A stretch of 64,000 bases of DNA from Escherichia coli (GTDB lineage: Bacteria > Pseudomonadota > Gammaproteobacteria > Enterobacterales > Enterobacteriaceae): the NCBI RefSeq assembly GCF_003334305.1, contig NZ_QOWS01000016.1; one strand, given 5' to 3'. Positions 1 through 64,000 of this stretch are shown one piece after another (within the stretch, counting starts at the first letter, position 1; the number at the start of each line of letters is the position of its first letter). The translations under genes were made by a program, and so were the position numbers. The notes beneath the pieces were generated by a model, which worked only from the letters and a program-made list of their open reading frames with translations, did no database searches and was not told the origin of the DNA.

Positions 1-1712
1 CGCTGGCGCAACTGCGCCGCGAGCATTTCGGCTTTATTTTCCAGCGTTACCATTTACTTTCGCATTTAACCGCCGAGCAGAACGTTGAAGTACCCGCCGT
101 CTATGCCGGTCTTGAGCGGAAACAGCGGCTGCTTCGCGCCCAGGGGTTACTGCAACGACTGGGGCTGGAAGACCGTACAGAGTATTATCCGGCACAGCTT
201 TCGGGTGGTCAGCAACAGCGCGTCAGCATCGCGCGGGCATTGATGAACGGCGGTCAGGTAATTCTTGCCGATGAACCAACCGGCGCACTGGACAGCCATT
301 CTGGCGAAGAGGTGATGGCGATCCTGCATCAGCTGCGCGATCGCGGGCATACGGTGATTATCGTCACCCACGATCCGCAGGTCGCTGCTCAGGCCGAGCG
401 GGTGATCGAAATTCGCGACGGCGAAATTGTGCGCAATCCTCCCGCCATTGAAAAAGTGAATGTTGCTGGCGGGACGGAGCCTGTTGTCAACACGGTGTCT
501 GGCTGGCGGCAGTTTGTCAGCGGTTTTAACGAGGCGCTGACGATGGCATGGCGGGCGCTGGCAGCGAATAAAATGCGTACTTTACTGACCATGCTGGGGA
601 TTATTATCGGTATTGCGTCGGTGGTTTCCATTGTCGTGGTGGGTGACGCCGCCAAACAAATGGTGCTGGCGGATATTCGTTCTATTGGTACGAATACTAT
701 TGATGTCTATCCCGGGAAAGATTTTGGCGATGACGATCCGCAATATCAGCAGGCGCTGAAGTACGACGACTTAATCGCCATCCAAAAACAACCGTGGGTC
801 GCCTCAGCCACACCTGCCGTCTCGCAAAACCTGCGCCTGCGTTATAACAATGTTGATGTTGCTGCCAGTGCCAATGGCGTGAGCGGCGATTATTTTAATG
901 TCTATGGCATGACCTTCAGTGAAGGAAACACCTTTAATCAGGAGCAGCTGAACGGTCGTGCGCAGGTCGTGGTTCTCGACAGTAATACTCGCCGCCAGCT
1001 TTTCCCCCATAAAGCAGATGTGGTTGGCGAGGTGATTCTGGTCGGCAATATGCCCGCCAGAGTCATTGGTGTGGCGGAAGAAAAACAGTCGATGTTTGGT
1101 AGCAGTAAAGTGCTGCGTGTCTGGCTACCTTACAGCACGATGTCCGGGCGAGTTATGGGCCAGTCGTGGCTGAACTCCATTACTGTCAGGGTAAAAGAAG
1201 GATTTGACAGCGCCGAGGCGGAACAGCAACTCACGCGTTTACTTTCACTGCGCCACGGAAAGAAGGATTTCTTTACCTGGAACATGGACGGCGTCTTGAA
1301 AACTGTTGAAAAGACCACACGTACTTTACAACTGTTTCTGACGCTGGTGGCGGTGATTTCGCTGGTGGTGGGCGGTATTGGTGTAATGAATATTATGCTG
1401 GTGTCAGTGACCGAGCGGACGCGGGAAATTGGCATTCGCATGGCTGTAGGTGCGCGAGCAAGCGATGTTTTGCAACAGTTCCTGATCGAAGCCGTACTGG
1501 TTTGCCTGGTGGGTGGCGCGTTGGGAATAACTCTGTCACTGTTAATTGCTTTCACCTTGCAGCTTTTCTTACCCGGCTGGGAGATTGGTTTTTCACCGTT
1601 GGCACTGCTGCTGGCGTTTCTCTGCTCGACGGCCACCGGGATTTTATTTGGATGGTTACCCGCACGAAATGCGGCACGACTGGATCCAGTAGATGCTCTG
1701 GCACGAGAGTAA
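1..1712 (+). CDS. macB: macB, macrolide export ABC transporter ATPase/permease; 5' end truncated by window edge (codon phase starts at nt 3)
   Basis: Open frame runs from window start to stop at 1710-1712; translation shows ABC signature LSGGQQQR, Walker B ILADEPT and C-terminal FtsX-type TM segments. Confidence 0.93.
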   Translation, partial: LAQLRREHFGFIFQRYHLLSHLTAEQNVEVPAVYAGLERKQRLLRAQGLLQRLGLEDRTEYYPAQLSGGQQQRVSIARALMNGGQVILADEPTGALDSHSGEEVMAILHQLRDRGHTVIIVTHDPQVAAQAERVIEIRDGEIVRNPPAIEKVNVAGGTEPVVNTVSGWRQFVSGFNEALTMAWRALAANKMRTLLTMLGIIIGIASVVSIVVVGDAAKQMVLADIRSIGTNTIDVYPGKDFGDDDPQYQQALKYDDLIAIQKQPWVASATPAVSQNLRLRYNNVDVAASANGVSGDYFNVYGMTFSEGNTFNQEQLNGRAQVVVLDSNTRRQLFPHKADVVGEVILVGNMPARVIGVAEEKQSMFGSSKVLRVWLPYSTMSGRVMGQSWLNSITVRVKEGFDSAEAEQQLTRLLSLRHGKKDFFTWNMDGVLKTVEKTTRTLQLFLTLVAVISLVVGGIGVMNIMLVSVTERTREIGIRMAVGARASDVLQQFLIEAVLVCLVGGALGITLSLLIAFTLQLFLPGWEIGFSPLALLLAFLCSTATGILFGWLPARNAARLDPVDALARE

Positions 1713-1721
1713 TTTTTGAGA

Positions 1722-1753
1722 TAAAAATGCCAGCCGATCGGGCTGGCATTTTG
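1722..1753. terminator. Bidirectional terminator between convergent macB and cspD
   Basis: TGCCAGCC-GATCG-GGCTGGCA hairpin flanked by AAAAA (5') and TTTT (3'). Confidence 0.75.
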
Positions 1754-1784
1754 CCTTTAGGATGTACACAATGAGACAGAAGAG

Positions 1785-2009
1785 CTATGCGACTGCCGCT
1801 TCTACTTCGACGGGCACAATAACACTGGCGTGATTGCCTTTTGGCCCCTGGTGGACATCAAACTGAACGGATTGTCCAGCTTTTAGCGTTCTGTAACCAT
1901 CCATCTGAATGGTGGAATAATGAGCGAAAATATCTTCGCCGCCGCCTTCAGGGCAGATGAAACCAAACCCTTTGGCATTGTTGAACCACTTAACAGTACC
2001 CTTTTCCAT
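1785..2009 (-). CDS. cspD: cspD, cold-shock-domain stationary-phase protein (74 aa)
   Basis: ORF track 1785..2039; start trimmed to MEKGTVKWFNNAKGFGFI (RNP1 motif); ATG at 2007-2009 on minus strand. Confidence 0.93.
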   Translation of the reverse strand: MEKGTVKWFNNAKGFGFICPEGGGEDIFAHYSTIQMDGYRTLKAGQSVQFDVHQGPKGNHASVIVPVEVEAAVA

Positions 2010-2229
2010 GCTTCGACATCCTTCGCAAATCTTATACAAGTAAGATGGAATAAACCGGGGTCAGAGAGGGGGCTGTTCAAAACCTCGCCAACTCTAGAAA
2101 TACAATTTAGAGAATTAGGGCGAGCCGTCAAGCGTTTGACAGGGGCCAGGGGGCAGGTATGAATCAAAAATTTGAAGCAGTTAACGCTATTGACAGGAAT
2201 GTGACAGATGTCGCTGATGCCAACGATAG

Positions 2230-2247
2230 ATGATAGTTATCTATCAT
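2230..2247. promoter_or_regulatory. Inverted repeat in the cspD/clpS divergent region (possible operator)
   Basis: ATGATAG-ttat-CTATCAT, 7-bp perfect arms, about 85 bp upstream of the clpS ATG. Confidence 0.3.
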
Positions 2248-2331
2248 GTGGAGTAGATTGGTCAGGCAAATAAGCTCTTGTCAGCGGCAGGGCGTTCTGC
2301 CGATAACCGTAATCGAAGATGATAACTGACA

Positions 2332-2652
2332 ATGGGTAAAACGAACGACTGGCTGGACTTTGATCAACTGGCGGAAGAAAAAGTTCGCGACGCGCTAAAA
2401 CCGCCATCTATGTATAAAGTGATATTAGTCAATGATGATTACACTCCGATGGAGTTTGTTATTGACGTGTTACAAAAATTCTTTTCTTATGATGTAGAAC
2501 GTGCAACGCAATTGATGCTCGCTGTTCACTACCAGGGGAAGGCCATTTGCGGAGTCTTTACCGCCGAGGTTGCAGAAACCAAAGTGGCGATGGTGAACAA
2601 GTACGCGAGGGAGAATGAGCATCCATTGCTGTGTACGCTAGAAAAAGCCTGA
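2332..2652 (+). CDS. clpS: clpS, ClpA adaptor for N-degron substrates (106 aa)
   Basis: ORF 2332..2652; protein [43 protein letters not shown] is recognisable as ClpS. Confidence 0.95.
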
Positions 2653-2682
2653 ATGCAGGCATAAAAATTGGGGGAGGTGCCT

Positions 2683-4959
2683 ATGCTCAATCAAGAACTG
2701 GAACTCAGTTTAAATATGGCTTTCGCCAGAGCGCGCGAGCACCGTCATGAGTTTATGACCGTCGAGCACTTGTTACTGGCGCTGCTCAGTAACCCATCTG
2801 CCCGGGAGGCGCTGGAAGCGTGTTCTGTGGATTTGGTTGCGCTCCGTCAGGAACTGGAAGCCTTTATTGAACAAACCACACCCGTTCTGCCTGCCAGTGA
2901 AGAGGAGCGCGACACACAGCCGACGCTGAGTTTTCAGCGTGTACTGCAACGTGCGGTCTTCCATGTCCAATCCTCCGGTCGCAATGAGGTAACCGGTGCA
3001 AACGTTCTGGTCGCTATCTTTAGCGAACAGGAGTCGCAGGCGGCATATCTGTTGCGTAAACATGAAGTCAGCCGTCTCGATGTGGTGAACTTTATCTCTC
3101 ATGGCACGCGTAAAGACGAGCCGACACAGTCTTCTGATCCTGGCAGCCAGCCAAACAGCGAAGAACTAGCTGGTGGGGAGGAACGTATGGAGAATTTCAC
3201 GACGAACCTGAATCAGCTTGCGCGCGTGGGCGGAATCGACCCACTGATTGGTCGTGAGAAGGAGCTGGAGCGTGCTATTCAGGTTCTCTGCCGTCGCCGT
3301 AAAAACAACCCGCTGCTGGTGGGGGAATCTGGTGTCGGTAAAACCGCGATTGCGGAAGGTCTTGCCTGGCGAATTGTTCAGGGCGATGTGCCGGAAGTGA
3401 TGGCTGACTGTACGATTTACTCTCTCGATATCGGTTCTCTGTTAGCGGGCACTAAATATCGCGGCGACTTTGAAAAACGTTTTAAAGCGTTGCTCAAGCA
3501 ACTGGAGCAGGACACTAACAGCATCCTGTTTATTGATGAGATCCACACCATTATCGGTGCGGGGGCAGCGTCTGGTGGCCAGGTCGATGCGGCTAACCTG
3601 ATCAAACCGTTGCTCTCCAGCGGTAAAATTCGCGTAATTGGTTCGACAACCTATCAGGAGTTCAGCAACATTTTCGAGAAAGACCGTGCTCTGGCGCGTC
3701 GCTTCCAGAAAATTGATATTACTGAACCGTCGATCGAAGAAACTGTTCAAATCATCAATGGCCTGAAACCGAAGTATGAAGCGCACCACGACGTGCGTTA
3801 TACCGCAAAAGCGGTGCGTGCAGCGGTAGAGCTGGCGGTGAAATACATTAACGATCGTCATCTGCCGGATAAAGCCATTGACGTTATCGACGAAGCGGGC
3901 GCTCGCGCACGCCTGATGCCGGTAAGCAAACGCAAGAAAACCGTTAATGTGGCGGATATTGAGTCCGTGGTGGCCCGTATTGCGCGCATTCCAGAGAAGA
4001 GTGTTTCTCAGAGTGACCGCGATACCCTGAAAAACCTCGGCGATCGCCTGAAAATGCTGGTCTTCGGTCAGGATAAAGCCATTGAGGCGCTGACTGAAGC
4101 CATTAAGATGGCGCGTGCAGGTTTAGGTCACGAACATAAACCGGTTGGTTCGTTCCTGTTTGCCGGCCCTACCGGGGTCGGGAAAACAGAGGTGACGGTA
4201 CAGCTTTCGAAAGCGTTGGGCATTGAGCTGCTGCGCTTTGATATGTCCGAGTATATGGAACGCCATACCGTCAGCCGTCTGATTGGTGCGCCTCCGGGAT
4301 ACGTTGGTTTTGATCAGGGAGGTTTGCTGACTGATGCGGTCATCAAGCATCCACATGCGGTGCTGTTGCTGGACGAAATCGAGAAAGCGCATCCGGACGT
4401 GTTCAATATTCTGTTGCAGGTGATGGACAACGGTACGCTGACCGATAACAACGGACGCAAAGCGGACTTCCGTAACGTGGTGCTGGTGATGACCACCAAC
4501 GCCGGGGTACGTGAAACTGAGCGTAAATCCATTGGTCTTATCCACCAGGATAACAGCACCGATGCGATGGAGGAGATCAAGAAGATCTTTACACCGGAAT
4601 TCCGTAACCGTCTCGACAACATTATCTGGTTTGATCATCTGTCAACCGACGTGATCCATCAGGTGGTGGATAAATTCATCGTCGAGTTGCAGGTTCAGCT
4701 GGATCAGAAAGGTGTTTCTCTGGAAGTGAGCCAGGAAGCGCGTAACTGGCTGGCCGAGAAAGGTTACGACCGGGCAATGGGCGCACGTCCGATGGCGCGT
4801 GTCATCCAGGACAACCTGAAAAAACCGCTCGCCAACGAACTGCTGTTTGGTTCGCTGGTGGACGGCGGTCAGGTCACCGTCGCGCTGGATAAAGAGAAAA
4901 ATGAGCTGACTTACGGATTCCAGAGTGCACAAAAGCACAAGGCGGAAGCAGCGCATTAA
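2683..4959 (+). CDS. clpA: clpA, ATP-dependent Clp protease ATP-binding subunit (758 aa)
   Basis: ORF track 2668..4959; start trimmed to ATG 2683 ([10 protein letters not shown]) preceded by GGGGAGG SD; two AAA+ modules with Walker A GESGVGKT and GPTGVGKT. Confidence 0.96.
3176..3189 (+). promoter_or_regulatory. Internal ribosome-binding site plus in-frame ATG (Met169) inside clpA, consistent with internal initiation giving the shorter ClpA form
   Basis: GGAGG at 3176-3180 followed 6 nt later by in-frame ATG at 3187-3189 (…[11 protein letters not shown]…). Confidence 0.5.
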
Positions 4960-4984
4960 TCTGATTGTTAGGTAGGTTGGTCAA

Positions 4985-5020
4985 GTCCGTAATCTCGAAA
5001 GAGGTTACGGACTTTTTGTT
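4985..5020 (+). terminator. Rho-independent terminator downstream of clpA
   Basis: GTCCGTAATCTC-GAAA-GAGGTTACGGAC hairpin followed by TTTTTGTT. Confidence 0.75.
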
Positions 5021-5171
5021 TATGGGGTGGAGGAGGTTCAGACCCTTTTTTTAATGATGATGGTAAGTTGTTGATAATTAGTGCTGCGGGAAGGTAAGGA
5101 TAAAAAAGGGTGCTGCAGGAGAATGGGATGGTTTTGCTTTATTAACAACGGGCTAAACGTGTAGTATTTGA

Positions 5172-5259
5172 GTTCACTGCCGTACAGGCAGCTTAGAAAT
5201 CGACGGGGTGCGGTAAAACCTTTGCGAACGCGTTCACTGCCGTACAGACAGATAAAATG
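5172..5259 (+). CRISPR. Orphan type I-F CRISPR remnant: 2 repeats flanking one 32-nt spacer, no cas genes in window
   Basis: Repeat 1 5172-5199 GTTCACTGCCGTACAGGCAGCTTAGAAA (canonical I-F repeat); spacer 5200-5231; repeat 2 5232-5259 GTTCACTGCCGTACAGACAGATAAAATG (22/28 identical, degenerate terminal repeat). Confidence 0.85.
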
Positions 5260-5291
5260 CGAAAAAAAAGCTCGCACTTTCGTACGAGCTC
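5260..5291 (-). terminator. Terminator of serW tRNA gene
   Basis: Hairpin AGCTCGCAC-TTTC-GTACGAGCT at 5268-5291 with the A8 run 5260-5267 (U-tract on minus strand), immediately 3' of the tRNA. Confidence 0.6.
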
Positions 5292-5302
5292 TTCTTTAAA
5301 TA

Positions 5303-5390
5303 TGGCGGTGAGGGGGGGATTCGAACCCCCGATACGTTGCCGTATACACACTTTCCAGGCGTGCTCCTTCAGCCACTCGGACACCTCACC
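5303..5390 (-). tRNA. serW: tRNA-Ser (anticodon GGA), CCA encoded
   Basis: Minus-strand read GGTGAGGTGTCCGAGTGGCTGAAGGAGCACGCCTGGAAAGTG…GGTTCGAATCCCCCCCTCACCGCCA; long variable arm typical of tRNA-Ser. Confidence 0.95.
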
Positions 5391-5574
5391 AAATTGTTTT
5401 GCTACCAAACCTCATGGGTGGCAACGGGGCGCTACTATAGGGAGTTGGAGTAAAACGGTCAAGAAGAATTTTAATGATAATTATTGTTTGCTCATACTGT
5501 AAACAAGTTGTGCAGTATATCTACATCGAGACAAGTTACGGACTTATACTTCCAAAGTACTTCATACATATCAC

Positions 5575-5604
5575 AAAATAAAAAGGCCGGTTAAACCGAC
5601 CTTT
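5575..5604 (-). terminator. Terminator downstream of infA
   Basis: Hairpin GGCCGGTT-TAAA-CCGACC (with G-U pairs at RNA level) followed on minus strand by a U-tract (plus-strand AAAATAAAAA). Confidence 0.55.
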
Positions 5605-5643
5605 TACTCGTTCTTTCTCTTCGCCCATCAGGCGGTAAAACAA

Positions 5644-5865
<222 letters not shown>

Positions 5866-6146
5866 ATCCTCTGGGGTATCACTACCGTAATTTGAACCGG
5901 CAAGATAATGCCGAAGTTCTGTAAATAAGTAAAGATTTGCGCGCTAAATCGCAACAAACAGGTTCGGCACATTACTCCGAAAACACACGGCTAAGCCGCA
6001 CCAAAAGCGCAACGTATAAGGGAGCGGTGAGATAAACGATGGGCGTTACCTGACGCGAAAAATTCCTTATCGGCAGCGGGGTAATGAGCGTAACCAACTC
6101 TGCGACCGCAATTATAACACTCTGGGGAGAAATGTGCCGAAAACAT

Positions 6147-6851
6147 TCATTCTTGTGGTGAAAACAAGCATCGTGGTACCCAGAAATTATTCGGCAATCG
6201 TCCGAGGCGCATTTGATTGAGATAATTAAGGTAATCCCGGCGGGGAATTTCGCAGGCACCAAGCGATGCTGTGTGATCGTTAAGGACCTGGCAGTCGATA
6301 AGCTTACCGCCATGACCGATAAATTCCTCACAGAATACCAGAAGCGCCGTTTTAGACGCATTTTCCATCCGGCTGAACATGGACTCGCCACAAAATAGCG
6401 TTCCCTGGGCCACGCCGTACATACCGCCGACAAGCTCATCTTCACGCCAGACTTCAATGGAGTGGGCATGGCCGAGTTCGTGAAGGCGATGGTAGGCTTC
6501 GACCACGCCACGCGTGATCCAGGTTCCTTCTTCGCGATCGCTGGCACAGCCTTCAATGACCTGACCAAAAGCGTAATTCATCGTGACACGATAGGGCGAG
6601 CGTTTATGAAATCGCTTCATACTACGGCTGATATGCAGTGATTCTGGCCATAGCACCGCGCGGGGATCGGGCGACCACCAGAGGATGGGGTCGCCTGGAG
6701 AAAACCACGGAAAAATACCACGCTGGTAAGCCATTAACAGGCGCGCAGGGCTAAGATCGCCCCCAAGTGCCAGCAGGCCGTTAGGCTCACGTAATGCGCC
6801 TTCCGGGGAAGGGAAGGCTATTGAATGGCGAGAAAGCTGAACCAGGCGCAT
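6147..6851 (-). CDS. aat: aat, leucyl/phenylalanyl-tRNA--protein transferase (234 aa)
   Basis: ORF 6147..6851; protein [50 protein letters not shown]; synteny infA-aat-cydC. Confidence 0.93.
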
Positions 6852-6892
6852 GACCGCAAAACTCCACGCAAGTCGGATCGTTCAATAATAGC

Positions 6893-8614
6893 TTACAAAC
6901 CCTGCTTGAACTGGTAATAACGCCCCTGTCTGGCAAGCAGCTCTGCGTGAGTACCTTGCTCAATAATTTGCCCGTTGTCCATCACTATTATTTGTTGGAA
7001 ACGAGAGAGTCCGCGAAGTCGATGGGTGACCATTAACACCGTTTTCTCACGCATCATTTCTGCAAGCAATTCAAGGATCTGGCTTTCGGTTGTGGCATCT
7101 AAGCCTTCGGTAGGTTCATCCAGCAACACCAGTGGCGCATCATGTAACAGCGCACGGGCGATAGCCAGACGGCGCAGTTCACCACCGGAGAGCTGGCGTC
7201 CGCCTTCACCTAACCAACTGTTGAGACCTGCATCCTCGAGCAGCTTCTCCAGGCCAACGCGACGCAAGCTCTCCGCCAGAGCCTCATCACTACTGCCAGG
7301 CGAGGCGAGTAACAGATTATCACGCAGCGTGGCGCTAAACAGATGCACTCGCTGAGGAACAACGCTGATGGTCTGTCGTAGAGCCGCTTCATTCAGGCTG
7401 GCTATGGGGCTATCGTTAAGCAAAATCTCGCCCTGTTGCGGGTCCCAAGCGCGGGTCAGCAGTTGTAACAGTGTTGATTTGCCGCATCCGGTTCGCCCGA
7501 GAATCGCAATATGTTCCCCGGCGTTTACCTGAAGAGAAATCCCTTTAAGTGCCTGTTGGGATTGCTCCGGATAAGTGAACTGAACATCCCGTAATGTCAG
7601 CGAAACGCGATCGGCAACACGAGTTTGGGTATCAGGGAAGGTGACTTCCGGTTTTTGATCCGTTAAATCAGTGATCCGAACGGCAGAGGCAATGACTTGC
7701 CCCAGATGCTGAAATGCACCCGTTACTGGTGCCAGTGCTTCAAACGCGGCTAACGCGCAGAAGACAAACAGGGCAATTAACGCGCCGGGTTGAGCATTGC
7801 CGCCAACGCCGCCAGACGCCATCCACAGCATCAGGATCACCGCTAACGCGCCAATGAGTAGCATTATCGCTTGCGACAATGCGGTCAGTTCAGATTGACG
7901 GCGTTGCGCTTCCAGCCATTGAATTTCTGTATTCTCTAGTTGCGTGCGATAACGATCGCTGGCACCAAAAATGGTCAGCTCAGCTTGCCCTTGCAGCCAG
8001 GCCGTCAGTTGTTGGCGATACTGTCCGCGAAGATGAGTCAGATTTTGCCCGGTGCTTTTTCCCGCACGATAAAACAGCGGTGGCATCAGGAAAAGCGTCA
8101 GTAACATAATGCCGCCCAGCGTAAAGGCGAGGGTGAAATCAAGGAAACTTAACCCGATTGTCACCACCATAATCACCACAAAAGCGCCCACCAGCGGCGA
8201 GATAACGCGCAGATAAAGATGATCGAGCGTATCAACATCCGCCACCACGCGATTGAGCAATTCGCCCTGACGATAGCGCGCCAGTCCGGCAGGGGAGAGG
8301 GGCAGCAATTTGCTGAAGGTGTAAATGCGCAGATGCTGCAACACGCGGAAAGTCGCGTCGTGACTTACCAGACGTTCAAAATAACGCCCGGCAGTACGGG
8401 TGATTGCTGCGCCACGCACGCCCGCAGCGGGTAGCATATAGTTGAAGCTGTACAGTCCGGCAACCCCCGCAACCGCTGAGGCCGAGAGGAACCAGCCGGA
8501 AAGTGTCAACAGACCGATACTGGCGAGCAGCGTGACAATTGCCAGCACGATACCAAGACTTAACATCCATTTATGACGTTTATACAGTGCCAGATAGGGT
8601 AGCAAAGCGCGCAT
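6893..8614 (-). CDS. cydC: cydC, glutathione/cysteine ABC exporter subunit (573 aa)
   Basis: N-terminal 6-TM domain plus ABC ATPase (GRTGCGKST Walker A, LSGGE signature); stop of cydD abuts start. Confidence 0.95.
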   Translation of the reverse strand: MRALLPYLALYKRHKWMLSLGIVLAIVTLLASIGLLTLSGWFLSASAVAGVAGLYSFNYMLPAAGVRGAAITRTAGRYFERLVSHDATFRVLQHLRIYTFSKLLPLSPAGLARYRQGELLNRVVADVDTLDHLYLRVISPLVGAFVVIMVVTIGLSFLDFTLAFTLGGIMLLTLFLMPPLFYRAGKSTGQNLTHLRGQYRQQLTAWLQGQAELTIFGASDRYRTQLENTEIQWLEAQRRQSELTALSQAIMLLIGALAVILMLWMASGGVGGNAQPGALIALFVFCALAAFEALAPVTGAFQHLGQVIASAVRITDLTDQKPEVTFPDTQTRVADRVSLTLRDVQFTYPEQSQQALKGISLQVNAGEHIAILGRTGCGKSTLLQLLTRAWDPQQGEILLNDSPIASLNEAALRQTISVVPQRVHLFSATLRDNLLLASPGSSDEALAESLRRVGLEKLLEDAGLNSWLGEGGRQLSGGELRRLAIARALLHDAPLVLLDEPTEGLDATTESQILELLAEMMREKTVLMVTHRLRGLSRFQQIIVMDNGQIIEQGTHAELLARQGRYYQFKQGL

Positions 8615-10381
8615 TTAAATCTCCTCCTGACGATGGGCCAGTAATGTGGCGAATGGGCCACCAGCCACACTTAATTCCGCGTAACGTCCTTGCTCAATAA
8701 TCCGGCCATCCTGCATAACCCAAATGACATCCCAGTCAGCAAGATCTTCTAACTGGTGGGTGACCATTAACGTTGTCTGGCGCAGAGAGGCGGCATTCAG
8801 CGCCTCCATTACGCGCTGTTCACTGTGAGCATCAAGGCTGGCAGCGGGTTCATCCAACAGTAATAGCGAACAGGGATTTAGTAACGCACGGGCCACCGCC
8901 ACGCGCTGCGCCTGCCCCACGGAAAGGCGGGCAGCCTGGTCGCCAACAGGCGTATCAACGCCTTGTGGCAGGAGCGGTAGAAACTCGCTGACCCAGGCGT
9001 TATCCAGCGCTGCTTGTAATTCTTGTTCGCTGGCATCAGGTCGCGCCAGTAGTACGTTATCCCGCAATGTTGCTGCCGGTAATTGTGGGTTTTGCCCAAC
9101 CCAGGAGAGATGTTTACGCCATGATTCTGGTGATAAATCGCGTAATTCTATCCCGTTGATTCGTAATGATCCCTGATATGAAAGAAAACCAGAAAGCGCG
9201 TTCAGCAGTGAGCTTTTACCTGAACCGCTGCGACCAACCAACACTGCACGTTGGCCTGCTGGCAAAGTAAAGTTCAGCGGTCCGGCCAGCGTTTTACCTT
9301 CCGGCGACGTGATAAACAGATCCTCGGCCTCAATGGTCACCGGATCGGTCGATGCTAATTCCGCCTCACCGCGCTGCGGATGGGCGAGCGGGGTTTCCAT
9401 AAACGTTTTCAGACTGTCAGCTGCACCAACAGCCTGGGCTTTAGCATGATAAAACGTACCGAGATCGCGCAATGGCTGGAAAAACTCTGGCGCAAGGATC
9501 AGGGCCAGAAAACCCGCAGCCAGCGTCACACCGGTATCGTAGTGACCAAAATCCAGCTCGCCGAGATAGGAAAAACCAAAGTAGACCGCCACCAGAGCAA
9601 TTGACAGCGAGGTAAAAAATTCGAGAATGCCGGAGGATAAAAACGCCAGCCGTAGCACTTCCATTGTCCGTTGGCGGAAATCTTCCGAAGCAGAACGAAT
9701 ACTTTCAATTTCAGCTTCACCACGACCAAAAATACGCAATGTTTCCATGCCGCGCAGGCGATCGAGGAAATGCCCACTTAAGCGAGCAAGAGCGAGAAAG
9801 TTACGCCGGTTAGCATCGGCAGCCCCCATCCCAACCAGCGCCATAAACAACGGAATTAACGGTGCTGTGCCCAGCAGAATGAGCGCCGCAGCCCAGTTAG
9901 AGGGGAAGATCGCCACCACAATCAGCAACGGCACCGACACTGCCAGCGCCATTTGCGGCAGGTAGCGTGCATAGTAATCATGCATATCGTCAATTTGCTC
10001 GAGTACCAACGTCGCCCAGCTCCCCGCAGGTTTACCCTGAATCCACGCTGGCCCTGCTTGTTGCAGACGGTCGAGAACCTGACGGCGGATGGCAAAGCGG
10101 ATATGCTGCCCGGCGTGATAACCCACCCGTTCGCGTAACCAGACCACCCATGCGCGCAGTACAAAGGTCAGAACCAGTAACGTAAAGGGAAGCAGCAGGG
10201 CTTCACGGGGAATATTCTCCATAATCATATGTTGCAGAATTCGCGCCATGAACCAGGCCTGGGCAATGATCAATATGCCGCTTACAAAGCCCAGCAGACG
10301 AGAAATATTCAGCCAACGTTGGGAGATGACGCTTTGCTGTTTTAACCAGCGGGTTAACTCTTTTTGACGGGATTTATTCAT
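8615..10381 (-). CDS. cydD: cydD, glutathione/cysteine ABC exporter subunit (588 aa)
   Basis: TM domain plus ABC ATPase ([14 protein letters not shown]); directly upstream of cydC on same strand. Confidence 0.95.
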   Translation of the reverse strand: MNKSRQKELTRWLKQQSVISQRWLNISRLLGFVSGILIIAQAWFMARILQHMIMENIPREALLLPFTLLVLTFVLRAWVVWLRERVGYHAGQHIRFAIRRQVLDRLQQAGPAWIQGKPAGSWATLVLEQIDDMHDYYARYLPQMALAVSVPLLIVVAIFPSNWAAALILLGTAPLIPLFMALVGMGAADANRRNFLALARLSGHFLDRLRGMETLRIFGRGEAEIESIRSASEDFRQRTMEVLRLAFLSSGILEFFTSLSIALVAVYFGFSYLGELDFGHYDTGVTLAAGFLALILAPEFFQPLRDLGTFYHAKAQAVGAADSLKTFMETPLAHPQRGEAELASTDPVTIEAEDLFITSPEGKTLAGPLNFTLPAGQRAVLVGRSGSGKSSLLNALSGFLSYQGSLRINGIELRDLSPESWRKHLSWVGQNPQLPAATLRDNVLLARPDASEQELQAALDNAWVSEFLPLLPQGVDTPVGDQAARLSVGQAQRVAVARALLNPCSLLLLDEPAASLDAHSEQRVMEALNAASLRQTTLMVTHQLEDLADWDVIWVMQDGRIIEQGRYAELSVAGGPFATLLAHRQEEI

Positions 10382-10433
10382 TGCACGCTTAGCAGGTGAG
10401 TTATCAGAATTATTTGCAGAGCAATGTTACAAC

Positions 10434-10476
10434 GGGGAAAAAATAAAGGCGACCCATAGTCGCATGGTGTCGCCTT
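10434..10476 (-). terminator. Terminator downstream of trxB
   Basis: Perfect 8-bp stem AAGGCGAC…GTCGCCTT (10446-10476) with plus-strand AAAAAAATAA immediately 5' (U-tract on minus strand). Confidence 0.65.
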
Positions 10477-10503
10477 CTTTACTTTTGTTACTGATTTGTA
10501 AAA

Positions 10504-11586
<1,083 letters not shown>

Positions 11587-12013
11587 TCAAATTCTCCCGT
11601 CATTATCACCTCTGCTACTTAAATTTCCCGCTTTATAAGCCGATTAAATGATGAATAAACGCCCCTGTTAATGAATATCTGGCATGTTGTACTAAAAATC
11701 GATGTTTTGCTTTGACAATCCCCTGGTGTTTTGCGAAAACATTCGAGGAAGAAAAAAAACAGTATTCTTATATGCGCATAACCATGCATGTAAATACCAT
11801 GTTTACCGTGCTAGTGAAATCTACGTATGGCGTGGACAGACGCCATTCGTGATGTCGATAGCTGCCACAAGGCAACGGTCTTCTCACCGTAGACCCAGGC
11901 ATTGCGCGCCGTGAATCTTCATGATTTCGGTCTATCGTGACGGGTAGCGACTCTGAACAGTGATGTTTCAGGGTCAGACAGGAGTAGGGAAGGAATACAG
12001 AGAGACAATAATA

Positions 12014-12508
12014 ATGGTAGATAGCAAGAAGCGCCCTGGCAAAGATCTCGACCGTATCGATCGTAACATTCTTAATGAGTTGCAAAAGGATGGGCGTATT
12101 TCTAACGTCGAGCTTTCTAAACGTGTGGGACTTTCCCCAACGCCGTGCCTTGAGCGTGTGCGTCGGCTGGAAAGACAAGGGTTTATTCAGGGCTATACGG
12201 CGCTGCTTAACCCCCATTATCTGGATGCATCACTTCTGGTATTCGTTGAGATTACTCTGAATCGTGGCGCACCGGATGTGTTTGAACAATTCAATACCGC
12301 TGTACAAAAACTTGAAGAAATTCAGGAGTGTCATTTAGTATCTGGTGATTTCGACTACCTGTTGAAAACACGCGTGCCGGATATGTCAGCTTACCGTAAG
12401 TTGCTGGGGGAAACCCTGCTGCGTCTGCCTGGCGTCAATGACACACGGACATACGTTGTTATGGAAGAAGTCAAGCAGAGTAATCGTCTGGTTATTAAGA
12501 CGCGCTAA
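12014..12508 (+). CDS. lrp: lrp, leucine-responsive regulatory protein (164 aa)
   Basis: ORF track 11960..12508 trimmed to MVDSKKRPGKDLDRIDRNILNELQKDGRISNVELSKRVGLSPTPCLERVRRLE (AsnC/Lrp HTH). Confidence 0.95.
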   Translation: MVDSKKRPGKDLDRIDRNILNELQKDGRISNVELSKRVGLSPTPCLERVRRLERQGFIQGYTALLNPHYLDASLLVFVEITLNRGAPDVFEQFNTAVQKLEEIQECHLVSGDFDYLLKTRVPDMSAYRKLLGETLLRLPGVNDTRTYVVMEEVKQSNRLVIKTR

Positions 12509-12546
12509 CACGGAACAGGTGCAAAATCGGCGTATTTTGATTACAC

Positions 12547-12566
12547 TCCTGTTAATCCATACAGCA
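12547..12566. promoter_or_regulatory. Candidate LexA (SOS) box upstream of ftsK
   Basis: tcCTGttaatccataCAGca fits CTG-N10-CAG; about 80 bp upstream of the ftsK TTG start. Confidence 0.45.
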
Positions 12567-12642
12567 ACAGTACTGGGGTAACCTGGTACTGTTGTCCGTT
12601 TTAGCATCGGGCAGGAAAAGCCTGTAACCTGGAGAGCCTTTC

Positions 12643-15600
12643 TTGAGCCAGGAATACACTGAAGACAAAGAAGTCACATTGACAAAGTTAAGTAGCGGCC
12701 GTCGCCTTCTGGAAGCGTTGCTGATCCTTATTGTCCTGTTTGCCGTCTGGTTGATGGCTGCCTTACTAAGCTTTAACCCTTCGGACCCCAGCTGGTCGCA
12801 AACGGCCTGGCATGAACCTATCCATAATTTAGGTGGGATGCCCGGTGCGTGGCTGGCAGATACGCTGTTCTTTATTTTTGGCGTGATGGCTTACACCATT
12901 CCCGTCATTATTGTCGGCGGTTGTTGGTTTGCCTGGCGTCATCAGTCCAGTGACGAATACATTGATTATTTTGCCGTTTCGCTACGCATCATTGGCGTTT
13001 TGGCGCTCATCCTTACCTCCTGTGGTCTGGCGGCAATCAACGCTGACGATATCTGGTATTTTGCCTCCGGTGGCGTCATTGGCAGCTTACTAAGCACTAC
13101 GCTACAACCACTGCTACACAGTAGCGGGGGAACTATTGCGCTGCTCTGCGTTTGGGCTGCGGGCCTGACGCTGTTCACCGGTTGGTCATGGGTGACCATT
13201 GCTGAAAAACTCGGCGGCTGGATTTTAAACATTCTCACCTTCGCCAGTAATCGTACCCGTCGCGATGATACCTGGGTCGATGAAGATGAATATGAAGATG
13301 ACGAAGAGTATGAAGATGAAAACCACGGCAAACAGCATGAATCACGCCGTGCCCGTATTCTTCGCGGCGCGCTAGCGCGTCGTAAACGGTTGGCGGAAAA
13401 ATTCATTAATCCGATGGGGCGGCAAACAGACGCTGCGTTGTTCTCCGGTAAGCGGATGGATGATGACGAAGAGATTATCTACACTGCACGCGGTGTGGCT
13501 GCCGACCCGGACGACGTCCTATTTTCGGGCAATCGTGCAACGCAGCCAGAATATGACGAATACGATCCATTATTAAACGGTGCGCCAATTACCGAACCTG
13601 TCGCTGTAGCAGCTGCTGCTACCACGGCGACACAAAGCTGGGCTGCGCCGGTTGAACCTGTGACTCAGACGCCGCCTGTTGCCTCTGTTGATGTTCCACC
13701 TTCGCAACCTACAGTAGCCTGGCAGCCTGTACCGGGTCCACAAACGGGAGAGCCGGTTATTGCTCCTGCACCGGAAGGTTACCCACAGCAGTCACAATAT
13801 GCGCAGCCTGCAGTGCAATATAATGAGCCGCTGCAACAACCAGTACAGCCGCAGCAGCCGTATTATGCACCTGCAGCTGAACAACCTGCGCAACAACCTT
13901 ACTACGCTCCTGCGGCGGAACAACCTGTTCAGCAACCGTATTACGCCCCTGCGCCAGAACAACCGGTGGCAGGTAACGCCTGGCAAGCCGAAGAGCAGCA
14001 ATCCACTTTTGCTCCACAGTCTACATACCAGACTGAGCAAACTTATCAGCAACCAGCCGCTCAGGAGCCGTTGTACCAACAGCCGCAATCCGTTGAACAG
14101 CAGCCTGTTGTGGAGCCTGAACCCGTTGTAGAAGAGACAAAACCCGCGCGTCCGCCGCTTTACTATTTTGAAGAAGTGGAAGAGAAGCGAGCCCGTGAAC
14201 GTGAACAACTTGCGGCCTGGTATCAACCGATTCCAGAACCGGTTAAAGAACCAGAACCGATCAAATCTTCGTTGAAAGCGCCTTCTGTTGCAGCAGTACC
14301 TCCAGTAGAAGCCGCTGCCGCTGTTTCTCCGCTGGCATCTGGCGTGAAAAAAGCGACACTGGCGACGGGGGCTGCCGCAACCGTTGCCGCGCCAGTCTTC
14401 AGTCTGGCAAATAGCGGTGGACCGCGTCCGCAAGTCAAAGAGGGGATTGGCCCGCAGTTGCCACGACCGAAACGTATCCGCGTGCCAACTCGTCGTGAAC
14501 TGGCGTCTTACGGTATTAAGCTGCCCTCACAGCGTGCGGCGGAAGAGAAAGCCCGTGAAGCCCAGCGCAATCAGTATGATTCTGGCGATCAGTATAACGA
14601 TGATGAAATCGATGCGATGCAGCAGGATGAACTGGCACGTCAGTTCGCCCAGACACAGCAGCAACGCTATGGCGAACAGTATCAACATGATGTGCCCGTA
14701 AACGCAGAAGATGCAGATGCTGCGGCAGAGGCTGAACTGGCTCGTCAGTTTGCGCAAACTCAACAACAACGTTATTCCGGCGAACAACCGGCTGGGGCGA
14801 ATCCGTTCTCGCTGGATGATTTTGAATTTTCGCCAATGAAAGCGTTGCTGGATGATGGTCCACACGAACCGTTGTTTACGCCAATTGTTGAACCTGTACA
14901 GCAGCCGCAACAACCGGTTGCACCGCAGCAGCAGTATCAGCAGCCGCAACAACCAGTTCCGCCACAGCAGCAATATCAGCAGCCGCAACAGCCGGTTGCG
15001 CCGCAGCCGCAGTATCAGCAGCCACAACAGCAGGTTGCGCCGCAGCCACAATATCAGCAGCCGCAACAACCGGTTGCGCCACAGCCGCAATATCAGCAGC
15101 CGCAACAACCAGTTGCGCCGCAGCCGCAGTATCAACAGCCGCAACAACCGGTTGCACCGCAGCAGCAGGATACCCTGCTTCATCCGCTGTTGATGCGTAA
15201 TGGCGACAGCCGTCCGTTGCATAAACCGACGACGCCGCTGCCTTCTCTGGATTTGCTGACACCGCCGCCGAGCGAAGTGGAGCCGGTAGATACCTTTGCG
15301 CTTGAACAAATGGCTCGCCTGGTGGAAGCGCGTCTGGCTGATTTCCGTATTAAAGCCGATGTCGTCAATTACTCTCCGGGGCCGGTTATCACTCGCTTTG
15401 AACTTAACCTGGCTCCTGGCGTAAAAGCGGCGCGCATTTCTAACTTGTCACGGGACCTTGCCCGTTCACTTTCGACGGTGGCGGTGCGTGTCGTTGAAGT
15501 TATTCCTGGCAAACCCTATGTAGGTCTGGAGTTACCAAATAAAAAACGACAAACCGTTTATCTGCGCGAAGTTTTGGATAACGCCAAATTCCGCGATAAT

Positions 15601-16710
15601 CCGTCGCCATTAACCGTGGTGCTGGGTAAAGATATCGCCGGTGAGCCGGTGGTTGCCGATCTGGCGAAAATGCCGCACTTGTTGGTTGCGGGGACTACCG
15701 GTTCCGGTAAATCTGTCGGTGTGAACGCGATGATCCTGAGCATGCTTTATAAAGCACAGCCAGAAGATGTGCGTTTCATCATGATCGACCCGAAAATGCT
15801 GGAGCTTTCGGTTTATGAAGGCATTCCGCATCTGTTAACGGAAGTCGTTACTGATATGAAAGATGCCGCCAACGCGCTGCGCTGGTGTGTTAACGAGATG
15901 GAGCGTCGGTATAAACTGATGTCTGCGCTGGGTGTGCGTAATCTGGCGGGTTATAACGAAAAAATTGCTGAAGCCGATCGCATGATGCGTCCGATTCCAG
16001 ACCCGTACTGGAAGCCGGGTGACAGTATGGATGCCCAGCATCCGGTGCTGAAAAAAGAACCATACATTGTGGTGTTGGTTGACGAATTTGCCGACCTGAT
16101 GATGACGGTAGGTAAAAAAGTGGAAGAGCTGATAGCACGTCTGGCGCAAAAAGCCCGTGCCGCGGGTATCCACCTCGTACTGGCAACTCAGCGTCCATCG
16201 GTTGATGTTATTACTGGTCTGATTAAAGCGAATATTCCGACCCGTATCGCCTTTACCGTATCCAGTAAGATTGACTCACGTACCATTCTTGATCAGGCTG
16301 GCGCGGAATCACTGCTGGGGATGGGGGATATGCTCTACTCTGGGCCGAACTCCACGTTGCCGGTACGTGTCCATGGTGCTTTTGTTCGCGATCAGGAAGT
16401 TCATGCCGTGGTGCAGGACTGGAAAGCGCGTGGTCGCCCACAGTATGTTGATGGCATCACTTCCGACAGTGAAAGCGAAGGTGGCGCGGGCGGTTTCGAT
16501 GGCGCTGAAGAACTGGATCCGTTGTTCGATCAGGCGGTGCAGTTTGTCACTGAAAAACGCAAAGCGTCAATTTCTGGCGTACAGCGTCAGTTCCGCATTG
16601 GTTATAACCGTGCAGCGCGTATTATCGAACAGATGGAAGCGCAGGGGATTGTCAGCGAACAGGGGCACAACGGTAATCGTGAAGTGCTGGCCCCACCGCC
16701 GTTTGACTAA
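12643..16710 (+). CDS. ftsK: ftsK, DNA translocase (1355 aa as encoded here; TTG start)
   Basis: ORF 12643..16710 starts at TTG with protein [27 protein letters not shown]; N-terminal TM domain, Pro/Gln-rich repetitive linker, C-terminal motor with Walker A GTTGSGKS. Confidence 0.95.
14899..15171 (+). repeat. In-frame 39-bp tandem repeat (7 copies, last one degenerate) encoding [13 protein letters not shown] units in the FtsK linker
   Basis: Copies at 14899, 14938, 14977, 15016, 15055, 15094, 15133; unit cagcagccgcaacaaccggttgcgccgcagccgcagtat with point variation. Confidence 0.9.
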
Positions 16711-16718
16711 TTAATGCA

Positions 16719-16753
16719 TTGCCGGATAAGGCGCGGTAGCGTCGCATCCGGCA
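16719..16753. repeat. REP (repetitive extragenic palindromic) element between ftsK and lolA
   Basis: TGCCGGATAAGGCGCGGTAGCGTCGCATCCGGCA, imperfect palindrome of the GCCGGATG / CATCCGGC type. Confidence 0.75.
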
Positions 16754-16864
16754 CTCTATCAACTGAAAATTCAGTATTTTCTTCTTTCCTCAAGCTGATT
16801 ATTAGCCTGGAATAGAGAGTAGAGGGAACTCCCGATCGGGAGTGACGTAATTTGAGGAATAATG

Positions 16865-17476
16865 ATGAAAAAAATTGCCATCACCTGTGCATTACTCTCA
16901 AGCTTAGTAGCAAGCAGCGTTTGGGCTGATGCCGCAAGCGATCTGAAAAGCCGCCTGGATAAAGTCAGCAGCTTCCACGCCAGCTTCACACAAAAAGTGA
17001 CTGACGGTAGCGGCGCGGCGGTGCAGGAAGGTCAGGGCGATCTGTGGGTGAAACGTCCAAACTTATTCAACTGGCATATGACACAACCTGATGAAAGCAT
17101 TCTGGTTTCTGACGGTAAAACACTGTGGTTCTATAACCCGTTCGTTGAGCAAGCTACGGCAACCTGGCTGAAAGATGCCACCGGTAATACGCCGTTTATG
17201 CTGATTGCCCGCAACCAGTCCAGCGACTGGCAGCAGTACAATATCAAACAGAATGGCGATGACTTTGTCCTGACGCCGAAAGCCAGCAATGGCAATCTGA
17301 AGCAGTTCACCATTAACGTGGGACGTGATGGCACAATCCATCAGTTTAGCGCGGTGGAGCAGGACGATCAGCGCAGCAGTTATCAACTGAAATCCCAGCA
17401 AAATGGGGCTGTGGATGCAGCGAAATTTACCTTCACCCCGCCGCAAGGCGTCACGGTAGATGATCAACGTAAGTAG
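16865..17476 (+). CDS. lolA: lolA, periplasmic lipoprotein carrier (203 aa)
   Basis: ORF 16862..17476 has tandem ATG ATG; protein [34 protein letters not shown] with signal peptide. Confidence 0.93.
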
Positions 17477-17486
17477 AGGCACCTGA

Positions 17487-18830
17487 GTGAGCAATCTGTC
17501 GCTCGATTTTTCGGATAATACTTTTCAACCTCTGGCCGCGCGTATGCGGCCAGAAAATTTAGCACAGTATATCGGCCAGCAACATTTGCTGGCTGCGGGG
17601 AAGCCGTTGCCGCGCGCTATCGAAGCCGGGCATTTACATTCTATGATCCTCTGGGGGCCACCGGGTACCGGCAAAACAACCCTCGCTGAAGTGATTGCCC
17701 GCTATGCGAACGCTGATGTGGAACGTATTTCTGCCGTCACCTCTGGCGTGAAAGAAATTCGCGAGGCGATCGAGCGCGCCCGGCAAAATCGCAATGCAGG
17801 TCGCCGCACTATTCTTTTTGTTGATGAAGTTCACCGTTTCAACAAAAGCCAGCAGGATGCATTTCTGCCACATATTGAAGACGGCACCATCACTTTTATT
17901 GGCGCAACCACTGAAAACCCGTCGTTTGAGCTTAATTCGGCACTGCTTTCCCGTGCCCGTGTCTATCTATTGAAATCCCTGAGTACAGAGGATATTGAGC
18001 AAGTACTAACTCAGGCGATGGAAGACAAAACCCGTGGCTATGGTGGTCAGGATATTGTTCTGCCAGATGAAACACGACGCGCCATTGCTGAACTGGTGAA
18101 TGGCGACGCGCGCCGGGCGTTAAATACGCTGGAAATGATGGCGGATATGGCCGAAGTCGATGATAGCGGTAAGCGGGTCCTGAAGCCTGAATTACTGACC
18201 GAAATCGCAGGTGAACGTAGCGCCCGCTTTGATAACAAAGGCGATCGCTTTTACGATCTGATTTCCGCACTGCATAAGTCGGTACGTGGTAGCGCACCCG
18301 ATGCGGCGCTCTACTGGTATGCGCGAATTATTACCGCCGGTGGCGATCCGTTATATGTCGCGCGTCGTTGCCTGGCAATTGCTTCCGAAGATGTCGGCAA
18401 TGCCGACCCACGGGCGATGCAGGTGGCAATTGCGGCCTGGGATTGCTTTACTCGCGTTGGCCCGGCGGAAGGTGAACGCGCCATTGCTCAGGCGATTGTT
18501 TACCTGGCCTGCGCGCCAAAAAGCAACGCTGTCTACACTGCGTTTAAAGCCGCGCTGGCGGATGCTCGCGAACGTCCGGATTATGACGTGCCGGTTCATT
18601 TGCGTAATGCGCCGACGAAATTAATGAAGGAAATGGGCTACGGGCAGGAATATCGTTACGCTCATGATGAAGCAAACGCTTATGCTGCCGGTGAGGTTTA
18701 CTTCCCGCCGGAAATAGCACAAACACGCTATTATTTCCCGACAAACAGGGGCCTTGAAGGCAAGATTGGCGAAAAGCTCGCCTGGCTGGCTGAACAGGAT
18801 CAAAATAGCCCCATAAAACGCTACCGTTAA
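17487..18830 (+). CDS. rarA: rarA (ycaJ), replication-associated recombination AAA+ ATPase (447 aa; GTG start)
   Basis: GTG at 17487; Walker [10 protein letters not shown], Walker [11 protein letters not shown]. Confidence 0.93.
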
Positions 18831-18899
18831 TGTTATCGTTGCGGTAATGTTGTTACTGTATCCCTGTGGTCGCAGGCTGTGGCCACATCTCCCATTTAA

Positions 18900-20213
<1,314 letters not shown>

Positions 20214-20237
20214 TACCCAATTTTTCTGAATCTAAAA

Positions 20238-20260
20238 AGCGCCTGCGGGCGCTTTTTTTG
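20238..20260 (+). terminator. Rho-independent terminator of serS
   Basis: AGCGCC-TGCG-GGCGCT hairpin followed by TTTTTTTG. Confidence 0.8.
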
Positions 20261-20267
20261 TCTCCCT

Positions 20268-20281
20268 TTGATACCGAACAA
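20268..20281. promoter_or_regulatory. Candidate FNR site in dmsA promoter
   Basis: TTGATaccgAACAA matches TTGAT-N4-ATCAA at 9/10 positions, about 170 bp upstream of the dmsA ATG. Confidence 0.5.
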
Positions 20282-20451
20282 TAATTACTCCTCACTTACA
20301 CGTAATACTACTTTCGAGTGAAAATCTACCTATCTCTTTGATTTTCAAATTATTCGATGTATACAAGCCTATATAGCGAACTGCTATAGAAATAATTACA
20401 CAATACGGTTTGTTACTGGAATCAATCGTGAGCAAGCTTGAGTGAGCCATT

Positions 20452-22896
20452 ATGAAAACGAAAATCCCTGATGCGGTATTGGCTGCTGAGGTGAGTCGCC
20501 GTGGTTTGGTAAAAACGACAGCGATCGGCGGCCTGGCAATGGCCAGCAGCGCATTAACATTACCTTTTAGTCGGATTGCGCACGCTGTCGATAGCGCCAT
20601 TCCAACAAAATCAGACGAAAAGGTTATCTGGAGCGCCTGTACAGTTAACTGTGGTAGTCGCTGCCCGCTACGTATGCACGTCGTGGACGGTGAAATCAAA
20701 TATGTCGAAACGGACAATACCGGCGATGACAATTACGACGGCCTGCACCAGGTTCGCGCCTGTCTGCGTGGGCGTTCCATGCGTCGCCGTGTCTACAATC
20801 CGGACCGCCTGAAATATCCGATGAAACGAGTCGGGGCGCGCGGTGAAGGCAAATTCGAGCGCATTAGCTGGGAAGAAGCCTACGACATCATCGCGACCAA
20901 TATGCAGCGCCTGATCAAAGAGTACGGCAACGAGTCTATCTATCTGAACTATGGCACCGGTACGCTGGGCGGCACCATGACCCGCTCCTGGCCGCCGGGA
21001 AATACCCTGGTCGCGCGCCTGATGAACTGCTGCGGCGGTTATCTTAACCATTACGGTGACTACTCTTCTGCGCAAATTGCGGAAGGTTTGAACTATACCT
21101 ACGGCGGCTGGGCAGATGGTAACAGCCCGTCGGATATCGAAAACAGTAAATTGGTAGTGCTGTTTGGTAATAACCCAGGCGAAACGCGAATGAGTGGCGG
21201 TGGGGTGACTTACTATCTTGAACAGGCACGCCAGAAATCTAATGCCCGCATGATCATCATCGATCCGCGCTATACCGACACCGGTGCCGGGCGCGAAGAT
21301 GAGTGGATCCCTATTCGTCCAGGAACAGATGCCGCACTGGTTAACGGTCTGGCGTATGTCATGATCACCGAAAACCTGGTGGATCAGGCATTCCTTGATA
21401 AATATTGCGTTGGCTACGATGAGAAAACCCTGCCCGCTAGCGCGCCGAAAAATGGCCACTATAAAGCTTATATTCTGGGTGAAGGGCCAGATGGCGTGGC
21501 TAAAACACCGCAATGGGCCTCGCAAATCACCGGTATCCCGGCAGAGAAAATCATTCAACTGGCACGGGAAATCGGCAGTACCAAACCGGCGTTTATCAGC
21601 CAGGGATGGGGGCCACAGCGCCACGCCAACGGCGAAATCGCGACTCGCGCTATCTCGATGCTGGCGATTCTGACCGGTAACGTCGGTATTAACGGAGGCA
21701 ACAGCGGCGCGCGTGAAGGTTCATACAGCTTACCGTTTGTCCGTATGCCGACCTTGGAAAACCCGATCCAGACCAGCATTTCGATGTTTATGTGGACCGA
21801 TGCCATTGAACGTGGCCCGGAAATGACAGCGCTGCGTGATGGTGTACGCGGGAAAGATAAGCTGGATGTGCCGATCAAAATGATCTGGAACTATGCCGGT
21901 AACTGCCTGATTAACCAGCATTCTGAAATCAACCGTACCCATGAAATCCTTCAGGATGATAAGAAGTGCGAGCTGATTGTGGTTATCGACTGCCACATGA
22001 CCTCATCGGCGAAATATGCTGACATCCTGCTGCCTGACTGCACCGCTTCCGAACAGATGGACTTTGCACTGGATGCATCCTGCGGGAATATGTCTTACGT
22101 GATTTTCAACGATCAGGTGATTAAACCGCGCTTTGAATGTAAGACCATCTATGAAATGACCAGCGAACTGGCAAAACGTCTTGGCGTTGAGCAACAGTTT
22201 ACTGAAGGCCGTACACAGGAAGAGTGGATGCGGCATCTGTATGCCCAGTCGCGGGAAGCGATTCCTGAACTGCCAACGTTTGAAGAGTTCCGCAAGCAGG
22301 GGATCTTTAAAAAGCGCGACCCACAAGGGCATCACGTTGCTTATAAAGCCTTCCGTGAAGATCCGCAGGCAAACCCACTGACTACGCCATCGGGCAAAAT
22401 TGAGATTTATTCGCAGGCGCTGGCTGACATTGCCGCTACCTGGGAATTGCCAGAAGGCGATGTGATCGATCCACTGCCGATCTACACGCCGGGCTTTGAA
22501 AGTTATCAGGATCCGCTGAACAAACAGTATCCGCTGCAGCTTACGGGTTTCCACTATAAATCTCGCGTTCACTCAACTTACGGCAACGTTGATGTGCTGA
22601 AAGCGGCTTGCCGTCAGGAAATGTGGATCAACCCGCTTGATGCGCAAAAACGCGGTATCAACAACGGCGATAAAGTCAGGATCTTTAACGATCGTGGTGA
22701 AGTTCATATTGAGGCGAAAGTGACGCCACGAATGATGCCGGGTGTGGTCGCACTGGGTGAAGGTGCCTGGTATGACCCGGATGCAAAACGTGTCGATAAG
22801 GGCGGTTGTATTAACGTACTGACCACTCAACGTCCGTCTCCTCTCGCTAAGGGGAATCCGTCACATACAAACCTTGTTCAGGTTGAAAAGGTGTAA
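20452..22896 (+). CDS. dmsA: dmsA, anaerobic DMSO reductase molybdopterin catalytic subunit (814 aa) with Tat signal
   Basis: Twin-arginine motif SRRGLVK in N-terminus; Cys cluster CTVNCGSRC; recognisable molybdopterin oxidoreductase. Confidence 0.96.
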   Translation: MKTKIPDAVLAAEVSRRGLVKTTAIGGLAMASSALTLPFSRIAHAVDSAIPTKSDEKVIWSACTVNCGSRCPLRMHVVDGEIKYVETDNTGDDNYDGLHQVRACLRGRSMRRRVYNPDRLKYPMKRVGARGEGKFERISWEEAYDIIATNMQRLIKEYGNESIYLNYGTGTLGGTMTRSWPPGNTLVARLMNCCGGYLNHYGDYSSAQIAEGLNYTYGGWADGNSPSDIENSKLVVLFGNNPGETRMSGGGVTYYLEQARQKSNARMIIIDPRYTDTGAGREDEWIPIRPGTDAALVNGLAYVMITENLVDQAFLDKYCVGYDEKTLPASAPKNGHYKAYILGEGPDGVAKTPQWASQITGIPAEKIIQLAREIGSTKPAFISQGWGPQRHANGEIATRAISMLAILTGNVGINGGNSGAREGSYSLPFVRMPTLENPIQTSISMFMWTDAIERGPEMTALRDGVRGKDKLDVPIKMIWNYAGNCLINQHSEINRTHEILQDDKKCELIVVIDCHMTSSAKYADILLPDCTASEQMDFALDASCGNMSYVIFNDQVIKPRFECKTIYEMTSELAKRLGVEQQFTEGRTQEEWMRHLYAQSREAIPELPTFEEFRKQGIFKKRDPQGHHVAYKAFREDPQANPLTTPSGKIEIYSQALADIAATWELPEGDVIDPLPIYTPGFESYQDPLNKQYPLQLTGFHYKSRVHSTYGNVDVLKAACRQEMWINPLDAQKRGINNGDKVRIFNDRGEVHIEAKVTPRMMPGVVALGEGAWYDPDAKRVDKGGCINVLTTQRPSPLAKGNPSHTNLVQVEKV

Positions 22897-22906
22897 GGAG
22901 TAACCG

Positions 22907-23524
22907 ATGACAACCCAGTATGGATTTTTTATTGATTCCAGCCGTTGCACCGGTTGCAAAACCTGCGAGCTGGCCTGTAAAGACTACAAAGATTTGACGC
23001 CAGAAGTCAGCTTCCGCCGCATTTATGAATATGCTGGCGGCGACTGGCAGGAAGATAACGGTGTCTGGCACCAGAACGTGTTTGCCTACTATCTGTCGAT
23101 TTCATGTAACCACTGCGAAGATCCGGCTTGTACTAAAGTCTGCCCGAGCGGTGCGATGCATAAACGCGAAGATGGTTTTGTTGTGGTCGATGAAGATGTA
23201 TGCATTGGCTGCCGCTACTGTCATATGGCTTGCCCGTATGGCGCACCGCAATATAACGAAACGAAAGGCCATATGACCAAATGCGATGGTTGTTATGACC
23301 GTGTTGCGGAGGGTAAAAAGCCGATCTGTGTTGAATCTTGCCCGCTGCGGGCGCTGGATTTCGGTCCTATCGACGAGCTGCGTAAAAAACATGGCGATCT
23401 GGCGGCCGTTGCGCCGTTGCCGCGAGCTCACTTTACCAAACCGAATATTGTGATCAAACCCAATGCCAACAGCCGCCCGACCGGGGATACCACTGGCTAC
23501 CTGGCAAACCCGAAGGAGGTGTGA
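22907..23524 (+). CDS. dmsB: dmsB, DMSO reductase iron-sulfur subunit (205 aa)
   Basis: Four ferredoxin-type Cys clusters (CTGCKTCELAC, CNHCEDPACTKVCP, CIGCRYCHMACP, CDGC…CVESCP). Confidence 0.96.
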   Translation: MTTQYGFFIDSSRCTGCKTCELACKDYKDLTPEVSFRRIYEYAGGDWQEDNGVWHQNVFAYYLSISCNHCEDPACTKVCPSGAMHKREDGFVVVDEDVCIGCRYCHMACPYGAPQYNETKGHMTKCDGCYDRVAEGKKPICVESCPLRALDFGPIDELRKKHGDLAAVAPLPRAHFTKPNIVIKPNANSRPTGDTTGYLANPKEV

Positions 23525-23525
23525 G

Positions 23526-24389
23526 ATGGGAAGTGGATGGCATGAATGGCCGCTGATGATCTTCACGGTCTTCGGGCAATGTGTAGCGGGTGGTTTTATC
23601 GTTCTGGCTTTGGCGCTGCTCAAAGGCGACCTGCGAGCAGAAGCCCAGCAGCGTGTTATCGCCTGCATGTTTGGCTTATGGGTGCTGATGGGCATTGGCT
23701 TTATCGCCTCTATGCTCCATCTTGGTTCACCGATGCGCGCCTTTAACTCGCTCAACCGGGTAGGGGCTTCAGCACTCAGTAACGAAATCGCCAGCGGTTC
23801 GATCTTTTTTGCTGTAGGCGGCATCGGCTGGTTGCTGGCAATGCTGAAAAAGCTGTCACCGGCATTGCGTACGCTATGGCTGGTGGTGACGATGGTTCTT
23901 GGCGTCGTCTTTGTCTGGATGATGGTGCGTGTGTATAACAGCATTGATACCGTTCCGACCTGGTACAGCATCTGGACGCCGATGGGCTTCTTCCTGACGA
24001 TGTTCATGGGCGGCCCGTTACTGGGTTACCTGTTGCTGAGTCTGGCTGGCGTCGATGGCTGGGCGATGCGTCTGCTGCCAGCCATTTCTGTACTGGCACT
24101 GGTGGTGAGTGGTGTGATGTCAGTGATGCAGGGCACAGAGCTGGCAACTATTCATAGTTCTGTGCAGCAGGCCGCAGCGCTGGTGCCGGACTATGGTGCG
24201 CTGATGTCCTGGCGGATCGTGCTTTTGGCCGTTGCCCTGTGCTTGTGGATTGCACCACAGCTAAAAGGTTATCAGCCTGCGGTTCCGCTACTATCCGTCT
24301 CATTCATTCTGCTTCTGGCAGGGGAATTAATCGGTCGCGGCGTATTCTATGGTTTGCATATGACCGTGGGGATGGCCGTCGCAAGCTAA
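23526..24389 (+). CDS. dmsC: dmsC, DMSO reductase membrane anchor subunit (287 aa)
   Basis: ORF track 23463..24389 trimmed to ATG 23526 (MGSGWHEWPLMIFTVFGQ), 2 nt after dmsB stop; polytopic hydrophobic protein. Confidence 0.93.
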   Translation: MGSGWHEWPLMIFTVFGQCVAGGFIVLALALLKGDLRAEAQQRVIACMFGLWVLMGIGFIASMLHLGSPMRAFNSLNRVGASALSNEIASGSIFFAVGGIGWLLAMLKKLSPALRTLWLVVTMVLGVVFVWMMVRVYNSIDTVPTWYSIWTPMGFFLTMFMGGPLLGYLLLSLAGVDGWAMRLLPAISVLALVVSGVMSVMQGTELATIHSSVQQAAALVPDYGALMSWRIVLLAVALCLWIAPQLKGYQPAVPLLSVSFILLLAGELIGRGVFYGLHMTVGMAVAS

Positions 24390-24397
24390 TCAGTAAC

Positions 24398-24431
24398 AAC
24401 CGGGGTTTCGGCCCCGGTTCTCTTTTATTTC
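24398..24431. terminator. Terminator hairpin between convergent dmsC and ycaC (likely bidirectional)
   Basis: AACCGGGG…CCCCGGTT stem followed by CTCTTTTATTTC on the plus strand. Confidence 0.65.
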
Positions 24432-25051
24432 TGCTTCGTTAACGTGTCATAACTGGTCATCAAATTACGATAATCAGGAATATGGTTAGAGAACAACGTC
24501 GCCAGTCCTTCAATATCATTACGCCAGTCACGGTGCAGCTCGCACGCCACGCCGAACCATGTCATCAATTGCGCACCTGCTTGCGACATGCGATCCCATG
24601 CCGAATGCCGGGTAATTTCATTAAAGGTCCCTGACGCGTCAGTCACAACAAAGACATCAAACCCTTCTTCAATGGCTGAAAGCGCCGGGAATGCCACGCA
24701 AACTTCGGTTACCACACCGGCAATAATTAACTGTTTTTTACCTGTCGCTTTGACTGCTTTTACAAAATCTTCGTTATCCCAGGCGTTAATATTTCCCGGG
24801 CGAGCAATGTAAGGTGCATCGGGGAATTGTGCTTTCAGTTCTGGAACTAATGGACCGTTAGGACCGGTTTCAAAACTGGTGGTAAGAATAGTAGGTAAGT
24901 TGAAATACTTAGCCAGGTCACCCAGCGCCAGCACGTTATTTTTAAACTTATCGGGTTCGATATCCCGTACAAGGGAAAGTAAACCAGCCTGATGATCAAC
25001 AAGCAAAACGGCAGCATCATTTTTATCAAGACGAACATACGGTTTGGTCAT
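24425..25051 (-). CDS. ycaC: ycaC, isochorismatase-family hydrolase (208 aa)
   Basis: Protein MTKPYVRLDKNDAAVLLVDHQAGLLSLVRD… with a conserved Cys in the VTEVCVAFPA context. Confidence 0.9.
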   Translation of the reverse strand: MTKPYVRLDKNDAAVLLVDHQAGLLSLVRDIEPDKFKNNVLALGDLAKYFNLPTILTTSFETGPNGPLVPELKAQFPDAPYIARPGNINAWDNEDFVKAVKATGKKQLIIAGVVTEVCVAFPALSAIEEGFDVFVVTDASGTFNEITRHSAWDRMSQAGAQLMTWFGVACELHRDWRNDIEGLATLFSNHIPDYRNLMTSYDTLTKQK

Positions 25052-25365
25052 CCTCTTCTCCTTTCGAGAGTCAGTGGTACGTCTGAAATCGGTCAGACGT
25101 GATGCATTGCTCTGAAAGCATAGACGGGAAATATGAGTTTGCTGTGACCATGAAATTTTTCGACTGAACGAAGCGTATGAAATTTGTGTTAGATCAATAA
25201 AAACAATCAGATGAGATTAATCATCTCTTCAGCATTAGCGTTATGAATGAGTAATATAAATCGATAATACCGCCGCTGCGATATGCGCGTATTTTCACCC
25301 ATTGACAATGTTTTTGGCGGTGGCATGATGCGCATGAAATTTGAACTTCCTCACGGTTTTAATTC

Positions 25366-26514
25366 ATGTCCACGTATACCCGGCCTGTCATGCTTTTGCT
25401 GTCTGGCCTGCTTTTGTTGACTCTGGCGATCGCGGTGTTAAATACACTCGTGCCGCTTTGGCTCGCCCAGGAACACATGTCCACATGGCAGGTAGGCGTT
25501 GTCAGCTCATCCTATTTTACCGGCAACCTTGTCGGTACATTGCTGACAGGGTATGTCATTAAGCGCATTGGCTTTAACCGCAGCTATTATCTGGCCTCCT
25601 TCATTTTTGCCGCTGGCTGTGCCGGCCTTGGCCTGATGATTGGATTCTGGAGCTGGTTGGCTTGGCGTTTTGTCGCGGGCGTCGGCTGTGCCATGATTTG
25701 GGTGGTTGTTGAGAGCGCGCTGATGTGCAGTGGGACGTCACGTAACCGTGGGCGTTTGCTTGCTGCGTATATGATGGTTTATTACGTGGGAACGTTTTTA
25801 GGCCAGTTACTGGTCAGCAAAGTTTCAACCGAGCTGATGTCCGTATTGCCGTGGGTTACAGGTTTGACGTTGGCAGGGATCTTACCGCTGTTGTTTACGC
25901 GTGTGCTGAATCAGCAGGCTGAAAACCATGATTCGACGTCAATTACGTCAATGCTAAAACTCCGTCAGGCGCGGCTTGGCGTGAATGGCTGCATTATCTC
26001 AGGAATCGTTCTGGGATCTCTATATGGCCTGATGCCGCTGTACCTCAATCACAAAGGGGTGAGCAATGCCAGCATTGGTTTCTGGATGGCGGTACTGGTC
26101 AGTGCGGGTATCCTTGGACAATGGCCGATTGGACGTCTGGCGGATAAGTTTGGTCGACTGCTGGTGTTGCGTGTTCAGGTCTTTGTCGTCATTCTCGGCA
26201 GTATCGCGATGCTTAGCCAGGCGGCGATGGCCCCAGCGTTATTCATCCTCGGTGCCGCTGGCTTTACGCTATATCCGGTGGCGATGGCATGGGCTTGCGA
26301 GAAAGTTGAACATCATCAACTGGTGGCGATGAACCAGGCCTTACTGTTGAGCTATACTGTGGGAAGTCTGCTTGGCCCGTCATTTACCGCTATGCTAATG
26401 CAGAATTTCTCCGATAATTTATTGTTTATCATGATCGCCAGCGTATCGTTTATCTATTTGCTGATGCTGCTGCGCAACGCCGGTCATACGCCGAAACCCG
26501 TTGCTCACGTGTAA
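25366..26514 (+). CDS. ycaD: ycaD, MFS-type transporter (382 aa)
   Basis: 12-TM-like hydrophobic profile; protein [37 protein letters not shown]. Confidence 0.9.
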
Positions 26515-26524
26515 ATGAATTCAA

Positions 26525-26562
26525 GCAGAGTGTGAACTTACTGTTTCACACTCTGCTTTTTT
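26525..26562 (+). terminator. Rho-independent terminator of ycaD
   Basis: Perfect 12-bp inverted repeat GCAGAGTGTGAA…TTCACACTCTGC followed by TTTTTTGTTT. Confidence 0.8.
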
Positions 26563-26723
26563 GTTTCTTCTATCTGACTTGCTTTATTCCAAATTTTATT
26601 CGTTTAAAAATAAAATGTGCAGCAGGTTATAATTTTGCATTTCGCTATTTCCGCACTTCTTATTTGCCGCGCATAATCCCTCGTTTTACAGATGCCCCTT
26701 TAATTTTGGCGAAGGATTTGTCT

Positions 26724-28154
26724 ATGGCTGGGAATGTTCAGGAAAAACAGTTGCGATGGTACAACATTGCGCTGATGTCTTTTATCACTGTCTGGGGTTT
26801 TGGCAACGTTGTTAATAACTATGCCAACCAGGGGCTGGTGGTTGTTTTTTCATGGGTGTTTATCTTTGCACTCTATTTCACACCTTATGCGCTAATTGTT
26901 GGTCAGTTAGGCTCGACCTTCAAAGATGGGAAGGGCGGGGTCAGTACCTGGATTAAACACACGATGGGACCCGGACTGGCTTATCTCGCCGCGTGGACCT
27001 ACTGGGTGGTGCATATTCCCTATCTGGCACAAAAACCCCAGGCAATTCTGATTGCGCTCGGTTGGGCGATGAAAGGCGACGGTTCGCTAATCAAAGAATA
27101 TTCAGTCGTAGCGTTACAGGGGTTAACGCTGGTGCTGTTTATCTTCTTTATGTGGGTTGCTTCACGCGGTATGAAATCGCTGAAAATCGTCGGTTCTGTG
27201 GCAGGGATTGCGATGTTTGTTATGTCGCTCCTGTATGTGGCGATGGCGGTAACCGCGCCTGCGATTACTGAAGTGCATATTGCGACCACAAACATTACCT
27301 GGGAAACGTTCATTCCTCATATCGACTTTACCTACATTACCACTATTTCAATGCTGGTTTTCGCGGTTGGCGGAGCAGAGAAGATTTCTCCTTACGTTAA
27401 TCAAACGCGCAACCCAGGAAAAGAATTTCCAAAAGGGATGCTATGCCTGGCGGTGATGGTTGCGGTTTGTGCCATTCTGGGCTCACTGGCGATGGGGATG
27501 ATGTTTGACTCGCGTAATATCCCGGATGACTTAATGACTAACGGTCAATATTACGCCTTTCAGAAGCTGGGCGAGTATTACAACATGGGTAATACTTTAA
27601 TGGTGATTTACGCCATTGCGAATACCCTGGGACAAGTAGCTGCGCTGGTATTCTCGATTGATGCCCCGCTTAAAGTGCTATTAGGTGATGCTGACAGCAA
27701 ATATATTCCAGCCAGTTTATGTCGTACCAACGCTTCTGGTACGCCCGTTAATGGCTATTTTCTGACCCTGGTGCTGGTGGCAATTCTGATTATGCTGCCG
27801 ACTCTCGGCATCGGTGATATGAACAATCTCTATAAATGGCTGTTGAATCTTAACTCGGTAGTGATGCCGCTGCGTTATTTATGGGTATTTGTTGCATTTA
27901 TTGCAGTCGTTCGCCTGGCGCAGAAATATAAACCAGAATATGTCTTTATTCGTAATAAGCCTCTGGCAATGACCGTCGGGATTTGGTGTTTTGCCTTTAC
28001 CGCCTTTGCCTGCTTGACGGGGATCTTCCCGAAAATGGAAGCCTTCACTGCAGAGTGGACCTTCCAGTTGGCGCTGAATGTTGCAACGCCGTTTGTGCTG
28101 GTAGGATTAGGACTGATTTTCCCGCTGCTGGCGCGTAAAGCGAATAGTAAATAA
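26724..28154 (+). CDS. ycaM: ycaM, APC-family amino acid/polyamine-type transporter (476 aa)
   Basis: ORF track 26532..28154 trimmed to ATG 26724 (MAGNVQEKQLRWYNIALMSFITVWGFGNV); polytopic membrane protein. Confidence 0.9.
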   Translation: MAGNVQEKQLRWYNIALMSFITVWGFGNVVNNYANQGLVVVFSWVFIFALYFTPYALIVGQLGSTFKDGKGGVSTWIKHTMGPGLAYLAAWTYWVVHIPYLAQKPQAILIALGWAMKGDGSLIKEYSVVALQGLTLVLFIFFMWVASRGMKSLKIVGSVAGIAMFVMSLLYVAMAVTAPAITEVHIATTNITWETFIPHIDFTYITTISMLVFAVGGAEKISPYVNQTRNPGKEFPKGMLCLAVMVAVCAILGSLAMGMMFDSRNIPDDLMTNGQYYAFQKLGEYYNMGNTLMVIYAIANTLGQVAALVFSIDAPLKVLLGDADSKYIPASLCRTNASGTPVNGYFLTLVLVAILIMLPTLGIGDMNNLYKWLLNLNSVVMPLRYLWVFVAFIAVVRLAQKYKPEYVFIRNKPLAMTVGIWCFAFTAFACLTGIFPKMEAFTAEWTFQLALNVATPFVLVGLGLIFPLLARKANSK

Positions 28155-29063
28155 TTATTGTGGTCGGTGACGCTGACTCTGGCAGATCTGACCCGTTTTT
28201 ACATAATCGAGAAATGCGCGCAAGCCGCAGGACATATACTGGCGGTTTGGATAATAGATCTGGAAGCCTGGACGCTCTGTGCTCCAGTCTTCCAGTACAC
28301 ATTCTAAACGACCAGTATCAAGGTACTCCTTGATCTGTTCATAGAGCAGATACCCGATACCAGCACCCATCAAAACGGCCTCCAGTTCAGCATCAACATC
28401 ATCCAGAATGATATTTCCTGCGACAGCAATTTCCAGCTCCTTTGCAAATTGCCAGTGGAAAGGTTTGCCGCTGGGATAACGAAAAACAACACATTGATGA
28501 TTAAGCAGATCATGAGGATGGCGGGGTTTGCCATATCTTGCAAAGTACTCTGGCGTTGCTGCTACACATAATTTCACTGGCGGGCCGATCGCCACGCTGA
28601 TCATATCTTTTTCGACGATGCCACTAAGTCGAACGCCAGCGTCAAAGCCCTGTTGGACGATATCGACAAGAGAATCGTCAGTTGTGAGCTCGACTTTAAT
28701 ATCAGGATATTCACGTGTGAAACCAACCAGTAAAGGCATTAAAAATATACGTGCAGCTACCCGGGCGGCATTGATTTTGAGCGTTCCTGTCGGTGTCAGA
28801 CGAAAATCATTCATCTCATCTAACATGATCTGAATTTCGTCGAAAGCTGGGCGCAATCGTTCATAGAGATTAGAACCCGCTTCCGTTAACGATACGCTTC
28901 GGGTTGTCCGATTGAATAAGCGAATTTTAAGACGTTGTTCCAGTGTTTTAATACTATGGCTAATGGCGGACGAGGATAAGCCTAATTCATCGCCCGCTGC
29001 ACGAAAGCTTTGATTACGGGCCACGGCAAAGAAAGTGGCAAAGTCAGACATATTCATCCGCAT
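28155..29063 (-). CDS. ycaN: ycaN, LysR-family transcriptional regulator (302 aa)
   Basis: N-terminal HTH (FRAAGDELGLSSSAISHSIKTLEQRL) plus LysR substrate-binding domain. Confidence 0.9.
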   Translation of the reverse strand: MRMNMSDFATFFAVARNQSFRAAGDELGLSSSAISHSIKTLEQRLKIRLFNRTTRSVSLTEAGSNLYERLRPAFDEIQIMLDEMNDFRLTPTGTLKINAARVAARIFLMPLLVGFTREYPDIKVELTTDDSLVDIVQQGFDAGVRLSGIVEKDMISVAIGPPVKLCVAATPEYFARYGKPRHPHDLLNHQCVVFRYPSGKPFHWQFAKELEIAVAGNIILDDVDAELEAVLMGAGIGYLLYEQIKEYLDTGRLECVLEDWSTERPGFQIYYPNRQYMSCGLRAFLDYVKTGQICQSQRHRPQ

Positions 29064-29066
29064 TAG

Positions 29067-29079
29067 TGAAAATCCTTCA
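29067..29079. promoter_or_regulatory. Candidate LysR-type T-N11-A operator in the ycaN/ycaK divergent region
   Basis: TGAA-aatcc-TTCA dyad (T-N11-A) just upstream of the ycaN start and about 85 bp upstream of the ycaK ATG. Confidence 0.3.
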
Positions 29080-29162
29080 TTAACTCATCCTGAATCATCA
29101 CGTTTACAGGATTATGCCGCCTGCGTAAAGTGCGCTCCAGAACTTAACGTGGAGGTAAAATT

Positions 29163-29753
29163 ATGCAGTCTGAACGTATTTATTTGGTATGGGCCCATCC
29201 TCGTCATGATTCATTGACCGCACATATTGCTGATGCGATCCATCAGCGGGCAATGGAGCGGAAAATACAGGTGACGGAACTCGATTTATATCGGCGTAAT
29301 TTCAACCCGGTGATGACGTCGGAAGATGAACCAGACTGGAAGAATATGGATAAACGTTATTCTCCAGAGGTTCATCAGCTTTATTCAGAGCTGCTTGAGC
29401 ATGACACGTTAGTGGTGGTTTTTCCTCTCTGGTGGTACAGCTTCCCGGCAATGCTAAAAGGATATATTGACAGAGTATGGAATAATGGGCTGGCTTATGG
29501 AGATGGGCACAAATTACCATTCAATAAAGTTCGTTGGGTGGCGCTGGTTGGAGGAGACAAAGAATCATTTGTCCAGATGGGCTGGGAAAAAAATATAAGC
29601 GATTATTTAAAAAATATGTGCAGTTATCTTGGTATTGAAGATGCCGATGTCACTTTCTTGTGTAATACAGTGGTATTCGATGGGGAAGAACTTCACGCGA
29701 GCTATTATCAGTCGTTATTATCTCAGGTACGGGATATGGTAGATGCACTATAA
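29163..29753 (+). CDS. ycaK: ycaK, flavodoxin-like NAD(P)H:quinone oxidoreductase family protein (196 aa)
   Basis: Protein MQSERIYLVWAHPRHDSLTAHIADAIHQ…; divergent from the LysR gene ycaN. Confidence 0.88.
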   Translation: MQSERIYLVWAHPRHDSLTAHIADAIHQRAMERKIQVTELDLYRRNFNPVMTSEDEPDWKNMDKRYSPEVHQLYSELLEHDTLVVVFPLWWYSFPAMLKGYIDRVWNNGLAYGDGHKLPFNKVRWVALVGGDKESFVQMGWEKNISDYLKNMCSYLGIEDADVTFLCNTVVFDGEELHASYYQSLLSQVRDMVDAL

Positions 29754-29792
29754 GATGTGTTAAAAACGCTGTAGCAGAATGAAGCGCGGAAT

Positions 29793-29822
29793 AAAAAAGC
29801 GGCAACTCAATAAAGTTGCCGC
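29793..29822 (-). terminator. Terminator downstream of pflA
   Basis: GCGGCAACT-CAATAA-AGTTGCCGC hairpin with plus-strand AAAAAA immediately 5' (U-tract on minus strand). Confidence 0.7.
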
Positions 29823-29834
29823 TTTACGGGGAAA

Positions 29835-30575
29835 TTAGAACATTACCTTATGACCGTACTGCTCAAGAATGCCTTTCACGCGTTCCATGGTCTCTTTCTT
29901 CGGTGGTTTAACACCGTCGAGTTTGTACTCTTCACCCATTGCCACCCATTTGTGTTTGCCCAGCTCGTGGTAGGGGAGAAGCTCGATTTTCTCAACGTTG
30001 CCCATATCACGGGTAAATTCACCGAGGCGATGCGCTGAATCGTCATCGTCAGACCAGCCTGGGACAACAACGTAGCGGATCCACACCTTCACATTTTTGT
30101 TCGCCAGATATTTGGCGAACTCCAGCGTGCGGTGATTGGAAACTCCAACCAGATTTTGGTGGATCTCGTCGTTCATCTGTTTGAGATCGAGCATTACCAG
30201 GTCGGTTACTTCCAGCAGTTCATCAATCACCGGATCGTAACGACGAACAAAACCGTTGGTGTCCAGACAGGTATGAATGCCTTCTTTTTTGCAGGCGCGG
30301 AACCAGTCACGAACAAACTCAGCTTGTAGGATTGCCTCACCGCCGGATGCGGTAACGCCGCCGCCGGAAGCGTTCATAAAGTGGCGATAGGTCACCACCT
30401 CTTTCATTAAATCTTCAACGGTAACTTCTTTACCGCCATGCGTATCCCAGGTGTCGCGGTTATGACAATACAGGCAGCGCATCAGGCAGCCCTGGAAAAA
30501 GGTGATAAAGCGAATACCTGGGCCGTCTACGGTTCCACAGGATTCAAAGGAGTGAATGCGACCAATAACTGACAT
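29835..30575 (-). CDS. pflA: pflA, pyruvate formate-lyase activating enzyme, radical SAM (246 aa)
   Basis: ORF track 29835..30602 trimmed to [20 protein letters not shown]; radical-SAM CxxxCxxC in [11 protein letters not shown]. Confidence 0.95.
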
Positions 30576-30766
30576 TGCGGTGTTTCTCCAGATGTGGCCC
30601 ATCTGAGGCCGTGTTGGTGCGCAGCTCGAAGGCTACGTCGAGTCTGTTTTGGCAGTCACCTTAAAGTATAGATAGCTGACAAAAAAGGCTCTCGTGCTAA
30701 AAAAGGCCCCACTTTCGTGGAGCCTTTATTGTACGCTTTTTACTGTACGATTTCAGTCAAATCTAA

Positions 30767-33049
<2,283 letters not shown>

Positions 33050-33103
33050 GTAACACCTACCTTCTTAAGTGGATTTTTTATTTACTGCGTACTTCGACAA
33101 CCA

Positions 33104-33961
33104 TTAATGGTGATCGTTTTCACGCAGGTAAATGACCCAGTATGTCAACCCAACCAACAAACCACCGCCGATAATATTACCGATCGTAACCGGAATCAGG
33201 TTATCAGTGATGAAGTTCATCACGGTCAGGTGAGAAAAATTTTCCGGTGCAGAACCGACAGCGGTCCAGAATTCCGGAGATGCGAAGTCGCGGATTACAA
33301 TACCCATCGGGATCATAAACATGTTTGCGATACTGTGCTCAAAACCGCTGGCAACAAACATCGCGACCGGCAGCACCATAATGAACGCTTTGTCCATCAG
33401 GCTACGGCCAGAATAACTCATCCATACTGCCAGACATACCATCAGGTTTGCCAGGATACCAAGGCAGACGGCCTCAATAAAAGTATGGTGCACTTTGTGG
33501 TCGGCGGTTTGTAGGACGTTTAGTCCCCATTGACCATTTGCGGTCATATACTCGCCGGAAAGCCACATTAAAAGTACAAACAGCAGTGCGCCGACCAGGT
33601 TGCCAAAATAGACATTTAGCCAGTTTTTCGCCAACTGACCCCAGGTGATGCGCCCACTCGCCTTAGCAACAACAATCAACACTGTGGAAGTAAAGAGATC
33701 GGCTCCGCAGACAACACAAAGAATCAGCCCCAGAGAGAAGCAAATGCCGCCAACCAGTTTTGCCATGCCGAAGGGCATTGTGCCTGTGCCAGTGGTTGCT
33801 GTGATATAGAAGACGAATGCGATTGAGATGAAAACACCGGCGGTAATCGCCAGATAGAAAGTCTTAAGCGGATGTTTCGTTGCTTTATAGACACCCGCCT
33901 CTTCGGCCACTTTGGCCATTGCAGCAGGAAGTAAAAGATCAAAAGGGTTGTCAGCTTTCAC
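33104..33961 (-). CDS. focA: focA, formate channel (285 aa; GTG start)
   Basis: ORF track 33104..34135 trimmed to GTG at 33959-33961 (MKADNPFDLLLPAAMAKVAEEAG); FNT-family membrane protein. Confidence 0.9.
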   Translation of the reverse strand: MKADNPFDLLLPAAMAKVAEEAGVYKATKHPLKTFYLAITAGVFISIAFVFYITATTGTGTMPFGMAKLVGGICFSLGLILCVVCGADLFTSTVLIVVAKASGRITWGQLAKNWLNVYFGNLVGALLFVLLMWLSGEYMTANGQWGLNVLQTADHKVHHTFIEAVCLGILANLMVCLAVWMSYSGRSLMDKAFIMVLPVAMFVASGFEHSIANMFMIPMGIVIRDFASPEFWTAVGSAPENFSHLTVMNFITDNLIPVTIGNIIGGGLLVGLTYWVIYLRENDHH

Positions 33962-34021
33962 ACTAACTCTCTCTTTATTAAGTCGGCGACGAGATACTAA
34001 CAAAGCATTATAGATGAGAAA

Positions 34022-34035
34022 TTGATATAGATCAT
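34022..34035. promoter_or_regulatory. Candidate FNR site in the focA-pflB upstream regulatory region
   Basis: TTGATatagATCAT, 9/10 match to TTGAT-N4-ATCAA, about 60 bp upstream of the focA start. Confidence 0.45.
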
Positions 34036-34366
34036 ATCTCGCCTGGCTTATAGGCCCGTAACTCGCATGGTTTTTATGCAAATACGGAGTAAATATTTGA
34101 TTATCCAAATAAAAATAAATTTTAAAAATTAACAAATGAGTTGAATTTTTTCCGCATCCTCCGCTAAAACAGTTAATTAAAAGGGAGCATCAGGCGAATA
34201 AAGTAACAATATCGATCGTATTTATTAAATACAAATTACCGATATTTAACCTTATAATTACAATTATTTTATTAATGCAAATATATGTAAAGCGGGGCAT
34301 TAAAAAAACGCCCCGTAATATAACTCAGACTAATCATTAAGCCTACATTGCGTAGGCTATTTGATT

Positions 34367-43813: not shown

Positions 43814-46078
43814 ATGAAAATAACGACAGTCGGCGTATGCATAATTTGCGGAATTTTTCCGTTGCTGATTTTGCCCCAATTGCCTGGGACATTAACCCTT
43901 GCGTTTCTGACTCTCTTCGCCTGCGTACTGGCATTTATCCCTGTTAAAACCGTCCGTTATATCGCGCTGACGTTGCTGTTTTTCGTTTGGGGCATATTAT
44001 CAGCAAAGCAAATTTTGTGGGCAGGAGAAACCTTAACTGGCGCGACGCAGGATGCAATTGTTGAGATCACTGCAACTGACGGCATGACCACTCATTACGG
44101 TCAAATTACTCATCTACAAGGTCGACGTATATTCCCTGCGCCAGGCCTTGTGCTGTATGGCGAATATCTTCCGCAAGCGGTTTGTGCTGGACAACAATGG
44201 TCAATGAAACTCAAAGTTCGTGCGGTTCATGGCCAACTTAATGATGGCGGCTTTGATAGCCAGCGTTATGCCATTGCCCAGCATCAACCGCTCACCGGCC
44301 GCTTTCTGCAGGCAAGTGTTATTGAACCGAATTGTAGCCTGCGTGCACAGTATCTGGCGTCACTACAAACAACGCTGCAACCCTATCCGTGGAATGCGGT
44401 TATTCTTGGTTTAGGTATGGGGGAACGGTTATCCGTCCCCAAAGAAATCAAAAATATCATGCGCGATACTGGAACGGCGCATTTAATGGCGATATCGGGA
44501 TTGCACATCGCTTTTGCGGCGTTGCTGGCTGCCGGACTCATTCGCAGTGGACAAATTTTTCTGCCTGGGCGCTGGATCCACTGGCAAATACCATTAATTG
44601 GTGGGATCTGCTGTGCTGCTTTTTATGCCTGGTTGACGGGAATGCAACCTCCTGCATTGCGTACCGTGGTGGCGCTTGCTACGTGGGGAATGCTTAAGTT
44701 AAGTGGGCGACAGTGGAGTGGCTGGGATGTATGGATATGTTGTCTGGCGGCAATTTTGCTGATGGATCCTGTTGCCATTCTCTCGCAAAGTTTATGGCTC
44801 TCTGCCGCTGCGGTCGCGGCACTGATTTTTTGGTACCAGTGGTTTCCCTGTCCTGAGTGGCAACTGCCGCCGGTATTGCGTGCAGTTGTTTCCCTCATTC
44901 ATTTGCAACTGGGAATCACACTCCTGCTTATGCCTGTGCAAATCGTCATATTTCATGGCATTAGTCTGACCTCGTTTATTGCAAATCTATTAGCAATTCC
45001 CTTGGTGACATTTATCACGGTTCCGTTGATCCTCGCCGCGATGGTTGTGCATTTAAGCGGGCCGTTAATCCTGGAGCAAGGGTTATGGTTTCTTGCCGAC
45101 CGGTCTTTGGCTTTACTTTTCTGGGGGTTAAAGAGTTTGCCAGAAGGGTGGATCAACATTGCTGAACGTTGGCAATGGCTATCATTTTCCCCATGGTTCT
45201 TACTGGTGGTATGGCGATTAAACGCCTGGCGAACGTTGCCAGCAATGTGTGTGGCTGTAGGCTTGCTGATGTGCTGGCCGCTGTGGCAAAAACCTCGACC
45301 TGACGAGTGGCAGGTGTACATGCTTGATGTCGGGCAAGGGCTGGCAATGGTGATAGCCAGAAACGGCAAAGCGATTCTCTATGACACAGGACTGGCCTGG
45401 CCCGAAGGGGATAGTGGGCAACAACTGATTATCCCCTGGCTCCACTGGCATAATCTTGAACCGGAAGGCGTTATTCTGAGTCATGAACATCTGGATCACC
45501 GGGGAGGGCTGGACTCAATATTGCACACATGGCCGATGTTATGGATCAGAAGTCCGTTAAACTGGGAACATCATCAGCCCTGTGTGCGTGGCGAAGCGTG
45601 GCAATGGCAAGGATTGCGTTTCAGCGTGCACTGGCCTTTACAAGCTAGCAACGATAAAGGAAATAACCATTCCTGTGTGGTTAAGGTTGATGACGGGACG
45701 AATAGCATTCTTCTAACCGGTGATATTGAAGTCCCCGCTGAACAAAAGATGCTAAGCCGTTACTGGCAGCAAGTGCAGACAACATTGCTTCAGGTACCTC
45801 ACCATGGCAGTAATACCTCATCATCGTTGCCATTAATTCAGCGAGTGAATGGAAAAGTGGCACTCGCATCGGCATCGCGCTATAACGCATGGCGATTGCC
45901 CTCTAATAAAGTTAAGCATCGCTATCAACAGCAAGGATATCAATGGCTTGATACTCCACATCAGGGTCAAGTGACGGTCAATTTTTCAGCGCAAGGCTGG
46001 CGGATTAGCAGCCTCAGAGAGCAAATTTTACCTCGTTGGTATCATCAGTGGTTTGGCGTGCCAGTGGATAACGGGTAG
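43814..46078 (+). CDS. ycaI: ycaI, ComEC/Rec2-family inner membrane protein with C-terminal metallo-beta-lactamase domain (754 aa)
   Basis: ORF track 43736..46078 trimmed to ATG 43814 (MKITTVGVCIICGIF); polytopic N-terminal region; HxHxDH motif in VILSHEHLDHRGG. Confidence 0.9.
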   Translation: MKITTVGVCIICGIFPLLILPQLPGTLTLAFLTLFACVLAFIPVKTVRYIALTLLFFVWGILSAKQILWAGETLTGATQDAIVEITATDGMTTHYGQITHLQGRRIFPAPGLVLYGEYLPQAVCAGQQWSMKLKVRAVHGQLNDGGFDSQRYAIAQHQPLTGRFLQASVIEPNCSLRAQYLASLQTTLQPYPWNAVILGLGMGERLSVPKEIKNIMRDTGTAHLMAISGLHIAFAALLAAGLIRSGQIFLPGRWIHWQIPLIGGICCAAFYAWLTGMQPPALRTVVALATWGMLKLSGRQWSGWDVWICCLAAILLMDPVAILSQSLWLSAAAVAALIFWYQWFPCPEWQLPPVLRAVVSLIHLQLGITLLLMPVQIVIFHGISLTSFIANLLAIPLVTFITVPLILAAMVVHLSGPLILEQGLWFLADRSLALLFWGLKSLPEGWINIAERWQWLSFSPWFLLVVWRLNAWRTLPAMCVAVGLLMCWPLWQKPRPDEWQVYMLDVGQGLAMVIARNGKAILYDTGLAWPEGDSGQQLIIPWLHWHNLEPEGVILSHEHLDHRGGLDSILHTWPMLWIRSPLNWEHHQPCVRGEAWQWQGLRFSVHWPLQASNDKGNNHSCVVKVDDGTNSILLTGDIEVPAEQKMLSRYWQQVQTTLLQVPHHGSNTSSSLPLIQRVNGKVALASASRYNAWRLPSNKVKHRYQQQGYQWLDTPHQGQVTVNFSAQGWRISSLREQILPRWYHQWFGVPVDNG

Positions 46079-46114
46079 AATATGCGGCTATTTCAACAAA
46101 TGCTGGTTTTTTGA

Positions 46115-47863
46115 ATGCATAACGACAAAGATCTCTCTACGTGGCAGACGTTCCGCCGACTGTGGCCAACCATTGCGCCTTTTAAAGCGGGTCTGATCGT
46201 GGCGGGCGTAGCGTTAATCCTCAACGCAGCCAGCGATACCTTCATGTTATCGCTCCTTAAGCCACTTCTTGATGATGGCTTTGGTAAAACAGATCGCTCC
46301 GTGCTGGTGTGGATGCCGCTGGTGGTGATCGGGCTGATGATTTTACGTGGTATCACCAGCTATGTCTCCAGCTACTGTATCTCCTGGGTATCAGGAAAGG
46401 TGGTAATGACCATGCGTCGCCGCCTGTTTGGTCACATGATGGGAATGCCGGTTTCATTTTTTGACAAACAGTCAACGGGGACGCTGTTGTCACGTATCAC
46501 CTACGATTCCGAACAGGTTGCTTCTTCTTCTTCCGGCGCACTGATAACGGTTGTGCGTGAAGGTGCGTCAATCATCGGCCTGTTCATCATGATGTTCTAT
46601 TACAGTTGGCAACTGTCGATCATTTTGATTGTGCTGGCACCGATTGTTTCGATTGCGATTCGCGTAGTATCGAAGCGTTTTCGCAACATCAGTAAAAACA
46701 TGCAGAACACCATGGGGCAGGTGACCACCAGCGCCGAACAAATGCTGAAGGGCCACAAAGAAGTATTGATTTTCGGTGGTCAGGAAGTGGAAACGAAACG
46801 CTTTGATAAAGTCAGCAACCGAATGCGTCTTCAGGGGATGAAAATGGTTTCAGCCTCTTCCATCTCTGATCCGATCATTCAGCTGATCGCCTCTTTGGCG
46901 CTGGCGTTTGTTCTGTATGCGGCGAGCTTCCCAAGTGTCATGGATAGCCTGACTGCCGGTACGATTACCGTTGTTTTCTCTTCAATGATTGCACTGATGC
47001 GTCCGCTGAAATCACTGACCAACGTTAACGCCCAGTTCCAGCGCGGTATGGCGGCTTGTCAGACGCTGTTTACCATTCTGGACAGTGAGCAGGAGAAAGA
47101 CGAAGGTAAGCGCGTGATCGAGCGTGCGACTGGCGACGTGGAATTCCGCAATGTCACCTTTACTTATCCGGGACGTGACGTACCTGCATTGCGTAACATC
47201 AACCTGAAAATTCCGGCAGGGAAGACGGTTGCTCTGGTTGGACGCTCTGGTTCAGGTAAATCAACCATCGCCAGCCTGATCACGCGTTTTTACGATATTG
47301 ATGAAGGCGAAATCCTGATGGATGGTCACGATCTGCGCGAGTATACCCTGGCGTCGTTACGTAACCAGGTTGCTCTGGTGTCGCAGAATGTCCATCTGTT
47401 TAACGATACGGTTGCTAACAACATTGCTTACGCACGGACTGAACAGTACAGCCGTGAGCAAATTGAAGAAGCGGCGCGTATGGCCTACGCCATGGACTTC
47501 ATCAATAAGATGGATAACGGTCTCGATACAGTGATTGGTGAAAACGGCGTGCTGCTCTCTGGCGGTCAGCGTCAGCGTATTGCTATCGCTCGAGCCTTGT
47601 TGCGTGATAGCCCGATTCTGATTCTGGACGAAGCTACCTCGGCTCTGGATACCGAATCCGAACGTGCGATTCAGGCGGCACTGGATGAGTTGCAGAAAAA
47701 CCGTACCTCTCTGGTGATTGCCCACCGCTTGTCTACCATTGAAAAGGCAGACGAAATCGTGGTCGTCGAGGATGGTGTCATTGTGGAACGCGGTACGCAT
47801 AACGATTTGCTTGAGCACCGCGGCGTTTACGCGCAACTTCACAAAATGCAGTTTGGCCAATGA
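46115..47863 (+). CDS. msbA: msbA, lipid A/LPS flippase ABC transporter (582 aa)
   Basis: 6-TM domain plus ABC ATPase ([17 protein letters not shown]). Confidence 0.96.
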
Positions 47864-48846
47864 TCGAAAAAATCTGGTCTGGTGAATCCCCTTTGTGGCG
47901 GCTATTGCTGCCACTCTCCTGGTTGTATGGCCTGGTGAGTGGCGCGATCCGTCTTTGCTATAAACTAAAACTGAAGCGCGCCTGGCGTGCCCCCGTACCG
48001 GTTGTCGTGGTTGGTAATCTCACCGCAGGCGGCAACGGAAAAACCCCGGTCGTTGTCTGGCTGGTGGAACAGTTGCAACAGCGCGGTATTCGCGTGGGGG
48101 TCGTATCGCGGGGATATGGTGGTAAGGCTGAATCTTATCCGCTGTTATTGTCGGCAGATACCACAACAGCACAGGCGGGTGATGAACCTGTGTTGATTTA
48201 TCAACGCACTGATGCGCCTGTTGCGGTTTCTCCCGTTCGTTCTGATGCGGTAAAAGCCATTCTGGCGCAACACCCTGATGTGCAGATCATCGTAACCGAC
48301 GACGGTTTACAGCATTACCGTCTGGCGCGTGATGTGGAAATTGTCGTTATTGATGGTGTGCGTCGCTTTGGCAATGGCTGGTGGTTGCCGGCGGGGCCAA
48401 TGCGTGAGCGAGCGGGGCGCTTAAAGTCGGTTGATGCGGTAATCGTCAACGGTGGTGTCCCTCGCAGCGGTGAAATCCCCATGCATCTGCTGCCGGGTCA
48501 GGCGGTGAATTTACGTACCGGTACGCGTTGTGACGTTGCTCAGCTTGAACATGTAGTGGCGATGGCGGGGATTGGGCATCCGCCGCGCTTTTTTGCCACG
48601 CTGAAGATGTGTGGCGTACAACCGGAAAAATGTGTACCGCTGGCCGATCATCAGTCTTTGAACCATGCGGATGTCAGTGCGTTGGTAAGCGCCGGGCAAA
48701 CGCTGGTAATGACTGAAAAAGATGCGGTGAAATGCCGGGCCTTTGCAGAAGAAAATTGGTGGTATTTGCCTGTAGACGCACAGCTTTCAGGTGATGAACC
48801 AGCGAAACTGCTTACGCAACTAACCTCGCTGGCTTCTGGCAACTAG
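47860..48846 (+). CDS. lpxK: lpxK, tetraacyldisaccharide 4'-kinase (328 aa)
   Basis: ATGA overlap with msbA stop; P-loop [12 protein letters not shown]. Confidence 0.95.
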
Positions 48847-48882
48847 TTACGCCGCGGCAGCGTTCGATTGATGGAGTCATGA

Positions 48883-50115
48883 ATGTCGCTGCCGCACCTC
48901 TCCCTTGCTGATGCGCGTAATCTTCACCTTGCCGCACAAGGCCTGTTAAACAAACCCCGCCGTCAAGCGTCGTTGGAGGATATTCCGGCAACGATCTCCC
49001 GCATGTCCTTGCTGCAAATCGATACCATCAATATTGTTGCCCGTAGTCCATATCTGGTGCTTTTCAGTCGTCTGGGAAATTATCCTGCCCAGTGGCTGGA
49101 TGAGTCTCTGGCGCGTGGCGAATTAATGGAATACTGGGCGCATGAAGCCTGCTTTATGCCGCGTAGCGACTTTCGTCTTATTCGCCACCGCATGCTGGCA
49201 CCTGAAAAAATGGGCTGGAAATACAAAGACGCCTGGATGCAGGAACATGAGGCGGAAATTGCACAGTTAATTCAGCATATTCATGATAAGGGGCCGGTAC
49301 GTTCAGCCGATTTTGAGCATCCTCGTAAAGGTGCAAGCGGCTGGTGGGAATGGAAGCCGCATAAACGGCATCTGGAAGGTTTATTTACTGCCGGAAAGGT
49401 GATGGTGATTGAACGGCGCAACTTCCAGCGCGTTTATGATTTAACCCACCGTGTCATGCCTGACTGGGATGATGAGCGCGATCTCGTTTCGCAAACAGAA
49501 GCAGAAATCATCATGCTGGATAACAGTGCGCGTAGCCTGGGAATATTCCGCGAACAGTGGCTGGCAGATTACTATCGGCTGAAACGTCCGGCACTGGCGG
49601 CGTGGCGCGAAGCGAGGGCTGAACAGCAGCAAATCATTGCTGTGCATGTTGAAAAATTGGGCAATCTTTGGCTGCATGCTGATTTGCTGCCGCTACTCGA
49701 GCGTGCGCTGGCCGGAAAGCTCACTGCAACGCACAGCGCGGTACTTTCGCCTTTTGATCCTGTTGTCTGGGATCGCAAACGCGCAGAGCAGCTTTTTGAT
49801 TTTAGCTACCGGCTGGAGTGCTATACCCCAGCGCCGAAACGCCAGTATGGCTATTTTGTTCTGCCATTATTACATCGTGGGCAATTAGTTGGGCGAATGG
49901 ATGCCAAAATGCATCGCCAGACAGGCATCCTTGAAGTTATCTCTCTGTGGTTACAGGAAGGCATTAAACCAACGACAATGCTGCAAAAAGGGTTACGTCA
50001 GGCGATTACTGATTTCGCGAGCTGGCAGCAGGCAACGCGGGTGACATTAGGACGCTGCCCGCAAGGTCTCTTTACTGATTGCCGCACTGGCTGGGAAATA
50101 GACCCCGTCGCATAA
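48883..50115 (+). CDS. ycaQ: ycaQ, winged-helix (HTH_42 / AlkZ-like) DNA glycosylase family protein (410 aa)
   Basis: Protein MSLPHLSLADARNLHLAAQGLLNKPRRQASLEDIPATISRMSLLQIDTINIVARSPYLVLFSRLG recognisable as E. coli YcaQ. Confidence 0.9.
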   Translation: MSLPHLSLADARNLHLAAQGLLNKPRRQASLEDIPATISRMSLLQIDTINIVARSPYLVLFSRLGNYPAQWLDESLARGELMEYWAHEACFMPRSDFRLIRHRMLAPEKMGWKYKDAWMQEHEAEIAQLIQHIHDKGPVRSADFEHPRKGASGWWEWKPHKRHLEGLFTAGKVMVIERRNFQRVYDLTHRVMPDWDDERDLVSQTEAEIIMLDNSARSLGIFREQWLADYYRLKRPALAAWREARAEQQQIIAVHVEKLGNLWLHADLLPLLERALAGKLTATHSAVLSPFDPVVWDRKRAEQLFDFSYRLECYTPAPKRQYGYFVLPLLHRGQLVGRMDAKMHRQTGILEVISLWLQEGIKPTTMLQKGLRQAITDFASWQQATRVTLGRCPQGLFTDCRTGWEIDPVA

Positions 50116-50166
50116 ATGATTATGATAAGATTTATGCATTCATAACCCGATCCATCTGGAGGAACT

Positions 50167-51092
<926 letters not shown>

Positions 51093-51245
51093 TTTCACTT
51101 CACGACACTTCAGCCAATTTTGGGAGGAGTGTCGTACCGTTACGATTTTCCTCAATTTTTCTTTTCAACAATTGATCTCATTCAGGTGACATCTTTTATA
51201 TTGGCGCTCATTATGAAAGCAGTAGCTTTTATGAGGGTAATCTGA

Positions 51246-52139
51246 ATGGAACAGCTGCGTGCCGAATTAAGCCATTTACTGGGCGAAAAACTCAGTCGTA
51301 TTGAGTGCGTCAATGAAAAAGCGGATACGGCGTTGTGGGCTTTGTATGACAGCCAGGGAAACCCAATGCCGTTAATGGCAAGAAGCTTTAGTACGCCCGG
51401 AAAAGCCCGACAACTGGCATGGAAAACCACCATGCTGGCAAGAAGTGGGACTGTCCGTATGCCGACTATTTATGGTGTGATGACGCATGAAGAACACCCC
51501 GGCCCCGATGTCCTGCTACTGGAGCGGATGCGTGGTGTTTCGGTGGAGGCACCAGCCCGAACACCAGAACGCTGGGAACAACTCAAAGACCAAATCGTTG
51601 AAGCCTTACTGGCCTGGCACCGTCAGGACAGTCGCGGTTGCGTCGGCGCGGTCGACAATACTCAGGAAAATTTCTGGCCCTCATGGTACCGGCAACATGT
51701 TGAAGTGCTATGGACCACGCTCAATCAGTTCAATAACACCGGTCTGACGATGCAGGATAAGCGGATCCTGTTTCGCACTCGCGAATGTCTCCCGGCATTA
51801 TTTGAAGGCTTTAACGACAATTGTGTGCTGATTCACGGTAACTTCTGTTTACGCAGCATGTTGAAAGATTCGCGCAGCGATCAGTTACTGGCGATGGTCG
51901 GGCCGGGACTAATGCTTTGGGCACCGCGAGAATACGAACTGTTCCGACTAATGGATAATTCTCTGGCGGAAGATTTGCTCTGGAGTTACCTGCAACGCGC
52001 GCCAGTGGCGGAGTCGTTCATCTGGCGGCGTTGGTTGTATGTGTTATGGGATGAAGTTGCGCAACTGGTTAATACCGGACGATTTAGTCGGCGCAACTTC
52101 GATCTGGCATCAAAATCACTCTTGCCGTGGCTCGCCTGA
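51246..52139 (+). CDS. ycbJ: ycbJ, kinase-like (phosphotransferase-fold) protein of unknown function (297 aa)
   Basis: ORF 51246..52139; protein MEQLRAELSHLLGEKLSRIECVNEKADTALWALYD; synteny kdsB-ycbJ. Confidence 0.88.
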   Translation: MEQLRAELSHLLGEKLSRIECVNEKADTALWALYDSQGNPMPLMARSFSTPGKARQLAWKTTMLARSGTVRMPTIYGVMTHEEHPGPDVLLLERMRGVSVEAPARTPERWEQLKDQIVEALLAWHRQDSRGCVGAVDNTQENFWPSWYRQHVEVLWTTLNQFNNTGLTMQDKRILFRTRECLPALFEGFNDNCVLIHGNFCLRSMLKDSRSDQLLAMVGPGLMLWAPREYELFRLMDNSLAEDLLWSYLQRAPVAESFIWRRWLYVLWDEVAQLVNTGRFSRRNFDLASKSLLPWLA

Positions 52140-52895
52140 CGAACCTTTTAGCCACTGCCAGATACGGCCAAGCGTTTCATAGCCAACACGATCGCTATGC
52201 ATCAACCAGACCGGAGAAGGGATTGCCCGTTCCCACGGGTTAAGCGGCGAGTCGATGGCCAACTGATTCGCCGGGGCTGGTAGCGGATTTAACCCTTCCT
52301 GCTGAAAAAAGATCATCGCCCGCGGCAGATGTGATGCGGAGGTCACCAGCAGGAAAGGGGCGTCACCAATCGCCTGTTTCACTGCCGCAGCTTCTTCTTC
52401 GGTATCTTTTGGCAAATCCAGGGTGATAATTTGCTCGTGCGGCACGCCCAGCGATTGCGCAACTCTGGCACCTACTTCCGCTGTACTCACCGTATTGGTT
52501 TTTGCTACGCCTCCCGTGAAGATCAGTTTTGATCCCGGATTTTCGCGCCATAAGCGAATACCTTCATTCAGGCGTGGCAGACTGTTATTGATTAAATTAG
52601 AGCTCGGTGCCCACTGTGGGTTCCAGGTATAACCACCTCCGAGCACCACGATATAGTCCACTTTTTGCGAATTATTCCATGTCGGATAGGTGCTTTCGAT
52701 GGGACGCAGCAGGCGGTCGGCTACCGGTTGCAAACTCAATAACAAGAGTGCCAGCCACCCAATGCTAATAAAAATCTTCCCGGTTTTTTGAAAACGGCTA
52801 AACCACAGCAGCGCCAGGCCAGCGCCAATAATTAACAACATCAGCGGAAGTGGCAGCAACATATTGCCAATCACTTTTTTCAGTGTAAAAAGCAT
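52116..52895 (-). CDS. elyC: elyC (ycbC), DUF218-family envelope biogenesis protein (259 aa)
   Basis: N-terminal TM segment then DUF218-like domain; 3' end overlaps the ycbJ 3' end by 24 bp. Confidence 0.9.
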   Translation of the reverse strand: MLFTLKKVIGNMLLPLPLMLLIIGAGLALLWFSRFQKTGKIFISIGWLALLLLSLQPVADRLLRPIESTYPTWNNSQKVDYIVVLGGGYTWNPQWAPSSNLINNSLPRLNEGIRLWRENPGSKLIFTGGVAKTNTVSTAEVGARVAQSLGVPHEQIITLDLPKDTEEEAAAVKQAIGDAPFLLVTSASHLPRAMIFFQQEGLNPLPAPANQLAIDSPLNPWERAIPSPVWLMHSDRVGYETLGRIWQWLKGSSGEPRQE

Positions 52896-53030
52896 CCTTT
52901 CTGGTTCCTTTTTTAACCATATAGCAAGGGATCGCCAGCGATATTACACCAGACGGGTTCATTCTCGCCGTGGCTGTGACAAAATAGCGTCTTTATCAGA
53001 AAACGTCTTAGCCAACCGGTGGAGAAAGCA

Positions 53031-53816
53031 ATGCAGGATCGCAATTTTGATGATATTGCGGAAAAGTTTTCCCGTAACATTTACGGCACCACCAAAGGGC
53101 AGCTTCGACAGGCTATTCTGTGGCAGGATCTCGATCACGTGCTGGCGGAAATGGGCCCGCAAAAACTGCGTGTGCTGGATGCTGGCGGTGGTGAAGGGCA
53201 GACCGCAATCAAAATGGCCGAGCGTGGGCATCAGGTCATTTTATGCGATCTTTCTGCGCAGATGATCGACCGCGCAAAACAGGCGGCAGAAGCAAAAGGT
53301 GTGAGCGACAACATGCAATTTATACATTGCGCCGCTCAGGATGTTGCTTCGCATTTGGAAACGCCCGTTGATCTGATATTGTTCCATGCGGTGCTCGAGT
53401 GGGTGGCCGATCCCCGCAGTGTATTGCAGACCCTGTGGTCAGTGTTGCGTCCAGGCGGCGTGTTGTCGTTAATGTTCTACAATGCGCATGGTTTGTTGAT
53501 GCATAACATGGTCGCCGGGAATTTTGATTACGTGCAGGCGGGAATGCCGAAAAAGAAAAAACGGACGCTTTCGCCAGATTATCCACGCGACCCGGCGCAG
53601 GTTTATCTGTGGCTGGAAGAAGCTGGTTGGCAAATTATGGGTAAGACAGGCGTTCGCGTGTTTCATGATTATCTGCGCGAGAAGCACCAGCAGCGCGACT
53701 GCTATGAAGCATTACTTGAATTAGAAACGCGTTATTGCCGTCAGGAACCGTATATTACCCTGGGGCGTTATATTCATGTCACCGCGCGCAAACCGCAGAG
53801 CAAGGATAAAGTATGA
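53031..53816 (+). CDS. cmoM: cmoM (smtA), SAM-dependent methyltransferase (261 aa)
   Basis: ORF track 53019..53816 trimmed to [23 protein letters not shown]; SAM motif VLDAGGGEG. Confidence 0.9.
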
Positions 53817-55135
53817 GTGAATTTTCCCAGACAGTCCCCGAACTGGTTGCCTGGGCCAGAAAAAATGACTTCTCCATCTCGCTGCCGGTAGACCGACTCT
53901 CTTTTCTGCTGGCGGTTGCCACGCTGAACGGCGAGCGTCTGGATGGTGAGATGAGTGAAGGCGAGCTGGTGGATGCATTCCGCCATGTGAGTGATGCGTT
54001 TGAGCAAACCAGCGAAACCATCGGCGTGCGCGCCAATAACGCGATCAACGACATGGTGCGTCAACGTCTGCTGAACCGCTTTACCAGCGAGCAGGCGGAA
54101 GGGAACGCAATTTACCGTCTGACGCCGCTCGGCATCGGCATTACTGACTACTACATCCGTCAGCGCGAGTTTTCTACGCTGCGTCTTTCTATGCAGTTGT
54201 CGATTGTGGCGGGTGAGCTCAAACGCGCAGCAGATGCCGCCGAAGAGGGCGGTGATGAATTTCACTGGCACCGTAATGTCTATGCGCCACTGAAATATTC
54301 GGTAGCAGAAATTTTCGACAGTATCGACCTGACGCAACGTCTGATGGACGAACAGCAGCAGCAGGTGAAGGACGATATCGCCCAGTTGCTGAACAAAGAC
54401 TGGCGGGCGGCGATTTCCAGCTGTGAATTGTTGCTTTCGGAAACTTCCGGGACGCTGCGTGAATTGCAGGATACGCTGGAAGCGGCAGGCGACAAATTGC
54501 AGGCTAATCTGTTGCGCATTCAGGATGCGACGATGACCCATGACGATCTGCATTTCGTCGATCGTCTGGTGTTCGATCTGCAGAGCAAACTCGATCGTAT
54601 TATCAGTTGGGGCCAGCAATCCATCGACTTGTGGATTGGCTACGACCGCCACGTACACAAATTTATTCGTACCGCGATCGATATGGATAAAAACCGCGTC
54701 TTTGCTCAGCGGTTACGTCAGTCGGTACAAACCTATTTTGATGAGCCGTGGGCGCTAACTTATGCCAATGCCGATCGTCTGCTGGATATGCGTGACGAAG
54801 AGATGGCACTGCGCGATGAAGAAGTGACTGGGGAACTTCCTGAGGATCTGGAATACGAAGAGTTTAACGAGATCCGCGAACAGCTGGCGGCGATCATCGA
54901 AGAACAACTTGCCGTGTACAAAACCAGACAAGTGCCGCTGGATCTTGGTCTGGTGGTACGCGAATATCTGTCACAGTATCCGCGTGCACGTCACTTTGAC
55001 GTTGCGCGTATTGTTATTGATCAGGCGGTACGTCTTGGCGTAGCGCAAGCAGATTTCACCGGACTGCCAGCGAAATGGCAGCCGATTAATGATTACGGAG
55101 CCAAGGTACAGGCGCATGTCATCGACAAATATTGA
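53813..55135 (+). CDS. mukF: mukF, condensin kleisin subunit (440 aa)
   Basis: ATGA overlap with cmoM stop; protein [44 protein letters not shown]. Confidence 0.96.
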
Positions 55136-55820
55136 ACAAGTGATGCCGGTTAAGCTGGCGCAGGCGCTGGCGAATCCGTTATTTCCGGCGCTGGACAGCG
55201 CCTTACGTTCAGGCCGCCATATTGGCCTCGACGAACTGGATAATCATGCATTCCTGATGGATTTTCAGGAATATCTGGAAGAGTTTTACGCGCGTTATAA
55301 CGTTGAGCTTATTCGCGCACCAGAAGGGTTCTTCTATTTACGCCCACGTTCCACCACGCTGATCCCTCGTTCCGTCTTGTCGGAACTGGATATGATGGTC
55401 GGGAAAATCCTCTGTTATCTCTATCTCAGCCCGGAACGGCTGGCGAATGAGGGGATTTTCACCCAGCAGGAACTGTACGACGAACTGCTCACCCTGGCCG
55501 ATGAAGCAAAACTGCTGAAACTGGTGAACAACCGTTCAACCGGTTCAGACGTTGACCGTCAGAAGTTGCAGGAGAAAGTACGTTCTTCGCTCAACCGTCT
55601 GCGTCGTTTAGGCATGGTGTGGTTTATGGGCCACGACAGCAGCAAGTTTCGCATTACCGAATCGGTGTTCCGCTTCGGAGCCGATGTGCGTGCTGGCGAC
55701 GATCCCCGTGAAGCACAGCGTCGCCTGATTCGTGATGGCGAAGCAATGCCGATTGAAAATCATCTGCAACTCAACGATGAAACCGAAGAAAATCAGCCAG
55801 ATAGCGGAGAGGAAGAATAA
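55116..55820 (+). CDS. mukE: mukE, condensin subunit (234 aa)
   Basis: ORF track 55089..55820 trimmed to ATG 55116 ([27 protein letters not shown]); start overlaps mukF 3' end by 20 nt. Confidence 0.9.

Positions 55821-64000: not shown

Follow-up and report, generated by a model that had tools for sequence, protein, structure and literature searches.

Tyrosine recombinases as a rule act on inverted core-type sites arranged around an overlap of 6–8 bp, with two protomers bound and strand exchange taking place across the overlap. The heterobivalent att sites of lambda, HP1 and the P4-type systems have inverted half-sites in both attB and attP and direct repeats on the P and P′ arms, and the integrases that use them combine an arm-binding N-terminal domain with a tyrosine-recombinase catalytic domain. 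The att site found between cspD and clpS in Escherichia coli and the integrase of the phage-inducible chromosomal islands (PICIs, a family of phage-parasitic elements) that occupy it resemble these systems in their half-sites, arm repeats and integrase domains. The arm sites are common to the related PICI integrases examined here while the cores differ. The tRNA genes targeted by other integrases also differ from the target of these PICIs, which is an intergenic regulatory sequence.

The cspD-clpS att site has already been published as a PICI docking site. EcCIIHE3034 and EcCI18098 were both listed with the att site core ATGATAGTTAT and with cspD-clpS as the att gene (Fillol-Salom et al. 2018, ISME J, Table S1, PMC6092414), and this core is identical to positions 2230–2240 of the window (the whole 64-kb stretch of DNA analysed) at the same locus. 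The published description gives only an 11 bp repeat, and the arm-type repeats and the overlap of the site with a putative OxyR operator and with the yljB stop codon are further additions of the present analysis, in which the IHE3034 island was re-read with both of its junctions. The int-attP of EcCICFT073 was the only one tested for integration in that study (PMC6092414), and no recombination assay for an EcCIIHE3034-type integrase or for the cspD-clpS site was found in the literature.

The region of the window concerned contains the E. coli genes macB, cspD (minus strand) and clpS-clpA, and the initial annotation, in naming cspD and clpS as the genes flanking the site, agrees with the annotation of the genome. 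It had also described a perfect 7 bp dyad with a 4 bp spacer about 85 bp upstream of clpS. This was found exactly as described, with the arms ATGATAG (2230–2236) and CTATCAT (2241–2247) forming perfect reverse complements around the spacer TTAT (ATGATAGTTATCTATCAT at 2230–2247) and the dyad ending 85 bp before the start of clpS at 2332. The additional GATAG motif reported on the 5′ side of the dyad is located at 2225–2229 and is repeated at 2232–2236, and the nested dyads ATAGAT-N7-ATCTAT and GATAGA-N9-TCTATC arise from this repeat. The features of the region are collected in Table 1.

Table 1. Features at and around the cspD-clpS att site, in window coordinates
Feature	Position	Strand	Remarks
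Dyad, attB core (B-O-B′)	2230..2247		half-sites ATGATA(G) and (C)TATCAT around central GTTATC
Published PICI att site core ATGATAGTTAT	2230..2240		identical in attB, attP, attL and attR
Predicted OxyR operator of clpSA, ACAGATGTCGCTGAT-gccaacg-ATAGATGATAGTTAT	2204..2240		consensus match 15/20
Promoter-proximal OxyR/LysR-type half-site, ATAG-N7-TTAT	2226..2240		9/10 to ATAGnTnnnAnCTAT; overlaps left arm and spacer
Right arm CTATCAT	2241..2247		completes the symmetry only in Escherichia; outside the OxyR-like site
yljB, 24-aa small ORF	2159..2233	+	RefSeq annotation
clpS, first gene of the OxyR-induced clpSA operon	2332..2652	+	downstream of the site
cspD, divergent neighbour	1785..2009	-	promoter -35 at 2131-2126, -10 at 2109-2104, TSS near 2095

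The TGA stop codon of yljB (2231–2233) lies inside the left arm of the dyad and is followed in frame by TAG. The alignment described below indicated that an ORF is retained in Citrobacter, and a Salmonella homologue, STsORF27, has been reported (PMC10117436). When the region was scanned for promoters and terminators, the cspD promoter was the sole promoter called and no terminator was found at the dyad. The cspD transcription start site (TSS) has been placed at base 921,899 in NC_000913.2, and a plus-strand TSS is found far upstream, at approximately window position 1779 (both Kim 2012 supplement).

The dyad is real, yet by itself it is not significant. Nine perfect 7-N4-7 dyads were found in the 64-kb window, where first-order Markov shuffles gave 4.4 ± 1.7, and the 7 bp dyads with any spacer of 0–10 bp numbered 85 against 51 ± 8 in the shuffles. 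By chance alone, a 320 bp intergenic region would hold about 0.26 dyads of this kind, so the one upstream of clpS is not statistically remarkable. A 40-mer centred on the dyad was present in 5378 of 5426 E. coli genomes, but as the whole cspD-clpS intergenic region is 98–100 % identical within the species, the invariance of the dyad there is uninformative.

The 320 bp intergenic region was used as the query in a megablast search of 5426 complete E. coli genomes. It was present in all of them, and in 369 the match was interrupted at query positions of approximately 219–235, which correspond to the dyad. Queries specific for the junctions detected attL in 316 and attR in 365 of the 5426 genomes. 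Approximately 6–7 % of complete E. coli genomes carry a PICI of 10.5–11.5 kb inserted exactly at the dyad. Four of these islands were read from end to end, and each includes genes for an integrase, an AlpA-like HTH protein, an Icd-like protein, DUF4222, a primase, SSB, capsid and TerS. In BH100, a 10.8 kb PICI lies between yljB and clpS, and in this island the integrase is a tyrosine integrase, the primase is of the P4 type, the capsid gene is a protease/capsid fusion and TerS is the small terminase. The islands found in IHE3034, UPEC129 and strain 3150 (10.5–11.5 kb) have cargo that is partly different from that in BH100. The islands sampled may have descended from few integration events.

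In all four genomes, the dyad was found copied at both island junctions, as ATGATAGTTATtTATCAT at attL and ATGATAGTTATCTATCAT at attR. Written with its variable last base, attL is ATGATAGTTATTTATCA(T/G) in the four islands. In BH100, CGATAG is followed by ATGATAGTTATtTATCAg and then TTAGTGTTCG at attL, while at attR the sequence ATGATAGTTATCTATCAT is found between GCTATAA and GTGGAG. In IHE3034, UPEC129 and strain 3150, attL is ATGATAGTTATTTATCAT and attR is again ATGATAGTTATCTATCAT. At attL, yljB was intact in each case. The island would bring its own copy of the common segment, leaving yljB complete at attL and the dyad together with the clpS-proximal DNA complete at attR. As the island carries this copy, integration preserves yljB.

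A predicted attP with the configuration P arm-ATGATAGTTATTTATCAT-P′ arm was found in a circular record of 10 790 bp (accession number NZ_CP148328.1, strain Z1323HEC0475), which was deposited as a plasmid. The circle may be an assembly product, as the chromosome in the same assembly is split at the att site. The same P-core-P′ junction was found in an IMG/VR contig (L096), which may also have been shaped by assembly; this contig runs via attR into clpS, indicating a tandem or mixed assembly, and was not accepted as a clean excised circle. The other 23 IMG/VR matches to the 17-mer were unrelated AT-rich phage sequences.

Comparison of attB with attP revealed inverted 6 bp half-sites around a 6 bp centre in both, namely ATGATA and TATCAT around GTTATC in attB, and ATGATA and TATCA(T/G) around GTTATT in attP. 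Even with TATCAG as the P′ half-site, as in one type of island, a symmetry of 5–6 bp is kept in the element. The two sites are identical at 17 of 18 bp, the sole difference within the 18 bp being C in attB and T in attP at the position equivalent to 2241. Every one of the four islands has the T at attL and the C at attR. Two domains were recognised in the integrase, a P4-type arm-binding domain (PF13356, Arm-DNA-bind_3, 4.6e-16) and a tyrosine-recombinase catalytic domain (PF00589, Phage_integrase, 5.5e-18), and the protein was assigned to the PHROG 1 integrase family. In the reconstructed attP, each arm includes two tandem copies of GGTGTAGTTAAT. Several TGTTCG repeats are also present in this attP, and all of these repeats are conserved between island types. 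Integrases that are approximately 76 % identical were found with the arm repeats in common but with a different core, ACATTATTAATATCGTGA. This pairing of the same arm repeats with a different core indicates that, as far as the sequences reveal, arm recognition is shared among the related integrases while core specificity has diverged.

The 18 bp dyad is therefore very probably the attB core for the heterobivalent tyrosine integrase of EcCIIHE3034-type PICIs. The core-binding domains of two integrase protomers would occupy the inverted ATGATA and TATCAT half-sites, and the N-terminal arm-binding domains would bridge from there to the repeats on the attP arms. At 2241, the T of attP is always found in attL and the C of attB in attR, and strands are therefore predicted to be exchanged in the central region, either inside ATGATAGTTAT or at its right edge. 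A symmetric 6 bp overlap, GTTAT(C/T), would contain the C/T mismatch, and is awkward to reconcile with the uniform T in attL and C in attR. That the site is stable enough to serve as a target probably has its reason in the left two-thirds, which would form the promoter-proximal half of an OxyR operator and also hold the stop codon of yljB. The initial annotation had proposed that the dyad has the geometry of an operator for a dimeric regulator. A two-fold symmetric site for protein recognition is retained in the present reading, but the protein is the tyrosine integrase of a mobile element and not a host transcription factor.

It is unlikely that the symmetry is a coincidence, with only the left part of the dyad (the OxyR half-site and the yljB stop codon) of importance and the integrase in need of no more than 11–17 bp of identity. 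Three observations would fit such an explanation: the published core consists of ATGATAGTTAT alone, conservation of the right arm stops at Escherichia, and dyads of this kind do arise by chance. However, attP independently has the inverted ATGATA and TATCAT (with TATCAG in place of the latter in one type of island), attB and attP match at 17 of the 18 bp with the right arm included, and an inverted pair of core-type sites around a 6–8 bp overlap is the usual arrangement for tyrosine recombinases. Moreover, in the data set the islands were found at this site only where the right arm exists, in E. coli genomes and enterobacterial contigs.

A scar left by an island is a still less probable origin for the right arm. 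In this scenario, an island integrated long ago at an ancestral sequence resembling CTAACAT or CTGACAT and was later excised with the crossover displaced, leaving the P′-type TATCAT behind, and the island would itself have made the perfect dyad that is now used. The right-arm TATCAT is the P′ half-site of attP and differs from all of the orthologues outside Escherichia. In addition, the empty site of two E. coli genomes carries the attP allele, T, at 2241, which would demonstrate that attP-type bases can be present in an unoccupied site. The T in these two empty sites could be either a SNP or an excision footprint, and a single C-to-T SNP explains the two genomes equally well. Most empty sites differ from attP in having C at 2241, and it is usually the integrase that adapts to the host site and not the host site to the integrase.

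Conservation was examined in an alignment of the cspD-clpS intergenic regions of E. albertii, nine other Enterobacteriaceae and four more distant Enterobacterales. Among the nine Enterobacteriaceae outside Escherichia, the mean identity was 1.00 in the spacer (2237–2240), 0.87 in the left arm (2230–2236) and 0.65 in the right arm (2241–2247), and the average for the whole intergenic region was 0.70. The segment that corresponds to the proximal OxyR half-site (2226–2240) had a mean identity of 0.94 versus the intergenic 0.70, and ATAGATGATAGTTATCT was almost invariant within the Enterobacteriaceae. In the same nine species, positions 2243–2247 ranged from 0 to 0.7 identical. The full right arm was retained only in E. 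coli and E. albertii, and was absent in Citrobacter, Leclercia, Enterobacter and the others aligned. Complementarity between the arms outside Escherichia was 2–6 of 7 (mean about 4 of 7 in the nine relatives), with one compensatory-looking change in Leclercia. The centre of the conserved block differs from that of the dyad, and the block reaches 5′ of it, taking in the tandem GATAG of the initial annotation along with the left arm and the spacer. As the right arm does not exceed the regional average in conservation and the complementarity is 2–6 of 7, the dyad symmetry is, on the evidence of this alignment, not a conserved host feature. Phylogenetic footprinting, which the initial annotation had suggested as a check on the dyad, thus did not bear out its conservation outside Escherichia, an outcome that the annotation had itself named as counting against an operator.

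These results make it very unlikely that the 7-4-7 dyad is a host operator at which a dimeric transcription factor controls cspD, clpS or both. The perfect symmetry, the location between divergent promoters, the invariance of the dyad within E. coli, the average of about four complementary positions in the nine relatives and the change in Leclercia would be in keeping with an operator. However, the first of these is of a kind expected by chance, the third is a property of the entire region, and the right arm is at the regional average outside Escherichia with as few as two complementary positions. The conserved block is also off-centre and extends in the 5′ direction, and the fits to the consensus sequences of known regulators are poor (Fur 11/19, TrpR 11/18, FNR 8/10, LexA 10/20, and others).

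It is extremely unlikely that the dyad serves as an RNA hairpin just downstream of yljB in a yljB-clpS mRNA, with an effect on translation, stability or termination. The region may be transcribed from the plus-strand TSS near 1779 and a fold is predicted (−7.9 kcal/mol, z = −3.2 versus shuffles), but it has no U-tract, was not called as a terminator and has no Rfam match, other genera do not keep the stem (a single change at most looks compensatory), and the z-score, which is circular for a perfect dyad, falls to −1.7 in a 142-nt context. The hairpin is thermodynamically possible but not conserved, and was rejected. A search of 1600–2800 with Rfam at permissive thresholds gave no match at the dyad, and only a sub-threshold match to the cspA thermoregulator on cspD. 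A GC-rich stem-loop at 2285–2302 (CGGCAG-N6-CTGCCG) was also considered and set aside, with no consensus structure or covariation found across 10 genera.

A scan against known E. coli regulators had also been suggested, and approximately 35 operator consensus sequences were compared with the site in a crude screen. As binders of the dyad itself, Fur, TrpR, FNR, LexA, ArcA, Zur, MntR, MqsA and others were unconvincing. PhoB matched the dyad at 13 of 18 positions, but the published PhoB ChIP motif is instead found at 2189–2206, where it neighbours the dyad and overlaps the distal half of the OxyR-like site. A Nac-type match, ATA-N9-TAT, is merely the same LysR-type box as the OxyR half-site. It was OxyR that stood out after this screen. 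The scan was therefore unproductive with respect to operators of the 7-4-7 type, and what it did identify, an OxyR half-site with a 9/10 match, has a different geometry.

The known OxyR operators upstream of oxyS, katG, ahpC and dsbG have the form ATAGnTnnnAnCTAT-N7-ATAGnTnnnAnCTAT. The half-site at 2226–2240 was not equalled at any of 300 random loci, and in a scan of the 64-kb window with the 37 bp OxyR consensus, which has four ATAG-type elements spaced 10–11 bp apart, 2204–2240 was the only position that scored 15/20, a frequency of 1.6e-5 per position. About 0.005 such matches would be expected in the 320 bp region for one regulator chosen a priori. For calibration, known OxyR sites were taken from MG1655 and scored in the same scan. 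The oxyS/oxyR and dsbG sites both scored 16/20, those of katG and the dps region 14/20 and that of ahpC 13/20, and the candidate upstream of clpS, at 15/20, is comparable. Like the known operators, it is located upstream of an OxyR-induced gene and is conserved in related genera. Differences from them are that the clpS site is predicted from sequence, that its distal half is weak and that it overlaps CRP-like and PhoB-bound sequence.

Eight orthologues, ranging from E. albertii to Enterobacter Bisph1, have the candidate operator in register, with scores of 12–15/20. For Superficieibacter, RIT691 and Mangrovibacter, the highest-scoring match to the OxyR consensus lies in a different register of which the proximal half is still a part, and in RIT691 a 16-nt insertion separates the two operator halves. 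The proximal half matched at 8–9 of 10 positions in all of the Enterobacteriaceae orthologues examined. Only background scores (11 or less) were obtained for Serratia, Yersinia, Rahnella and Pectobacterium. The distal half-site is weak (6/10), and the bases conserved there (TGTGA...TCGCG) look like a CRP site, for which the OxyR motif does not account.

That clpSA is a target of OxyR is already known. The operon is OxyR-induced, 4.1-fold in Hpx- cells (Imlay laboratory; PMC8115020, PMC10751367), and a PclpS reporter is up with H2O2 (PMC7617757). Under the name yljA, clpS belonged to the original set of OxyR array genes, with no site mapped for it in RegulonDB (PMC4207228). The distance from the edge of the OxyR motif to the TSS is −38 in oxyS and −37 in ahpC, such that the site abuts the −35 element, and this geometry predicts a TSS for clpS near 2275–2285. 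In the TSS data of Kim 2012, obtained under non-inducing conditions, no TSS was found near the dyad or at 2275–2285. Two candidate −10 hexamers for clpS were picked out by eye, TAAGCT at 2271–2276, which would place the motif edge at −42 to −43, and TAGATT at 2254–2259, which would place it at about −26. No clpS promoter could be fixed from the −10 and −35 hexamers judged by eye on the alignment. Taken together, the match and its conservation suggest that 2204–2240 is probably the OxyR operator that activates clpSA under H2O2 stress. The overlap between this putative operator and the att site is a modest new observation.

Where an island is present, clpS is separated from its upstream region by approximately 10.5–11.5 kb. 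At attR, island DNA takes the place of the distal half-site and the OxyR score in the native register is 11–12/20, while at attL a 15/20 site is found that faces the integrase gene of the island. We propose, tentatively, that the PICI att core lies inside the clpSA OxyR operator and that insertion splits the putative operator, such that induction of ClpS and ClpA by H2O2 may be lost or altered in about 7 % of E. coli; this is possible, though doubtful. ClpS and ClpA have been linked to the control of the iron pool under oxidative stress (Imlay lab).

No new class of element is described here, as the dyad is a documented PICI site and clpSA a documented OxyR target. What is added is that the att site is an 18 bp dyad present in attB and attP and not merely an 11 bp repeat, and that its arm-type sites can be identified. 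The island targets a stretch that is held constant by host function, in the form of the probable OxyR half-site and the yljB stop codon, and this parallels the targeting of tRNA genes. Insertion should cut clpSA off from most of its OxyR site, which is a new and testable prediction on the host stress response. If the operator is indeed split, the carriers affected would include ExPEC such as IHE3034, and the choice of target site by the satellite would have a direct regulatory cost or coupling. Conversely, occupancy of the site by OxyR could then modulate the integration or excision of the island or the expression of int.

For EcCIDI14, Fillol-Salom et al. 2018 (PMC6092414, Table S1) give CGGTGTAGTTAATGGTGTAGTTAATT as the att site core. 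An identical sequence forms the arm-type tandem repeat on each of the two arms of the cspD-clpS islands, as seen in the attP arms of two of the DNA records compared (L003 and L084). The EcCIDI14 sequence is probably an arm repeat and not the real core of the crossover. Cores of the yejM type, two copies of TTTGTAGTTATACG, look similar in kind.

For strain Z1323HEC0475, the deposited form of the island is a circular plasmid of 10,790 bp (accession number NZ_CP148328.1, bases 1–10790) whose first base lies exactly at the attP core, and the att site is the end of both the chromosome record (NZ_CP148326.1) and a 42-kb record (NZ_CP148327.1) of this strain. This reflects either a mixture of reads from the excised and the integrated form or a break of the assembly at the att site. 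The IMG/VR contig IMGVR_UViG_3300019373_000108 starts with a P-core-P' (attP-type) junction and its end runs via attR into clpS, a layout that indicates tandem islands or circular and integrated forms collapsed together. In two chicken isolates (NZ_CP063487.1 and NZ_CP172816.1), the empty cspD-clpS site carries the attP allele, ATGATAGTTATTTATCAT, which is either a SNP or a footprint left by an excision event whose crossover was shifted.

The features found in and around the cspD-clpS intergenic region are listed in the table. The PhoB site for cspD/clpS determined by ChIP-seq, published as TGTCACATTCCTGTCAAT, is the reverse complement of window positions 2189-2206 and adjoins the OxyR-like site; the same study found no clear PhoB-dependent expression change (PMC10294691). 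Within the intergenic region, conservation is highest in TTTGAAGCAGTTAACGCTATT, a block that is nearly invariant even in Yersinia, Serratia and Rahnella, and a second block, TGTGA-N6-TCGCT/G, is kept across the Enterobacteriaceae. The two blocks resemble CRP sites for cspD, located at approximately -84 and -114 from the cspD TSS. cspD is reported to be under CRP control.

Features in and around the cspD-clpS intergenic region (window coordinates)
Feature	Position	Strand	Remark
TSS of Kim et al. 2012	~1779	+	NC_000913.2 921,583
cspD mRNA, Rfam match	1721-2114	-	cspA thermoregulator, sub-threshold
yljB	2159-2233	+	24 aa
CRP-like block 1	2171-2191		TTTGAAGCAGTTAACGCTATT
PhoB site	2189-2206		ChIP-seq
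CRP-like block 2	2200-2215		TGTGA-N6-TCGCT/G
GC-rich inverted repeat	2285-2302		CGGCAG-N6-CTGCCG, ~30 nt upstream of clpS

The small gene yljB lies wholly inside this regulatory region, where it overlaps the OxyR-like site, the PhoB site and the CRP-like blocks; it ends within the dyad in tandem in-frame stops (TGA-TAG). Citrobacter retains an ORF, and a homologue has been reported from Salmonella (PMC10117436). Much of the nucleotide conservation of yljB may come from the overlapping DNA sites and not from the peptide. The GC-rich inverted repeat showed neither a consensus structure nor covariation in an RNAalifold analysis across 10 genera. The cspA thermoregulator match on the cspD mRNA scores 41.6 bits, where the gathering score is 78, and is most likely a result of csp paralogy and not a sign of a thermosensor.

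Kim et al. 2012 attribute the TSS at 921,583 to clpS, with a leader of 553 nt. It lies directly after the macB terminator and is antisense to all of cspD, and the transcript could be antisense or read-through, also carrying yljB. In Enterobacter asburiae INSAq146, ~55 bp are missing between the conserved block GTAGATT and the start of clpS, and the intergenic region upstream of clpS is 267 bp, compared to ~320–330 bp elsewhere. Because of this shorter distance, the end of the OxyR-like site is only 36 nt from the clpS ATG, which bears on the true location of the clpS promoter.

Follow-up and report, generated by a model that had tools for sequence, protein, structure and literature searches.

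In the 64,000-nucleotide stretch of Escherichia coli DNA analysed here (the window), the gene clpA contains an in-frame ATG at codon 169 that is preceded by a strong Shine–Dalgarno (SD) sequence. This is almost certainly AUG169, the internal translation start already documented for E. coli clpA and used in parallel to the main start. The Met169 start and the short ClpA produced from it have been known since 1994 and are not new; published work on E. coli K-12 has demonstrated initiation at codon 169, and recent N-terminomics and Ribo-RET data confirmed the start. The site therefore carries little weight as a discovery, being familiar to ClpA biochemists and routinely mutated away in expression constructs. 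The modest addition made here is comparative: the start codon appears limited to part of the Enterobacterales, and the SD in front of it appears to be held at synonymous sites. The sequence anatomy, the position of the start relative to the protein domains, the product size and the conservation, synonymous sites included, were observed directly and are described below.

Window bases 2300–5000 are 100% identical to E. coli strain A7 (NZ_CP028767), in which both clpS and clpA are annotated at the matching segment, and the same annotation shows the wider window, which runs from macB to gloC, to be unremarkable core genome of E. coli. Matches to the clpS–clpA segment were found in 5425 of 5426 E. 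coli genomes. Five of the 5428 matching places in this genome collection sit on plasmid-labelled records, and at least one genome holds two copies; mislabelled replicons or true duplications could account for this. The product of the window gene matches ClpA chains in the PDB over its full length and is made up of the Pfam domains Clp_N (residues 13–62), AAA (211–343), AAA_lid_9 (350–452), AAA_2 (486–647) and ClpB_D2-small (653–733), with a second Clp_N repeat that scores below the Pfam threshold. The strain A7 annotation, the PDB match and the Pfam domains uphold the identification of the gene as clpA, which had been made in an earlier note on this DNA. The adaptor ClpS and some substrates dock on the N-domain of ClpA, the domain that is absent from the short form. 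The linker at residues 144–168 is rich in Gly, Glu, Ser and Pro and is likely to be disordered. Two database proteins, P0004 (868 aa) and P0001 (898 aa), exceed ClpA in length. P0004 carries a ClpS Pfam domain together with the ClpA domains, is 100% identical to the query across ClpA, and is either a clpS–clpA read-through or a gene-calling artefact of metagenome assembly.

The features of the two starts are listed in Table 1. Counting codons from the main start, (3187−2683)/3 + 1 = 169, places the internal ATG in frame at codon 169 of clpA, exactly as the earlier note had it. The SD core had been set one base too far to the left in that note: positions 3176–3180 read GGGAG, and GGAGG occupies 3177–3181, with a spacer of 5 nt rather than the 6 nt claimed. 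The internal SD is encoded by the codons of Gly164 (GGT), Gly165 (GGG) and Glu166 (GAG). When paired with the 3′ end of 16S rRNA, ACCUCCUUA, it has a predicted duplex energy of −11.4 kcal/mol, compared with −12.6 kcal/mol for the annotated clpA start. With an SD of this strength 5 nt in front of an in-frame ATG, the signals for the short form are indeed retained in this sequence. In Pfam coordinates, Met169 falls between Clp_N and the first AAA+ module, which agrees with the earlier placement of the ATG in the linker past the N-domain. The clpA site thus has a functional SD spacing, an in-frame AUG at codon 169 and an N-domain-less product of about 65 kDa, and the computed mass of 65.4 kDa agrees with the published 65-kDa ClpA (Seol 1994, 1995).

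Table 1. Positions in the window of clpS, clpA and the elements of the two clpA translation starts.
Feature	Position	Strand	Description or source
clpS	2332–2652	+	Strain A7 annotation and ORF list
SD of the main clpA start, GGAGG	2673–2677	+	Duplex −12.6 kcal/mol
Full-length clpA CDS, including stop	2683–4959	+	758 aa, 84.2 kDa; ATG at 2683
Codons 1–168, missing in the short form	2683–3186	+	N-domain and Gly/Glu-rich linker, 18.8 kDa
Internal SD, UGGGGAGG	3174–3181	+	8 bp with the 16S 3′ end, two of them G–U
Spacer AACGT, SD core to start codon	3182–3186	+	5 nt; read from the sequence
Internal in-frame start codon ATG, Met169	3187–3189	+	Frame 0 relative to 2683
CDS of the short form (ClpA65)	3187–4959	+	590 aa, 65.4 kDa; both AAA+ modules, no N-domain

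Later papers credit Seol et al. (1994, J Biol Chem 269:29468; 1995, FEBS Lett 377:41) with a 65-kDa ClpA made from AUG169; the literature on two forms of ClpA to which the earlier note had referred thus exists, and it concerns codon 169. By the titles of the two Seol papers and a summary in PMC13245402, short ClpA is reported to inhibit the ClpAP protease and to shield ClpA, which is known to degrade itself, from autodegradation. A 2026 E. coli N-terminomics paper (TRAINSPOTTER) sums this up as the action of a decoy. The TRAINSPOTTER method, which selects formylated, initiation-derived N-termini, backs the short form with a peptide at AUG169; in the supplement of the paper, b0882 clpA is entered under ‘Ribo-RET’ with an alternative ATG start, a peptide spanning residues 169–181 and a product of 590 aa. 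Checks of initiation of the kind that the earlier note had proposed are thus already published for E. coli K-12, with a positive outcome (TRAINSPOTTER, Ribo-RET). The residue-169 peptide encoded by the window clpA is identical to that in the K-12 table, and strain A7 would be expected to initiate at AUG169 as K-12 does. In current ClpA biochemistry papers, the substitution M169T is introduced ‘to help overexpression’, with Seol 1994 cited. Structures in the PDB reflect this handling of the residue, which is native Met in 6w1z, M169L in 1ksf and 1r6b, and M169T in the 7uiv series, and entries 6uqe and 6uqo contain a chain of 578 residues, the first of which is Met169, with no N-domain.

The strength of the internal SD was compared with that of other sites in the window. 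Pairs of the form GGAGG-N(4–9)-ATG are not over-represented, with 12 found on both strands of the window against 9.55 ± 3.04 in shuffled sequences, and 7 of the 12 are annotated starts (clpA, cydC, dmsC, ycaK, ihfB, ycaI and ycaR). Motif enrichment was dropped as an argument for the Met169 site, the count lying within chance. A crude ORF caller assigned 441 in-frame ATGs to the interior of long ORFs, and by SD strength Met169 comes second among them; the first, at position 23526, is the annotated start of dmsC, so Met169 has the strongest SD among the 440 true internal in-frame ATGs of the 64 kb. Another in-frame GGAGG and ATG on the sense strand of a gene lies at codon 232 of ycaN, which encodes a LysR-type regulator (window 28368–28383, minus strand), with an SD energy of −9.3 kcal/mol and a putative product of about 71 aa.

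Predicted mRNA structure supports neither side of the question of an internal start. Met169 is not predicted to be unusually open, its opening energy of 13.3 kcal/mol standing at the 78th percentile of clpA positions, compared with 6.6 kcal/mol at the main clpA start, and the 121-nt local fold around it is no more stable than shuffled sequences (z = −0.21). Structure was given little weight, because elongating ribosomes unfold the message within a translated frame anyway.

A rival explanation is that SD and ATG together are a tolerated by-product of a Gly/Glu-rich linker, in which Met conservatively replaces the ancestral Leu169 and from which some initiation is possible with no selected role. 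A Gly-Gly-Glu-Glu peptide is SD-prone by nature. When all synonymous encodings of LAGGEER were weighted by approximate E. coli codon usage, their mean SD energy was −7.5 kcal/mol and 15% of them contained GGAGG; the encoding observed (−11.4 kcal/mol) belongs to the top 3.7% for SD strength. The chance-level count of the motif in the window is likewise in keeping with this explanation.

The distribution of Met169 among species also bears on it. A scan of one genome per species yielded 80 ClpA loci (L001–L080) from Gamma- and Betaproteobacteria, in which the column aligned to codon 169 is Met in 6, Leu in 68, Ile in 5 and Thr in 1. The six Met loci are from Citrobacter, two Enterobacter, Superficieibacter, Yersinia and Acerihabitans, and all have a strong SD (−9.8 to −11.0 kcal/mol). 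The 74 others have a median SD energy of −3.4 kcal/mol, with just 2 reaching −9.8, and Leu occupies the column in Photorhabdus and in the Vibrionaceae. The internal start is thus not kept across the phylogenetic range of ClpA: most of these proteins are without Met169, and the loci without it are mostly without the SD. Strong SD-like runs are found in some linkers that have no Met169 (−12.6 kcal/mol in L062 and −10.8 in L044), as a by-product of linker composition would predict. In this sample of 80 further ClpA loci, Met169 occurs in some of the Enterobacterales and nowhere else, and its association with a strong SD comes from a single clade and is phylogenetically confounded. The ancestral residue at 169 is apparently Leu, whose codons CTG and TTG each differ from ATG by one base. 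The M169L substitution made by crystallographers (1ksf) brings back the residue found in most ClpA proteins.

Within E. coli, the site is close to invariant. Of 5423 complete genomes, 5420 match the 42 nt at 3169–3210 with 99% identity or more; the whole clpS–clpA segment is 95–99% identical in 3899 of 5425 genomes. The window carries one private-looking change near the site: codon 162 of clpA (3166–3168) is CTA (Leu), owing to an A to T change at 3167, 20 nt upstream of the ATG. This codon is Gln, CAA or CAG, in E. coli ClpA from the PDB and in all 11 other enterobacterial species compared, and a 42-nt query with the change at its centre hit strain A7 alone among 5426 E. coli genomes, so that Q162L appears private to strain A7. 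The change leaves the SD untouched, with its energy still at −11.4 kcal/mol; the predicted opening energy is 13.3 kcal/mol for the Q162L allele and 15.3 for the common one, a drop of 2 kcal/mol that is too small for interpretation.

Evidence that separates a selected start from a by-product of the linker comes from synonymous sites. A codon alignment of 12 species was built, to which Salmonella, E. albertii, E. fergusonii, Trabulsiella and Enterobacter kobei had been added. These five were chosen through a protein database search, in which the best 120 matches listed were all at least 96% identical, so that the search left the range of lineages no broader. Across the alignment, 27–51% of the codons for the same amino acid differ from those of E. 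coli, and a single codon is retained in just 8.9% of the 618 invariant, degenerate columns. Gly165 is the rare codon GGG in 12 of the 12 species and is the sole single-codon column among the 46 invariant Gly columns, the other 45 of which vary, although the species are related and such codon counts are not independent events. Glu166 is GAG in 11 of the 12. The flanking codons are free to change: Gly164 is GGT, GGC or GGA, residue 167 is GAA, GAG, GAC or GAT, and Arg168 is CGT or CGG. Yersinia aldovae, the sole species with GAA at codon 166, is also the sole species with GGA at codon 164, and this second difference re-forms GGAGG 3 nt closer to the 5′ end, so that the internal SD appears to have shifted in compensation. 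Such a codon pattern is as would be expected from selection on the SD and not on the protein. This clear signature of synonymous-site selection at the SD speaks for a short form that is physiologically meaningful rather than translational noise. The fixed GGG at codon 165, the seemingly compensatory change in Yersinia, the near-invariance of the site in E. coli and the published biochemical effects of the 65-kDa form, as cited in later papers, all argue against a mere by-product of the linker, which we consider very improbable.

Slightly less probable still is that the internal SD chiefly slows ribosomes at a domain boundary, favouring co-translational folding of the N-domain, and that the ATG is incidental. 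The SD is placed exactly at the boundary between the N-domain and D1, as such a role would have it. SD-like sequences within genes were reportedly proposed to pause ribosomes by Li, Oh and Weissman in 2012, and this pausing hypothesis is said to have been disputed by Mohammad et al. in 2016. The N-domain/D1 boundary is common to the 74 loci that have Leu, Ile or Thr, yet their median SD energy is weak (−3.4 kcal/mol), and initiation at AUG169 has been seen directly as an initiator-Met peptide (TRAINSPOTTER). Pausing and initiation can coexist at one site. That the 65-kDa ClpA results from proteolytic clipping of a flexible linker, an origin suggested by the likely disorder of residues 144–168 and by the known autodegradation of ClpA, is already largely refuted and retains a negligible probability, given that a peptide starting at Met169 was found among the formylated, initiation-derived N-termini picked by TRAINSPOTTER, that the same table gives Ribo-RET support, and that replacement of Met169 is the standard route to homogeneous full-length ClpA.

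Internal initiation at AUG169 therefore stands as the preferred reading, and its course can be outlined as follows. The 30S subunit would bind the SD UGGGGAGG (3174–3181) within the clpA message, and initiation would take place 5 nt past it, at AUG169 (3187), in parallel to initiation at the main start (2683). Two proteins would be made from one frame, ClpA of 758 aa and 84 kDa and a short form of 590 aa and 65 kDa, the latter with both AAA+ rings and without the N-domain that binds ClpS and some substrates. The short form would presumably mix into ClpA hexamers with full-length subunits. For annotation, clpA merits a second product of 590 aa.

How the start came about is a question on which we lean, with some reserve, towards one history. 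Short ClpA would be a clade-specific, selected isoform that arose when Leu was replaced by Met in an ancestor of Enterobacteriaceae, Yersinia and Acerihabitans, after which the SD came under purifying selection at synonymous sites; Photorhabdus, Vibrio and most other Proteobacteria would make the full-length protein only. If this is true, the start arose by a single-base change, from CTG or TTG to ATG. No paper on the clade distribution of Met169 was found in a limited literature search.

The closest known system is the pair of clpA starts in E. coli K-12, with which the window clpA shares gene, codon, SD and product size; the sole difference from K-12 clpA is Gln162Leu in the window strain. 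Long and short forms are also known for ClpB, as ClpB95 and ClpB80 in E. coli and as a pair in Mycobacterium tuberculosis, and ClpB is, like ClpA, a double-ring AAA+ ATPase of the Hsp100/Clp family. ClpB and ClpA each have an isoform that lacks the N-domain, translated from an internal in-frame start where the N-domain meets D1. The internal start of E. coli ClpB is a GTG (Val149) and is widespread. ClpB is a different paralogue, and the internal start of ClpA is an ATG that is confined, in the present sample, to part of the Enterobacterales. For M. tuberculosis, full-length and N-terminally truncated ClpB isoforms are described in the abstract of PMC6168691. A more distant parallel is offered by infB, which yields IF2 alpha, beta and gamma, and by other in-frame genes within genes, in which nested proteins are made, as in clpA, through SD-driven internal initiation. 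IF2 is unrelated to ClpA, and its isoforms differ by an N-terminal extension and not by an adaptor-binding domain; infB and clpA are named together among known proteoform pairs in the 2026 N-terminomics paper.

Follow-up and report, generated by a model that had tools for sequence, protein, structure and literature searches.

A cas-less type I-F mini-CRISPR between clpA and serW of Escherichia coli carries a single spacer against cas3f

We analyzed a 64-kb stretch of E. coli DNA (64,000 nt; 'the window' below) in which the interval between clpA and infA, the location of the CRISPR4.1-2 arrays, holds two repeats and one spacer (Table 1). The array is preceded by clpA, its terminator and an AT-rich leader, and is followed by a hairpin terminator and the tRNA gene serW, with infA farther downstream. 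The in-frame open reading frame over clpA spans 2668-4959. An earlier note, made from the letters of the window, had placed a perfect 28-bp type I-F repeat, a 32-nt spacer and a degenerate terminal repeat (22 of 28 positions identical) between clpA and serW, behind an AT-rich, leader-like stretch at 5040-5171. All of these coordinates and identities were borne out. The stretch at 5040-5171 has a GC content of 38.6%, compared with 51.1% for the window, and the AT-rich leader as a whole falls at 38.6-41%. On the minus strand, the array and tRNA gene are overlapped by two small open reading frames, 5038-5277 and 5193-5408, which we treated as spurious. PGAP calls a 'hypothetical protein' across the orphan array in some RefSeq genomes (e.g. 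WP_012602745.1; 306-704 of the M11957 locus, L009), and this call is probably spurious as well.

Table 1. Features of the clpA-infA interval and its flanks, in window coordinates.
Feature	Position	Strand	Remarks
clpA	2683-4959	+	upstream core gene; maps to the clpA annotation at 6280-8556 of the EC-7215 locus (L001)
clpA intrinsic terminator	4983-5014	+	14-pair stem, then a T run (terminator scan)
CRISPR4.1 leader	5015-5171	+	AT-rich, 40% GC; identical to the EC-7215 leader
Repeat 1	5172-5199	+	exact type I-F consensus, GTTCACTGCCGTACAGGCAGCTTAGAAA; Cas6f hairpin intact
Spacer	5200-5231	+	32 nt; equals cas3f codons 425-435
Terminal repeat	5232-5259	+	degenerate, 22/28 identities to repeat 1; G17A at 5248
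Predicted mature crRNA	5192-5251	+	60 nt: 8-nt 5' handle CUUAGAAA, spacer, 20-nt 3' hairpin handle; predicted from the Cas6f site, supposing that Cas6f is supplied
serW hairpin terminator	5262-5297		minus-strand terminator scan; plus-strand RNA hairpin of -9.4 kcal/mol
serW, tRNA-Ser(GGA)	5303-5390	-	ARAGORN, Rfam tRNA and K-12 annotation; downstream flank
infA	5644-5862	-	open reading frame; far flank

Repeat 1 has the length and fold of an I-F repeat, with 28 nt, a 5-bp stem and a 5-nt loop, and it scores 50.1 bits against the Rfam family CRISPR-DR4, for which the gathering score is 35. The terminal repeat resembles an I-F repeat in part: its hairpin is weakened and it reaches 20 bits against the same family. 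The single spacer has the regular length of exactly 32 nt, in what is the smallest possible array. At this site the only Rfam families above threshold were tRNA and CRISPR-DR4, and the remaining matches were sub-threshold noise. Two repeats alone are weak evidence for a CRISPR. The identity of this one is certain because positions 4900-5199 of the window, from the end of clpA through the leader to the first repeat, match the corresponding stretch at a bona fide CRISPR4.1 array of an I-F-positive strain with 100% identity.

The presence of only two copies, and the palindrome within the repeat unit, might instead suggest that the element is not a CRISPR at all and that it represents a dispersed REP-like palindrome or a chance duplication. 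The earlier note had named a departure from the I-F consensus, or dispersed copies of the 28-mer, as grounds for abandoning the CRISPR assignment, and neither was found. A search for GTTCACTGCCGTACAGGCAGCTTAGAAA with up to three mismatches returned a single site in the 64-kb window, namely repeat 1, and no site in 100 shuffles; the 10-12-nt cores of the repeat were likewise confined to the two array positions. REP elements occur as many dispersed copies, whereas this array occupies one locus in 64 kb and a median of one place per E. coli genome. Further, the CRISPR-DR4 match is above the gathering score, the spacing is exactly 32 nt, and I-F-positive strains carry a 14-repeat array behind this leader at this position. 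We regard the REP-like reading as refuted, with practically no probability left to it.

As a reference for the I-F locus we used E. coli strain EC-7215 (locus L001), in which the order is clpA, CRISPR, cas1f, cas3f, csy1, csy2, csy3, cas6f, serW, second CRISPR, infA. The identical segment 4900-5199 of the window corresponds to 8497-8796 of this locus, window positions 5262-5471 correspond to 18169-18378 (95.7% identity), and positions 5580-5700 align with 19796-19916. Absent from the window are 9.4 kb (8797-18168 of the EC-7215 locus), comprising the remainder of the clpA-side array and all six cas genes, and the 1.4-kb second leader and array (18379-19795, which has no counterpart). When the six EC-7215 I-F Cas proteins (Cas1f, Cas3f, Csy1-3 and Cas6f) were compared with the 64-kb window by tblastn, the only match better than chance was the 11-residue stretch that the spacer itself encodes. 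Nothing occupies the canonical cas site and no cas genes adjoin the array, which is thus an orphan and not a complete I-F system. These results agree with the earlier note, which had reported no I-F cas genes in the window and had proposed an alignment of this intergenic region with a cas-positive strain; its further statement that cas-less arrays at the clpA-serW site are established in E. coli agrees with the literature (PMC2886076). Between serW and infA, 108 nt of the window (5472-5579) have no counterpart in EC-7215, where the second CRISPR leader and array sit.

The entire clpA-to-array intergenic region (4960-5171) is identical to the cas-associated CRISPR4.1 leader of EC-7215 (212/212 positions). 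With an intrinsic terminator directly behind clpA, the array needs its own promoter. We found no consensus sigma-70 promoter in the leader, and a relaxed scan yielded weak candidates only, with sigma-70-like -10 hexamers at 5073 (GATAAT) and 5162 (TAGTAT). On the other side, the hairpin that terminates serW probably also ends array transcripts.

The spacer is a 32/32 copy of a segment of cas3f (12001-12032 of the EC-7215 locus), on the same strand as the gene. Codon 425 is exactly where the match begins, and the peptide encoded is S-T-G-C-G-K-T-F-A-N; adding the alanine before it gives A-S-T-G-C-G-K-T, the Walker A motif of the Cas3f helicase, and a weak Pfam DEAD helicase match in Cas3f begins at residue 423. 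Immediately 5' of the protospacer stands CC, equivalent to GGC on the target strand, and the junction reads gCC followed by TCGACG in both cas3f allele types. For E. coli I-F the PAM has been defined as GGC, and strain LF82 showed interference with a target plasmid bearing a GGC flank (PMC3506596). Shuffled spacers never came closer than 11 mismatches to any part of the 24-kb I-F locus. Antisense control of cas3f mRNA was considered and ruled out, given that the spacer reads in the sense of this mRNA; for the same reason, a crRNA made from it could pair with DNA only.

By default, a CRISPR spacer is expected to be ordinary immune memory, and in E. coli the usual match of an I-F spacer is to a plasmid (PMC2886076). 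The spacer would then stem from a past attack, by phage or plasmid, on an ancestor with a working I-F system, and its cas3f match would be incidental; the earlier note had likewise taken it for a record of a past invader. This did not hold up. No match was found in 50,697 phage records (blastn, 11-nt words, E-value up to 10). A plasmid collection, PLSDB, gave seven full-length matches, all of them in E. coli records, four of which are 0.7-4.9 Mb long. The one we inspected (L002; NZ_CP148399.1, a 73.7-kb 'plasmid') carries chromosomal macAB, cspD, clpSA, infA, aat, cydCD and trxB together with the same array, so that its match is chromosomal clpA-infA DNA. We therefore rejected a phage or plasmid origin. 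Set against these searches, the cas3f match is perfect, lies beside a proper PAM and falls in frame on the codons for Walker A, and we consider ordinary immune memory very improbable. The exact 32-mer (with C or T at position 12) was not found beyond E. coli in one genome per GTDB species, nor was it found by full-text literature search or in the supplements of PMC2886076. As a side observation, the spacer-matching PLSDB 'plasmids' look like mislabeled pieces of chromosome, and plasmid matches to chromosomal features need checking.

The window's array is not alone in its choice of target. In K-12 MG1655, the leader, terminal repeat and downstream junction are as in the window and the spacer differs: it matches cas1f with three mismatches and a CC PAM. 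The Nissle 1917 spacer matches cas3f (one mismatch, CC). In M11957, the window's own spacer heads an orphan array of three spacers, of which the other two match cas1f (three mismatches, CC) and cas3f (no mismatches, CC). Thus, all five orphan-array spacers that we checked (window, K-12, Nissle and two from M11957) are anti-cas with a CC PAM. A terminal repeat and junction common to arrays whose spacers differ suggest either a multi-spacer ancestor that lost different spacers in different lineages or a turnover of spacers after the array had become an orphan.

We next consider how these arrays are distributed over 5426 complete E. coli genomes. Nearly all of them (5418) carry the leader and first repeat. 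The K-12-type array is found in 2338 genomes, the window type in about 1563 (1184 of which are identical over all 88 bp) and the Nissle type in about 524. The cas3f gene itself is present in 240 genomes, and in every one of these (240/240) it matches the spacer with at most one mismatch. The spacer and cas3f are distributed near-exclusively: the arithmetic of the counts leaves room for about 2 to 12 genomes with both. Among the 68 cas3f-positive genomes listed, which include all 39 with a cas3f fragment at least 99.8% identical to the EC-7215 allele, none also has the spacer, as a second copy of the 32-mer. A few cas3f-negative genomes (e.g. D1, H114, and KK05-19, H150) hold two to four separate copies of the 32-mer, for a total of 56 extra places.

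In every essential respect the window's array is that of the orphan CRISPR4.1-2 arrays, also described as 'anti-CRISPR' CRISPR3 (Touchon and Rocha, 2010, PMC2886076; Diez-Villasenor, 2010; Almendros et al., 2016, Nat Microbiol 1:16081); the name CRISPR4.1-2 comes from the Mojica laboratory and CRISPR3 from Touchon and Rocha (PMC2886076). Like them, it lies between clpA/clpS and infA/aat with no I-F cas genes beside it; the leader and 28-nt repeat are theirs, as is the conserved, altered terminal repeat, and its one spacer matches an I-F cas gene at a PAM-flanked site. The array is therefore an E. coli cas-less orphan type I-F mini-CRISPR, CRISPR4.1-2, with one anti-cas spacer against cas3f (cas2-3). 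It is of an already known type and is one of the commonest variants of the E. coli anti-cas orphan array. The earlier note had looked for novelty in the spacer content. This expectation was not sustained, given that cas-matching spacers were reported in 2010 (PMC2886076) and that anti-cas action was, according to reviews of Almendros et al., demonstrated in 2016.

Other I-F arrays resemble the window's in part. The cas-associated CRISPR4.1 arrays of EC-7215, LF82, B7A, UTI89 and S88 adjoin clpA and have an identical leader and repeat, 32-nt spacers and a degenerate last repeat, as in the window. Unlike it, they hold at least nine spacers (13 in EC-7215), mostly matching plasmids, and are followed by cas1f-cas3f-csy1-csy2-csy3-cas6f and a second array past serW. 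In Pectobacterium atrosepticum, an I-F spacer is likewise directed against the cell's own kind of DNA, and Vercoe et al. (2013; PMC3630108) describe this self-targeting as toxic and as selecting for deletions. There, the spacer is aimed at a pathogenicity island and the cell is cas-positive, whereas the target of the window's spacer is the cas operon, which is gone from this cell's locus. By analogy, toxic self-targeting of this kind offers a plausible route by which the cas operon could have been lost. Finally, isolated or orphan I-F arrays in Pseudomonas aeruginosa (CR3; PMC13142298) are usable though they lie away from, or without, the cas operon. In contrast to the window, the CR3 strain keeps its cas operon, the array works in trans, and its spacers are directed at mobile elements and are not anti-cas.

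We think it quite probable that the array acts as an anti-cas device, inert until an I-F cas operon enters the cell and then blocking its establishment by means of the spacer against cas3f. It would have arisen when I-F adaptation machinery captured a 32-nt piece of its own cas3f beside a CC PAM, in a lineage that was later left without the cas operon; such self-acquisition could itself have driven the loss of the operon by autoimmunity. The resident array would be transcribed from its own leader, and we infer that this copy is inert since the cell presumably has no Cas6f or Csy proteins. Were an expressed I-F operon to come in, its Cas6f would process the array's transcript to a crRNA of 60 nt; Cas6f/Csy4 is said, from work by Haurwitz et al. 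in 2010, to cleave after G20 of each repeat. The crRNA-loaded Csy complex would then bind the Walker-A-coding stretch of the incoming cas3f, Cas2-3 would degrade the carrier DNA, and priming would add further spacers. As a result, the I-F system would be unable to establish itself in the cell.

Several lines of evidence speak for this anti-cas reading: the identity of the repeat, leader and locus to those of a bona fide I-F array, the 32/32 match to cas3f with its PAM, the five of five anti-cas spacers, and the near-exclusive distribution. The hypothesis of an anti-cas array was first put forward by Touchon and Rocha (2010; PMC2886076). In review accounts of Almendros et al. (2016; via PMC8616872 and PMC5972030), orphan E. 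coli I-F arrays are constitutively expressed, and native orphan arrays give both interference and primed adaptation against plasmids that carry the full set of I-F cas genes. On the other hand, the terminal-repeat substitution G17A and the leader without a consensus promoter count against the anti-cas reading. So does the apparent want of a natural vector to be stopped: a 431-bp cas3f fragment used as query found no E. coli-like cas3f on PLSDB plasmids, and the plasmid-borne relatives, in Photobacterium, Acinetobacter, Psychrobacter and Salinimonas, are only about 70% identical. Moreover, an I-F operon that arrived by homologous recombination at clpA-infA would take the array's place, the sequence identity of an 88-bp element among clonal relatives does not prove selection, and the genome counts leave room for the few co-occurrences given above.

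The effect of G17A (position 5248) deserves particular attention. The hairpin of repeat 1, CUGCC-GUACA-GGCAG, folds at -8.6 kcal/mol, and in the terminal repeat G17A turns the C9-G17 pair of the Cas6f hairpin into a C·A mismatch, for which the predicted fold is -1.4 kcal/mol. Because the broken pair lies in the hairpin that Cas6f binds, 3' maturation of the crRNA and Csy assembly may be impaired in the window's lineage, as the predicted folds suggest. G17A is shared by the window-type and K-12-type arrays, with identical copies in at least 2607 genomes, or about half of E. coli; position 17 is still a G in Nissle and O55:H7.

A damaged terminal hairpin in so many genomes is what one might expect if the array were an inert fossil. 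Here, a self-targeting spacer would have led to autoimmunity and to selection for cas deletion, and the remaining leader, repeat, spacer and repeat would be functionless and kept by descent. The idea comes near to the view taken in the earlier note and to the proposal of Diez-Villasenor (2010) as quoted in PMC2886076. It draws further support from the leader, in which no consensus promoter was found, from the lack of any known plasmid-borne target, and from the deletions that chromosomal self-targeting by I-F drives (PMC3630108). Yet native orphan arrays are reported, in the reviews of Almendros et al. (2016) cited above, to be expressed and to interfere with I-F cas plasmids, and each orphan-array spacer we examined is anti-cas with a proper PAM. 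Touchon and Rocha also argue that recombination between repeats normally removes spacers fast, yet those of the orphan arrays persist (PMC2886076). We therefore judge an inert fossil to be unlikely. An autoimmune origin and a present anti-cas function are compatible with each other. The earlier note had called the array the scar of a lost or never-acquired I-F cas locus; it is indeed a cas-less I-F array, but 'scar' by itself falls short of what is known about such arrays, and 'never-acquired' clashes with a spacer derived from cas3f.

If the array is an anti-cas device, one may ask whether its spacer is a random fragment of a cas gene or a selected guide that is broad in range and hard to escape. 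In S88, the strain in which the position of the mismatch was checked, cas3f matches the spacer at 31 of 32 positions, with an intact PAM and a synonymous C-to-T difference at spacer position 12. A Cas7f thumb holds every sixth position unpaired in the Csy complex (10.1101/453720), so the mismatch at position 12 in S88 should not matter to targeting. The placement of the spacer on the Walker A codons, and the fall of this sole S88-verified difference from the commoner B2-type cas3f allele at a non-paired position, are the reasons for entertaining a selected, broad-range guide, which we put forward tentatively and think doubtful. Were it true, one resident crRNA would cover both main E. coli cas3f allele types.

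These results change nothing that is known about such arrays; they provide a clean instance of an array that is kept without cas genes and is aimed at cas genes, and anti-cas arrays help to explain the absence of I-F from most E. coli. For annotation, the element is best labeled an orphan I-F (CRISPR4.1-2) anti-cas array against cas3f, not a record of phage immunity, and the overlapping minus-strand reading frames should not be entered as genes.

The neighborhood of serW also varies among strains. In some strains (M11957, 401-830 of locus L009; MIN14, 862-997 of locus L008), the three-spacer array is followed by a degenerate second copy of the 3' end of serW with its terminator and by about 130 nt of inserted sequence ahead of the true serW; in MIN14, PGAP places an 'RtT sRNA' at the corresponding position. 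The duplicate and insert look like the footprint of an element that uses serW as its attachment site. The first 25 kb of the window are 100% identical to several E. coli chromosomes. In E. coli DETEC-E601 (NZ_CP116176.1, 1643854-1679552), positions 1-25000 of the window align as two pieces spread over 35.7 kb, which implies an insertion of about 10.7 kb that includes a 'DNA primase family protein' and may be an island at serW.

What the first reader, a model, noticed from the sequence alone, without database searches (positions are those of the whole stretch)
5232..5303. Degenerate terminal CRISPR repeat abuts the serW terminator in convergent orientation
The array is oriented on the plus strand while serW is on the minus strand. 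The serW terminator hairpin (5268-5291) and its U-tract (5260-5267) start one nucleotide after the last repeat ends. Any residual leader-driven transcription would run head-on into the tRNA terminator, which may explain how a cas-less array persists without disturbing serW. It also places the island junction precisely at the tRNA 3' flank.
Basis: inference. Interest (0 to 1): 0.25.

Follow-up and report, generated by a model that had tools for sequence, protein, structure and literature searches.

The report
Orphan CRISPR array end at serW
This is the far end of the well-known cas-less type I-F "anti-cas" CRISPR mini-array of E. coli, joined directly to the terminator of the serW tRNA gene; the layout is real and shared by most E. 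coli, but it is an old, already described locus rather than a new mechanism.

Summary
A type I-F repeat (5172-5199), a 32-nt spacer (5200-5231) and a degenerate last repeat (5232-5259) lie on the + strand. They run straight into the strong terminator of serW, a tRNA-Ser(GGA) gene on the - strand (5303-5390). Coordinates are off by about 2 nt.

This is the published orphan CRISPR array of the E. coli clpA-infA locus. Its only spacer matches cas3f of I-F-positive strains, with the correct CC PAM. The same repeat/terminator junction covers at least 80% of the query in 4437 of 5426 complete E. coli genomes, K-12 included.

Three refinements:
- Only nt 1-20 of the last repeat are CRISPR-derived. 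Positions 5254-5261 (AAAATGCG) are native tRNA trailer, conserved across Enterobacteriaceae and present at the CRISPR-free orthologous site of another Escherichia species.
- In cas-positive strains the cas operon lies between this array and serW.
- The terminator is strong for serW (-21.3 kcal/mol) and weak on the array strand (-9.4 kcal/mol, z -1.5). The "head-on block protects serW" idea is plausible but untested, and it is not needed to explain persistence.

Verdict: already known, low interest.

The parts
4983..5014 (+). clpA intrinsic terminator (14-bp stem, then TTTGTTT). It isolates the array from clpA read-through.
   Evidence: Terminator scan; inverted repeat I3.
5015..5112 (+). Promoter-distal part of the 'leader'. 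This is ancestral clpA-serW intergenic DNA.
   Evidence: It aligns with the CRISPR-free orthologous site of Escherichia sp. MOD1-EC7003 (L030) up to about GGATAAA.
5113..5171 (+). CRISPR-specific, repeat-proximal part of the leader. The promoter was not located here.
   Evidence: Absent from L030. 100% identical to the leader of the I-F-positive strain TW10573. No sigma-70 consensus match on the + strand.
5172..5199 (+). Canonical type I-F repeat GTTCACTGCCGTACAGGCAGCTTAGAAA, with a Cas6f-type hairpin.
   Evidence: Rfam CRISPR-DR4, 50.1 bits; hairpin -8.6 kcal/mol.
5200..5231 (+). Single 32-nt spacer, directed against cas3f.
   Evidence: 32/32 match in cas3f of L007 and 31/32 in L001, preceded by CC. 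The target gene is Cas3f by NCBIfam TIGR02562.
5232..5251 (+). CRISPR-derived part of the terminal repeat (nt 1-20). G17A puts a C.A mismatch in the hairpin.
   Evidence: 19/20 identity to the consensus. Hairpin falls to -1.4 kcal/mol. Homology with I-F-positive arrays ends at 5251.
5252..5261 (.). Orphan-specific 10 nt, ATAAAATGCG. Positions 5254-5261 (AAAATGCG) are native tRNA-Ser trailer (the start of an RtT-like unit), not repeat sequence.
   Evidence: Identical 8-mer at the CRISPR-free site of L030. A GCAAYATGCG-like motif, most often ending ATGCG, precedes the A-run in many of the 29 loci from several enterobacterial genera. Invariant in the 14 sampled orphan loci besides the window.
5262..5297 (-). 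serW intrinsic terminator: core stem 5268-5291, GAAA loop, U8 tract templated by 5262-5269.
   Evidence: -21.3 kcal/mol, z -5.9 on the - strand; -9.4 kcal/mol, z -1.5 on the + strand.
5303..5390 (-). serW, tRNA-Ser(GGA), E. coli/serX-type allele (T-stem G-C).
   Evidence: ARAGORN; Rfam tRNA, 53.8 bits; allele comparison.
5434..5462 (-). Promoter-like site for serW (TTGACC, 17-nt spacer, TATAGT).
   Evidence: Promoter scan, 10 of 12 matches; the same site is called in L001.
5472..5579 (.). Cas-less-type serW-infA spacer. I-F-positive strains carry a second leader and array here instead.
   Evidence: Second homology break. The first ~30 nt are shared with Salmonella arizonae and Citrobacter youngae, so they are ancestral.

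Best explanation
[quoted passage not shown] In the literature it is called 'CRISPR-III / CRISPR4.1-2' (Mojica group) or 'CRISPR3' (Touchon and Rocha).

The array has a leader, one canonical repeat, one spacer against cas3f and a last repeat. Only the first 20 nt of that last repeat, the Cas6f hairpin part, are CRISPR sequence. From about 5254 onward the DNA is the native trailer of the serW transcription unit, followed by the serW terminator.

The junction is one old illegitimate-recombination scar that became fixed. It leaves the whole serW terminator module intact: hairpin, U-tract and 8 nt of downstream DNA. serW expression is therefore unaffected by construction.

The array is kept because its crRNA turns any incoming I-F cas operon against itself. 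This anti-cas immunity is shown experimentally in the literature, not here.

Transcription from the leader must enter the serW terminator in antisense. Whether it stops there, through a weak hairpin plus UCUUCUUU or through collision with serW polymerases, is inferred and not shown.
For: - Identity of the parts.
- Anti-cas spacer with a CC PAM. Nine of 10 distinct spacers from 14 sampled orphan loci plus the window hit cas1f, cas3f or csy3.
- Same spacer unit in 1563 of 5426 genomes. Same terminal junction in 4437 of 5426. cas6f-serW junction in 239.
- Breakpoints at 5251 and 5262 against I-F-positive loci.
- Native origin of AAAATGCG.
- Invariant '...CAG ATAAAATG CG A(6-9)' in the 14 sampled orphan loci besides the window, despite different spacers and terminator alleles.
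- Literature: tRNA-Ser separates the two arrays, and the terminal repeat is conserved in all cas-less genomes (PMC2886076). Orphan arrays are constitutively expressed and interfere with I-F cas plasmids (PMC8616872 and PMC5972030, citing Almendros 2016). serW position (PMC12736100).
Against: - Almendros 2016 itself could not be read, so expression and interference rest on reviews by the same group.
- No promoter was located in the leader.
- The G17A mismatch in the last repeat (shared with K-12) weakens the hairpin that should define the 3' end of the only crRNA, so function in this lineage is not guaranteed.
- The direction of evolution (cas loss versus cas gain) is unresolved.
Confidence: 0.85

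Rival explanations
1. First reader's model. The inverted serW terminator, possibly helped by head-on collision with RNA polymerases transcribing serW, stops leader-driven transcription. This insulation is what lets the cas-less array persist harmlessly.
For: - The geometry is convergent.
- On the + strand there is a hairpin followed by UCUUCUUU and preceded by A8.
- The dedicated terminator-like hairpin after cas6f in I-F-positive strains (L001 23089-23112) is absent here, so this is the only stem-loop between the array and serW.
- A published model says convergent polymerases collide at stem-loops to give bidirectional termination (bioRxiv 10.1101/2022.10.23.513370).
- Orphan arrays are reported to be constitutively expressed (PMC5972030).
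Against: - The + strand hairpin is only -9.4 kcal/mol and not distinguishable from shuffles (z -1.5). The terminator scan does not call it.
- No 3'-end data were available.
- Persistence has a published selective explanation (anti-cas).
- In some strains the array abuts a duplicated pseudo-terminator of an RtT-like unit rather than the functional serW terminator (L002, L006, L044-L046).
- In strains with an island in serW, the array is followed by the terminator but no tRNA gene (L003).
Confidence: 0.25
2. The orphan array is a simple deletion remnant of a complete I-F locus of the kind seen in E. coli today. One deletion ran from the last repeat to the serW terminator, and a second removed the other array.
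For: - Spacers match I-F cas genes.
- Leader and first repeat are 100% identical to an I-F-positive strain.
- This is the view of the Mojica group ('remnant of an ancient complete I-F system', PMC5972030).
Against: The orphan haplotype keeps sequences that sampled I-F-positive loci lack and that outgroups have:
- the AAAATGCG trailer;
- the start of the serW-infA spacer;
- the G-C T-stem allele of serW.

A deletion cannot restore these. Recombination with an ancestral-type allele, or a different I-F-positive ancestor, would be needed. Touchon and Rocha argue for cas gain after a cas-less array (PMC2886076).
Confidence: 0.3
3. The second 'repeat' is a chance resemblance and the locus is not a CRISPR array.
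For: Only two copies are present. The second scores below the Rfam gathering threshold (20 against 35 bits).
Against: - 19 of 20 identity, at exactly 60-nt spacing, with 0 chance matches in shuffles.
- Longer arrays with the same terminal repeat exist in other strains.
- The spacer matches cas3f with a PAM.
Confidence: 0.01

Closest known systems
Orphan type I-F 'anti-cas' CRISPR array of E. coli (CRISPR-III locus, CRISPR4.1-2; 'CRISPR3/anti-CRISPR' of Touchon and Rocha 2010; Almendros et al. 2016)
   Same: Same locus (clpA-serW), same repeat, same conserved degenerate terminal repeat, a spacer matching cas3f with a PAM, and no cas-F genes. The junction sequence is 100% identical to K-12 MG1655.
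   Different: Nothing essential; this window is an instance of it. K-12 carries a different spacer, against cas1f. What this analysis adds is the finer anatomy of the last repeat: 20 nt of CRISPR sequence fused to native tRNA trailer.
Complete type I-F CRISPR-Cas locus of E. coli (LF82, ED1a type; here L001, L007)
   Same: Same leader and repeat on the clpA side. serW lies inside the locus, and + strand transcription converges on the serW terminator.
   Different: cas1f-cas6f (about 8.5 kb) and a dedicated terminator-like hairpin lie between the array and serW. The terminal repeat ends TATTCACA. A second leader and array lie between serW and infA. serW is a different allele.
Bidirectional intrinsic terminators between convergent genes (SEnd-seq work; RNAP collision model, bioRxiv 10.1101/2022.10.23.513370)
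   Same: One stem-loop flanked by an A-tract and a U-rich tract, lying between convergent transcription units.
   Different: The stem is strongly asymmetric: G.U pairs in the tRNA sense become C.A mismatches in the array sense. No 3'-end data exist for the + strand.
tRNA-linked RtT-type repeats (tyrT RtT; units downstream of serX)
   Same: The 8 nt just outside the U-tract (CGCAUUUU on the - strand) are the beginning of such a unit. Some strains keep one or two full units between the array and serW.
   Different: In this window the unit is gone except for those 8 nt, and no Rfam RtT hit was found.
Genomic islands integrated at serW or serX by tyrosine integrases
   Same: The same tRNA gene is a hotspot. 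L003 and L046 carry an integrase gene next to the split tRNA.
   Different: Those junctions lie inside the tRNA 3' end (up to window position 5316) and duplicate it. The CRISPR junction lies 41-49 nt outside the tRNA, beyond its terminator, with no integrase and no duplication.

Membership tests
Type I-F CRISPR array | 28-nt repeat of the I-F (CRISPR-DR4) type with a Cas6f hairpin | tested here: met
   5172-5199 scores 50.1 bits against a gathering score of 35; hairpin -8.6 kcal/mol.
Type I-F CRISPR array | Regular repeat-spacer periodicity (28 + 32 = 60 nt) with at least two repeats | tested here: met
   Repeat starts at 5172 and 5232. The same frame holds in 2-5-repeat arrays of other strains.
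Type I-F CRISPR array | Leader shared with arrays of complete systems | tested here: met
   5015-5171 is 157/157 identical to L007 and 149/158 to L001.
Type I-F CRISPR array | Adjacent cas-F genes | tested here: not met
   No similarity to cas1f-cas6f anywhere in the 64 kb except the spacer. This makes it an orphan array.
Anti-cas orphan CRISPR4 array of E. coli | Located between clpA and serW/infA | tested here: met
Anti-cas orphan CRISPR4 array of E. coli | Spacer matches an I-F cas gene with the I-F PAM (CC 5' of the protospacer, equal to GG in the convention of PMC3506596) | tested here: met
   cas3f at L007 4955-4986 (32/32) and L001 16975-17006 (31/32), with CC at 16973-16974.
Anti-cas orphan CRISPR4 array of E. 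coli | Conserved degenerate terminal repeat ...CAGATAAAATG | tested here: met
   Identical 3' end in the 14 sampled orphan loci besides the window. The junction is present in 4437 of 5426 genomes.
Anti-cas orphan CRISPR4 array of E. coli | Array is transcribed, and its crRNA directs interference against incoming I-F cas DNA | not testable with these tools
   Reported in reviews citing Almendros 2016 (PMC8616872, PMC5972030); the primary paper is not held.
Bidirectional intrinsic terminator | Stable stem-loop followed by a U-tract on both strands | tested here: inconclusive
   - strand: -21.3 kcal/mol, z -5.9, U8. + strand: -9.4 kcal/mol, z -1.5, UCUUCUUU, not called by the scan.
Bidirectional intrinsic terminator | Mapped RNA 3' ends on both strands at the stem-loop | not testable with these tools
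   No transcript data are available here.
tRNA-targeted integrative island junction | Junction inside the tRNA 3' end, with a direct repeat of that end at the far boundary and an integrase gene | tested here: not met
   Breakpoints lie at 5251/5254 and 5262, outside the tRNA (5303-5390). There is no tRNA-end duplicate and no integrase in the window. True island junctions lie at or before 5316 (L003).

The most novel reading that the evidence does not exclude
The cas-less array may not be a deletion remnant of the I-F loci now seen in E. coli. It keeps ancestral DNA on both sides of serW: the AAAATGCG trailer, the start of the serW-infA spacer and the native serW allele. Every sampled cas-positive locus instead carries a Citrobacter/Kluyvera/cryptic-Escherichia-type serW allele and lacks these ancestral pieces. 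That would mean the complete I-F locus entered E. coli as a foreign clpA-infA haplotype, with recombination breakpoints inside the array. The mini-array, whose last repeat is cut exactly at the Cas6f cleavage site and fused to the tRNA trailer, would then be an independently fixed and older state. A secondary possibility is that the inverted serW terminator defines the 3' end of the single crRNA precursor where the G17A mutation has weakened the Cas6f hairpin.
Probability: 0.35. Interest if true: 0.35.

Novelty: already known. Interest (0 to 1): 0.12.

Why it matters
The locus matters as a natural example of a CRISPR array used against its own cas genes, but that has been published since 2010-2016. 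This check adds bookkeeping:
- the exact fusion point between CRISPR and tRNA-trailer DNA;
- the fact that the junction is fixed in about 82% of complete E. coli genomes;
- haplotype evidence bearing on the published disagreement over whether cas genes were lost or gained at this locus.

None of this opens a new mechanism. The transcription-insulation idea could be tested cheaply with existing K-12 3'-end mapping data.

Tried and rejected
- Chance repeat: rejected.
- Rfam hits to MicC, Thr leader, sraA, sroD and a plastid UTR over 5253-5631: all far below their gathering scores. They reflect the terminator hairpins and tRNA T-arm, not real family members.
- Sigma-70 promoter in the leader: none found at the scan's threshold, and hand inspection gave only weak candidates. 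I do not propose a start site.
- Simple two-deletion origin from sampled I-F-positive loci: disfavoured, because the orphan keeps ancestral bases those loci lack.
- tRNA-integrase island model for the junction: rejected.
- Reading Almendros 2016: not held.
- A literature search for serW + CRISPR was mostly noise from word-start matching; only PMC12736100 was relevant.
- The long alignment against C. youngae was mostly uninformative, because that species has about 2.5 kb inserted between serW and infA. Only the first ~120 columns were used.
- The weak direct repeats 5049-5076/5469-5496 and 4995-5014/5526-5545 were not pursued and may be chance.

Full report
**1. What is at the coordinates**

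The window is the E. coli clpA-serW-infA region. A 501-nt query around the finding matches all 5426 complete E. coli genomes and is 100% identical to several strains.

Reading the + strand:
- clpA ends near 4958 and is followed by a strong terminator at 4983-5014.
- An AT-rich leader runs to 5171.
- A canonical type I-F repeat, GTTCACTGCCGTACAGGCAGCTTAGAAA, lies at 5172-5199 (Rfam CRISPR-DR4, 50.1 bits against a gathering score of 35).
- A 32-nt spacer lies at 5200-5231.
- A second repeat copy, GTTCACTGCCGTACAGACAGATAAAATG, lies at 5232-5259. It matches at 22 of 28 positions, at 19 of 20 over the first 20, and scores 20 bits.
- Then come CG (5260-5261), A8 (5262-5269) and the palindrome GCTCGCAC-TTTC-GTACGAGC.
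- tRNA-Ser(GGA) lies on the - strand at 5303-5390.

Read on the - strand, the palindrome is a textbook terminator. It has a 10-bp core stem (5268-5291), extendable to 16 bp, a GAAA loop and a U8 tract, with -21.3 kcal/mol and z -5.9.

The 20-nt repeat core occurs exactly twice in the 64 kb, with none expected by chance.

**2. What it is**

The spacer matches cas3f of I-F-positive E. coli: 32/32 in TW10573 (L007 4955-4986) and 31/32 in GPEC128-620 (L001 16975-17006). It is preceded by CC, the I-F PAM. The target gene is Cas3f by NCBIfam TIGR02562, and the PAM convention is that of PMC3506596.

Apart from this spacer, nothing in the 64-kb window resembles an I-F cas operon.

In 14 other cas-less loci sampled across the species, plus the window, 9 of 10 distinct spacers hit cas1f, cas3f or csy3.

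This is the published orphan "anti-cas" array:
- Touchon and Rocha 2010 (PMC2886076) described a short array between clpS and tRNA-Ser in all cas-less E. coli. They noted spacers against Ypest-type cas1, cas3 and csy2, and a conserved terminal repeat.
- The Mojica group calls the locus CRISPR-III and the array CRISPR4.1-2 (PMC3903273).
- Their reviews state that these arrays are constitutively expressed and destroy incoming I-F cas plasmids (PMC8616872 and PMC5972030, citing Almendros 2016, which I could not obtain).
- A 2025 survey also notes the position of serW (PMC12736100).

**3. How common the junction is**

- The 85-nt junction (5232-5316) is covered at 80% or more in 4437 of 5426 genomes, and K-12 MG1655 is 100% identical.
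- The exact repeat-spacer-repeat unit of this window is in 1563 genomes.
- The alternative cas6f-serW junction is in 239 genomes.
- The remaining genomes were not classified.
- The 14 sampled orphan loci all end "...CAG ATAAAATG CG A(6-9)", as the window does. This holds even though they differ in spacer content (0 to 4 spacers), in the terminator allele, and in whether G17 is G or A.

This indicates one old junction that has since been inherited.

**4. The junction compared with cas-positive strains**

In L001 and L007 the order is clpA, leader, array, cas1f, cas3f, csy1, csy2, csy3, cas6f, serW (- strand), second leader, second array, infA.

The clpA-side array is therefore not contiguous with serW when cas genes are present.

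BLAST of the window against these loci gives sharp breakpoints:
- Homology runs from clpA to 5251, that is nt 20 of the last repeat.
- It resumes at 5262/5263, the first A of the terminator's A-run, and continues to 5471.
- It breaks again over 5472-5579, where cas-positive strains carry the second leader and array.
- It resumes at 5580.

The terminal repeat of the cas-positive array ends TATTCACA. The orphan ends ATAAAATG, matching at only 1 of 8 positions. The two ends are therefore unrelated rather than mutated versions of each other.

In cas-positive strains cas6f has its own terminator-like hairpin (L001 23089-23112, followed by TTTTAT) upstream of the serW terminator. The orphan lacks it.

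**5. Where the last 8-10 nt come from**

A scan of species-representative genomes with the terminator/tRNA-end motif returned 29 loci from Citrobacter, Kluyvera, Enterobacter, Leclercia, Klebsiella, Raoultella, Yokenella, Salmonella and other Escherichia species. In many of them the bases just outside the A-run follow a GCAAYATGCG-like motif, most often ending ATGCG.

At the orthologous clpA-serW site of Escherichia sp. MOD1-EC7003, which has no CRISPR repeat, the sequence reads ...GTGCAAAATGCG-A8-terminator. The first ~100 nt of the E. coli "leader" are also present there.

It follows that 5254-5261 (AAAATGCG) is native tRNA trailer, the start of an RtT-like unit. Only nt 1-20, or at most 1-22, of the "terminal repeat" are CRISPR DNA. 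The fusion point coincides with the end of the Cas6f hairpin.

The terminator module of serW (hairpin, U-tract and 8 nt beyond) is thus untouched. That is enough to explain why the array does not disturb serW.

In some strains one or two complete RtT-like units lie between the array and the real serW. Each unit is a duplicated terminator, 20 nt of tRNA 3' end and about 110 nt more. In those strains the array abuts a pseudo-terminator (L002, L006, L044-L046). In strains with an integrase island in serW, the array is followed by the terminator and only 14 nt of tRNA (L003).

**6. The transcription idea**

Reviews say the orphan array is expressed, so + strand transcription must enter the serW terminator in antisense.

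On that strand the stem has a C.A mismatch where the tRNA sense has a G.U pair. Predicted dG is -9.4 kcal/mol, no better than 16 of 200 shuffles (z -1.5). The tail is UCUUCUUU, and the terminator scan does not call it.

A published single-molecule study argues that head-on collisions at a stem-loop give bidirectional termination between convergent genes. The idea is therefore mechanistically reasonable, and it remains the only candidate stop signal before serW.

It is untested, however. The convergent layout also exists in cas-positive strains, and persistence of the array already has a selective explanation. I rate it as a possible side effect (about 0.25), not as the reason the array persists.

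In this lineage, and in K-12, the G17A change drops the last repeat's hairpin from -8.6 to -1.4 kcal/mol. How the 3' end of the only crRNA is formed is therefore an open detail.

**7. Direction of evolution (inference)**

Three cas-positive E. coli loci and Escherichia sp. E1V33 carry a serW allele with a compensatory T-stem change (C-G), as in Citrobacter and Kluyvera. Orphan loci, serX, Salmonella, Enterobacter and Klebsiella have G-C.

TW10573 is 100% identical to the window from clpA through the first repeat, but only 124/129 identical over the terminator plus serW. That pattern is a mosaic.

The start of the orphan-type serW-infA spacer is shared with Salmonella arizonae and Citrobacter youngae.

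Together with the retained AAAATGCG, this means the orphan haplotype cannot be a plain deletion product of the cas-positive loci sampled here. It fits whole-haplotype exchange with breakpoints in the array, and it leans toward the Touchon-Rocha order of events. I did not build a phylogeny, so this stays a hypothesis (about 0.35).

**8. Verdict**

The feature is an instance of a well-described locus. Novelty: already known. Interest: low (0.12).

Noticed in passing
window 5303-5390; L001 23181-23268; L007 11164-11251; L015 828-915; L022: The serW allele tracks cas presence. Cas-positive loci have a compensatory T-stem change (GGCGGGG...CCCCGG), as in Citrobacter, Kluyvera and Escherichia sp. 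E1V33. Orphan loci and serX have GGGGGGG...CCCCCG.
   Followed up: partly
L002 14463-14700; L006 2801-3040; L044-L046; L005 1150-1540: RtT-like units (duplicated terminator, 20 nt of tRNA 3' end and about 110 nt more) lie between the array and serW in some strains, and downstream of serX. RefSeq annotates them as RtT sRNA.
   Followed up: partly
L003 6001-7730; L046 2385-3370; L004 3001-4426: Islands carrying a tyrosine integrase split serW (or serX) inside its 3' end. On the clpA side they leave the CRISPR array, the terminator and about 14 nt of tRNA.
   Followed up: partly
window 5015-5112 vs L030 11300-11453: The promoter-distal two thirds of the CRISPR 'leader' are ordinary clpA-serW intergenic DNA, present in an Escherichia species with no array. 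Only about 59 nt next to the first repeat are CRISPR-specific.
   Followed up: partly
L001 20570-21493 and 22516-23070: In the I-F-positive strain GPEC128-620, csy2 and cas6f are annotated as pseudogenes with internal stops, so this 'complete' system is probably inactive.
   Followed up: no
L002 14223-14370; L002 14128-14586 (-); L045 1628-2026 (-): Strain HSP60 has a tandem duplicate of the anti-cas3f spacer unit. RefSeq calls a 'hypothetical protein' ORF across the orphan array on the opposite strand, which is probably an annotation artefact.
   Followed up: no
L039 643-726: In strain MB52 the K-12-type anti-cas1f spacer has lost 4 nt (28 nt instead of 32), which breaks the 60-nt register.
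   Followed up: no
window 5049-5076 / 5469-5496 and 4995-5014 / 5526-5545: Weak direct repeats (71% and 85%) link DNA downstream of clpA with the cas-less-type serW-infA spacer. They may be chance.
   Followed up: no
L022 7109-12348: In Escherichia sp. E1V33 about 5 kb, bounded by a second copy of the terminator and tRNA 3' end, is inserted between cas6f and serW. The array between serW and infA is very long (about 2.3 kb).
   Followed up: no
L007 11486-13287: IS100 lies between serW and the second array's leader in TW10573. The same arrangement was reported for strain B7A in PMC3903273.
   Followed up: no

Follow-up and report, generated by a model that had tools for sequence, protein, structure and literature searches.

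The closest described system is the dinH promoter (ftsKp2) of Escherichia coli K-12, whose SOS box goes back to Lewis et al. (1994) and Dorazi and Dewar (2000), both cited here second-hand, and the connection between ftsK and the SOS response has been documented since the 1990s. Reviews describe dinH as an SOS promoter and the second promoter of ftsK, essential in normal growth, and place the first promoter (P1), which is dispensable, within lrp. The gene is already counted among those with known SOS boxes; the string given for ftsK in Table 4 of PMC3009722 is ACTCCTGTTAATCCATACAGCAACA, the published heterology index of the box is 9.2 against a usual cut-off of 15, and a tiling-array study found the box among the motifs upstream of UV-induced genes (PMC3009722).

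Functional data on this operator are also available. Reg-Seq treats ftsK/LexA as a high-evidence, gold-standard site. Its automated call places a LexA repressor site at -8 to +4 of the transcription start 933138, which corresponds to 12549-12561 of the window (the whole 64,000-nt stretch of E. coli DNA analysed here), and, base by base, its values resemble those of a repressor site from -8 to +5 (12549-12562), where mutations raise expression. In a later study, the repressor footprint at ftsK was lost under peroxide (H2O2). With AZT, ftsK expression rose 1.5-fold and its dependence on LexA cleavage (lexA3) was 1.7-fold, both values being significant; with ciprofloxacin, the log2 fold change of ftsK was at most 0.94 and no increase in FtsK protein was detectable; and in Salmonella exposed to MX, ftsK changed 1.2-1.4-fold, which was not significant.

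The same box is found in the window. The 20-mer at 12547-12566, TCCTGTTAATCCATACAGCA (the same string as tcCTGttaatccataCAGca), is identical, base for base, to the published ftsK/dinH SOS box, and a site that the initial annotation had called by pattern only is in this way matched to a published operator. As described there, the 20-mer fits CTG-N10-CAG, with CTG at 12549-12551 and CAG at 12562-12564; within it, CTGTTAATCCATACAG (12549-12564) forms the imperfect 16-bp palindrome CTGT-N8-ACAG, in which CTGT and ACAG are both present. Our reading, with a probability of about 0.95, is that the 20-mer is the operator through which LexA acts on the dinH promoter, from which E. coli ftsK is mainly transcribed.

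The observation holds, its interpretation is supported, and the element is already known. The site call itself brings no new biology; its value is that of a positive control, in which a genuine operator with experimental backing was recovered by reading raw sequence. Through the box, the amount of FtsK, the DNA translocase by which chromosomes are cleared from the septum as it closes, is tied to the DNA-damage response. The proposal that ftsK has an SOS-inducible promoter is upheld by the published lexA-dependent induction and footprint, with the qualification that the induction is small and that the same promoter is a housekeeping one. The comparative detail added here is that the box is characteristic of the Enterobacterales as an order, often stronger than that of E. 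coli, and that a conserved TTG start and a structured leader accompany it.

Anatomy of the lrp-ftsK spacer

The window is E. coli DNA: a 321-nt region of it matches 5426 of 5426 complete E. coli genomes at an identity of at least 95%, and the lrp-ftsK spacer is the same as that of K-12 MG1655 at every base. Window position x corresponds to position x + 920581 of NC_000913.3. The spacer measures 134 nt, from the lrp stop codon (12506-12508) to the ftsK start, and contains the box, in agreement with the intergenic placement given at the outset. The distance from box to ftsK, which had been put at about 80 bp, is about 76-77 nt from the end of the 20-mer to the TTG at 12643 and about 86 nt from the centre of the box. 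The features of the region are as follows.

12014..12508, + strand: lrp coding sequence, the gene upstream (transferred RefSeq annotation)
12519..12524, + strand: putative -35 element, GTGCAA (TGCA invariant in a 47-row alignment; Reg-Seq activator-like at -38 to -35, 12519-12522)
12542..12547, + strand: putative -10 element, TACACT (invariant in the 47-row alignment except in Serratia oryzae; Reg-Seq weakly activator-like at 12541-12546)
12547..12566, no strand: LexA (SOS) box of ftsK, that is, the dinH box, TCCTGTTAATCCATACAGCA (sequence, score of 16.1 bits at rank 1, published identity, conservation, Reg-Seq footprint)
12554..12557, + strand: start sites of the dinH promoter (ftsKp2), within the box (Cappable-seq 12554; Reg-Seq/EcoCyc 12557)
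12564..12595, + strand: RNA hairpin in the ftsK leader and lrp 3' region (fold, covariation, Term-seq 3' end)
12628..12652, + strand: translation-initiation region, with GGAG at 12631-12634, TTG at 12643-12645, and CCTGG (12628-12632) facing CCAGG (12648-12652) (conservation, fold)
12643..16710, + strand: ftsK coding sequence, TTG start, 1355 aa (list of open reading frames, RefSeq, conserved N-terminal peptide SQEYTEDK)

The promoter was placed by phylogenetic footprinting together with published start sites; a generic scan for sigma-70 promoters and terminators over 12300-12760 called nothing, and a search of 12300-12800 against Rfam, with a permissive cut-off, returned sub-threshold noise only. 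Conservation and weak Reg-Seq signals suggest GTGCAA as the -35 and TACACT as the -10 element, the per-base Reg-Seq values being noisy (about 1e-3 bits) and backing the -10 call only loosely. The two hexamers are separated by 17 nt, and this promoter spacer holds no invariant column in the 47-row alignment; the -10 of Serratia oryzae reads TATACT, which is nearer the consensus. The pairing of TTGATT (12538-12543) with TACAGC as -35 and -10 was considered and rejected, TTGATT being unconserved whereas GTGCAA and TACACT are conserved.

Carrying U00096.2 coordinates over to U00096.3 requires an offset that we take to be +777 here (an IS1 plus 1-bp insertions). With it, the Cappable-seq start at U00096.2 932358 falls on 933135, or window 12554, an A located 7 nt past the -10. 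The start listed by Reg-Seq and EcoCyc, 933138 or window 12557, is entered as experimentally validated and LexA-regulated, citing Lewis et al. The last base of TACACT is the first base of the 20-mer, and the box, abutting the -10 and holding both 12554 and 12557, overlaps the core promoter and its start sites.

Two further transcript ends lie on the lrp side of this promoter. A second Cappable-seq start on the + strand, U00096.2 932153, maps to about window 12349, inside lrp, with TAGTAT at 12337-12342 a few bases upstream, and fits the dispensable ftsK P1. Term-seq places a strong RNA 3' end at window 11849 (K-12 932430), 165 nt upstream of the lrp start and with an intrinsic terminator score of 7.4, which would mean that the 5' leader of lrp contains a terminator or attenuator.

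The geometry of the site suggests how LexA would act on it. A LexA dimer seated on CTGT (12549-12552) and ACAG (12561-12564) would cover the 3' edge of the -10 and the start (12554/12557), and would compete with RNA polymerase at the dinH promoter because of that coverage; from this arrangement we infer steric occlusion as the mechanism of repression. Upon DNA damage, RecA-stimulated self-cleavage of LexA frees the promoter and allows a modest rise in ftsK transcription. Since the box is an operator of middling strength, and a second, LexA-independent start lies inside lrp, repression is partial, and the promoter also provides the housekeeping supply of FtsK. Because dinH is also the housekeeping promoter, LexA trims a promoter that is always on rather than switching one that is otherwise silent.

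Matrix score, conservation and competing readings

The bare pattern does not discriminate: CTG-N10-CAG occurs 26 times in the window versus 14 +/- 4 times in shuffled versions of it, an excess for which our guess is the commonness of CTG and CAG codons. A symmetrised LexA matrix was built from 17 other E. coli SOS boxes (PMC3009722, Table 4), with ftsK excluded. Under this matrix, the ftsK box scores 16.1 bits and ranks first among 63,981 window positions, its analogue of the heterology index is 10.3, and it falls within the range of accepted boxes scored by leave-one-out (uvrD 15.7, dinB 13.4, dinG 13.2, and polB 4.6). Matrix scoring had been proposed as a check on the 20-mer, which comes out on top, yet 17 of 200 mononucleotide-shuffled windows (8.5%) attain the same score. 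For this reason the score is only moderately above chance, and taken alone it is suggestive and not decisive; at this score, 0.07 matches are expected in 64 kb, and some 5 in a genome, by an exact iid calculation. Position and conservation, not score, carry the case.

The runner-up match to the matrix in the window, TACTGTTTAGCCAGCCAGTC at 31578-31597, scores 14.1 bits, and about 0.2 such matches are expected per 64 kb. It lies inside the pflB coding sequence by conversion to K-12 coordinates, and was set aside as probably a chance match.

For the comparison across species, genome contigs were scanned with a degenerate pattern for the C-terminus of Lrp (YVVMEEVKQ), which matched in 120 gammaproteobacterial species. 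In 111 of the 120 species ftsK was found downstream of lrp on the same strand, and in seven of the nine misses the available flank was too short, at most 256 nt. The box is distributed among the orders as follows.

Enterobacterales, window included, 50 loci: intact orthologous box in 48, located 72-163 nt before the ftsK start and scoring 12.5-21.2 bits
Vibrionales, Alteromonadales and Aeromonadales, 53 spacers: no score above 9.6 bits, box absent
Pasteurellales, 9 loci: spacer of only 1-14 nt, lrp and ftsK nearly abutting

Far better boxes than that of E. coli are found in Yersinia, Serratia, Hafnia, and Edwardsiella (TCCTGTTTATTCATACAGTT, 21 bits). Of the 20 positions of the box, 13 are invariant (TCCTG, AT, and ATACAG), variation being limited to the centre and the 3' flank. 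Two exceptions are informative in their losses: a Pantoea symbiont of stink bugs, in which both half-sites are mutated (CTA...CAA), and Moellerella, in which the motif reads CTG-N12-CAG, the -10 is lost, about 800 nt are inserted, and ftsK starts with ATG. Within E. coli, the 53-nt block of promoter and box is unchanged in 5418 of 5427 records. Eight lrp-ftsK matches lie on E. coli records annotated as plasmids, and the region is present twice in some genomes, perhaps through mislabelling of replicons or through duplication. In each of the nine Pasteurellales loci, ftsK has neither an intergenic promoter nor a LexA box of its own, and we would guess that it is co-transcribed with lrp.

That the 20-mer is a chance match to CTG-N10-CAG with no regulatory role might be argued from the abundance of the bare pattern in the window and from the shuffled windows that equal its score. 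Against this, only 1.3e-4 matches of such a score are expected in the 134-nt spacer, the box recurs at the same place across the Enterobacterales, and a footprint and lexA-dependent induction have been published; conservation and the published mutagenesis refute the idea, the probability of which is practically nil. It could instead be that the block is kept for the edge of the -10, the start site, and the beginning of the leader, with LexA binding incidental to it. The position of the box, abutting an invariant TACACT and containing the starts, would agree with such a constraint, as would the small induction and the invariance of positions 1-2 of the 20-mer (TC), which are of little weight to LexA. 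However, both half-sites are invariant, including ATACAG at +7 to +11, where no core element is expected, and per-position conservation follows the information content of the LexA matrix (Spearman 0.54, p = 0.02, positions 3-20). In many lineages, the central positions that vary have moved closer to the LexA consensus, reaching up to 21 bits, and mutations in the block raise expression, as at a repressor site, so that constraint by the core promoter with incidental LexA binding is very improbable.

A further account accepts that LexA binds and holds that it serves mainly, together with the TTG codon and the leader hairpin, to keep the steady-state level of an essential, dose-sensitive gene low, with induction by damage being marginal. 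It is in keeping with the description of dinH as an essential promoter in normal growth, with an induction of 1.2-1.9-fold at an unchanged protein level, with a TTG start in 48 of 50 species and an invariant initiation region, and with a conserved leader hairpin that coincides with an RNA 3' end; on the other hand, the much stronger boxes of several lineages (19-21 bits) point to real switching in these. This account is unlikely, if worth keeping in mind, and it differs in emphasis, not in mechanism, from the preferred reading of the 20-mer as the LexA operator of dinH.

Leader hairpin and translation start

The hairpin lies beyond the dinH start and hence spans +11 to +42 of the ftsK leader. 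The E. coli stem is 14 bp long, formed by 12564-12577 with 12582-12595; its first 3 nt overlap the box, and its conserved core pairs 12568-12577 with 12582-12591. Among 48 Enterobacterales, compensatory changes are found in 10 of the 10 core pairs and 98.7% of cells are paired, values that 0 of 500 shuffles attain; when the partners are slid by 1-3 columns, pairing drops to 34-61%. Frequent G-U pairs point to an RNA of the + strand. A Term-seq 3' end at 933176 corresponds to window 12595, the last base of the stem, with a Rho score of 1.03 (Rho-independent). The hairpin of the leader and its RNA 3' end are real.

The stem-loop of the hairpin is stable and GC-rich, with 14 bp and 10 covarying pairs, as expected of an intrinsic terminator; the sequence after the stem, UUGUCCGUUUU, is an interrupted U tract and was not called by the pattern scan. 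The intrinsic terminator score is 1.70 against a threshold of 3.0, coverage is 475 upstream versus 419 downstream, and transcription mostly reads through. Moellerella keeps the hairpin beside lrp despite the loss of the promoter, which fits a role at the lrp 3' end. Between the hairpin and the Shine-Dalgarno sequence, about 14 extra nt (12610-12625) are present in E. coli, E. albertii, Citrobacter, and an Enterobacter MAG (L057), and are missing from most other Enterobacterales; in E. coli this segment contains a possible small stem, GCAGG AAAAG CCTGT.

The TTG start of ftsK at 12643, already given in the initial annotation, is borne out by the open reading frame, in which no possible start lies upstream of it, by RefSeq, which annotates the same TTG in E. 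coli strain 120899 and in K-12, and by its conservation in 48 of 50 Enterobacterales. GGAG precedes it by 8 nt. The initiation region, CCTGGAGAGCCTTTCTTGAGCCAGGAA, hardly varies among 48 species, even at the synonymous sites of codons 3-4. Folding predicts a CCTGG/CCAGG stem that encloses the Shine-Dalgarno sequence and the start codon; the region is without variation and shows no covariation, and the pairing around both elements could form. Morganella has lost the left arm (CCTGG) and starts ftsK with ATG. FtsK is 1355 aa long here, against 1329 aa in K-12 and 1407 aa in strain 120899, so its length varies within E. coli, presumably in the repetitive, Pro/Gln-rich linker.

These elements can be combined into a broader and decidedly doubtful proposal, in which ftsK of the Enterobacterales would be held low by three stacked conserved devices: the LexA box, the covarying hairpin (+11 to +42) ending part of the dinH transcripts, and an invariant TTG within the CCUGG/CCAGG stem. 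If this were true, the hairpin could release a damage-inducible RNA of roughly 42 nt.

Comparison with known operators and terminators

With intrinsic terminators and leader attenuators, the hairpin shares a GC-rich, covarying stem, a U-rich tail, and a Rho-independent RNA 3' end. Unlike intrinsic terminators, it has an interrupted U tract (UUGUCCGUUUU), a score below the threshold, and a coverage that barely falls across it; and unlike typical terminators, it lies downstream of the ftsK transcription start and so belongs both to the lrp 3' end and to the ftsK leader.

Among LexA operators, the ftsK box may be set beside the mid-strength operators of uvrD, dinB, dinG, and polB, with which it has in common the CTG-N10-CAG core, the range of scores, and a small induction. 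It is unlike them in having C, not A, before CTG, in its poor AT-rich centre (TTAATCCA), and in overlapping the transcription start of a promoter that undamaged cells require. From the dinH/ftsKp2 SOS box of E. coli K-12 (Lewis et al., 1994; Dorazi and Dewar, 2000) it does not differ: it matches in sequence, position, and flanks, the 25-mer is the one published for ftsK (PMC3009722), and the two are the same element in another strain of E. coli.

Follow-up and report, generated by a model that had tools for sequence, protein, structure and literature searches.

The seven-unit, 39-bp repeat array in the linker of Escherichia coli FtsK is the repeat tract of the typing locus CVN001

The ftsK gene occupies positions 12643–16710 on the + strand of the window, the term used here for the whole stretch of 64,000 nucleotides of Escherichia coli DNA that was analysed. 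It is an open reading frame encoding 1355 amino acids from a TTG start, and it is the host gene of the repeat array that is the subject of this study, hereafter A2. The TTG start and the N-terminus MSQEY are common to all 12 ftsK alleles compared, including that of K-12 MG1655 (b0890), and because the start codon is shared the lengths of the FtsK proteins are directly comparable across these alleles. An in-frame TAA is found at 12625–12627, 18 nt 5' of the TTG (12643–12645). In matching genomes the RefSeq annotation of the product is DNA translocase FtsK, and the neighbouring genes are lrp and lolA.

A Pfam scan of the protein, covering residues 1–1100 of the 1355, returned the expected FtsK architecture of a 4TM membrane domain, an alpha domain and the FtsK_SpoIIIE P-loop motor. 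The 4TM domain (PF13491, residues 20–191, E 5.5e-42; 12700–13215, + strand) sets the N-terminal limit of the linker, whilst the alpha domain (PF17854, residues 866–966, E 1.6e-29; 15238–15540, + strand) marks the start of the motor, for which the FtsK_SpoIIIE match (PF01580) runs from residue 974. The C-terminal gamma domain (PF09397), which reads KOPS, is precomputed in all 120 listed near-identical E. coli FtsK proteins, the scan of the window's own protein having stopped at residue 1100. The linker thus comprises approximately residues 192–865, some 674 amino acids, of which 16.5% are glutamine and 14.5% proline. This is in keeping with the E. coli FtsK linker as it has been reviewed, namely an unstructured, P/Q-rich segment of about 650 amino acids whose length and composition differ among species, which is required for full FtsK activity and which makes contacts with divisome proteins (PMC5357621).

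Array A2 lies at 14899–15171 on the + strand and consists of seven in-frame 39-bp units, each encoding 13 amino acids, which together form residues 753–843 of FtsK. Tandem Repeats Finder reports the tract at 14899–15168, with a period of 39, 6.9 copies, 88% matches, no indels and a score of 407, and a repeat search finds copies in register each 39 nt from 14899 through 15171. When the tract is cut at 14899 it yields seven units in the frame of ftsK, with one unit peptide occurring twice and a terminal unit that is distinct from the others. The array sits between the 4TM and alpha domains as the last part of the linker, and 22 residues separate its end from the alpha domain. The units differ from one another at 2–9 of their 39 nucleotides. 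There are 12 variable positions, of which 8 are synonymous third positions and 4 change the encoded residue (P/Q twice, A/P, and Y/D in the last unit). The original prediction, which placed seven in-frame tandem copies in the FtsK linker and described the variation between them as synonymous or near-synonymous, was therefore accurate in its number, its position and the character of the variation.

Comparison of the seven units gives a pS of 0.42 and a pN of 0.046, hence a pN/pS of 0.11, and on these values the unit peptide is clearly under purifying selection. A pS of this size together with a conserved peptide implies that the units are either old or poorly homogenised. With selection of this kind on its unit peptide, the A2 tract is more than filler, even though its copy number looks neutral.

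One of the loci used in generic MLVA of E. coli has a 39-bp unit. The primers published for this locus, CVN001 (PMC8143711, Table 1), both match the window exactly. The forward primer, AACCGGCTGGGGCGAATCC, is found at 14786–14804 on the + strand with 0 mismatches, where 0 such matches would be expected by chance, and the reverse primer, GGCGGCGGTGTCAGCAAATC, at 15250–15269 on the − strand, likewise with 0 mismatches; each site is unique in the window. The same primer sites are kept with 0–1 mismatch in the 11 other alleles. The amplicon predicted from the window (14786–15269) is 484 bp, so that (484 − 250)/39 = 6.00 and the allele is MLVA allele 6, and amplicons of 406, 445, 523 and 562 bp from other alleles correspond to n = 4, 5, 7 and 8. 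One unit falls within the 250-bp offset, the true flank being 211 bp (484 − 273), and MLVA numbers are therefore lower by one than the counts of units given here.

The scheme to which CVN001 belongs (GECM-7/GECM-10) goes back to Lindstedt et al. 2007, to whom both PMC8143711 and PMC5217547 refer. Among Swedish ESBL-producing isolates, allele 4 accounted for 1%, allele 5 for 40%, allele 6 for 40%, allele 7 for 13% and allele 8 for 5%, and ST131 was reported to be monomorphic at the locus (PMC5217547). The allele spectrum seen in 60 sampled genomes, which is described below, agrees with these published PCR-based frequencies. Primers, 39-bp unit, 250-bp offset and allele spectrum all match, with no difference of substance between the two. 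A2 is the repeat tract of the VNTR CVN001; its polymorphism was already known, and the allele in the window ranks among its commonest. None of the cited open-access MLVA papers identifies ftsK as the gene in which CVN001 lies.

The copy number of A2 was counted directly in the 12 alleles. There are five units in K99B, six in K-12 and B, which share an identical allele, seven in the window, WCHEC020031, O157:H7 and AR_0089, eight in 10035776-3 and nine in 19M19 and 47-1826. The alleles of APEC E16002 and UPEC 536 are irregular and contain 15-bp mini-units encoding QQPQY. These mini-units, found in B2-type alleles, correspond to units from which 24 bp are missing, indicating that sub-unit deletions also occur. 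Such 15-bp mini-units give non-integer MLVA sizes in the B2 lineage: the CVN001 amplicons of APEC E16002 and UPEC 536 are 460 and 397 bp, equivalent to MLVA values of 5.38 and 3.77, which fragment sizing would round.

In a wider survey, the 1101 bp around A2 were compared by megablast with the complete E. coli genomes, and each of the 5,426 gave a match. Unit numbers were inferred from the length of the matched span in 60 genomes taken at even intervals from the 5,426, rather than as a full census, and direct counting in 10 of the 60 agreed with the inferred number in every case. Seven units, as in the window, is the commonest state in this sample (31 genomes), followed by six (20 genomes); nine units are found in three genomes, five in two and eight in one, and a further three genomes have irregular arrays. 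Amongst the listed public E. coli FtsK proteins, lengths run from 1355 to 1433 amino acids in steps of 13, with up to 12 units in A2, but this list is ranked by score and biased to long arrays, and hence gives the range of copy number and not its frequencies. The list also holds many distinct FtsK variants of 1407 amino acids (11 A2 units), each from contigs of about 4,733,683 bp, which resemble one strain that has been sequenced repeatedly, with point differences in ftsK.

The linker contains a second array of the same period. Array A1, at 13850–13966 on the + strand, has three in-frame 39-bp units and was detected both by Tandem Repeats Finder and by the repeat search. In the sample of 60 genomes it has three units in 21, four in 19 and two in 19, with one partial match, and it has 2–4 units in the listed public proteins; no mention of it was found in the cited MLVA papers. 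Division of the 12 alleles at conserved landmarks leaves an N-terminal portion (378 aa), a middle portion (299 aa) and a C-terminal portion (512 aa) that each have a constant length in all of them, and A1 and A2 between them hold all of the length variation of FtsK. In WCHEC020031 A2 is identical to that of the window and A1 has one unit more, from which it follows that the two arrays change independently.

This second array bears on the comparison with K-12. The original prediction had put forward A2 as a candidate for copy-number polymorphism and proposed that its units be counted in other E. coli alleles. The polymorphism is real, proceeding in whole 13-residue steps, with 5, 6, 7, 8 and 9 units among the 12 alleles and a 60-genome sample that agrees. 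It had also put the K-12 FtsK at about 1329 amino acids, which is correct (K-12 MG1655 ftsK is 3990 nt, with the same TTG start), and had equated the 26 additional residues of the window's protein with two extra 13-residue units. The arithmetic holds, but the two units are not both in A2: K-12 has two units in A1 and six in A2, whereas the window has three and seven, so that each array contributes one. Size homoplasy is seen amongst the listed proteins, where nine of 1355 amino acids combine two A1 units with eight A2 units and thereby equal the length of the window's FtsK. As two independent 39-bp arrays sum to the length of FtsK, protein length alone does not identify the CVN001 allele.

Some of the alleles are informative about how the array changes. 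Those of 19M19 and 47-1826 contain the A2 of the window plus an exact nucleotide duplicate of units 1–2 (78 bp), such that the order of units is g h g h i j k l m as compared with g h i j k l m in the window. An exact two-unit duplicate demonstrates directly that units have been gained or lost in register. Units are presumably gained and lost through replication slippage or through unequal recombination between sister copies, the usual mechanism in arrays of this kind. Since 39 is 3 × 13, every whole-unit change keeps ftsK in frame, and the sole consequence of such a change would be to lengthen or shorten by 13 residues the tether that joins the motor to its membrane anchor. One unit represents about 2% of the linker of some 674 amino acids. 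Thirteen residues of extended chain have a contour length of about 4–5 nm.

Change at A2 appears to be slow, in so far as this can be judged by comparing genomes: sampled genomes of equal flank identity share one span, as in three O157:H7 genomes, in the group at 94.5% identity and in the group at 96.2–96.3%. Imperfect units, and alleles that are constant within clones and different between lineages, make A2 usable as a typing marker. Selection would act on the composition of a disordered tether and not on its exact length, and variation from about 5 to 12 copies is most probably nearly neutral. The array is thus very probably to be regarded as a slowly changing, nearly neutral in-frame minisatellite, known for typing purposes as CVN001, in the P/Q-rich unstructured linker of FtsK immediately on the N-terminal side of the DNA pump.

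A counterpart of this locus has been described in Salmonella. STTR7/SENTR2 is a 39-bp VNTR in the ftsK gene of Salmonella enterica, with 9.3 copies (PMC2430564), and it resembles A2 in its gene, its 39-bp period, its place in a P/Q-rich linker and its use in typing. It differs in belonging to another species and in its higher copy number, and the likeness is drawn here from the literature alone. In S. Enteritidis an 84-bp (two-unit) linker indel at residues 757–784, which corresponds to residues 753–843 in the present protein, has been swapped between two strains, leaving survival in egg white unchanged (PMC6137255). With E. coli typed by means of CVN001 since 2007, and the Salmonella counterpart in use for about as long, the present identification has little significance beyond bookkeeping.

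Further afield, a scan with the motor domain, using one genome per species, listed 80 loci, none of them from Salmonella. At these 80 listed loci a P/Q tandem array is present in many Enterobacteriaceae between a conserved DDGPxEPLFTP motif and the motor, but its unit differs from one organism to another. These arrays are like A2 in having the same position, a P/Q-rich composition and a Y or H at regular intervals, and unlike it in that the unit length ranges from 33 to 54 bp, the sequences differ, or there is no array at all. Citrobacter has 2.7–2.9 copies of a 39-bp unit (QQPPQPVAPQQHY) and 'Escherichia' sp. ESNIH1 has 3.8 copies of a unit of the same length. The unit is 45 bp in Superficieibacter (6.8 copies), 42 bp in Enterobacter sp. 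Bisph1 (7.4 copies), 36 bp in Leclercia (5.6 copies) and 33 bp in E. cloacae (2.5 copies), and Xenorhabdus and Photorhabdus have (QQP)n. In Escherichia albertii NBRC 107761 the array is short and degenerate, with a run of 11 alanines (QQQPAAAAAAAAAAAPQPQY...) replacing several units just upstream of the motor match. Amongst the 80 listed loci those of Yersinia, Serratia, Pantoea, Erwinia, Vibrio, Shewanella and Aeromonas have no array at this spot. What recurs seems to be the P/Q property, the individual arrays being replaced over time.

A rival reading, close to the suggestion in the original prediction that copy number could tune linker length, is that copy number is adaptive. It would tune either how far the DNA pump is tethered from its septal anchor or how many binding sites a P/Q/Y module offers, with lineages carrying a suitable number of units. 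The linker is indeed needed for full FtsK activity and touches divisome proteins (PMC5357621), but one unit alters its length by only about 2%. Similarly, copy number seems to be bounded, at 5–12 units across several thousand genomes and the listed proteins, but alleles of six and seven units occur together across lineages and hosts that are unrelated, no association being apparent in the 60-genome sample, and an equal length of FtsK is reached by different combinations of A1 and A2. Unrelated P/Q arrays with a regular Y or H do occupy the same motor-proximal site in Citrobacter, Superficieibacter, Leclercia and Enterobacter, yet Yersinia, Serratia and Pantoea do without an array there. The strong conservation of the unit peptide in the face of diverged synonymous sites (pN/pS 0.11) also speaks for an adaptive role, but the two-unit swap in Salmonella, the sole experimental exchange of alleles found, brought no change in the one assay used (PMC6137255). 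Taken as an account of the differences in number between lineages, adaptation is therefore very unlikely.

The nearly neutral minisatellite outlined above has to accommodate one counterpoint, in that both the pN/pS of 0.11 and the repeated occurrence, in several genera, of P/Q arrays with a regular aromatic residue or histidine suggest that the module itself has a role; copy number could then matter at its extremes. One speculative suggestion, which is improbable, is that the motor-proximal part of the linker needs a P/Q module that is multivalent and has an aromatic residue at intervals of 11–15 residues, and that in the Enterobacteriaceae this module is regenerated by fresh tandem duplication. 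Such a module might serve as a semi-rigid, polyproline-like spacer, or as a 'sticker-spacer' tract that aids assembly of the six motors at the septum, and 5–12 copies would then be maintained by stabilising selection.

The remaining alternatives can be set aside almost entirely. Short reads can mis-assemble tandem repeats, and a count of seven might in principle reflect the collapse or expansion of the array during assembly, but there is hardly any chance of this: the 1101 bp around A2 are matched at 100% identity by at least 8 of the sampled complete genomes, which come independently from varied laboratories and hosts, the best match is of at least 99% identity in 982 genomes, the array is only 273 bp long with units that can be told apart by their 2–9 differences, and seven is the modal allele, which fits the commonest MLVA alleles obtained by PCR fragment sizing (PMC5217547). 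An assembly artefact is rejected on the strength of the identical 1101-bp region in those independently sequenced genomes.

It is just as far from probable that A2 is a phase-variable contingency switch or that it codes in another frame or on the other strand. A unit of 39 nt is a multiple of 3 and never shifts the frame, the conserved flanks are intact in the 12 DNA alleles and in 118 of the 120 listed public proteins (the parsable ones), and all alleles examined are in frame and full length, unlike those of a contingency locus; a phase-variable switch is rejected because unit changes in A2 keep the ftsK frame. As for coding elsewhere, stops interrupt only one of the six frames across A2 and open reading frames of 113–260 amino acids overlap it on both strands, but open frames follow from the CAG/CCG-rich composition, and variation in A2 falls at third positions of the ftsK frame in 8 of 12 cases, an excess which shows that only that frame is read. 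The overlapping frames, at 14527–15309 (−), 14876–15262 (−) and 14852–15193 (+), were accordingly rejected as genes and are considered to be compositional artefacts of an array in which five of six frames are stop-free.

Other repeats are present elsewhere in the linker. Just after the membrane domain, at 13279–13320, there is a short repeat of the hexamer GATGAA, with 7 copies and 75% matches, which encodes an acidic stretch of 14 residues. A spaced direct repeat of 47 nt is found at 14624–14670 and 14729–14775, its two copies being 81% identical and 105 nt apart, with the result that a 14-residue peptide is encoded twice. In contrast to the P/Q arrays, the 20-residue motif of the second copy has been kept in the linkers of other organisms, among them Enterobacter, Citrobacter and E. 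albertii, and it may represent a functional element of the linker.

Follow-up and report, generated by a model that had tools for sequence, protein, structure and literature searches.

The linker of the Escherichia coli FtsK protein probably combines repeats of two kinds in a mosaic, which differ in their evolutionary behavior and are likely to differ in their roles. Two of the repeats, here termed arrays A and C, are in-frame, minisatellite-like arrays of 39-bp units in segments rich in proline, glutamine and alanine, poorly conserved and predicted to be unstructured. The third, pair B, would represent the conserved center of an ancient tandem duplication spanning approximately 35 residues, in which an acidic stretch is followed by a helix, and its motif ELARQFAxxQxxRY appears to be maintained by selection on the protein sequence. 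All three are located in one gene within a 64,000-nt stretch of E. coli DNA (RefSeq assembly GCF_003334305.1, contig NZ_QOWS01000016.1), referred to as the window. The FtsK linker is needed for full activity, yet it is commonly regarded as a tether without features of its own; dividing it into the spacers A and C on one side and pair B with further conserved islands on the other indicates which few dozen of its ~650 residues should be mutated in the search for contacts.

The ftsK gene and the repeat families of its linker

The ftsK coding sequence extends from position 12643 to 16710 on the plus strand, begins with a TTG start codon and encodes 1355 amino acids, as defined by the list of open reading frames (ORFs), the identity match to ftsK and the NCBIfam model NF007615. 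The segment 13700-15300 matches ftsK in all 5,426 of 5,426 E. coli genomes, in some of which the annotated ftsK is 100% identical. NF007615, “DNA translocase FtsK” (PRK10263, an enterobacterial equivalog), aligned amino acids 180-886 with profile positions 180-886 of 1355 (E = 0); its score of 1417.5 bits was obtained with the linker fragment alone, while the curated cut-off of 1566 bits refers to the whole protein. The gene name given in the initial annotation was thus corroborated by both the identity and the profile match. On either side, ftsK is bordered by ORFs at 11960-12508 and 16862-17476, whose translations, recognized by eye, presumably represent Lrp and LolA, followed by a presumed RarA at 17487-18830. 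With the flanking ORFs named by recognition, the usual lrp-ftsK-lolA neighborhood is present. No Pfam family was detected on the linker, even at E ≤ 10, and a PDB sequence search with the linker yielded a best E-value of 0.49 and no solved structure of the region.

A self-BLASTP of FtsK returned no off-diagonal matches, and a custom windowed protein dot-plot was used instead. It displayed just three diagonals: one with an offset of 13 residues (aa 404-443, array A), one with an offset of 35 (aa 657-711, pair B) and one with an offset of 13 and its multiples (aa 753-843, array C). Self-similarity therefore exists beyond the main array at 14899-15171, as the initial annotation had proposed. After removal of array C, the best 14-residue self-match of the linker was 14/14, while 200 global and 200 local-composition shuffles reached no more than 9/14.

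Arrays A and C share the 39-bp period, and a common origin was considered. This was rejected, as units of A match the C array at 23 of 39 positions, below the average of 24.4 (maximum 29) for codon-shuffled versions of A. A C-like stretch is situated just upstream of A (13823-13863) and shares 33 of 41 nucleotides (80%) with a C unit, and C-like windows within the region reach 30/41 upstream and 32/41 downstream of A (near 14047). Codon shuffling itself gave maxima of 31 and 30, which these values hardly exceed, and the flanking stretches were therefore not counted as homologues. Repeat detection, the dot-plot and the shuffle test of A against C agree with the earlier claim that at least three distinct repeat families build the linker.

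Length variation of arrays A and C

Array A occupies positions 13855-13971 on the plus strand (aa 405-443) and consists of three in-frame 39-bp units of 13 residues each, located at 13855-13893, 13894-13932 and 13933-13971 when read in the ftsK frame. At 13850-13964, Tandem Repeats Finder detected 2.9 copies of a 39-bp period (78% matches, score 125), and a repeat search identified three copies with 77-79% nucleotide identity (family D7). The three consecutive units noted earlier at 13852-13963 were correct in number, but that placement is shifted by one codon and ends 8 nt too early. Array C, the main proline/glutamine array, was delineated by repeat detection at 14899-15171 on the plus strand (aa 753-843) and contains seven 39-bp units of 13 residues (period 39 bp, 6.9 copies in Tandem Repeats Finder).

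Proline, glutamine and alanine together account for ~70-80% of both arrays, with 26% P, 26% A and 21% Q in array A and 51% Q and 27% P in array C. In a comparison of 58 sequences, no other stretches of the linker were as poorly conserved or as rich in gaps as the two that contain A and C (identity 0.12-0.66, gap fraction up to 0.84). Biased composition and poor conservation are the features expected of disordered spacers, and the structural part of this assignment comes from array A, for which AlphaFold2 predicted no secondary structure at a pLDDT of 47-51.

The copy number of array A differs between strains: the E. coli alleles read contain 1, 2, 3 or 4 units, and E. whittamii has 5. Population figures were obtained from 60 evenly spaced records out of 5,427 and from nine alleles that were read directly, including one-copy and four-copy alleles. 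A 186-bp query for array A gave record spans of 108, 147 and 186 bp. In this sample, about one third of the records carried three units (186 bp), about one third carried two units (147 bp) and about one third showed broken alignments, two of which were read and contained four units; a single record had one unit. Array C is present in 5-9 copies in seven E. coli alleles, and the E. coli ftsK alleles read, with 2-4 A units and 5-9 C units, encode 1312-1381 amino acids. Together, the two arrays give ftsK many length alleles. Many database records labeled as partial FtsK can be attributed to the two 39-bp arrays, which break short-read assemblies.

Among the genera compared, array A is confined to Escherichia, and no PYY units were found in the Citrobacter, Salmonella, Enterobacter and Klebsiella species read. 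Other genera exhibit unrelated arrays at this position, for example six copies of 24 residues in K. pneumoniae and 3.7 copies of 13 residues in Superficieibacter. Array C is shared with Salmonella and Citrobacter, which carry a 13-residue array of 2-8 copies. A difference of two tandem units between strains has also been described for the ftsK linker of Salmonella Enteritidis (PMC6137255).

The constant 39-bp period and the whole-unit differences between strains identify A and C as in-frame variable-number tandem repeats, and they resemble other bacterial in-frame coding minisatellites in their head-to-tail units, a period that is a multiple of three and changes by entire units. However, in contrast to contingency loci with near-identical units, the units of A and C have diverged from one another by 12-26% at the DNA level, mainly at synonymous sites, which marks them as old repeats rather than fast-switching ones. 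Codon differences between the first two A units comprise 8 synonymous and 1 non-synonymous changes, and adjacent pairs of C units show a ratio of 20 synonymous to 7 non-synonymous differences. Given this synonymous excess, A and C may be under some sequence constraint as well and might not be pure spacers. Whole 13-residue units would be gained and lost by replication slippage or by unequal recombination between units, and the arrays most likely serve as flexible, length-tolerant spacers that link the membrane anchor to the DNA motor.

The duplicated motif of pair B and neighboring conserved islands

Pair B is located upstream of array C. The duplicated 14-residue block recognized in the initial annotation is real, and its exact coordinates on the plus strand are 14629-14670 (B1, aa 663-676) and 14734-14775 (B2, aa 698-711). 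In E. coli, the two copies are identical in 14 of 14 amino acids and exhibit eight synonymous and no non-synonymous codon differences, with 81% DNA identity over 47 nt (family D11). Directly outside the copies, the nine flanking codons contain seven non-synonymous differences. The segment between them (14671-14733, plus strand, aa 677-697), characterized by composition, spacing and conservation, indeed forms the acidic spacer that had been postulated, as its 21 residues include six acidic and no basic ones (net charge -6). Its first part, aa 677-687, is a variable loop and its second part, aa 688-697, is the start of the B2 helix; identity drops to 0.40 for aa 681-690, and species differ in how long the segment is.

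AlphaFold2 predicts two helices of 24 residues each, which end exactly at the RY of the motif, so that each 14-residue block constitutes the C-terminal portion of its helix. The B1 helix (14599-14670, plus strand, aa 653-676) corresponds to model residues 163-186, with a pLDDT of 77-91 and a conservation of 0.90, and the B2 helix (14704-14775, plus strand, aa 688-711) to model residues 198-221, with a pLDDT of 77-84 and a conservation of 0.77-0.84. At a pTM of 0.20 for this model (0.16-0.20 for both linker models), the helices are isolated predictions and not a fold. In addition, sequences rich in glutamine, alanine and glutamate are intrinsically prone to helix formation, and helicity by itself therefore says little about function. 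The amphipathicity of the motif is weak (hydrophobic moment 0.33). A function as membrane-binding amphipathic helix was considered and rejected on the basis of this low hydrophobic moment and of the net acidic character of the helices and their flanks (-3 to -6).

In contrast to the arrays, the copy number of pair B is constant in the E. coli genomes and in the Enterobacteriaceae species compared, and it does not behave as a variable-number repeat. A 271-nt query spanning the pair was covered to at least 80% at one place in each of the E. coli genomes (5,426 of 5,426). Of 30 records sampled at even intervals, 29 consisted of one full-length piece whose length was unchanged. Each of the 73 Enterobacteriaceae species read (73/73) carried exactly two copies, at a distance of 29-42 aa. 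These species stem from a scan with full-length comparison of the 80 best among 319 species with a match, and these 80 are all Enterobacteriaceae; a homologue search with the B segment had yielded fragments of less than 270 aa, and the full-length comparison was accordingly taken from the scan of genome contigs. Across 70 species, nucleotide entropy within the motif amounts to 1.1 bits at third codon positions and to 0.07-0.39 bits at first and second positions. Nine of the 14 residues (E1, L2, A3, Q5, F6, A7, Q10, R13 and Y14) are invariant in these species, giving the consensus ELARQFAxxQxxRY. Outside of the Enterobacteriaceae, in families assigned by profile search and cluster names, one to three copies of L-x3-F-x6-RY per FtsK were identified in Pantoea, Erwinia, Serratia, Proteus, Providencia, Xenorhabdus and Arsenophonus, and most of these copies have QQ as their residues eight and nine. 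The motif is limited to 76 clusters of a single bacterial order, the Enterobacterales, in a set of 1.84 billion representative proteins.

Pair B is situated in conserved islands with identities of 0.84-0.90 and without gaps in the 58 sequences. Immediately upstream, the conservation profile reveals another island at 14413-14562 (plus strand, aa 591-640), which contains a 17-residue element (14485-14535) that is invariant in all 58 sequences. A further island at 14143-14232 (plus strand, aa 501-530) shows an identity of 0.89-0.96 and includes a helix predicted for aa 509-526 in both AlphaFold2 models. Several parts of the linker are thus kept across the Enterobacteriaceae, namely aa 501-530, aa 591-640 and the B motif together with its flanks up to aa 750.

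The linker had initially been characterized as a modular, low-complexity and probably disordered tether. Its modularity was confirmed, and low complexity and disorder apply to arrays A and C, but not to pair B with its high conservation, invariant positions and predicted helices. Instead, pair B shows the properties of a short motif, a conserved island amid variable sequence with selection at the protein level. As it is conserved, fixed in copy number and predicted to be helical, the linker is a mosaic of islands and variable spacers and not a uniform tether. Pair B most likely provides paired helical recognition motifs within an otherwise flexible linker; at the division site, these helices would interact with another protein or with a different region of FtsK. 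It is conceivable, though doubtful, that the duplicated helices and the invariant 17-residue element upstream act as specific docking sites of the linker, either for the division machinery or in the assembly of the FtsK hexamer itself. If so, these docking contacts would be the ones that, according to an earlier proposal, give way under the pull of the motor on trapped DNA, and they would offer a mutable handle on the proposed coupling of chromosome clearance to septum closure in the Enterobacterales.

Alternative explanations and relation to known linkers

The earlier reading of all three repeats, pair B included, as neutral by-products of slippage in low-complexity DNA that merely provide linker length is unlikely. 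It is in line with the overall character of the linker, which is rich in glutamine, proline and alanine, carries a net charge of -39 and is described as low-complexity, unstructured and poorly conserved (PMC5391129, PMC3646729), and arrays A and C do behave in this manner. Slippage products, however, would vary in copy number and accumulate amino acid changes, and neutrality is contradicted for pair B by the absence of length polymorphism in the sampled E. coli records, the two copies in 73 species, the invariant positions next to freely varying third codon positions and the identical protein sequence of copies that are 19% diverged in DNA. The similarity of the two copies might alternatively result from gene conversion, that is, from concerted evolution instead of selection on each copy. 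Both copies read FAQTQQQ in Escherichia while B2 of other genera reads FAA[ST]QQQ, and B1 resembles B2 of its own genome slightly more (12.41/14) than B2 of other species (12.00/14). Nevertheless, this explanation is highly improbable. Eight of 42 nucleotides differ between the E. coli copies, all of them synonymously, and the flanks diverge at once. Identity of B1 and B2 at third positions is equal within genomes (7.36/14) and between species (7.19/14), indicating that the copies have not been homogenized at the DNA level, and no conversion tracts shared within but not between genomes were seen. Furthermore, orthologous copies are conserved across genera (12.86/14 for B2 and 11.63/14 for B1).

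An element at the DNA or RNA level could in principle underlie the conservation of pair B instead of the peptide; an internal promoter, a small RNA and an overlapping antisense gene are examples. This reading can be considered extremely improbable. Two long minus-strand ORFs (14516-14863 and 14527-15309) overlap the region, but they cross the variable arrays, whose CAG/CCG-rich sequence contains few stop codons in several frames. No Rfam family was matched over 12400-16900, and the variation within the motif falls almost entirely on third positions of the ftsK frame, which is the signature of selection on the protein encoded in this frame. A different proposal concerns the tyrosine-punctuated proline/glutamine arrays (A, C and the 24-residue array of Klebsiella), which might not be passive but act as stickers and spacers that make FtsK self-associate or condense at the septum, with the B helices aiding oligomerization of the hexamer. 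Regularly spaced tyrosines in a P/Q/A background are present in every unit of A, C and the arrays of other genera, the units exhibit more synonymous than non-synonymous divergence, and FtsK is a hexamer that is assembled at midcell (PMC3870252). On the other hand, copy numbers vary four- to five-fold among healthy natural strains and many genera possess no array at the A position, which argues against a strict requirement and leaves this proposal improbable. The interpretation of A and C as spacers and of pair B as a selected peptide motif is preferred.

The published FtsK linker (FtsKL) is a P/Q-rich, variable and putatively unstructured region of ~600-650 residues, which connects the anchor of four transmembrane segments (4TM) to the alpha-beta-gamma motor (PMC5357621, PMC3870252). 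The repeats analyzed here belong to the same gene and region, and arrays A and C represent its PQ-rich, length-variable component, which is known in general terms. The linker has, however, also been described as lacking “any evolutionarily conserved feature” (PMC5391129), whereas the islands reported here are conserved across the Enterobacteriaceae and the B motif reaches other families of the Enterobacterales. No description of the conserved islands or of the B motif was found in the searchable literature, but the study by Dubarry et al. (2010) may contain one. According to summaries of that study, parts of the linker reportedly contact FtsZ, FtsQ, FtsL and FtsI (Dubarry et al., 2010, summarized in PMC5357621 and PMC3646729). 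The known function of FtsK is unchanged by these findings, which are a modest refinement.

Short recognition motifs in disordered linkers occur elsewhere, and the C-terminal peptide of FtsZ is another example. A comparable case is the conserved motif in the unstructured linker of MLH1 (PMC9586283, PMC10325900), and pair B is likewise a short conserved island with selection on the protein and a predicted helix. Compared to such known motifs, pair B differs in its occurrence as two tandem copies, or one to three outside of the Enterobacteriaceae, and in its restriction to one bacterial order.

Repeat families in the FtsK linker

The three repeat families lie in a single long ORF (12643-16710, plus strand, 1355 aa), whose assignment to ftsK is borne out by several observations: annotated ftsK of several complete E. 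coli genomes is 100% identical to segment 13700-15300, this segment matches ftsK in 5,426/5,426 E. coli genomes of the collection, and the linker fragment aligns to NCBIfam NF007615 (DNA translocase FtsK; profile positions 180-886). In addition, judging by their translations, the neighboring upstream ORF is taken to be lrp, and those downstream lolA and rarA.

The initial annotation described three consecutive 13-residue units in the linker, the flexible middle part of FtsK between membrane anchor and DNA motor. Indeed, 2.9 copies of a 39-bp period were detected by Tandem Repeats Finder at 13850-13964, and three units are read in frame at 13855-13893, 13894-13932 and 13933-13971 (plus strand, aa 405-443, 13 residues each). 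These PYY-containing units are termed array A, while the main 39-bp PQ array, identified by the same program at 14899-15168, is termed array C. The duplicated 14-residue block was likewise found where it had been placed: the two copies of the motif ELARQFAxxQxxRY (pair B) are located at 14629-14670 (B1, aa 663-676) and 14734-14775 (B2, aa 698-711) on the plus strand, show 81% DNA identity across 47 nt and are separated by a spacer of 21 residues which, with a net charge of -6, is acidic as described. A windowed protein self dot-plot exhibited three diagonals only, at aa 404-443 (offset 13), aa 657-711 (offset 35) and aa 753-843 (offset 13 and multiples), two of which lie outside the main array at 14899-15171. 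With array C removed, the top 14-residue self-match in the linker was 14/14, whereas shuffled sequences (200 global, 200 local-composition) reached at most 9/14. Similarity between arrays A and C beyond their common 39-bp period was not detected (23/39 versus a codon-shuffle mean of 24.4). The linker repeats are therefore real and non-random, and the proposal of at least three distinct families stands.

Directly after the membrane domain lies a further small internal repeat, the fourth: a 14-residue acidic tract of Asp, Glu and Tyr (13279-13320, aa 213-226), for which Tandem Repeats Finder scores 6-bp and 18-bp periods.

Length variation of arrays A and C

Seven E. coli ftsK alleles were read over the full repeat region, each carrying two B copies: the window (1355 aa; three A and seven C units), a K-12-type allele (1329 aa; two and six), O157:H7 (1342 aa; two and seven), 1EC187 (1368 aa; four and seven), 20KM2762 (1381 aa; three and nine), strain 1105 (1347 aa; three and six) and Z1324SEC0014 (1312 aa; two and five). 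Of the 5,427 records obtained with a 186-bp query over array A, 60 were sampled at even intervals: three units (186-bp span) were found in 21, two (147 bp) in 18 and one (108 bp) in a single record; the alignment was broken in 19, and both of the two broken cases that were read contained four units. Alleles with one unit, four units and other variants were confirmed by direct reading. For pair B, at least 80% of a 271-bp query was covered by one place in 5,426/5,426 E. coli genomes. Among 30 evenly sampled records, 29 showed a single full-length piece of unchanged length and one was cut at position 232; identity was below 95% in five records.

As in-frame minisatellite-like spacers, arrays A and C vary in length by steps of 13 residues. 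Units would be gained and lost by slippage or unequal recombination, and copy numbers differing four- to five-fold are tolerated. Both the published view of the linker as P/Q-rich, variable and unstructured (PMC3870252, PMC5357621, PMC3646729) and a difference of two units reported for Salmonella Enteritidis ftsK (PMC6137255) are in line with this. As synonymous divergence exceeds non-synonymous divergence among the units of both arrays, some sequence constraint may nevertheless exist, for example on the regularly spaced tyrosines.

A genome scan with a B-region profile matched 319 species, the best 80 of which, all Enterobacteriaceae, were kept. Among these, the PYY-containing unit was found only in Escherichia species, in 2-5 copies (five in E. 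whittamii), with one stray PYY outside the genus. At the position of array A (homologous to 13660-14110), K. pneumoniae ATCC 13883 exhibits an unrelated 24-residue unit about six times and Superficieibacter electus a different 13-residue unit ~3.7 times, both P/Q/A-rich with regularly spaced Tyr like array A; most genera have no array there. New repeats seem to arise recurrently in this segment. The 13-residue C array is also present in Salmonella and Citrobacter (2-8 copies); in other genera, arrays have periods of 11-19 residues or are lacking.

Conservation and predicted structure of pair B

In a full-length alignment of 58 sequences, the linker appeared as a mosaic of conserved islands (aa 201-340, moderately, 491-535, 591-640, 661-680 and 691-750) and poorly conserved, gap-rich segments, which hold array A (aa 341-490) and array C (aa 751-845). 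Its most conserved stretch is a 17-residue element (14485-14535, aa 615-631) in the island aa 591-640, invariant in 58/58 Enterobacteriaceae FtsK, recognizable in Erwinia-type fragments and partly so in other representatives; the literature searched assigned it no function. Another island of 30 residues (14143-14232, aa 501-530) shows an identity of 0.89-0.96.

Among the best 80 of the 319 species, LARQFAxxQxxRY occurs exactly twice, 29-42 residues apart, in 73/73 species with a recovered ORF. Among 1.84 billion representative proteins, a profile search returned only 76 clusters; those with names are all from Enterobacterales (Pantoea, Erwinia, Serratia, Proteus, Providencia, Xenorhabdus, Arsenophonus, Plesiomonas). 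Apart from Plesiomonas, each of these genera has a related L-x3-F-x6-RY motif in 1-3 copies, positions eight and nine being QQ in most, and one cluster representative (P0063) contains three clear tandem units of ~32 residues each. These findings lead to the conclusion that an old tandem repeat with units of ~32-35 residues, each an acidic stretch followed by a helix, has pair B as its conserved core.

Several explanations for the likeness of B1 and B2 can be weighed. Maintenance by gene conversion is very unlikely, since third-position identity is no higher within a genome (7.36/14) than between species (7.19/14). Conservation as a DNA or RNA element is likewise made very unlikely by variation at third codon positions (entropy of 1.10-1.16 bits across 70 species, versus 0.07-0.39 bits at first and second positions) and by the lack of an Rfam family matching the gene. 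Instead, the pattern of substitutions argues for constraint on the peptide: all eight codons that differ between B1 and B2 in E. coli do so synonymously, B1/B2 differences in codons directly outside the motif are non-synonymous, and E1, L2, A3, Q5, F6, A7, Q10, R13 and Y14 are invariant across the 70 species. At the protein level, B1 is slightly closer to B2 of its own genome than to B2 of other species (12.41 versus 12.00 of 14; Escherichia, for example, has FAQT in both copies), a closeness absent at third codon positions in the loci compared (L007-L086). Parallel selection, for example through co-evolving with a partner, could account for it, as could the common ancestry of the species sampled.

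Neither Pfam families nor solved structures were found over the linker. An AlphaFold2 model of aa 491-752, based on the 58-sequence alignment, predicted helices at aa 509-526, 617-622, 628-645, 653-676 and 688-711, the last two finishing exactly at the RY of B1 and B2 (block pLDDT 77-91). Residues 539-591 remained below a pLDDT of 50, and the pTM of 0.20 indicates no compact fold. The helix aa 509-526, within the island aa 501-530, was also predicted in a second model (aa 301-530), in which array A had a pLDDT of 47-51 and no secondary structure; as the alignment is thin there, this is consistent with disorder but no proof of it.

The linker had been described as a modular, low-complexity and probably disordered tether. 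Modularity is upheld, and the remainder suits arrays A and C, whose segments are poorly conserved across Enterobacteriaceae, but not pair B, which is conserved and probably helical and functional. Pair B misfits the P/Q-rich, unstructured picture and is not easily reconciled with a published description of the linker as lacking "any evolutionarily conserved feature" (PMC5391129), a description valid for bacteria in general but not for Enterobacterales. Most economically, pair B is read as two short putative helical recognition motifs on acidic flexible arms. Given that the B segments are net acidic and have a low hydrophobic moment, they are unlikely to form a membrane-binding amphipathic helix. 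Contacts of the linker with FtsZ, FtsQ, FtsL and FtsI were reported by Dubarry et al. (2010), as cited in PMC5357621 and PMC3646729, and these proteins, or FtsK itself, are obvious candidate partners. A full-text literature search, which missed most subscription-journal papers, returned no description of the motif. Though a modest refinement within a very well-known gene, these results mainly serve as a pointer to residues worth mutating among the 650 of the linker.

Gene calls and database records

In the mechanical ORF list, ftsK starts with TTG at 12643 (MSQEY...), and the rule of taking the first ATG, GTG or TTG yields the expected FtsK N-terminus and the 1355-aa length of the NCBIfam model. 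Further ORFs overlap the linker in other frames, on the minus strand (13792-14433, 14516-14863, 14527-15309, 14876-15262) and on the plus strand (13760-14131, 14384-14701, 14852-15193). They span 105-260 aa, cross CAG/CCG-rich, stop-poor repeat DNA and are most likely artefacts, as variation tracks the ftsK reading frame.

The 90%-identity cluster of an Arsenophonus representative (P0118) contains LolA proteins of 205 aa besides FtsK proteins of ~1030 aa, which suggests a read-through or fusion call over adjoining ftsK and lolA. Public databases also hold many "partial FtsK" fragments of less than 270 aa ending within the linker (among P0001-P0091), presumably a consequence of short-read assemblies breaking at the 39-bp arrays. 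Two of the fragments, labeled Providencia rettgeri and Xanthomonas citri, share 97-98% identity with E. coli and appear to be contaminants.

Follow-up and report, generated by a model that had tools for sequence, protein, structure and literature searches.

The serS-dmsA intergenic region of Escherichia coli: the FNR-dependent promoter P1 of dmsABC and its candidate NarL and ModE-type sites

At class II FNR promoters, when oxygen is absent, an FNR dimer carrying a [4Fe-4S] cluster binds in the −35 position and recruits RNA polymerase. The dmsABC operon, which encodes the anaerobic DMSO/TMAO reductase, is a showcase example in the genome-wide study of Myers et al. (2013; PMC3688515), where it was assigned to Category 1 (direct FNR activation) with one FNR site at −41.5. 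According to Bearson et al. (2002), as quoted in PMC11363960, the dmsA promoter prefers an FNR target at −41.5 like other class II promoters, and the text quoted in the same article describes NarL as protecting a large region over the FNR and RNA polymerase sites at dmsA. Control of dmsA by ModE is stated in PMC12096835, which cites McNicholas (1998). The −41.5 FNR box, the repression by NarL, and the ModE dependence of dmsABC are already known and have been in the literature and databases for more than 20 years. The FNR box of dmsA P1 has reportedly also been attributed to Eiglmeier 1989 and to Lamberg and Kiley 2000.

Here, we analyzed this locus in a 64,000-nucleotide stretch of an E. coli contig (NZ_QOWS01000016.1), hereafter called the window, and all positions below are numbered from its first letter. 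The binding of FNR, the dependence on FNR and anaerobiosis, and the placement of the site at −41.5 come from the literature, as does the finding that NarL protects the sites of FNR and polymerase; for the −41.5 placement and the NarL footprint, the sources were Myers et al. (2013) and secondary quotations of Bearson et al. (2002). The present work established the sequence and its geometry, its conservation, and how published chromatin immunoprecipitation (ChIP) peaks map onto the FNR box.

Geometry, published data, and conservation of dmsA P1

The region lies between two open reading frames of the window, serS (18921 to 20213) and dmsA (20452 to 22896, with its ATG at 20452), and in strain MG1655 the gene order is rarA-serS-dmsA-dmsB-dmsC-ycaC. 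Sequence comparison showed that the serS-dmsA intergenic region is base for base that of K-12 MG1655, with an identity that spans 20127 to 20762, and the K-12 literature is therefore directly applicable to it. The source strain is not a K-12 strain; its differences from MG1655 are of the synonymous type and are found in the flanking genes only, with none in the promoter. A 371-bp stretch around the FNR box occurs with 100% identity in many complete genomes of E. coli, in which the genes are annotated serS and dmsA. Coordinates in NC_000913.3 equal those of the window plus 920,507, and coordinates in NC_000913.2 equal those of the window plus 919,730, the latter obtained via the dmsA start at 940182 given by Kim (2012).

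We consider the feature between the two genes to be, almost certainly, dmsA P1, the class II FNR-dependent sigma-70 promoter of the dmsABC operon. The initial annotation, which was made by eye, had placed an FNR-type site directly after the serS terminator and had expected a transcript that started around 20316 with a leader of about 135 nt, and all of these readings were supported. The FNR-type site TTGATACCGAACAA lies at exactly 20268 to 20281 and agrees with TTGAT-N4-ATCAA in 9 of 10 positions, the sole mismatch being an A for T at 20278, and it begins 8 nt past the T-run of the terminator, which extends to 20259. The center of this FNR box of dmsA P1 (TTGATaccgAACAA, plus strand) is at 20274.5. 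Counting 41.5 from there, with the −41.5 of Table 1 in Myers et al. (2013), gives a predicted start (+1) at the G at 20316 on the plus strand and a leader of 136 nt. The −10 hexamer AATACT at 20304 to 20309 (plus strand), which is part of the conserved block TAATACT (20303 to 20309), leads to the same +1 and the same leader length. The box covers the −35 position and the −10 hexamer follows about 30 bp downstream of the box center, which is the arrangement of a class II promoter.

P1 lacks a usable −35 element, which is typical of class II promoters that depend on an activator, and because of this it was not called by a scan for sigma-70 consensus promoters. The scan did call a promoter overlapping the FNR box, TTGTCT-16-AATAAT at 20258 to 20285, which we rejected because most relatives have not kept the final T of its −10 hexamer (they read AATAAC or AATACC) and because nothing else supported it. 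A literature search for the sequence of the box itself returned no match.

The in vivo data agree with this geometry. Table S5 of Myers et al. (2013; PMC3688515) places an FNR peak at 939,992, which each of the three ChIP-seq algorithms detected, as did ChIP-chip and an earlier ChIP-chip study, while Table 1 of the same paper gives the center of the dmsABC FNR peak as 940,035. A sigma70 peak at 940,050 rose from a signal of 30.8 under aerobic conditions to 447.5 under anaerobic conditions (Tables S1 and S2; PMC3688515). In window coordinates, the two FNR peaks correspond to positions near 20262 and 20305 and the sigma70 peak to one near 20320, so that they bracket the box center (20274.5) and the predicted start (20316); the FNR peak centers are 12 to 31 bp off the box center, a deviation no larger than the resolution of the method. 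A further study recorded an Fnr-bound region at 939760 to 940277 and listed dmsABC as a known activation target (Federowicz et al., 2014). The published FNR ChIP-seq and ChIP-chip peaks thus map onto the FNR box. The PatSer position weight matrix (PWM) gave the dmsABC site an ln(p) of −10.34 (Table S5; PMC3688515), a score just below the cutoff of −10.75 that Myers et al. applied when predicting sites across the genome. In expression data from the same paper (PMC3688515), the aerobic/anaerobic ratio of dmsA was 0.018 (Table S12), and each of the three fnr data sets scored dmsABC as "Activated" (Table S8).

The aerobic transcription start site data set of Kim (2012) holds no start at 20316, which fits an anaerobic-only promoter, although such a result is uninformative and is not positive evidence. 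Three starts that this aerobic data set assigns to dmsA lie inside serS, at window positions 19905, 19974, and 19978, with 2 to 3 reads each. They are 474 to 547 nt upstream of the dmsA ATG and are probably noise or processing products of serS.

Conservation was examined in a comparative set of 80 loci from Enterobacterales and Vibrionaceae that encode DmsA-type N termini, and in an alignment (A1) of 21 serS-dmsA intergenic regions from Enterobacteriaceae. The pattern TTGA[T/C]-N6-CAA was present upstream, on the coding strand, in 73 of the 80 loci compared with 1.1 expected from shuffled sequences, and a control search of the dmsA coding sequence gave 0 matches. Across the 73 loci, the spacing between the FNR box and a −10-like hexamer was constant. 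In A1, the invariant parts were the TTGA and CAA of the box, a palindrome at 20355 to 20378, and the ribosome-binding region; the (T)AATACT at 20303 to 20309 was invariant or near-invariant, and the terminator was nearly so.

A separate observation concerns position 11 of the box (20278), where the consensus has the T of the right half-site ATCAA. A purine occupies this position in 71 of the 73 dmsA-type promoters (A in 48 and G in 23), unlike the neighboring spacer positions of the box, which vary freely. The purine looks like a conserved suboptimal half-site, a reading that comes from phylogenetically related sequences and carries no formal test.

The locus serves as a positive control: inspection by eye identified a genuine class II FNR promoter and also gave the right start and leader length. 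Its discovery value is small; the promoter had previously been mapped and tested, and both FNR ChIP and start-site mapping have been published.

NarL and ModE-type sites around the start and in the leader

The 5′ untranslated leader of dmsABC (20316 to 20451, plus strand) is AT-rich, as the initial annotation had stated, with a GC content of 0.30 to 0.37. It showed no significant RNA structure (fold z = −1.29) and no plus-strand Rfam family at threshold, and the subthreshold Rfam matches (STnc420, RNAI, STnc40, and Atu_C9) all fell on the terminator hairpin. The leader ends with a Shine-Dalgarno-like sequence, GAGTGAG, at 20440 to 20446 (plus strand), 5 nt before the dmsA ATG, and in this region the alignment columns 20441, 20442, and 20444 to 20446 are invariant in A1. 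We also observed that the block GTGAGCA...AGTGAG at 20432 to 20446 contains several positions that are invariant in A1, which exceeds what a Shine-Dalgarno sequence alone would need.

The initial annotation had further suggested that the leader may hold additional NarL or other operator sites. Such sites are indeed present, in the form of a NarL heptamer at 20327 to 20333 and a ModE-type element at 20355 to 20378, but one NarL heptamer lies outside the leader, at 20286 to 20292. Both heptamers are on the plus strand and match TACYYMT perfectly: TACTCCT at 20286 to 20292 (−30 to −24) is located between the FNR box and the −10 hexamer, and TACCTAT at 20327 to 20333 (+12 to +18) is located in the leader. 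Across the window, NarL heptamers occur at chance frequency, with 28 found versus 29 expected, and we credited these two only because they lie inside the region that NarL protects according to the quoted text.

NarL and NarP also bind inverted pairs of heptamers in a 7-2-7 arrangement, for which we used the definition and the palindrome TACCCCTAAAGGGGTA given in PMC4549865. A high-affinity 7-2-7 pair is absent from the E. coli dmsA promoter, where the best candidates have 3 to 4 mismatches; one of them, the degenerate NarL/NarP pair TCCTCAC-TT-ACACGTA at 20289 to 20304 (−27 to −12), has 4 mismatches in E. coli. Among the 73 loci, a pair with at most 3 mismatches was found in 41, compared with 2.7% of shuffled sequences, and 30 of these 41 shared one offset, +7 from the FNR box. 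Many other genera (among loci L005 to L074) carry a 7-2-7 pair with 0 to 2 mismatches that begins 7 nt after the FNR box and ends in the −10 hexamer, TACCCCTATATGAGTA being an example. Seen beside these, E. coli has a decayed pair and, in its place, one perfect heptamer that is displaced by 3 nt.

The strongest element of the leader is, judged from its sequence, a ModE-type operator, CGATGTATA-caagcc-TATATAGCG, at 20355 to 20378. It forms a 9-6-9 inverted repeat centered at 20366.5 (about +51.5), 92 bp away from the center of the FNR box, and differs from CGnTATATA-N6-TATATAnCG by 1 mismatch when the pattern is taken as degenerate and by 2 when it is taken strictly. No other 9-6-9 element of this type was found in the window. 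In about 32 loci, a ModE-type match with at most 3 mismatches lies 86 to 94 bp (mostly 92 bp) from the center of the FNR box, whereas matches of this quality were seen in 0.3% of shuffled sequences. The FNR box, the position of the NarL 7-2-7 pair, and the ModE-type operator are in register across Enterobacteriaceae, and this arrangement could guide work on downstream-bound ModE at an FNR promoter.

Related elements were noted at other positions as well. Some genomes of Proteus, Providencia, and LSJC7 have a similar element about 90 to 105 bp upstream of the FNR box instead, and in some Citrobacter genomes a good second ModE-type element follows 31 bp downstream of the first. For E. coli, we considered a second ModE site around 20382 to 20405 and rejected it, since its 6 mismatches are at chance level.

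The serS terminator and alternative readings of the conserved region

The serS intrinsic terminator, AAAAAGCGCC-tgcg-GGCGCTTTTT followed by a T-run, occupies 20234 to 20259 on the plus strand, with the two arms of its stem at 20234 to 20243 and 20248 to 20257. The hairpin has a predicted energy of −16.3 kcal/mol (z = −3.8) and is nearly invariant in the 21 Enterobacteriaceae; a rule-based terminator scan did not call it. Since the terminator is symmetric, it should be able to terminate transcription on either strand.

The terminator also appears to serve mobile DNA in other strains. Of 5426 complete E. coli genomes, 354 lacked a single match covering 80% of the 371-bp query, and in the two such genomes that were examined, as well as in E. 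albertii, a P2-like prophage with integrase, Cox, ogr, and tail genes lies between serS and dmsA (at about 4925 to 6022 in locus L084, about 4087 to 8108 in locus L085, and about 1285 in locus L002). The core AAAGCGCCTGCGGGCGCTTTTT (20236 to 20257), which corresponds to the terminator hairpin, is present at both kinds of prophage junction, and from these junction sequences we take it to be the attachment site of P2-like prophages in those strains. The dmsA promoter is intact 11 nt downstream of the attachment core.

The strand opposite to P1 carries a match to the Rfam family RF02084 (STnc130, a predicted enterobacterial sRNA) at 20227 to 20361 (minus strand), antisense to dmsA P1 and ending at the serS terminator; it was absent from the initial annotation. 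The match covers model positions 1 to 135 of 135 and scores 140.1 bits against a gathering threshold of 55. The conserved block could therefore also, or instead, be read as an antisense sRNA gene that runs on the minus strand from about 20361 across dmsA P1 to the serS terminator at about 20227, a reading that we consider very unlikely. Besides the full-length match, it has on its side the symmetric terminator, which could work on the minus strand, a TATATA located 9 nt upstream of the modeled 5′ end, and a minus-strand RNA that folds somewhat better than shuffled sequences (z = −2.74).

Against these points stands the origin of the family itself. STnc130 began as an sRNA predicted by computation in the serS/dmsA spacer of Salmonella. 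In Salmonella under standard conditions, Sittka et al. (2008) obtained 0 cDNA reads for it from either library, and their Northern blot result was "no detectable transcript" (Table S3 of that study); a 2013 listing still named it a "putative sRNA." The only helix in the STnc130 model is the serS terminator read backwards, and an RNAalifold consensus fold of sequences from 15 genera returned the terminator hairpin only, with 0 compensatory pairs. No promoter-like site on the minus strand passed the promoter scan, and the −35 region there is poor. The conserved columns coincide with the palindromic FNR and ModE DNA sites and with the −10 hexamer, while the spacers vary. The match is thus probably not a real RNA gene: given a model that has no structure beyond the serS terminator, it reflects promoter conservation, and most likely the STnc130 family mirrors the conserved DNA sites of the promoter together with the terminator. 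Users of Rfam should be aware that STnc130 probably describes a conserved promoter and terminator and not an RNA.

The ModE-type operator overlaps the TATATA at 20370 to 20375, the sole good element of the once-predicted STnc130 antisense promoter, and this overlap allows a further scheme, to which we likewise give very little credence. The antisense promoter would fire when ModE or molybdate is lacking, across P1 and into the bidirectional terminator, and ModE-molybdate would "activate" dmsABC from +51.5 by silencing this interference. If true, the scheme would explain why STnc130 went unseen in molybdenum-replete cultures and why the distance from the FNR box to the ModE-type element is held at about 92 bp across some 30 genera.

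The initial annotation had also noted a second, much poorer TTGAT-containing sequence with a weak second half-site. The sequence TTGATTTTCAAATT is indeed found at 20338 to 20351 (plus strand; +23 to +36 relative to the P1 start), and its second half is weak, AAATT agreeing with ATCAA at 1 of 5 positions, but a function of this sequence as an FNR site is not supported. A reading with two FNR sites, in which the box at −41.5 is accompanied by a weak site at +23 to +36 that modulates or represses P1, is even less probable than the antisense gene. It can draw on the TTGAT pentamer at 20338 to 20342, but the match as a whole reaches only 6 of 10 consensus positions, and among the 21 Enterobacteriaceae of A1 the pentamer is confined to Escherichia. 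Moreover, Myers et al. (2013; PMC3688515) counted one dmsABC FNR site even at a permissive PWM threshold. In the same stretch, an integration host factor (IHF) reading of AATCAAAGAGATA on the minus strand (20331 to 20343) was considered and rejected, such matches occurring at chance level (61 hits versus 54 expected).

Finally, the FNR motif alone is not significant in the window, where matches to the consensus with one mismatch occur at chance frequency (4 versus 2.5 expected from shuffled sequences), and the significance of the box comes instead from its position in the promoter, its conservation, and the published binding in vivo. The possibility that the 9/10 match arose by chance and plays no part in regulation, which this frequency and the lack of any sign of function at two of the four matches (26306 and 57468) might suggest, is negligible, being contradicted by the conservation in 73 of 80 loci against 1.1 expected and by the fixed spacing to the −10 hexamer, and effectively refuted already by the published ChIP data and FNR-dependent expression. 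Another of the four matches, TTGATATAGATCAT at 34022 to 34035, is the FNR site of focA(-pflB) listed in Table S6 of Myers et al. (2013), with an ln p of −12.86 and a ChIP-seq peak.

Proposed mechanism and comparison with known promoters

With the region read as dmsA P1, the data agree with what is established for class II FNR promoters. Under anaerobic conditions, an FNR dimer occupies TTGATaccgAACAA (20268 to 20281), where a −35 element would otherwise be, and brings RNA polymerase to the −10 hexamer AATACT (20304 to 20309), with transcription beginning from about 20316. Nitrate overrides this activation: phospho-NarL, which would bind the heptamers at 20286 to 20292 and 20327 to 20333 and weaker ones over the core promoter and the first part of the leader, occludes both FNR and RNA polymerase. 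ModE-molybdate on the leader operator at 20355 to 20378 may couple expression to the supply of molybdenum and would be needed for full expression. Three elements of this scheme, the exact +1 base, the choice of NarL heptamers, and the action of ModE from a downstream site, are ones that we infer, and the action of ModE would seem to be the least understood step of the P1 mechanism.

The promoter in the window and dmsA P1 of K-12 are the same locus; they share the box, the −41.5 geometry, and the operon, and the promoter shows no difference. The inverted repeats of modA (CGTTATATT-N6-TACATAACG) and moaA (CGCTATATA-N6-TACATAGCG), which we take to be ModE operators, have the same 9-6-9 architecture as the dmsA element. 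The ModE operator of modA overlaps its promoter and represses it, whereas the dmsA element lies past the start, near +51.5, and a positive role has been reported for ModE there. The Rfam family RF02084 matches the window end to end on the minus strand, and it was founded on a prediction that went undetected.

With regard to NarL, the closest parallel is the frdA promoter, which is activated by FNR and repressed by NarL through a 7-2-7 site at −4/+6 (PMC4549865). The logic is the same in both promoters, phospho-NarL over the core promoter overriding FNR. However, unlike frdA, dmsA of E. coli has single heptamers and a degenerate 7-2-7 pair, while in many other genera a good 7-2-7 pair is found at −27 to −12 of dmsA. 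Compared with the class II FNR promoters narG, nirB, and ydfZ, which have FNR at −41.5 (Table 1 of Myers et al., 2013), dmsA P1 shows the same box over the −35 position and a recognizable −10 hexamer. It departs from consensus class II FNR sites in its right half-site, which has a purine for T in 71 of 73 dmsA-type promoters, and from narG in the role of NarL, which acts as a coactivator at narG and represses at dmsA.

Follow-up and report, generated by a model that had tools for sequence, protein, structure and literature searches.

Dar and Sorek (2018, NAR, PMC6061677) described a class of Rho-dependent transcripts that end precisely just past stable stem-loops without uridine-rich tails. 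Such ends are also found inside downstream coding sequences. The rut sites lie immediately downstream of the stem-loops, and the sharpness of the ends was attributed to trimming by PNPase and RNase II (PMC6061677). Another described system is the convergent excludon. In Table 1 of the ExcludonFinder study (NAR 2025, PMC12288877), ycaM-ycaN is found among the 165 convergent excludons of E. coli MG1655, a coverage-based call (cited here as published, not recomputed) meaning that in 50% or more of 58 MG1655 samples the transcription units defined from RNA-seq overlap. Convergent excludons have short intergenic distances (PMC12288877). Both the ycaM-ycaN overlap and the 3′ end of ycaM are already known from published genome-wide catalogues. 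In this study, the junction of the two genes was analysed in a window of 64,000 nucleotides, which is the whole stretch of E. coli DNA under analysis. The two genes and their junction lie in the window as follows.

26724-28154, + strand: ycaM, which encodes a 476-aa permease of the APC family and has the stop codon TAA at 28152-28154 (ORF and translation, RefSeq annotation, orthologues).
28155-29063, - strand: ycaN, which encodes a 302-aa regulator of the LysR type; its stop codon at 28155-28157 reads TTA on the + strand (ORF, Pfam, annotation, orthologue alignment).
28150-28159, no strand: the perfect 10-nt palindrome AATAATTATT, composed of the two abutting TAA stop codons and their neighbouring bases (direct read).

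A direct read of positions 28140-28169 gives gcgaatagta aataattatt gtggtcggtg, and the frame across the junction is AGT AAA TAA / TTA TTG TGG. The TAA stop codon of ycaM on the + strand directly adjoins the stop codon of ycaN, and the number of intergenic bases is zero. The ORF listing agrees, with the + strand ORF ending at 28154 and the - strand ORF occupying 28155-29063, and RefSeq places ycaM and ycaN end to end at 953750/953751 in BL21(DE3) and at 948659/948660 in MG1655. A preliminary description of this DNA had noted directly adjacent stop codons, a TAATTA palindrome at the junction, and the absence of an intergenic hairpin. All three observations were confirmed, with the addition that the real extent of the palindrome is 10 nt; there is no intergenic DNA to hold a hairpin, and the palindrome itself is loopless. 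The same description had named mis-assigned stop codons as a possible flaw, and both stop codons hold when the proteins are compared with their relatives. YcaM orthologues across Enterobacteriaceae are 82-99% identical, and YcaM can be aligned with those of Escherichia, Citrobacter, Salmonella, Kluyvera, and others to about residue 470-474 of 476. YcaN has the Pfam domains HTH_1 (residues 7-63) and LysR_substrate (residues 91-290 of 302) and can be aligned with its orthologues up to ...LRAFLDYVK. The C-terminal tails are not conserved after this point in YcaN, nor after ...PLLAR in YcaM. Thus, judging from the coordinates, the orthologues, and the expected domains of both ORFs, ycaM and ycaN are a truly abutting convergent pair of protein-coding genes. 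The 1 kb around the junction is 100% identical to that of E. coli strain 05-3629 and at least 99% identical in thousands of other genomes. Window coordinates equal MG1655 (NC_000913.3) coordinates minus 920505; the window and MG1655 differ by 25 substitutions and no indels over 4001 bases and are identical at 28119-28621. The sole characterisation of YcaN is an RNA-seq/ChIP-exo study, which linked the regulator to neighbouring y-genes (PMC9068703). The ycaN gene is a weakly expressed one.

Does the palindrome have a meaning of its own? Its 6-nt core arises automatically wherever a stop codon meets the same stop codon on the opposite strand, and in an AT-rich sequence a further two pairs on either side are nothing out of the ordinary. 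Since there is no loop, AATAATTATT has no capacity to form a hairpin. The palindrome also varies among Escherichia lineages, being TAA plus TCA in Escherichia sp. E1V33 and shifted in E. albertii. A role as a protein-binding or structural element was rejected on these three grounds (automatic origin, lack of a loop, and variation); the palindrome is a by-product of the meeting of two TAA stop codons, with no apparent mechanistic role.

The spacing of zero was compared with that of all convergent CDS pairs in four 50-kb stretches of MG1655 (200 kb, n = 29). The spacings are -19, -14, -4, 7, 16, 34, 35, 39, 39, 41, 47, 52, 53, 54, 59, 63, 73, 77, 97, 117, 125, 127, 155, 185, 199, 199, 242, 247, and 714 nt. 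In this sample, about one in ten convergent pairs overlap (3 of 29), and about one in six have no room for an intergenic terminator (spacing of 16 nt or less in 5 of 29). Since overlapping and tight spacing are this frequent, the zero spacing of ycaM and ycaN is a normal member of the distribution.

Where, then, do the two transcripts end? The features that bear on this question are listed below.

28295-28303, + strand: 3′ terminus attributed to ycaM, with its dominant position at 28300 (MG1655 948805; published Term-seq re-analysis).
28260-28295, + strand: stable RNA hairpin in the 3′ UTR of ycaM, antisense to ycaN codons 257-268 (folding, dG -21.1 kcal/mol).
28259-28440, + strand: C-rich, G-poor stretch, a candidate Rho-utilisation region (composition scan, analogy with Dar and Sorek 2018).
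28159-28200, + strand: weak hairpin followed by UUUUU (28196-28200), rejected as an intrinsic terminator of ycaM (folding).
28032-28066, - strand: weak hairpin followed by AUUUUC inside ycaM, the only candidate past the ycaN stop codon with any U run (folding, z +0.34).

A published TRS re-analysis of the Dar and Sorek Term-seq libraries (Supplementary Data 2) lists a + strand terminus at 948800-948808 of MG1655, with the dominant position at 948805. The signal is 0.92, and the adjusted p values in three replicates are 5.9e-13, 2.2e-10, and 0. In that re-analysis the terminus is classed as 'Distant primary, ycaM', which means a terminus 100-200 nt past the stop codon with none detected in the first 100 nt. 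By coordinate conversion, 948805 corresponds to position 28300 of the window, which is 146 nt beyond the ycaM stop codon and inside ycaN. Two neighbouring ends served as controls for the conversion. The ycaD end at 947069 (Adams 2021) falls at 26564, within the U-rich tail of a strong terminator, that of ycaD, and 6 nt beyond its stem. The pflA end at 950297 falls at 29792, one base beyond the run of six U's in the pflA terminator. The Term-seq data thus settle that the 3′ end of ycaM lies inside ycaN. From 944900 to 950297, the re-analysis contains no - strand terminus. The supplementary files of Adams 2021 list the ycaD end and no 3′ end of ycaM or ycaN, and no entries for ycaM or ycaN were found in the SMRT-Cappable-seq supplements. 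The preliminary description had reasoned that each terminator must lie inside the other gene or else that convergent read-through occurs, and had proposed Term-seq as the check. This reasoning turned out to be right for ycaM, which has a defined + strand 3′ end within ycaN, and the overlap of the two transcripts is supported by ExcludonFinder; for ycaN, no 3′ end was found in these sources. The overlap in vivo is documented by the published transcription units together with the Term-seq end 146 nt inside ycaN. Since each transcript has to end within the facing gene, the ycaM and ycaN transcripts overlap by at least about 150 nt.

The mapped end sits 5 nt past the stem of the hairpin at 28260-28295, which itself starts 105 nt past the ycaM stop codon. 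The hairpin has a 7-bp stem (CUGGAAG/CUUCCAG) and a 5-bp stem (CUGGA/UCCAG) with single-base bulges between them. Its z values against dinucleotide shuffles are -3.55 and -3.96, and among 200 shuffled sequences 0-1 reached an equal fold. No other 46-nt window in the 400 nt past the ycaM stop codon is as stable, and of 3000 windows of this length drawn at random from the 64-kb window just 0.17% reach its stability. A stable GC-rich stem-loop, as expected of a canonical intrinsic terminator, was found for ycaM only, in this hairpin inside ycaN. The other hallmark of such terminators, a U-tract of 7-8 nt directly after the stem, is missing; the hairpin is followed by UACACAUUCUAAAC, with the tail UACACAUUCU, and the tail read as UACACAUU has only three U residues in eight nucleotides. 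Over 28259-28440, the C/G ratio in 78-nt windows is 1.5-2.45, a value that describes composition only.

The hairpin sits in coding sequence (LEDWSTERPGFQ), and part of its pairing may be incidental to the coding of ycaN. The E. coli genomes bearing ycaN are at least 98% identical across the hairpin stretch, which leaves no covariation signal. In five other genera, the orthologous antisense ycaN segments fold at -6.8 to -15.6 kcal/mol, in contrast to -21.1 kcal/mol in E. coli. The stronger hairpin of E. coli is compatible with, and is not proof of, later selection for a 3′-end structure of ycaM. The hairpin is retained in Escherichia sp. MOD1-EC7003, in which ycaN has been lost and a longer remnant persists. 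It was also observed that Escherichia-specific WST codons strengthen the stem of the hairpin.

A scan of both strands for consensus terminators gave no match in the 170 nt to either side of the junction. The preliminary description had advised a search for intragenic hairpins in the first 100 nt beyond each stop codon. Directly past the ycaM stop codon lies the weak hairpin at 28159-28200; the stable one begins just outside the range. As a terminator of ycaM, the weak hairpin with its five U's was rejected, being no better than its shuffles (z -0.43) and having no 3′ terminus within 100 nt past the stop codon. Past the ycaN stop codon, the most stable - strand structures have -13 to -15 kcal/mol (best, -14.9), which is ordinary against the background. 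The hairpin at 28032-28066 with AUUUUC was likewise rejected as a terminator of ycaN, as it is not significant and has no mapped end. Rfam gave a single sub-threshold match in 26300-30000 at E<=1, located at the ycaD terminator.

With no spacer available, both transcripts have to end within the gene opposite. For untranslated antisense read-through, diffuse Rho-dependent termination is the default expectation. The explanation that I favour, and hold to be fairly probable, is that of a spacerless convergent pair in which the end of ycaM is produced by likely Rho termination and trimming back to the hairpin, while ycaN transcription is stopped diffusely. In this scenario, ribosomes would be released at the UAA codon at 28152-28154, and RNA polymerase would go on to transcribe the 3′ end of ycaN in antisense. 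Termination of the untranslated ycaM RNA would follow, for which Rho, loaded on the C-rich, G-poor region at about 28260-28440, is the most likely agent. The 3′-to-5′ exonucleases may trim this RNA back to the hairpin at 28260-28295, leaving the sharp steady-state end at about 28300. Read-through from ycaN into antisense ycaM is presumably stopped diffusely by Rho. That the hairpin may alternatively be an inefficient intrinsic terminator or a simple processing stop was counted against this explanation.

A version of the intrinsic alternative would have the hairpin act as a non-canonical terminator of ycaM in the ycaN coding sequence, with RNA polymerase released at about 28300 without Rho. The high stability of the hairpin and the mapped end 5 nt past the stem suit such a terminator, and a low U content may be the sign of a mixed or transitional terminator (Dar and Sorek, PMC6061677). 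However, I regard it as unlikely, given a tail with only three U residues in eight nucleotides, the failure of the consensus scan to find a terminator at the hairpin, and the C-rich sequence directly downstream, which is the signature of the Rho-dependent class. Could dedicated termination instead be essentially absent, with both polymerases reading through? The end at 28300 would then be an intermediate of decay or processing, left by RNase III acting on the duplex or by an exonuclease stalled on a hairpin that owes its existence to the ycaN codons alone. RNA-seq coverage calls the pair an excludon, a canonical terminator is absent near the junction on both strands, and a mapped ycaN end is absent, all of which would fit. 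On the other hand, the 3′ end is sharp and reproducible among the three replicates, and the hairpin is far more stable than its orthologous antisense segments in the five other genera and is kept in an Escherichia lineage with ycaN deleted, which makes this reading quite improbable.

It is more improbable still that the + strand end at 28300 belongs not to the ycaM mRNA but to a short, separate antisense RNA, about 85 nt long and transcribed from a promoter inside ycaN (-35/-10 at 28179-28207). A promoter-like CTGGCA-17-CATAAT (9/12) does exist on the + strand at 28179-28207, and a stable hairpin at the end of the RNA would be in keeping with many small RNAs. Yet promoter-like matches in the region are at the chance level (7 found versus 5.8 expected), the Rfam search found no family match, and no transcription start site data were found in the literature searched; moreover, the RNA-seq coverage of ycaM crosses the junction (ExcludonFinder, PMC12288877).

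Is the junction conserved in E. coli and its relatives? Of the 5426 complete genomes of E. coli, only about 3320-3330 have the whole junction region, about 1000 match only up to window position 28267, and about 1060 have no match to the junction stretch. In the genomes of the second group, 28268-29778 is replaced by 40 bp, and a ycaN remnant of about 113 nt still abuts the ycaM stop codon. The break at 28267 lies within the hairpin; the possibility of a prophage attachment site there was rejected, as the break is due to a separate 1.5-kb deletion. A P2-like prophage is located between pflA and pflB. Among species representatives, similar ycaN remnants were found in Escherichia sp. E1V33, E. 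albertii, and one E. coli lineage. The ycaN-ycaK genes are absent from Citrobacter, Kluyvera, Yokenella, and the two Salmonella subspecies examined. Citrobacter, Kluyvera, and Yokenella have a canonical-looking GC-rich hairpin past the ycaM stop codon, in a short spacer before the convergent pflA gene, and the two Salmonella subspecies have a hairpin just past the ycaM stop codon. Outside Escherichia, ycaN is always paired with a divergent ycaK-like gene for a flavodoxin-fold protein, and it is often packed tight against a convergent neighbour; it overlaps ycaD by 28 nt in Pseudocitrobacter and a histidine-kinase gene by 11 nt in a Budviciaceae genome, and a gap of 39 nt separates it from ycaD in Shimwellia. 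As seen in this comparison of genomes, ycaN-ycaK is a variable module. The zero spacing probably arose by a rearrangement in the Escherichia lineage, in which the module was set against ycaM, the own terminator of ycaM was removed, and both ORFs came to run to the first stop codons in the AT-rich junction. The locus would show how the insertion of a gene module (ycaN-ycaK) can replace a native terminator.

A further interpretation, which I find very doubtful, is that the hairpin was shaped by selection within ycaN as a stabiliser of the 3′ end of the ycaM mRNA, and that the overlap of at least 150 nt lets ycaM transcription antagonise YcaN expression, making a functional excludon that couples the transporter to the LysR/ycaK module. 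The strengthening of the stem by the WST codons and the maintenance of the hairpin even where ycaN is deleted were counted toward such a selection-shaped reading. The locus has little importance beyond careful annotation. It illustrates a general packing rule, in which spacerless convergent genes have one mRNA 3′ end set by a stem-loop in the coding sequence of the other gene and an unavoidable overlap, and it could be used as a small example of coding sequence with a second role, as the 3′-end structure of the neighbouring gene.

How does the locus compare with the known systems? The ycaM end resembles the class of Dar and Sorek in having a sharp 3′ end a few nucleotides past a stem-loop, no U-rich tail or U-tract, a C-rich, G-poor region downstream, and a position inside the coding sequence of a neighbour. 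Members of that class would show more read-through under bicyclomycin or Rho depletion and longer tails in pnp or rnb mutants; the ycaM end is placed in it by sequence features only, as its most likely assignment. As a convergent excludon, ycaM-ycaN is explicitly listed and has the short spacing typical of the class; its membership comes from RNA-seq overlap alone, as distinct from mutually exclusive expression or RNase III processing. Like the nearby bidirectional intrinsic terminator between ycaK and pflA (GCGGCAAC...GTTGCCGC, about 29799-29822), the ycaM/ycaN junction must end two convergent units in minimal space. Unlike it, the junction has neither intergenic DNA nor a shared hairpin flanked by A- and U-tracts. 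The closest counterparts are other E. coli pairs, namely yhbQ-yhbS (-14 nt), yrbL-mtgA (-4 nt), ymiD-pdeR (-19 nt), and argG-yhbX (+7 nt), which are also placed tail to tail with too little space for an intergenic terminator, and several of which are on the excludon list as well. Between these pairs and ycaM-ycaN, there is no difference of substance, except that the spacing of the latter is exactly zero. The arrangement of ycaM and ycaN is ordinary for E. coli.

It was found that the ycaN-ycaK module (window 28268-29778), a LysR-type regulator gene with its divergent flavodoxin-fold partner, shows a presence/absence polymorphism among complete E. coli genomes (comparison loci L002 4506-4715 and L006-L009). 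The module is present in about 61% of these genomes. About 19% have a 1511-bp deletion of window 28268-29778 with 40 bp in its place, which leaves a ycaN 3′ remnant of roughly 113 nt abutting ycaM, and in about 20% a match to the stretch is absent. Since E. albertii and cryptic Escherichia clades have ycaN remnants with differing end points, it is suggested that ycaN-ycaK has been lost repeatedly.

Downstream of ycaM, the lineage of E. coli E69 (L023 5429-8880) has a third structural variant. There, the ycaM stop codon is TAG, directly followed by a GC hairpin (GCCCCGG-TTCG-CCGGGGC) and then by an AT-rich segment coding for a 782-aa protein whose C-terminus, judged by eye, is of the EAL type. 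E. coli EA13 (L003 5136-5140) has a strain-specific deletion of ~1 kb across the ycaM/ycaN junction itself. The 3′ ends of both genes have been cut off, and the two are annotated as partial pseudogenes with 3 nt between them. A complete P2-like prophage with genes for an integrase, C repressor, Cox, capsid and tail proteins, and Ogr lies between pflA and pflB in E. coli AST215 (L005 about 1559-36157). The AST215 pflA gene is annotated as 798 nt in length, versus 741 nt otherwise; thus, a fusion at the attachment site has probably joined phage sequence to the 5′ end of the gene.

Six matches of the ycaM/ycaN region were on plasmid-typed records, namely H24 (NZ_CP194962.1, a 243-kb record) and five other plasmid places. 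Either large plasmids that carry a piece of chromosome or errors of assembly may account for them.

On the upstream side of ycaM, two features were located in the window:
26523-26558, + strand, ycaD terminator, a perfect 14-bp hairpin followed by a T-run
26724, + strand, annotated start codon (ATG) of ycaM
On the - strand, the hairpin is scored as well, without a T-run after it. A 540-aa ORF starting from GTG 26532, which would extend ycaM by window 26532-26723, is an artefact whose start lies inside this hairpin.

YcaM orthologues in Enterobacteriaceae share 82-99% identity, and homologues with 62-66% identity were found in Firmicutes and Negativicutes anaerobes (L035-L041; Clostridium, Pelosinus, Anaerospora, and Sporomusaceae). 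These distant homologues, with no relatives of intermediate identity among the YcaM matches returned, hint at horizontal transfer of the transporter.

Tight packing against convergent neighbours was also seen for ycaN orthologues in other genera:
L051 3903-3930, Pseudocitrobacter, ycaN and ycaD, 28-nt overlap
L052 3393-3403, a Budviciaceae genome, ycaN and a histidine-kinase gene, 11-nt overlap
L054 3400-3440, Shimwellia, ycaN and ycaD, 39 nt apart
In all three, the divergent spacer between ycaN and the ycaK-like gene is 97-101 nt in length.
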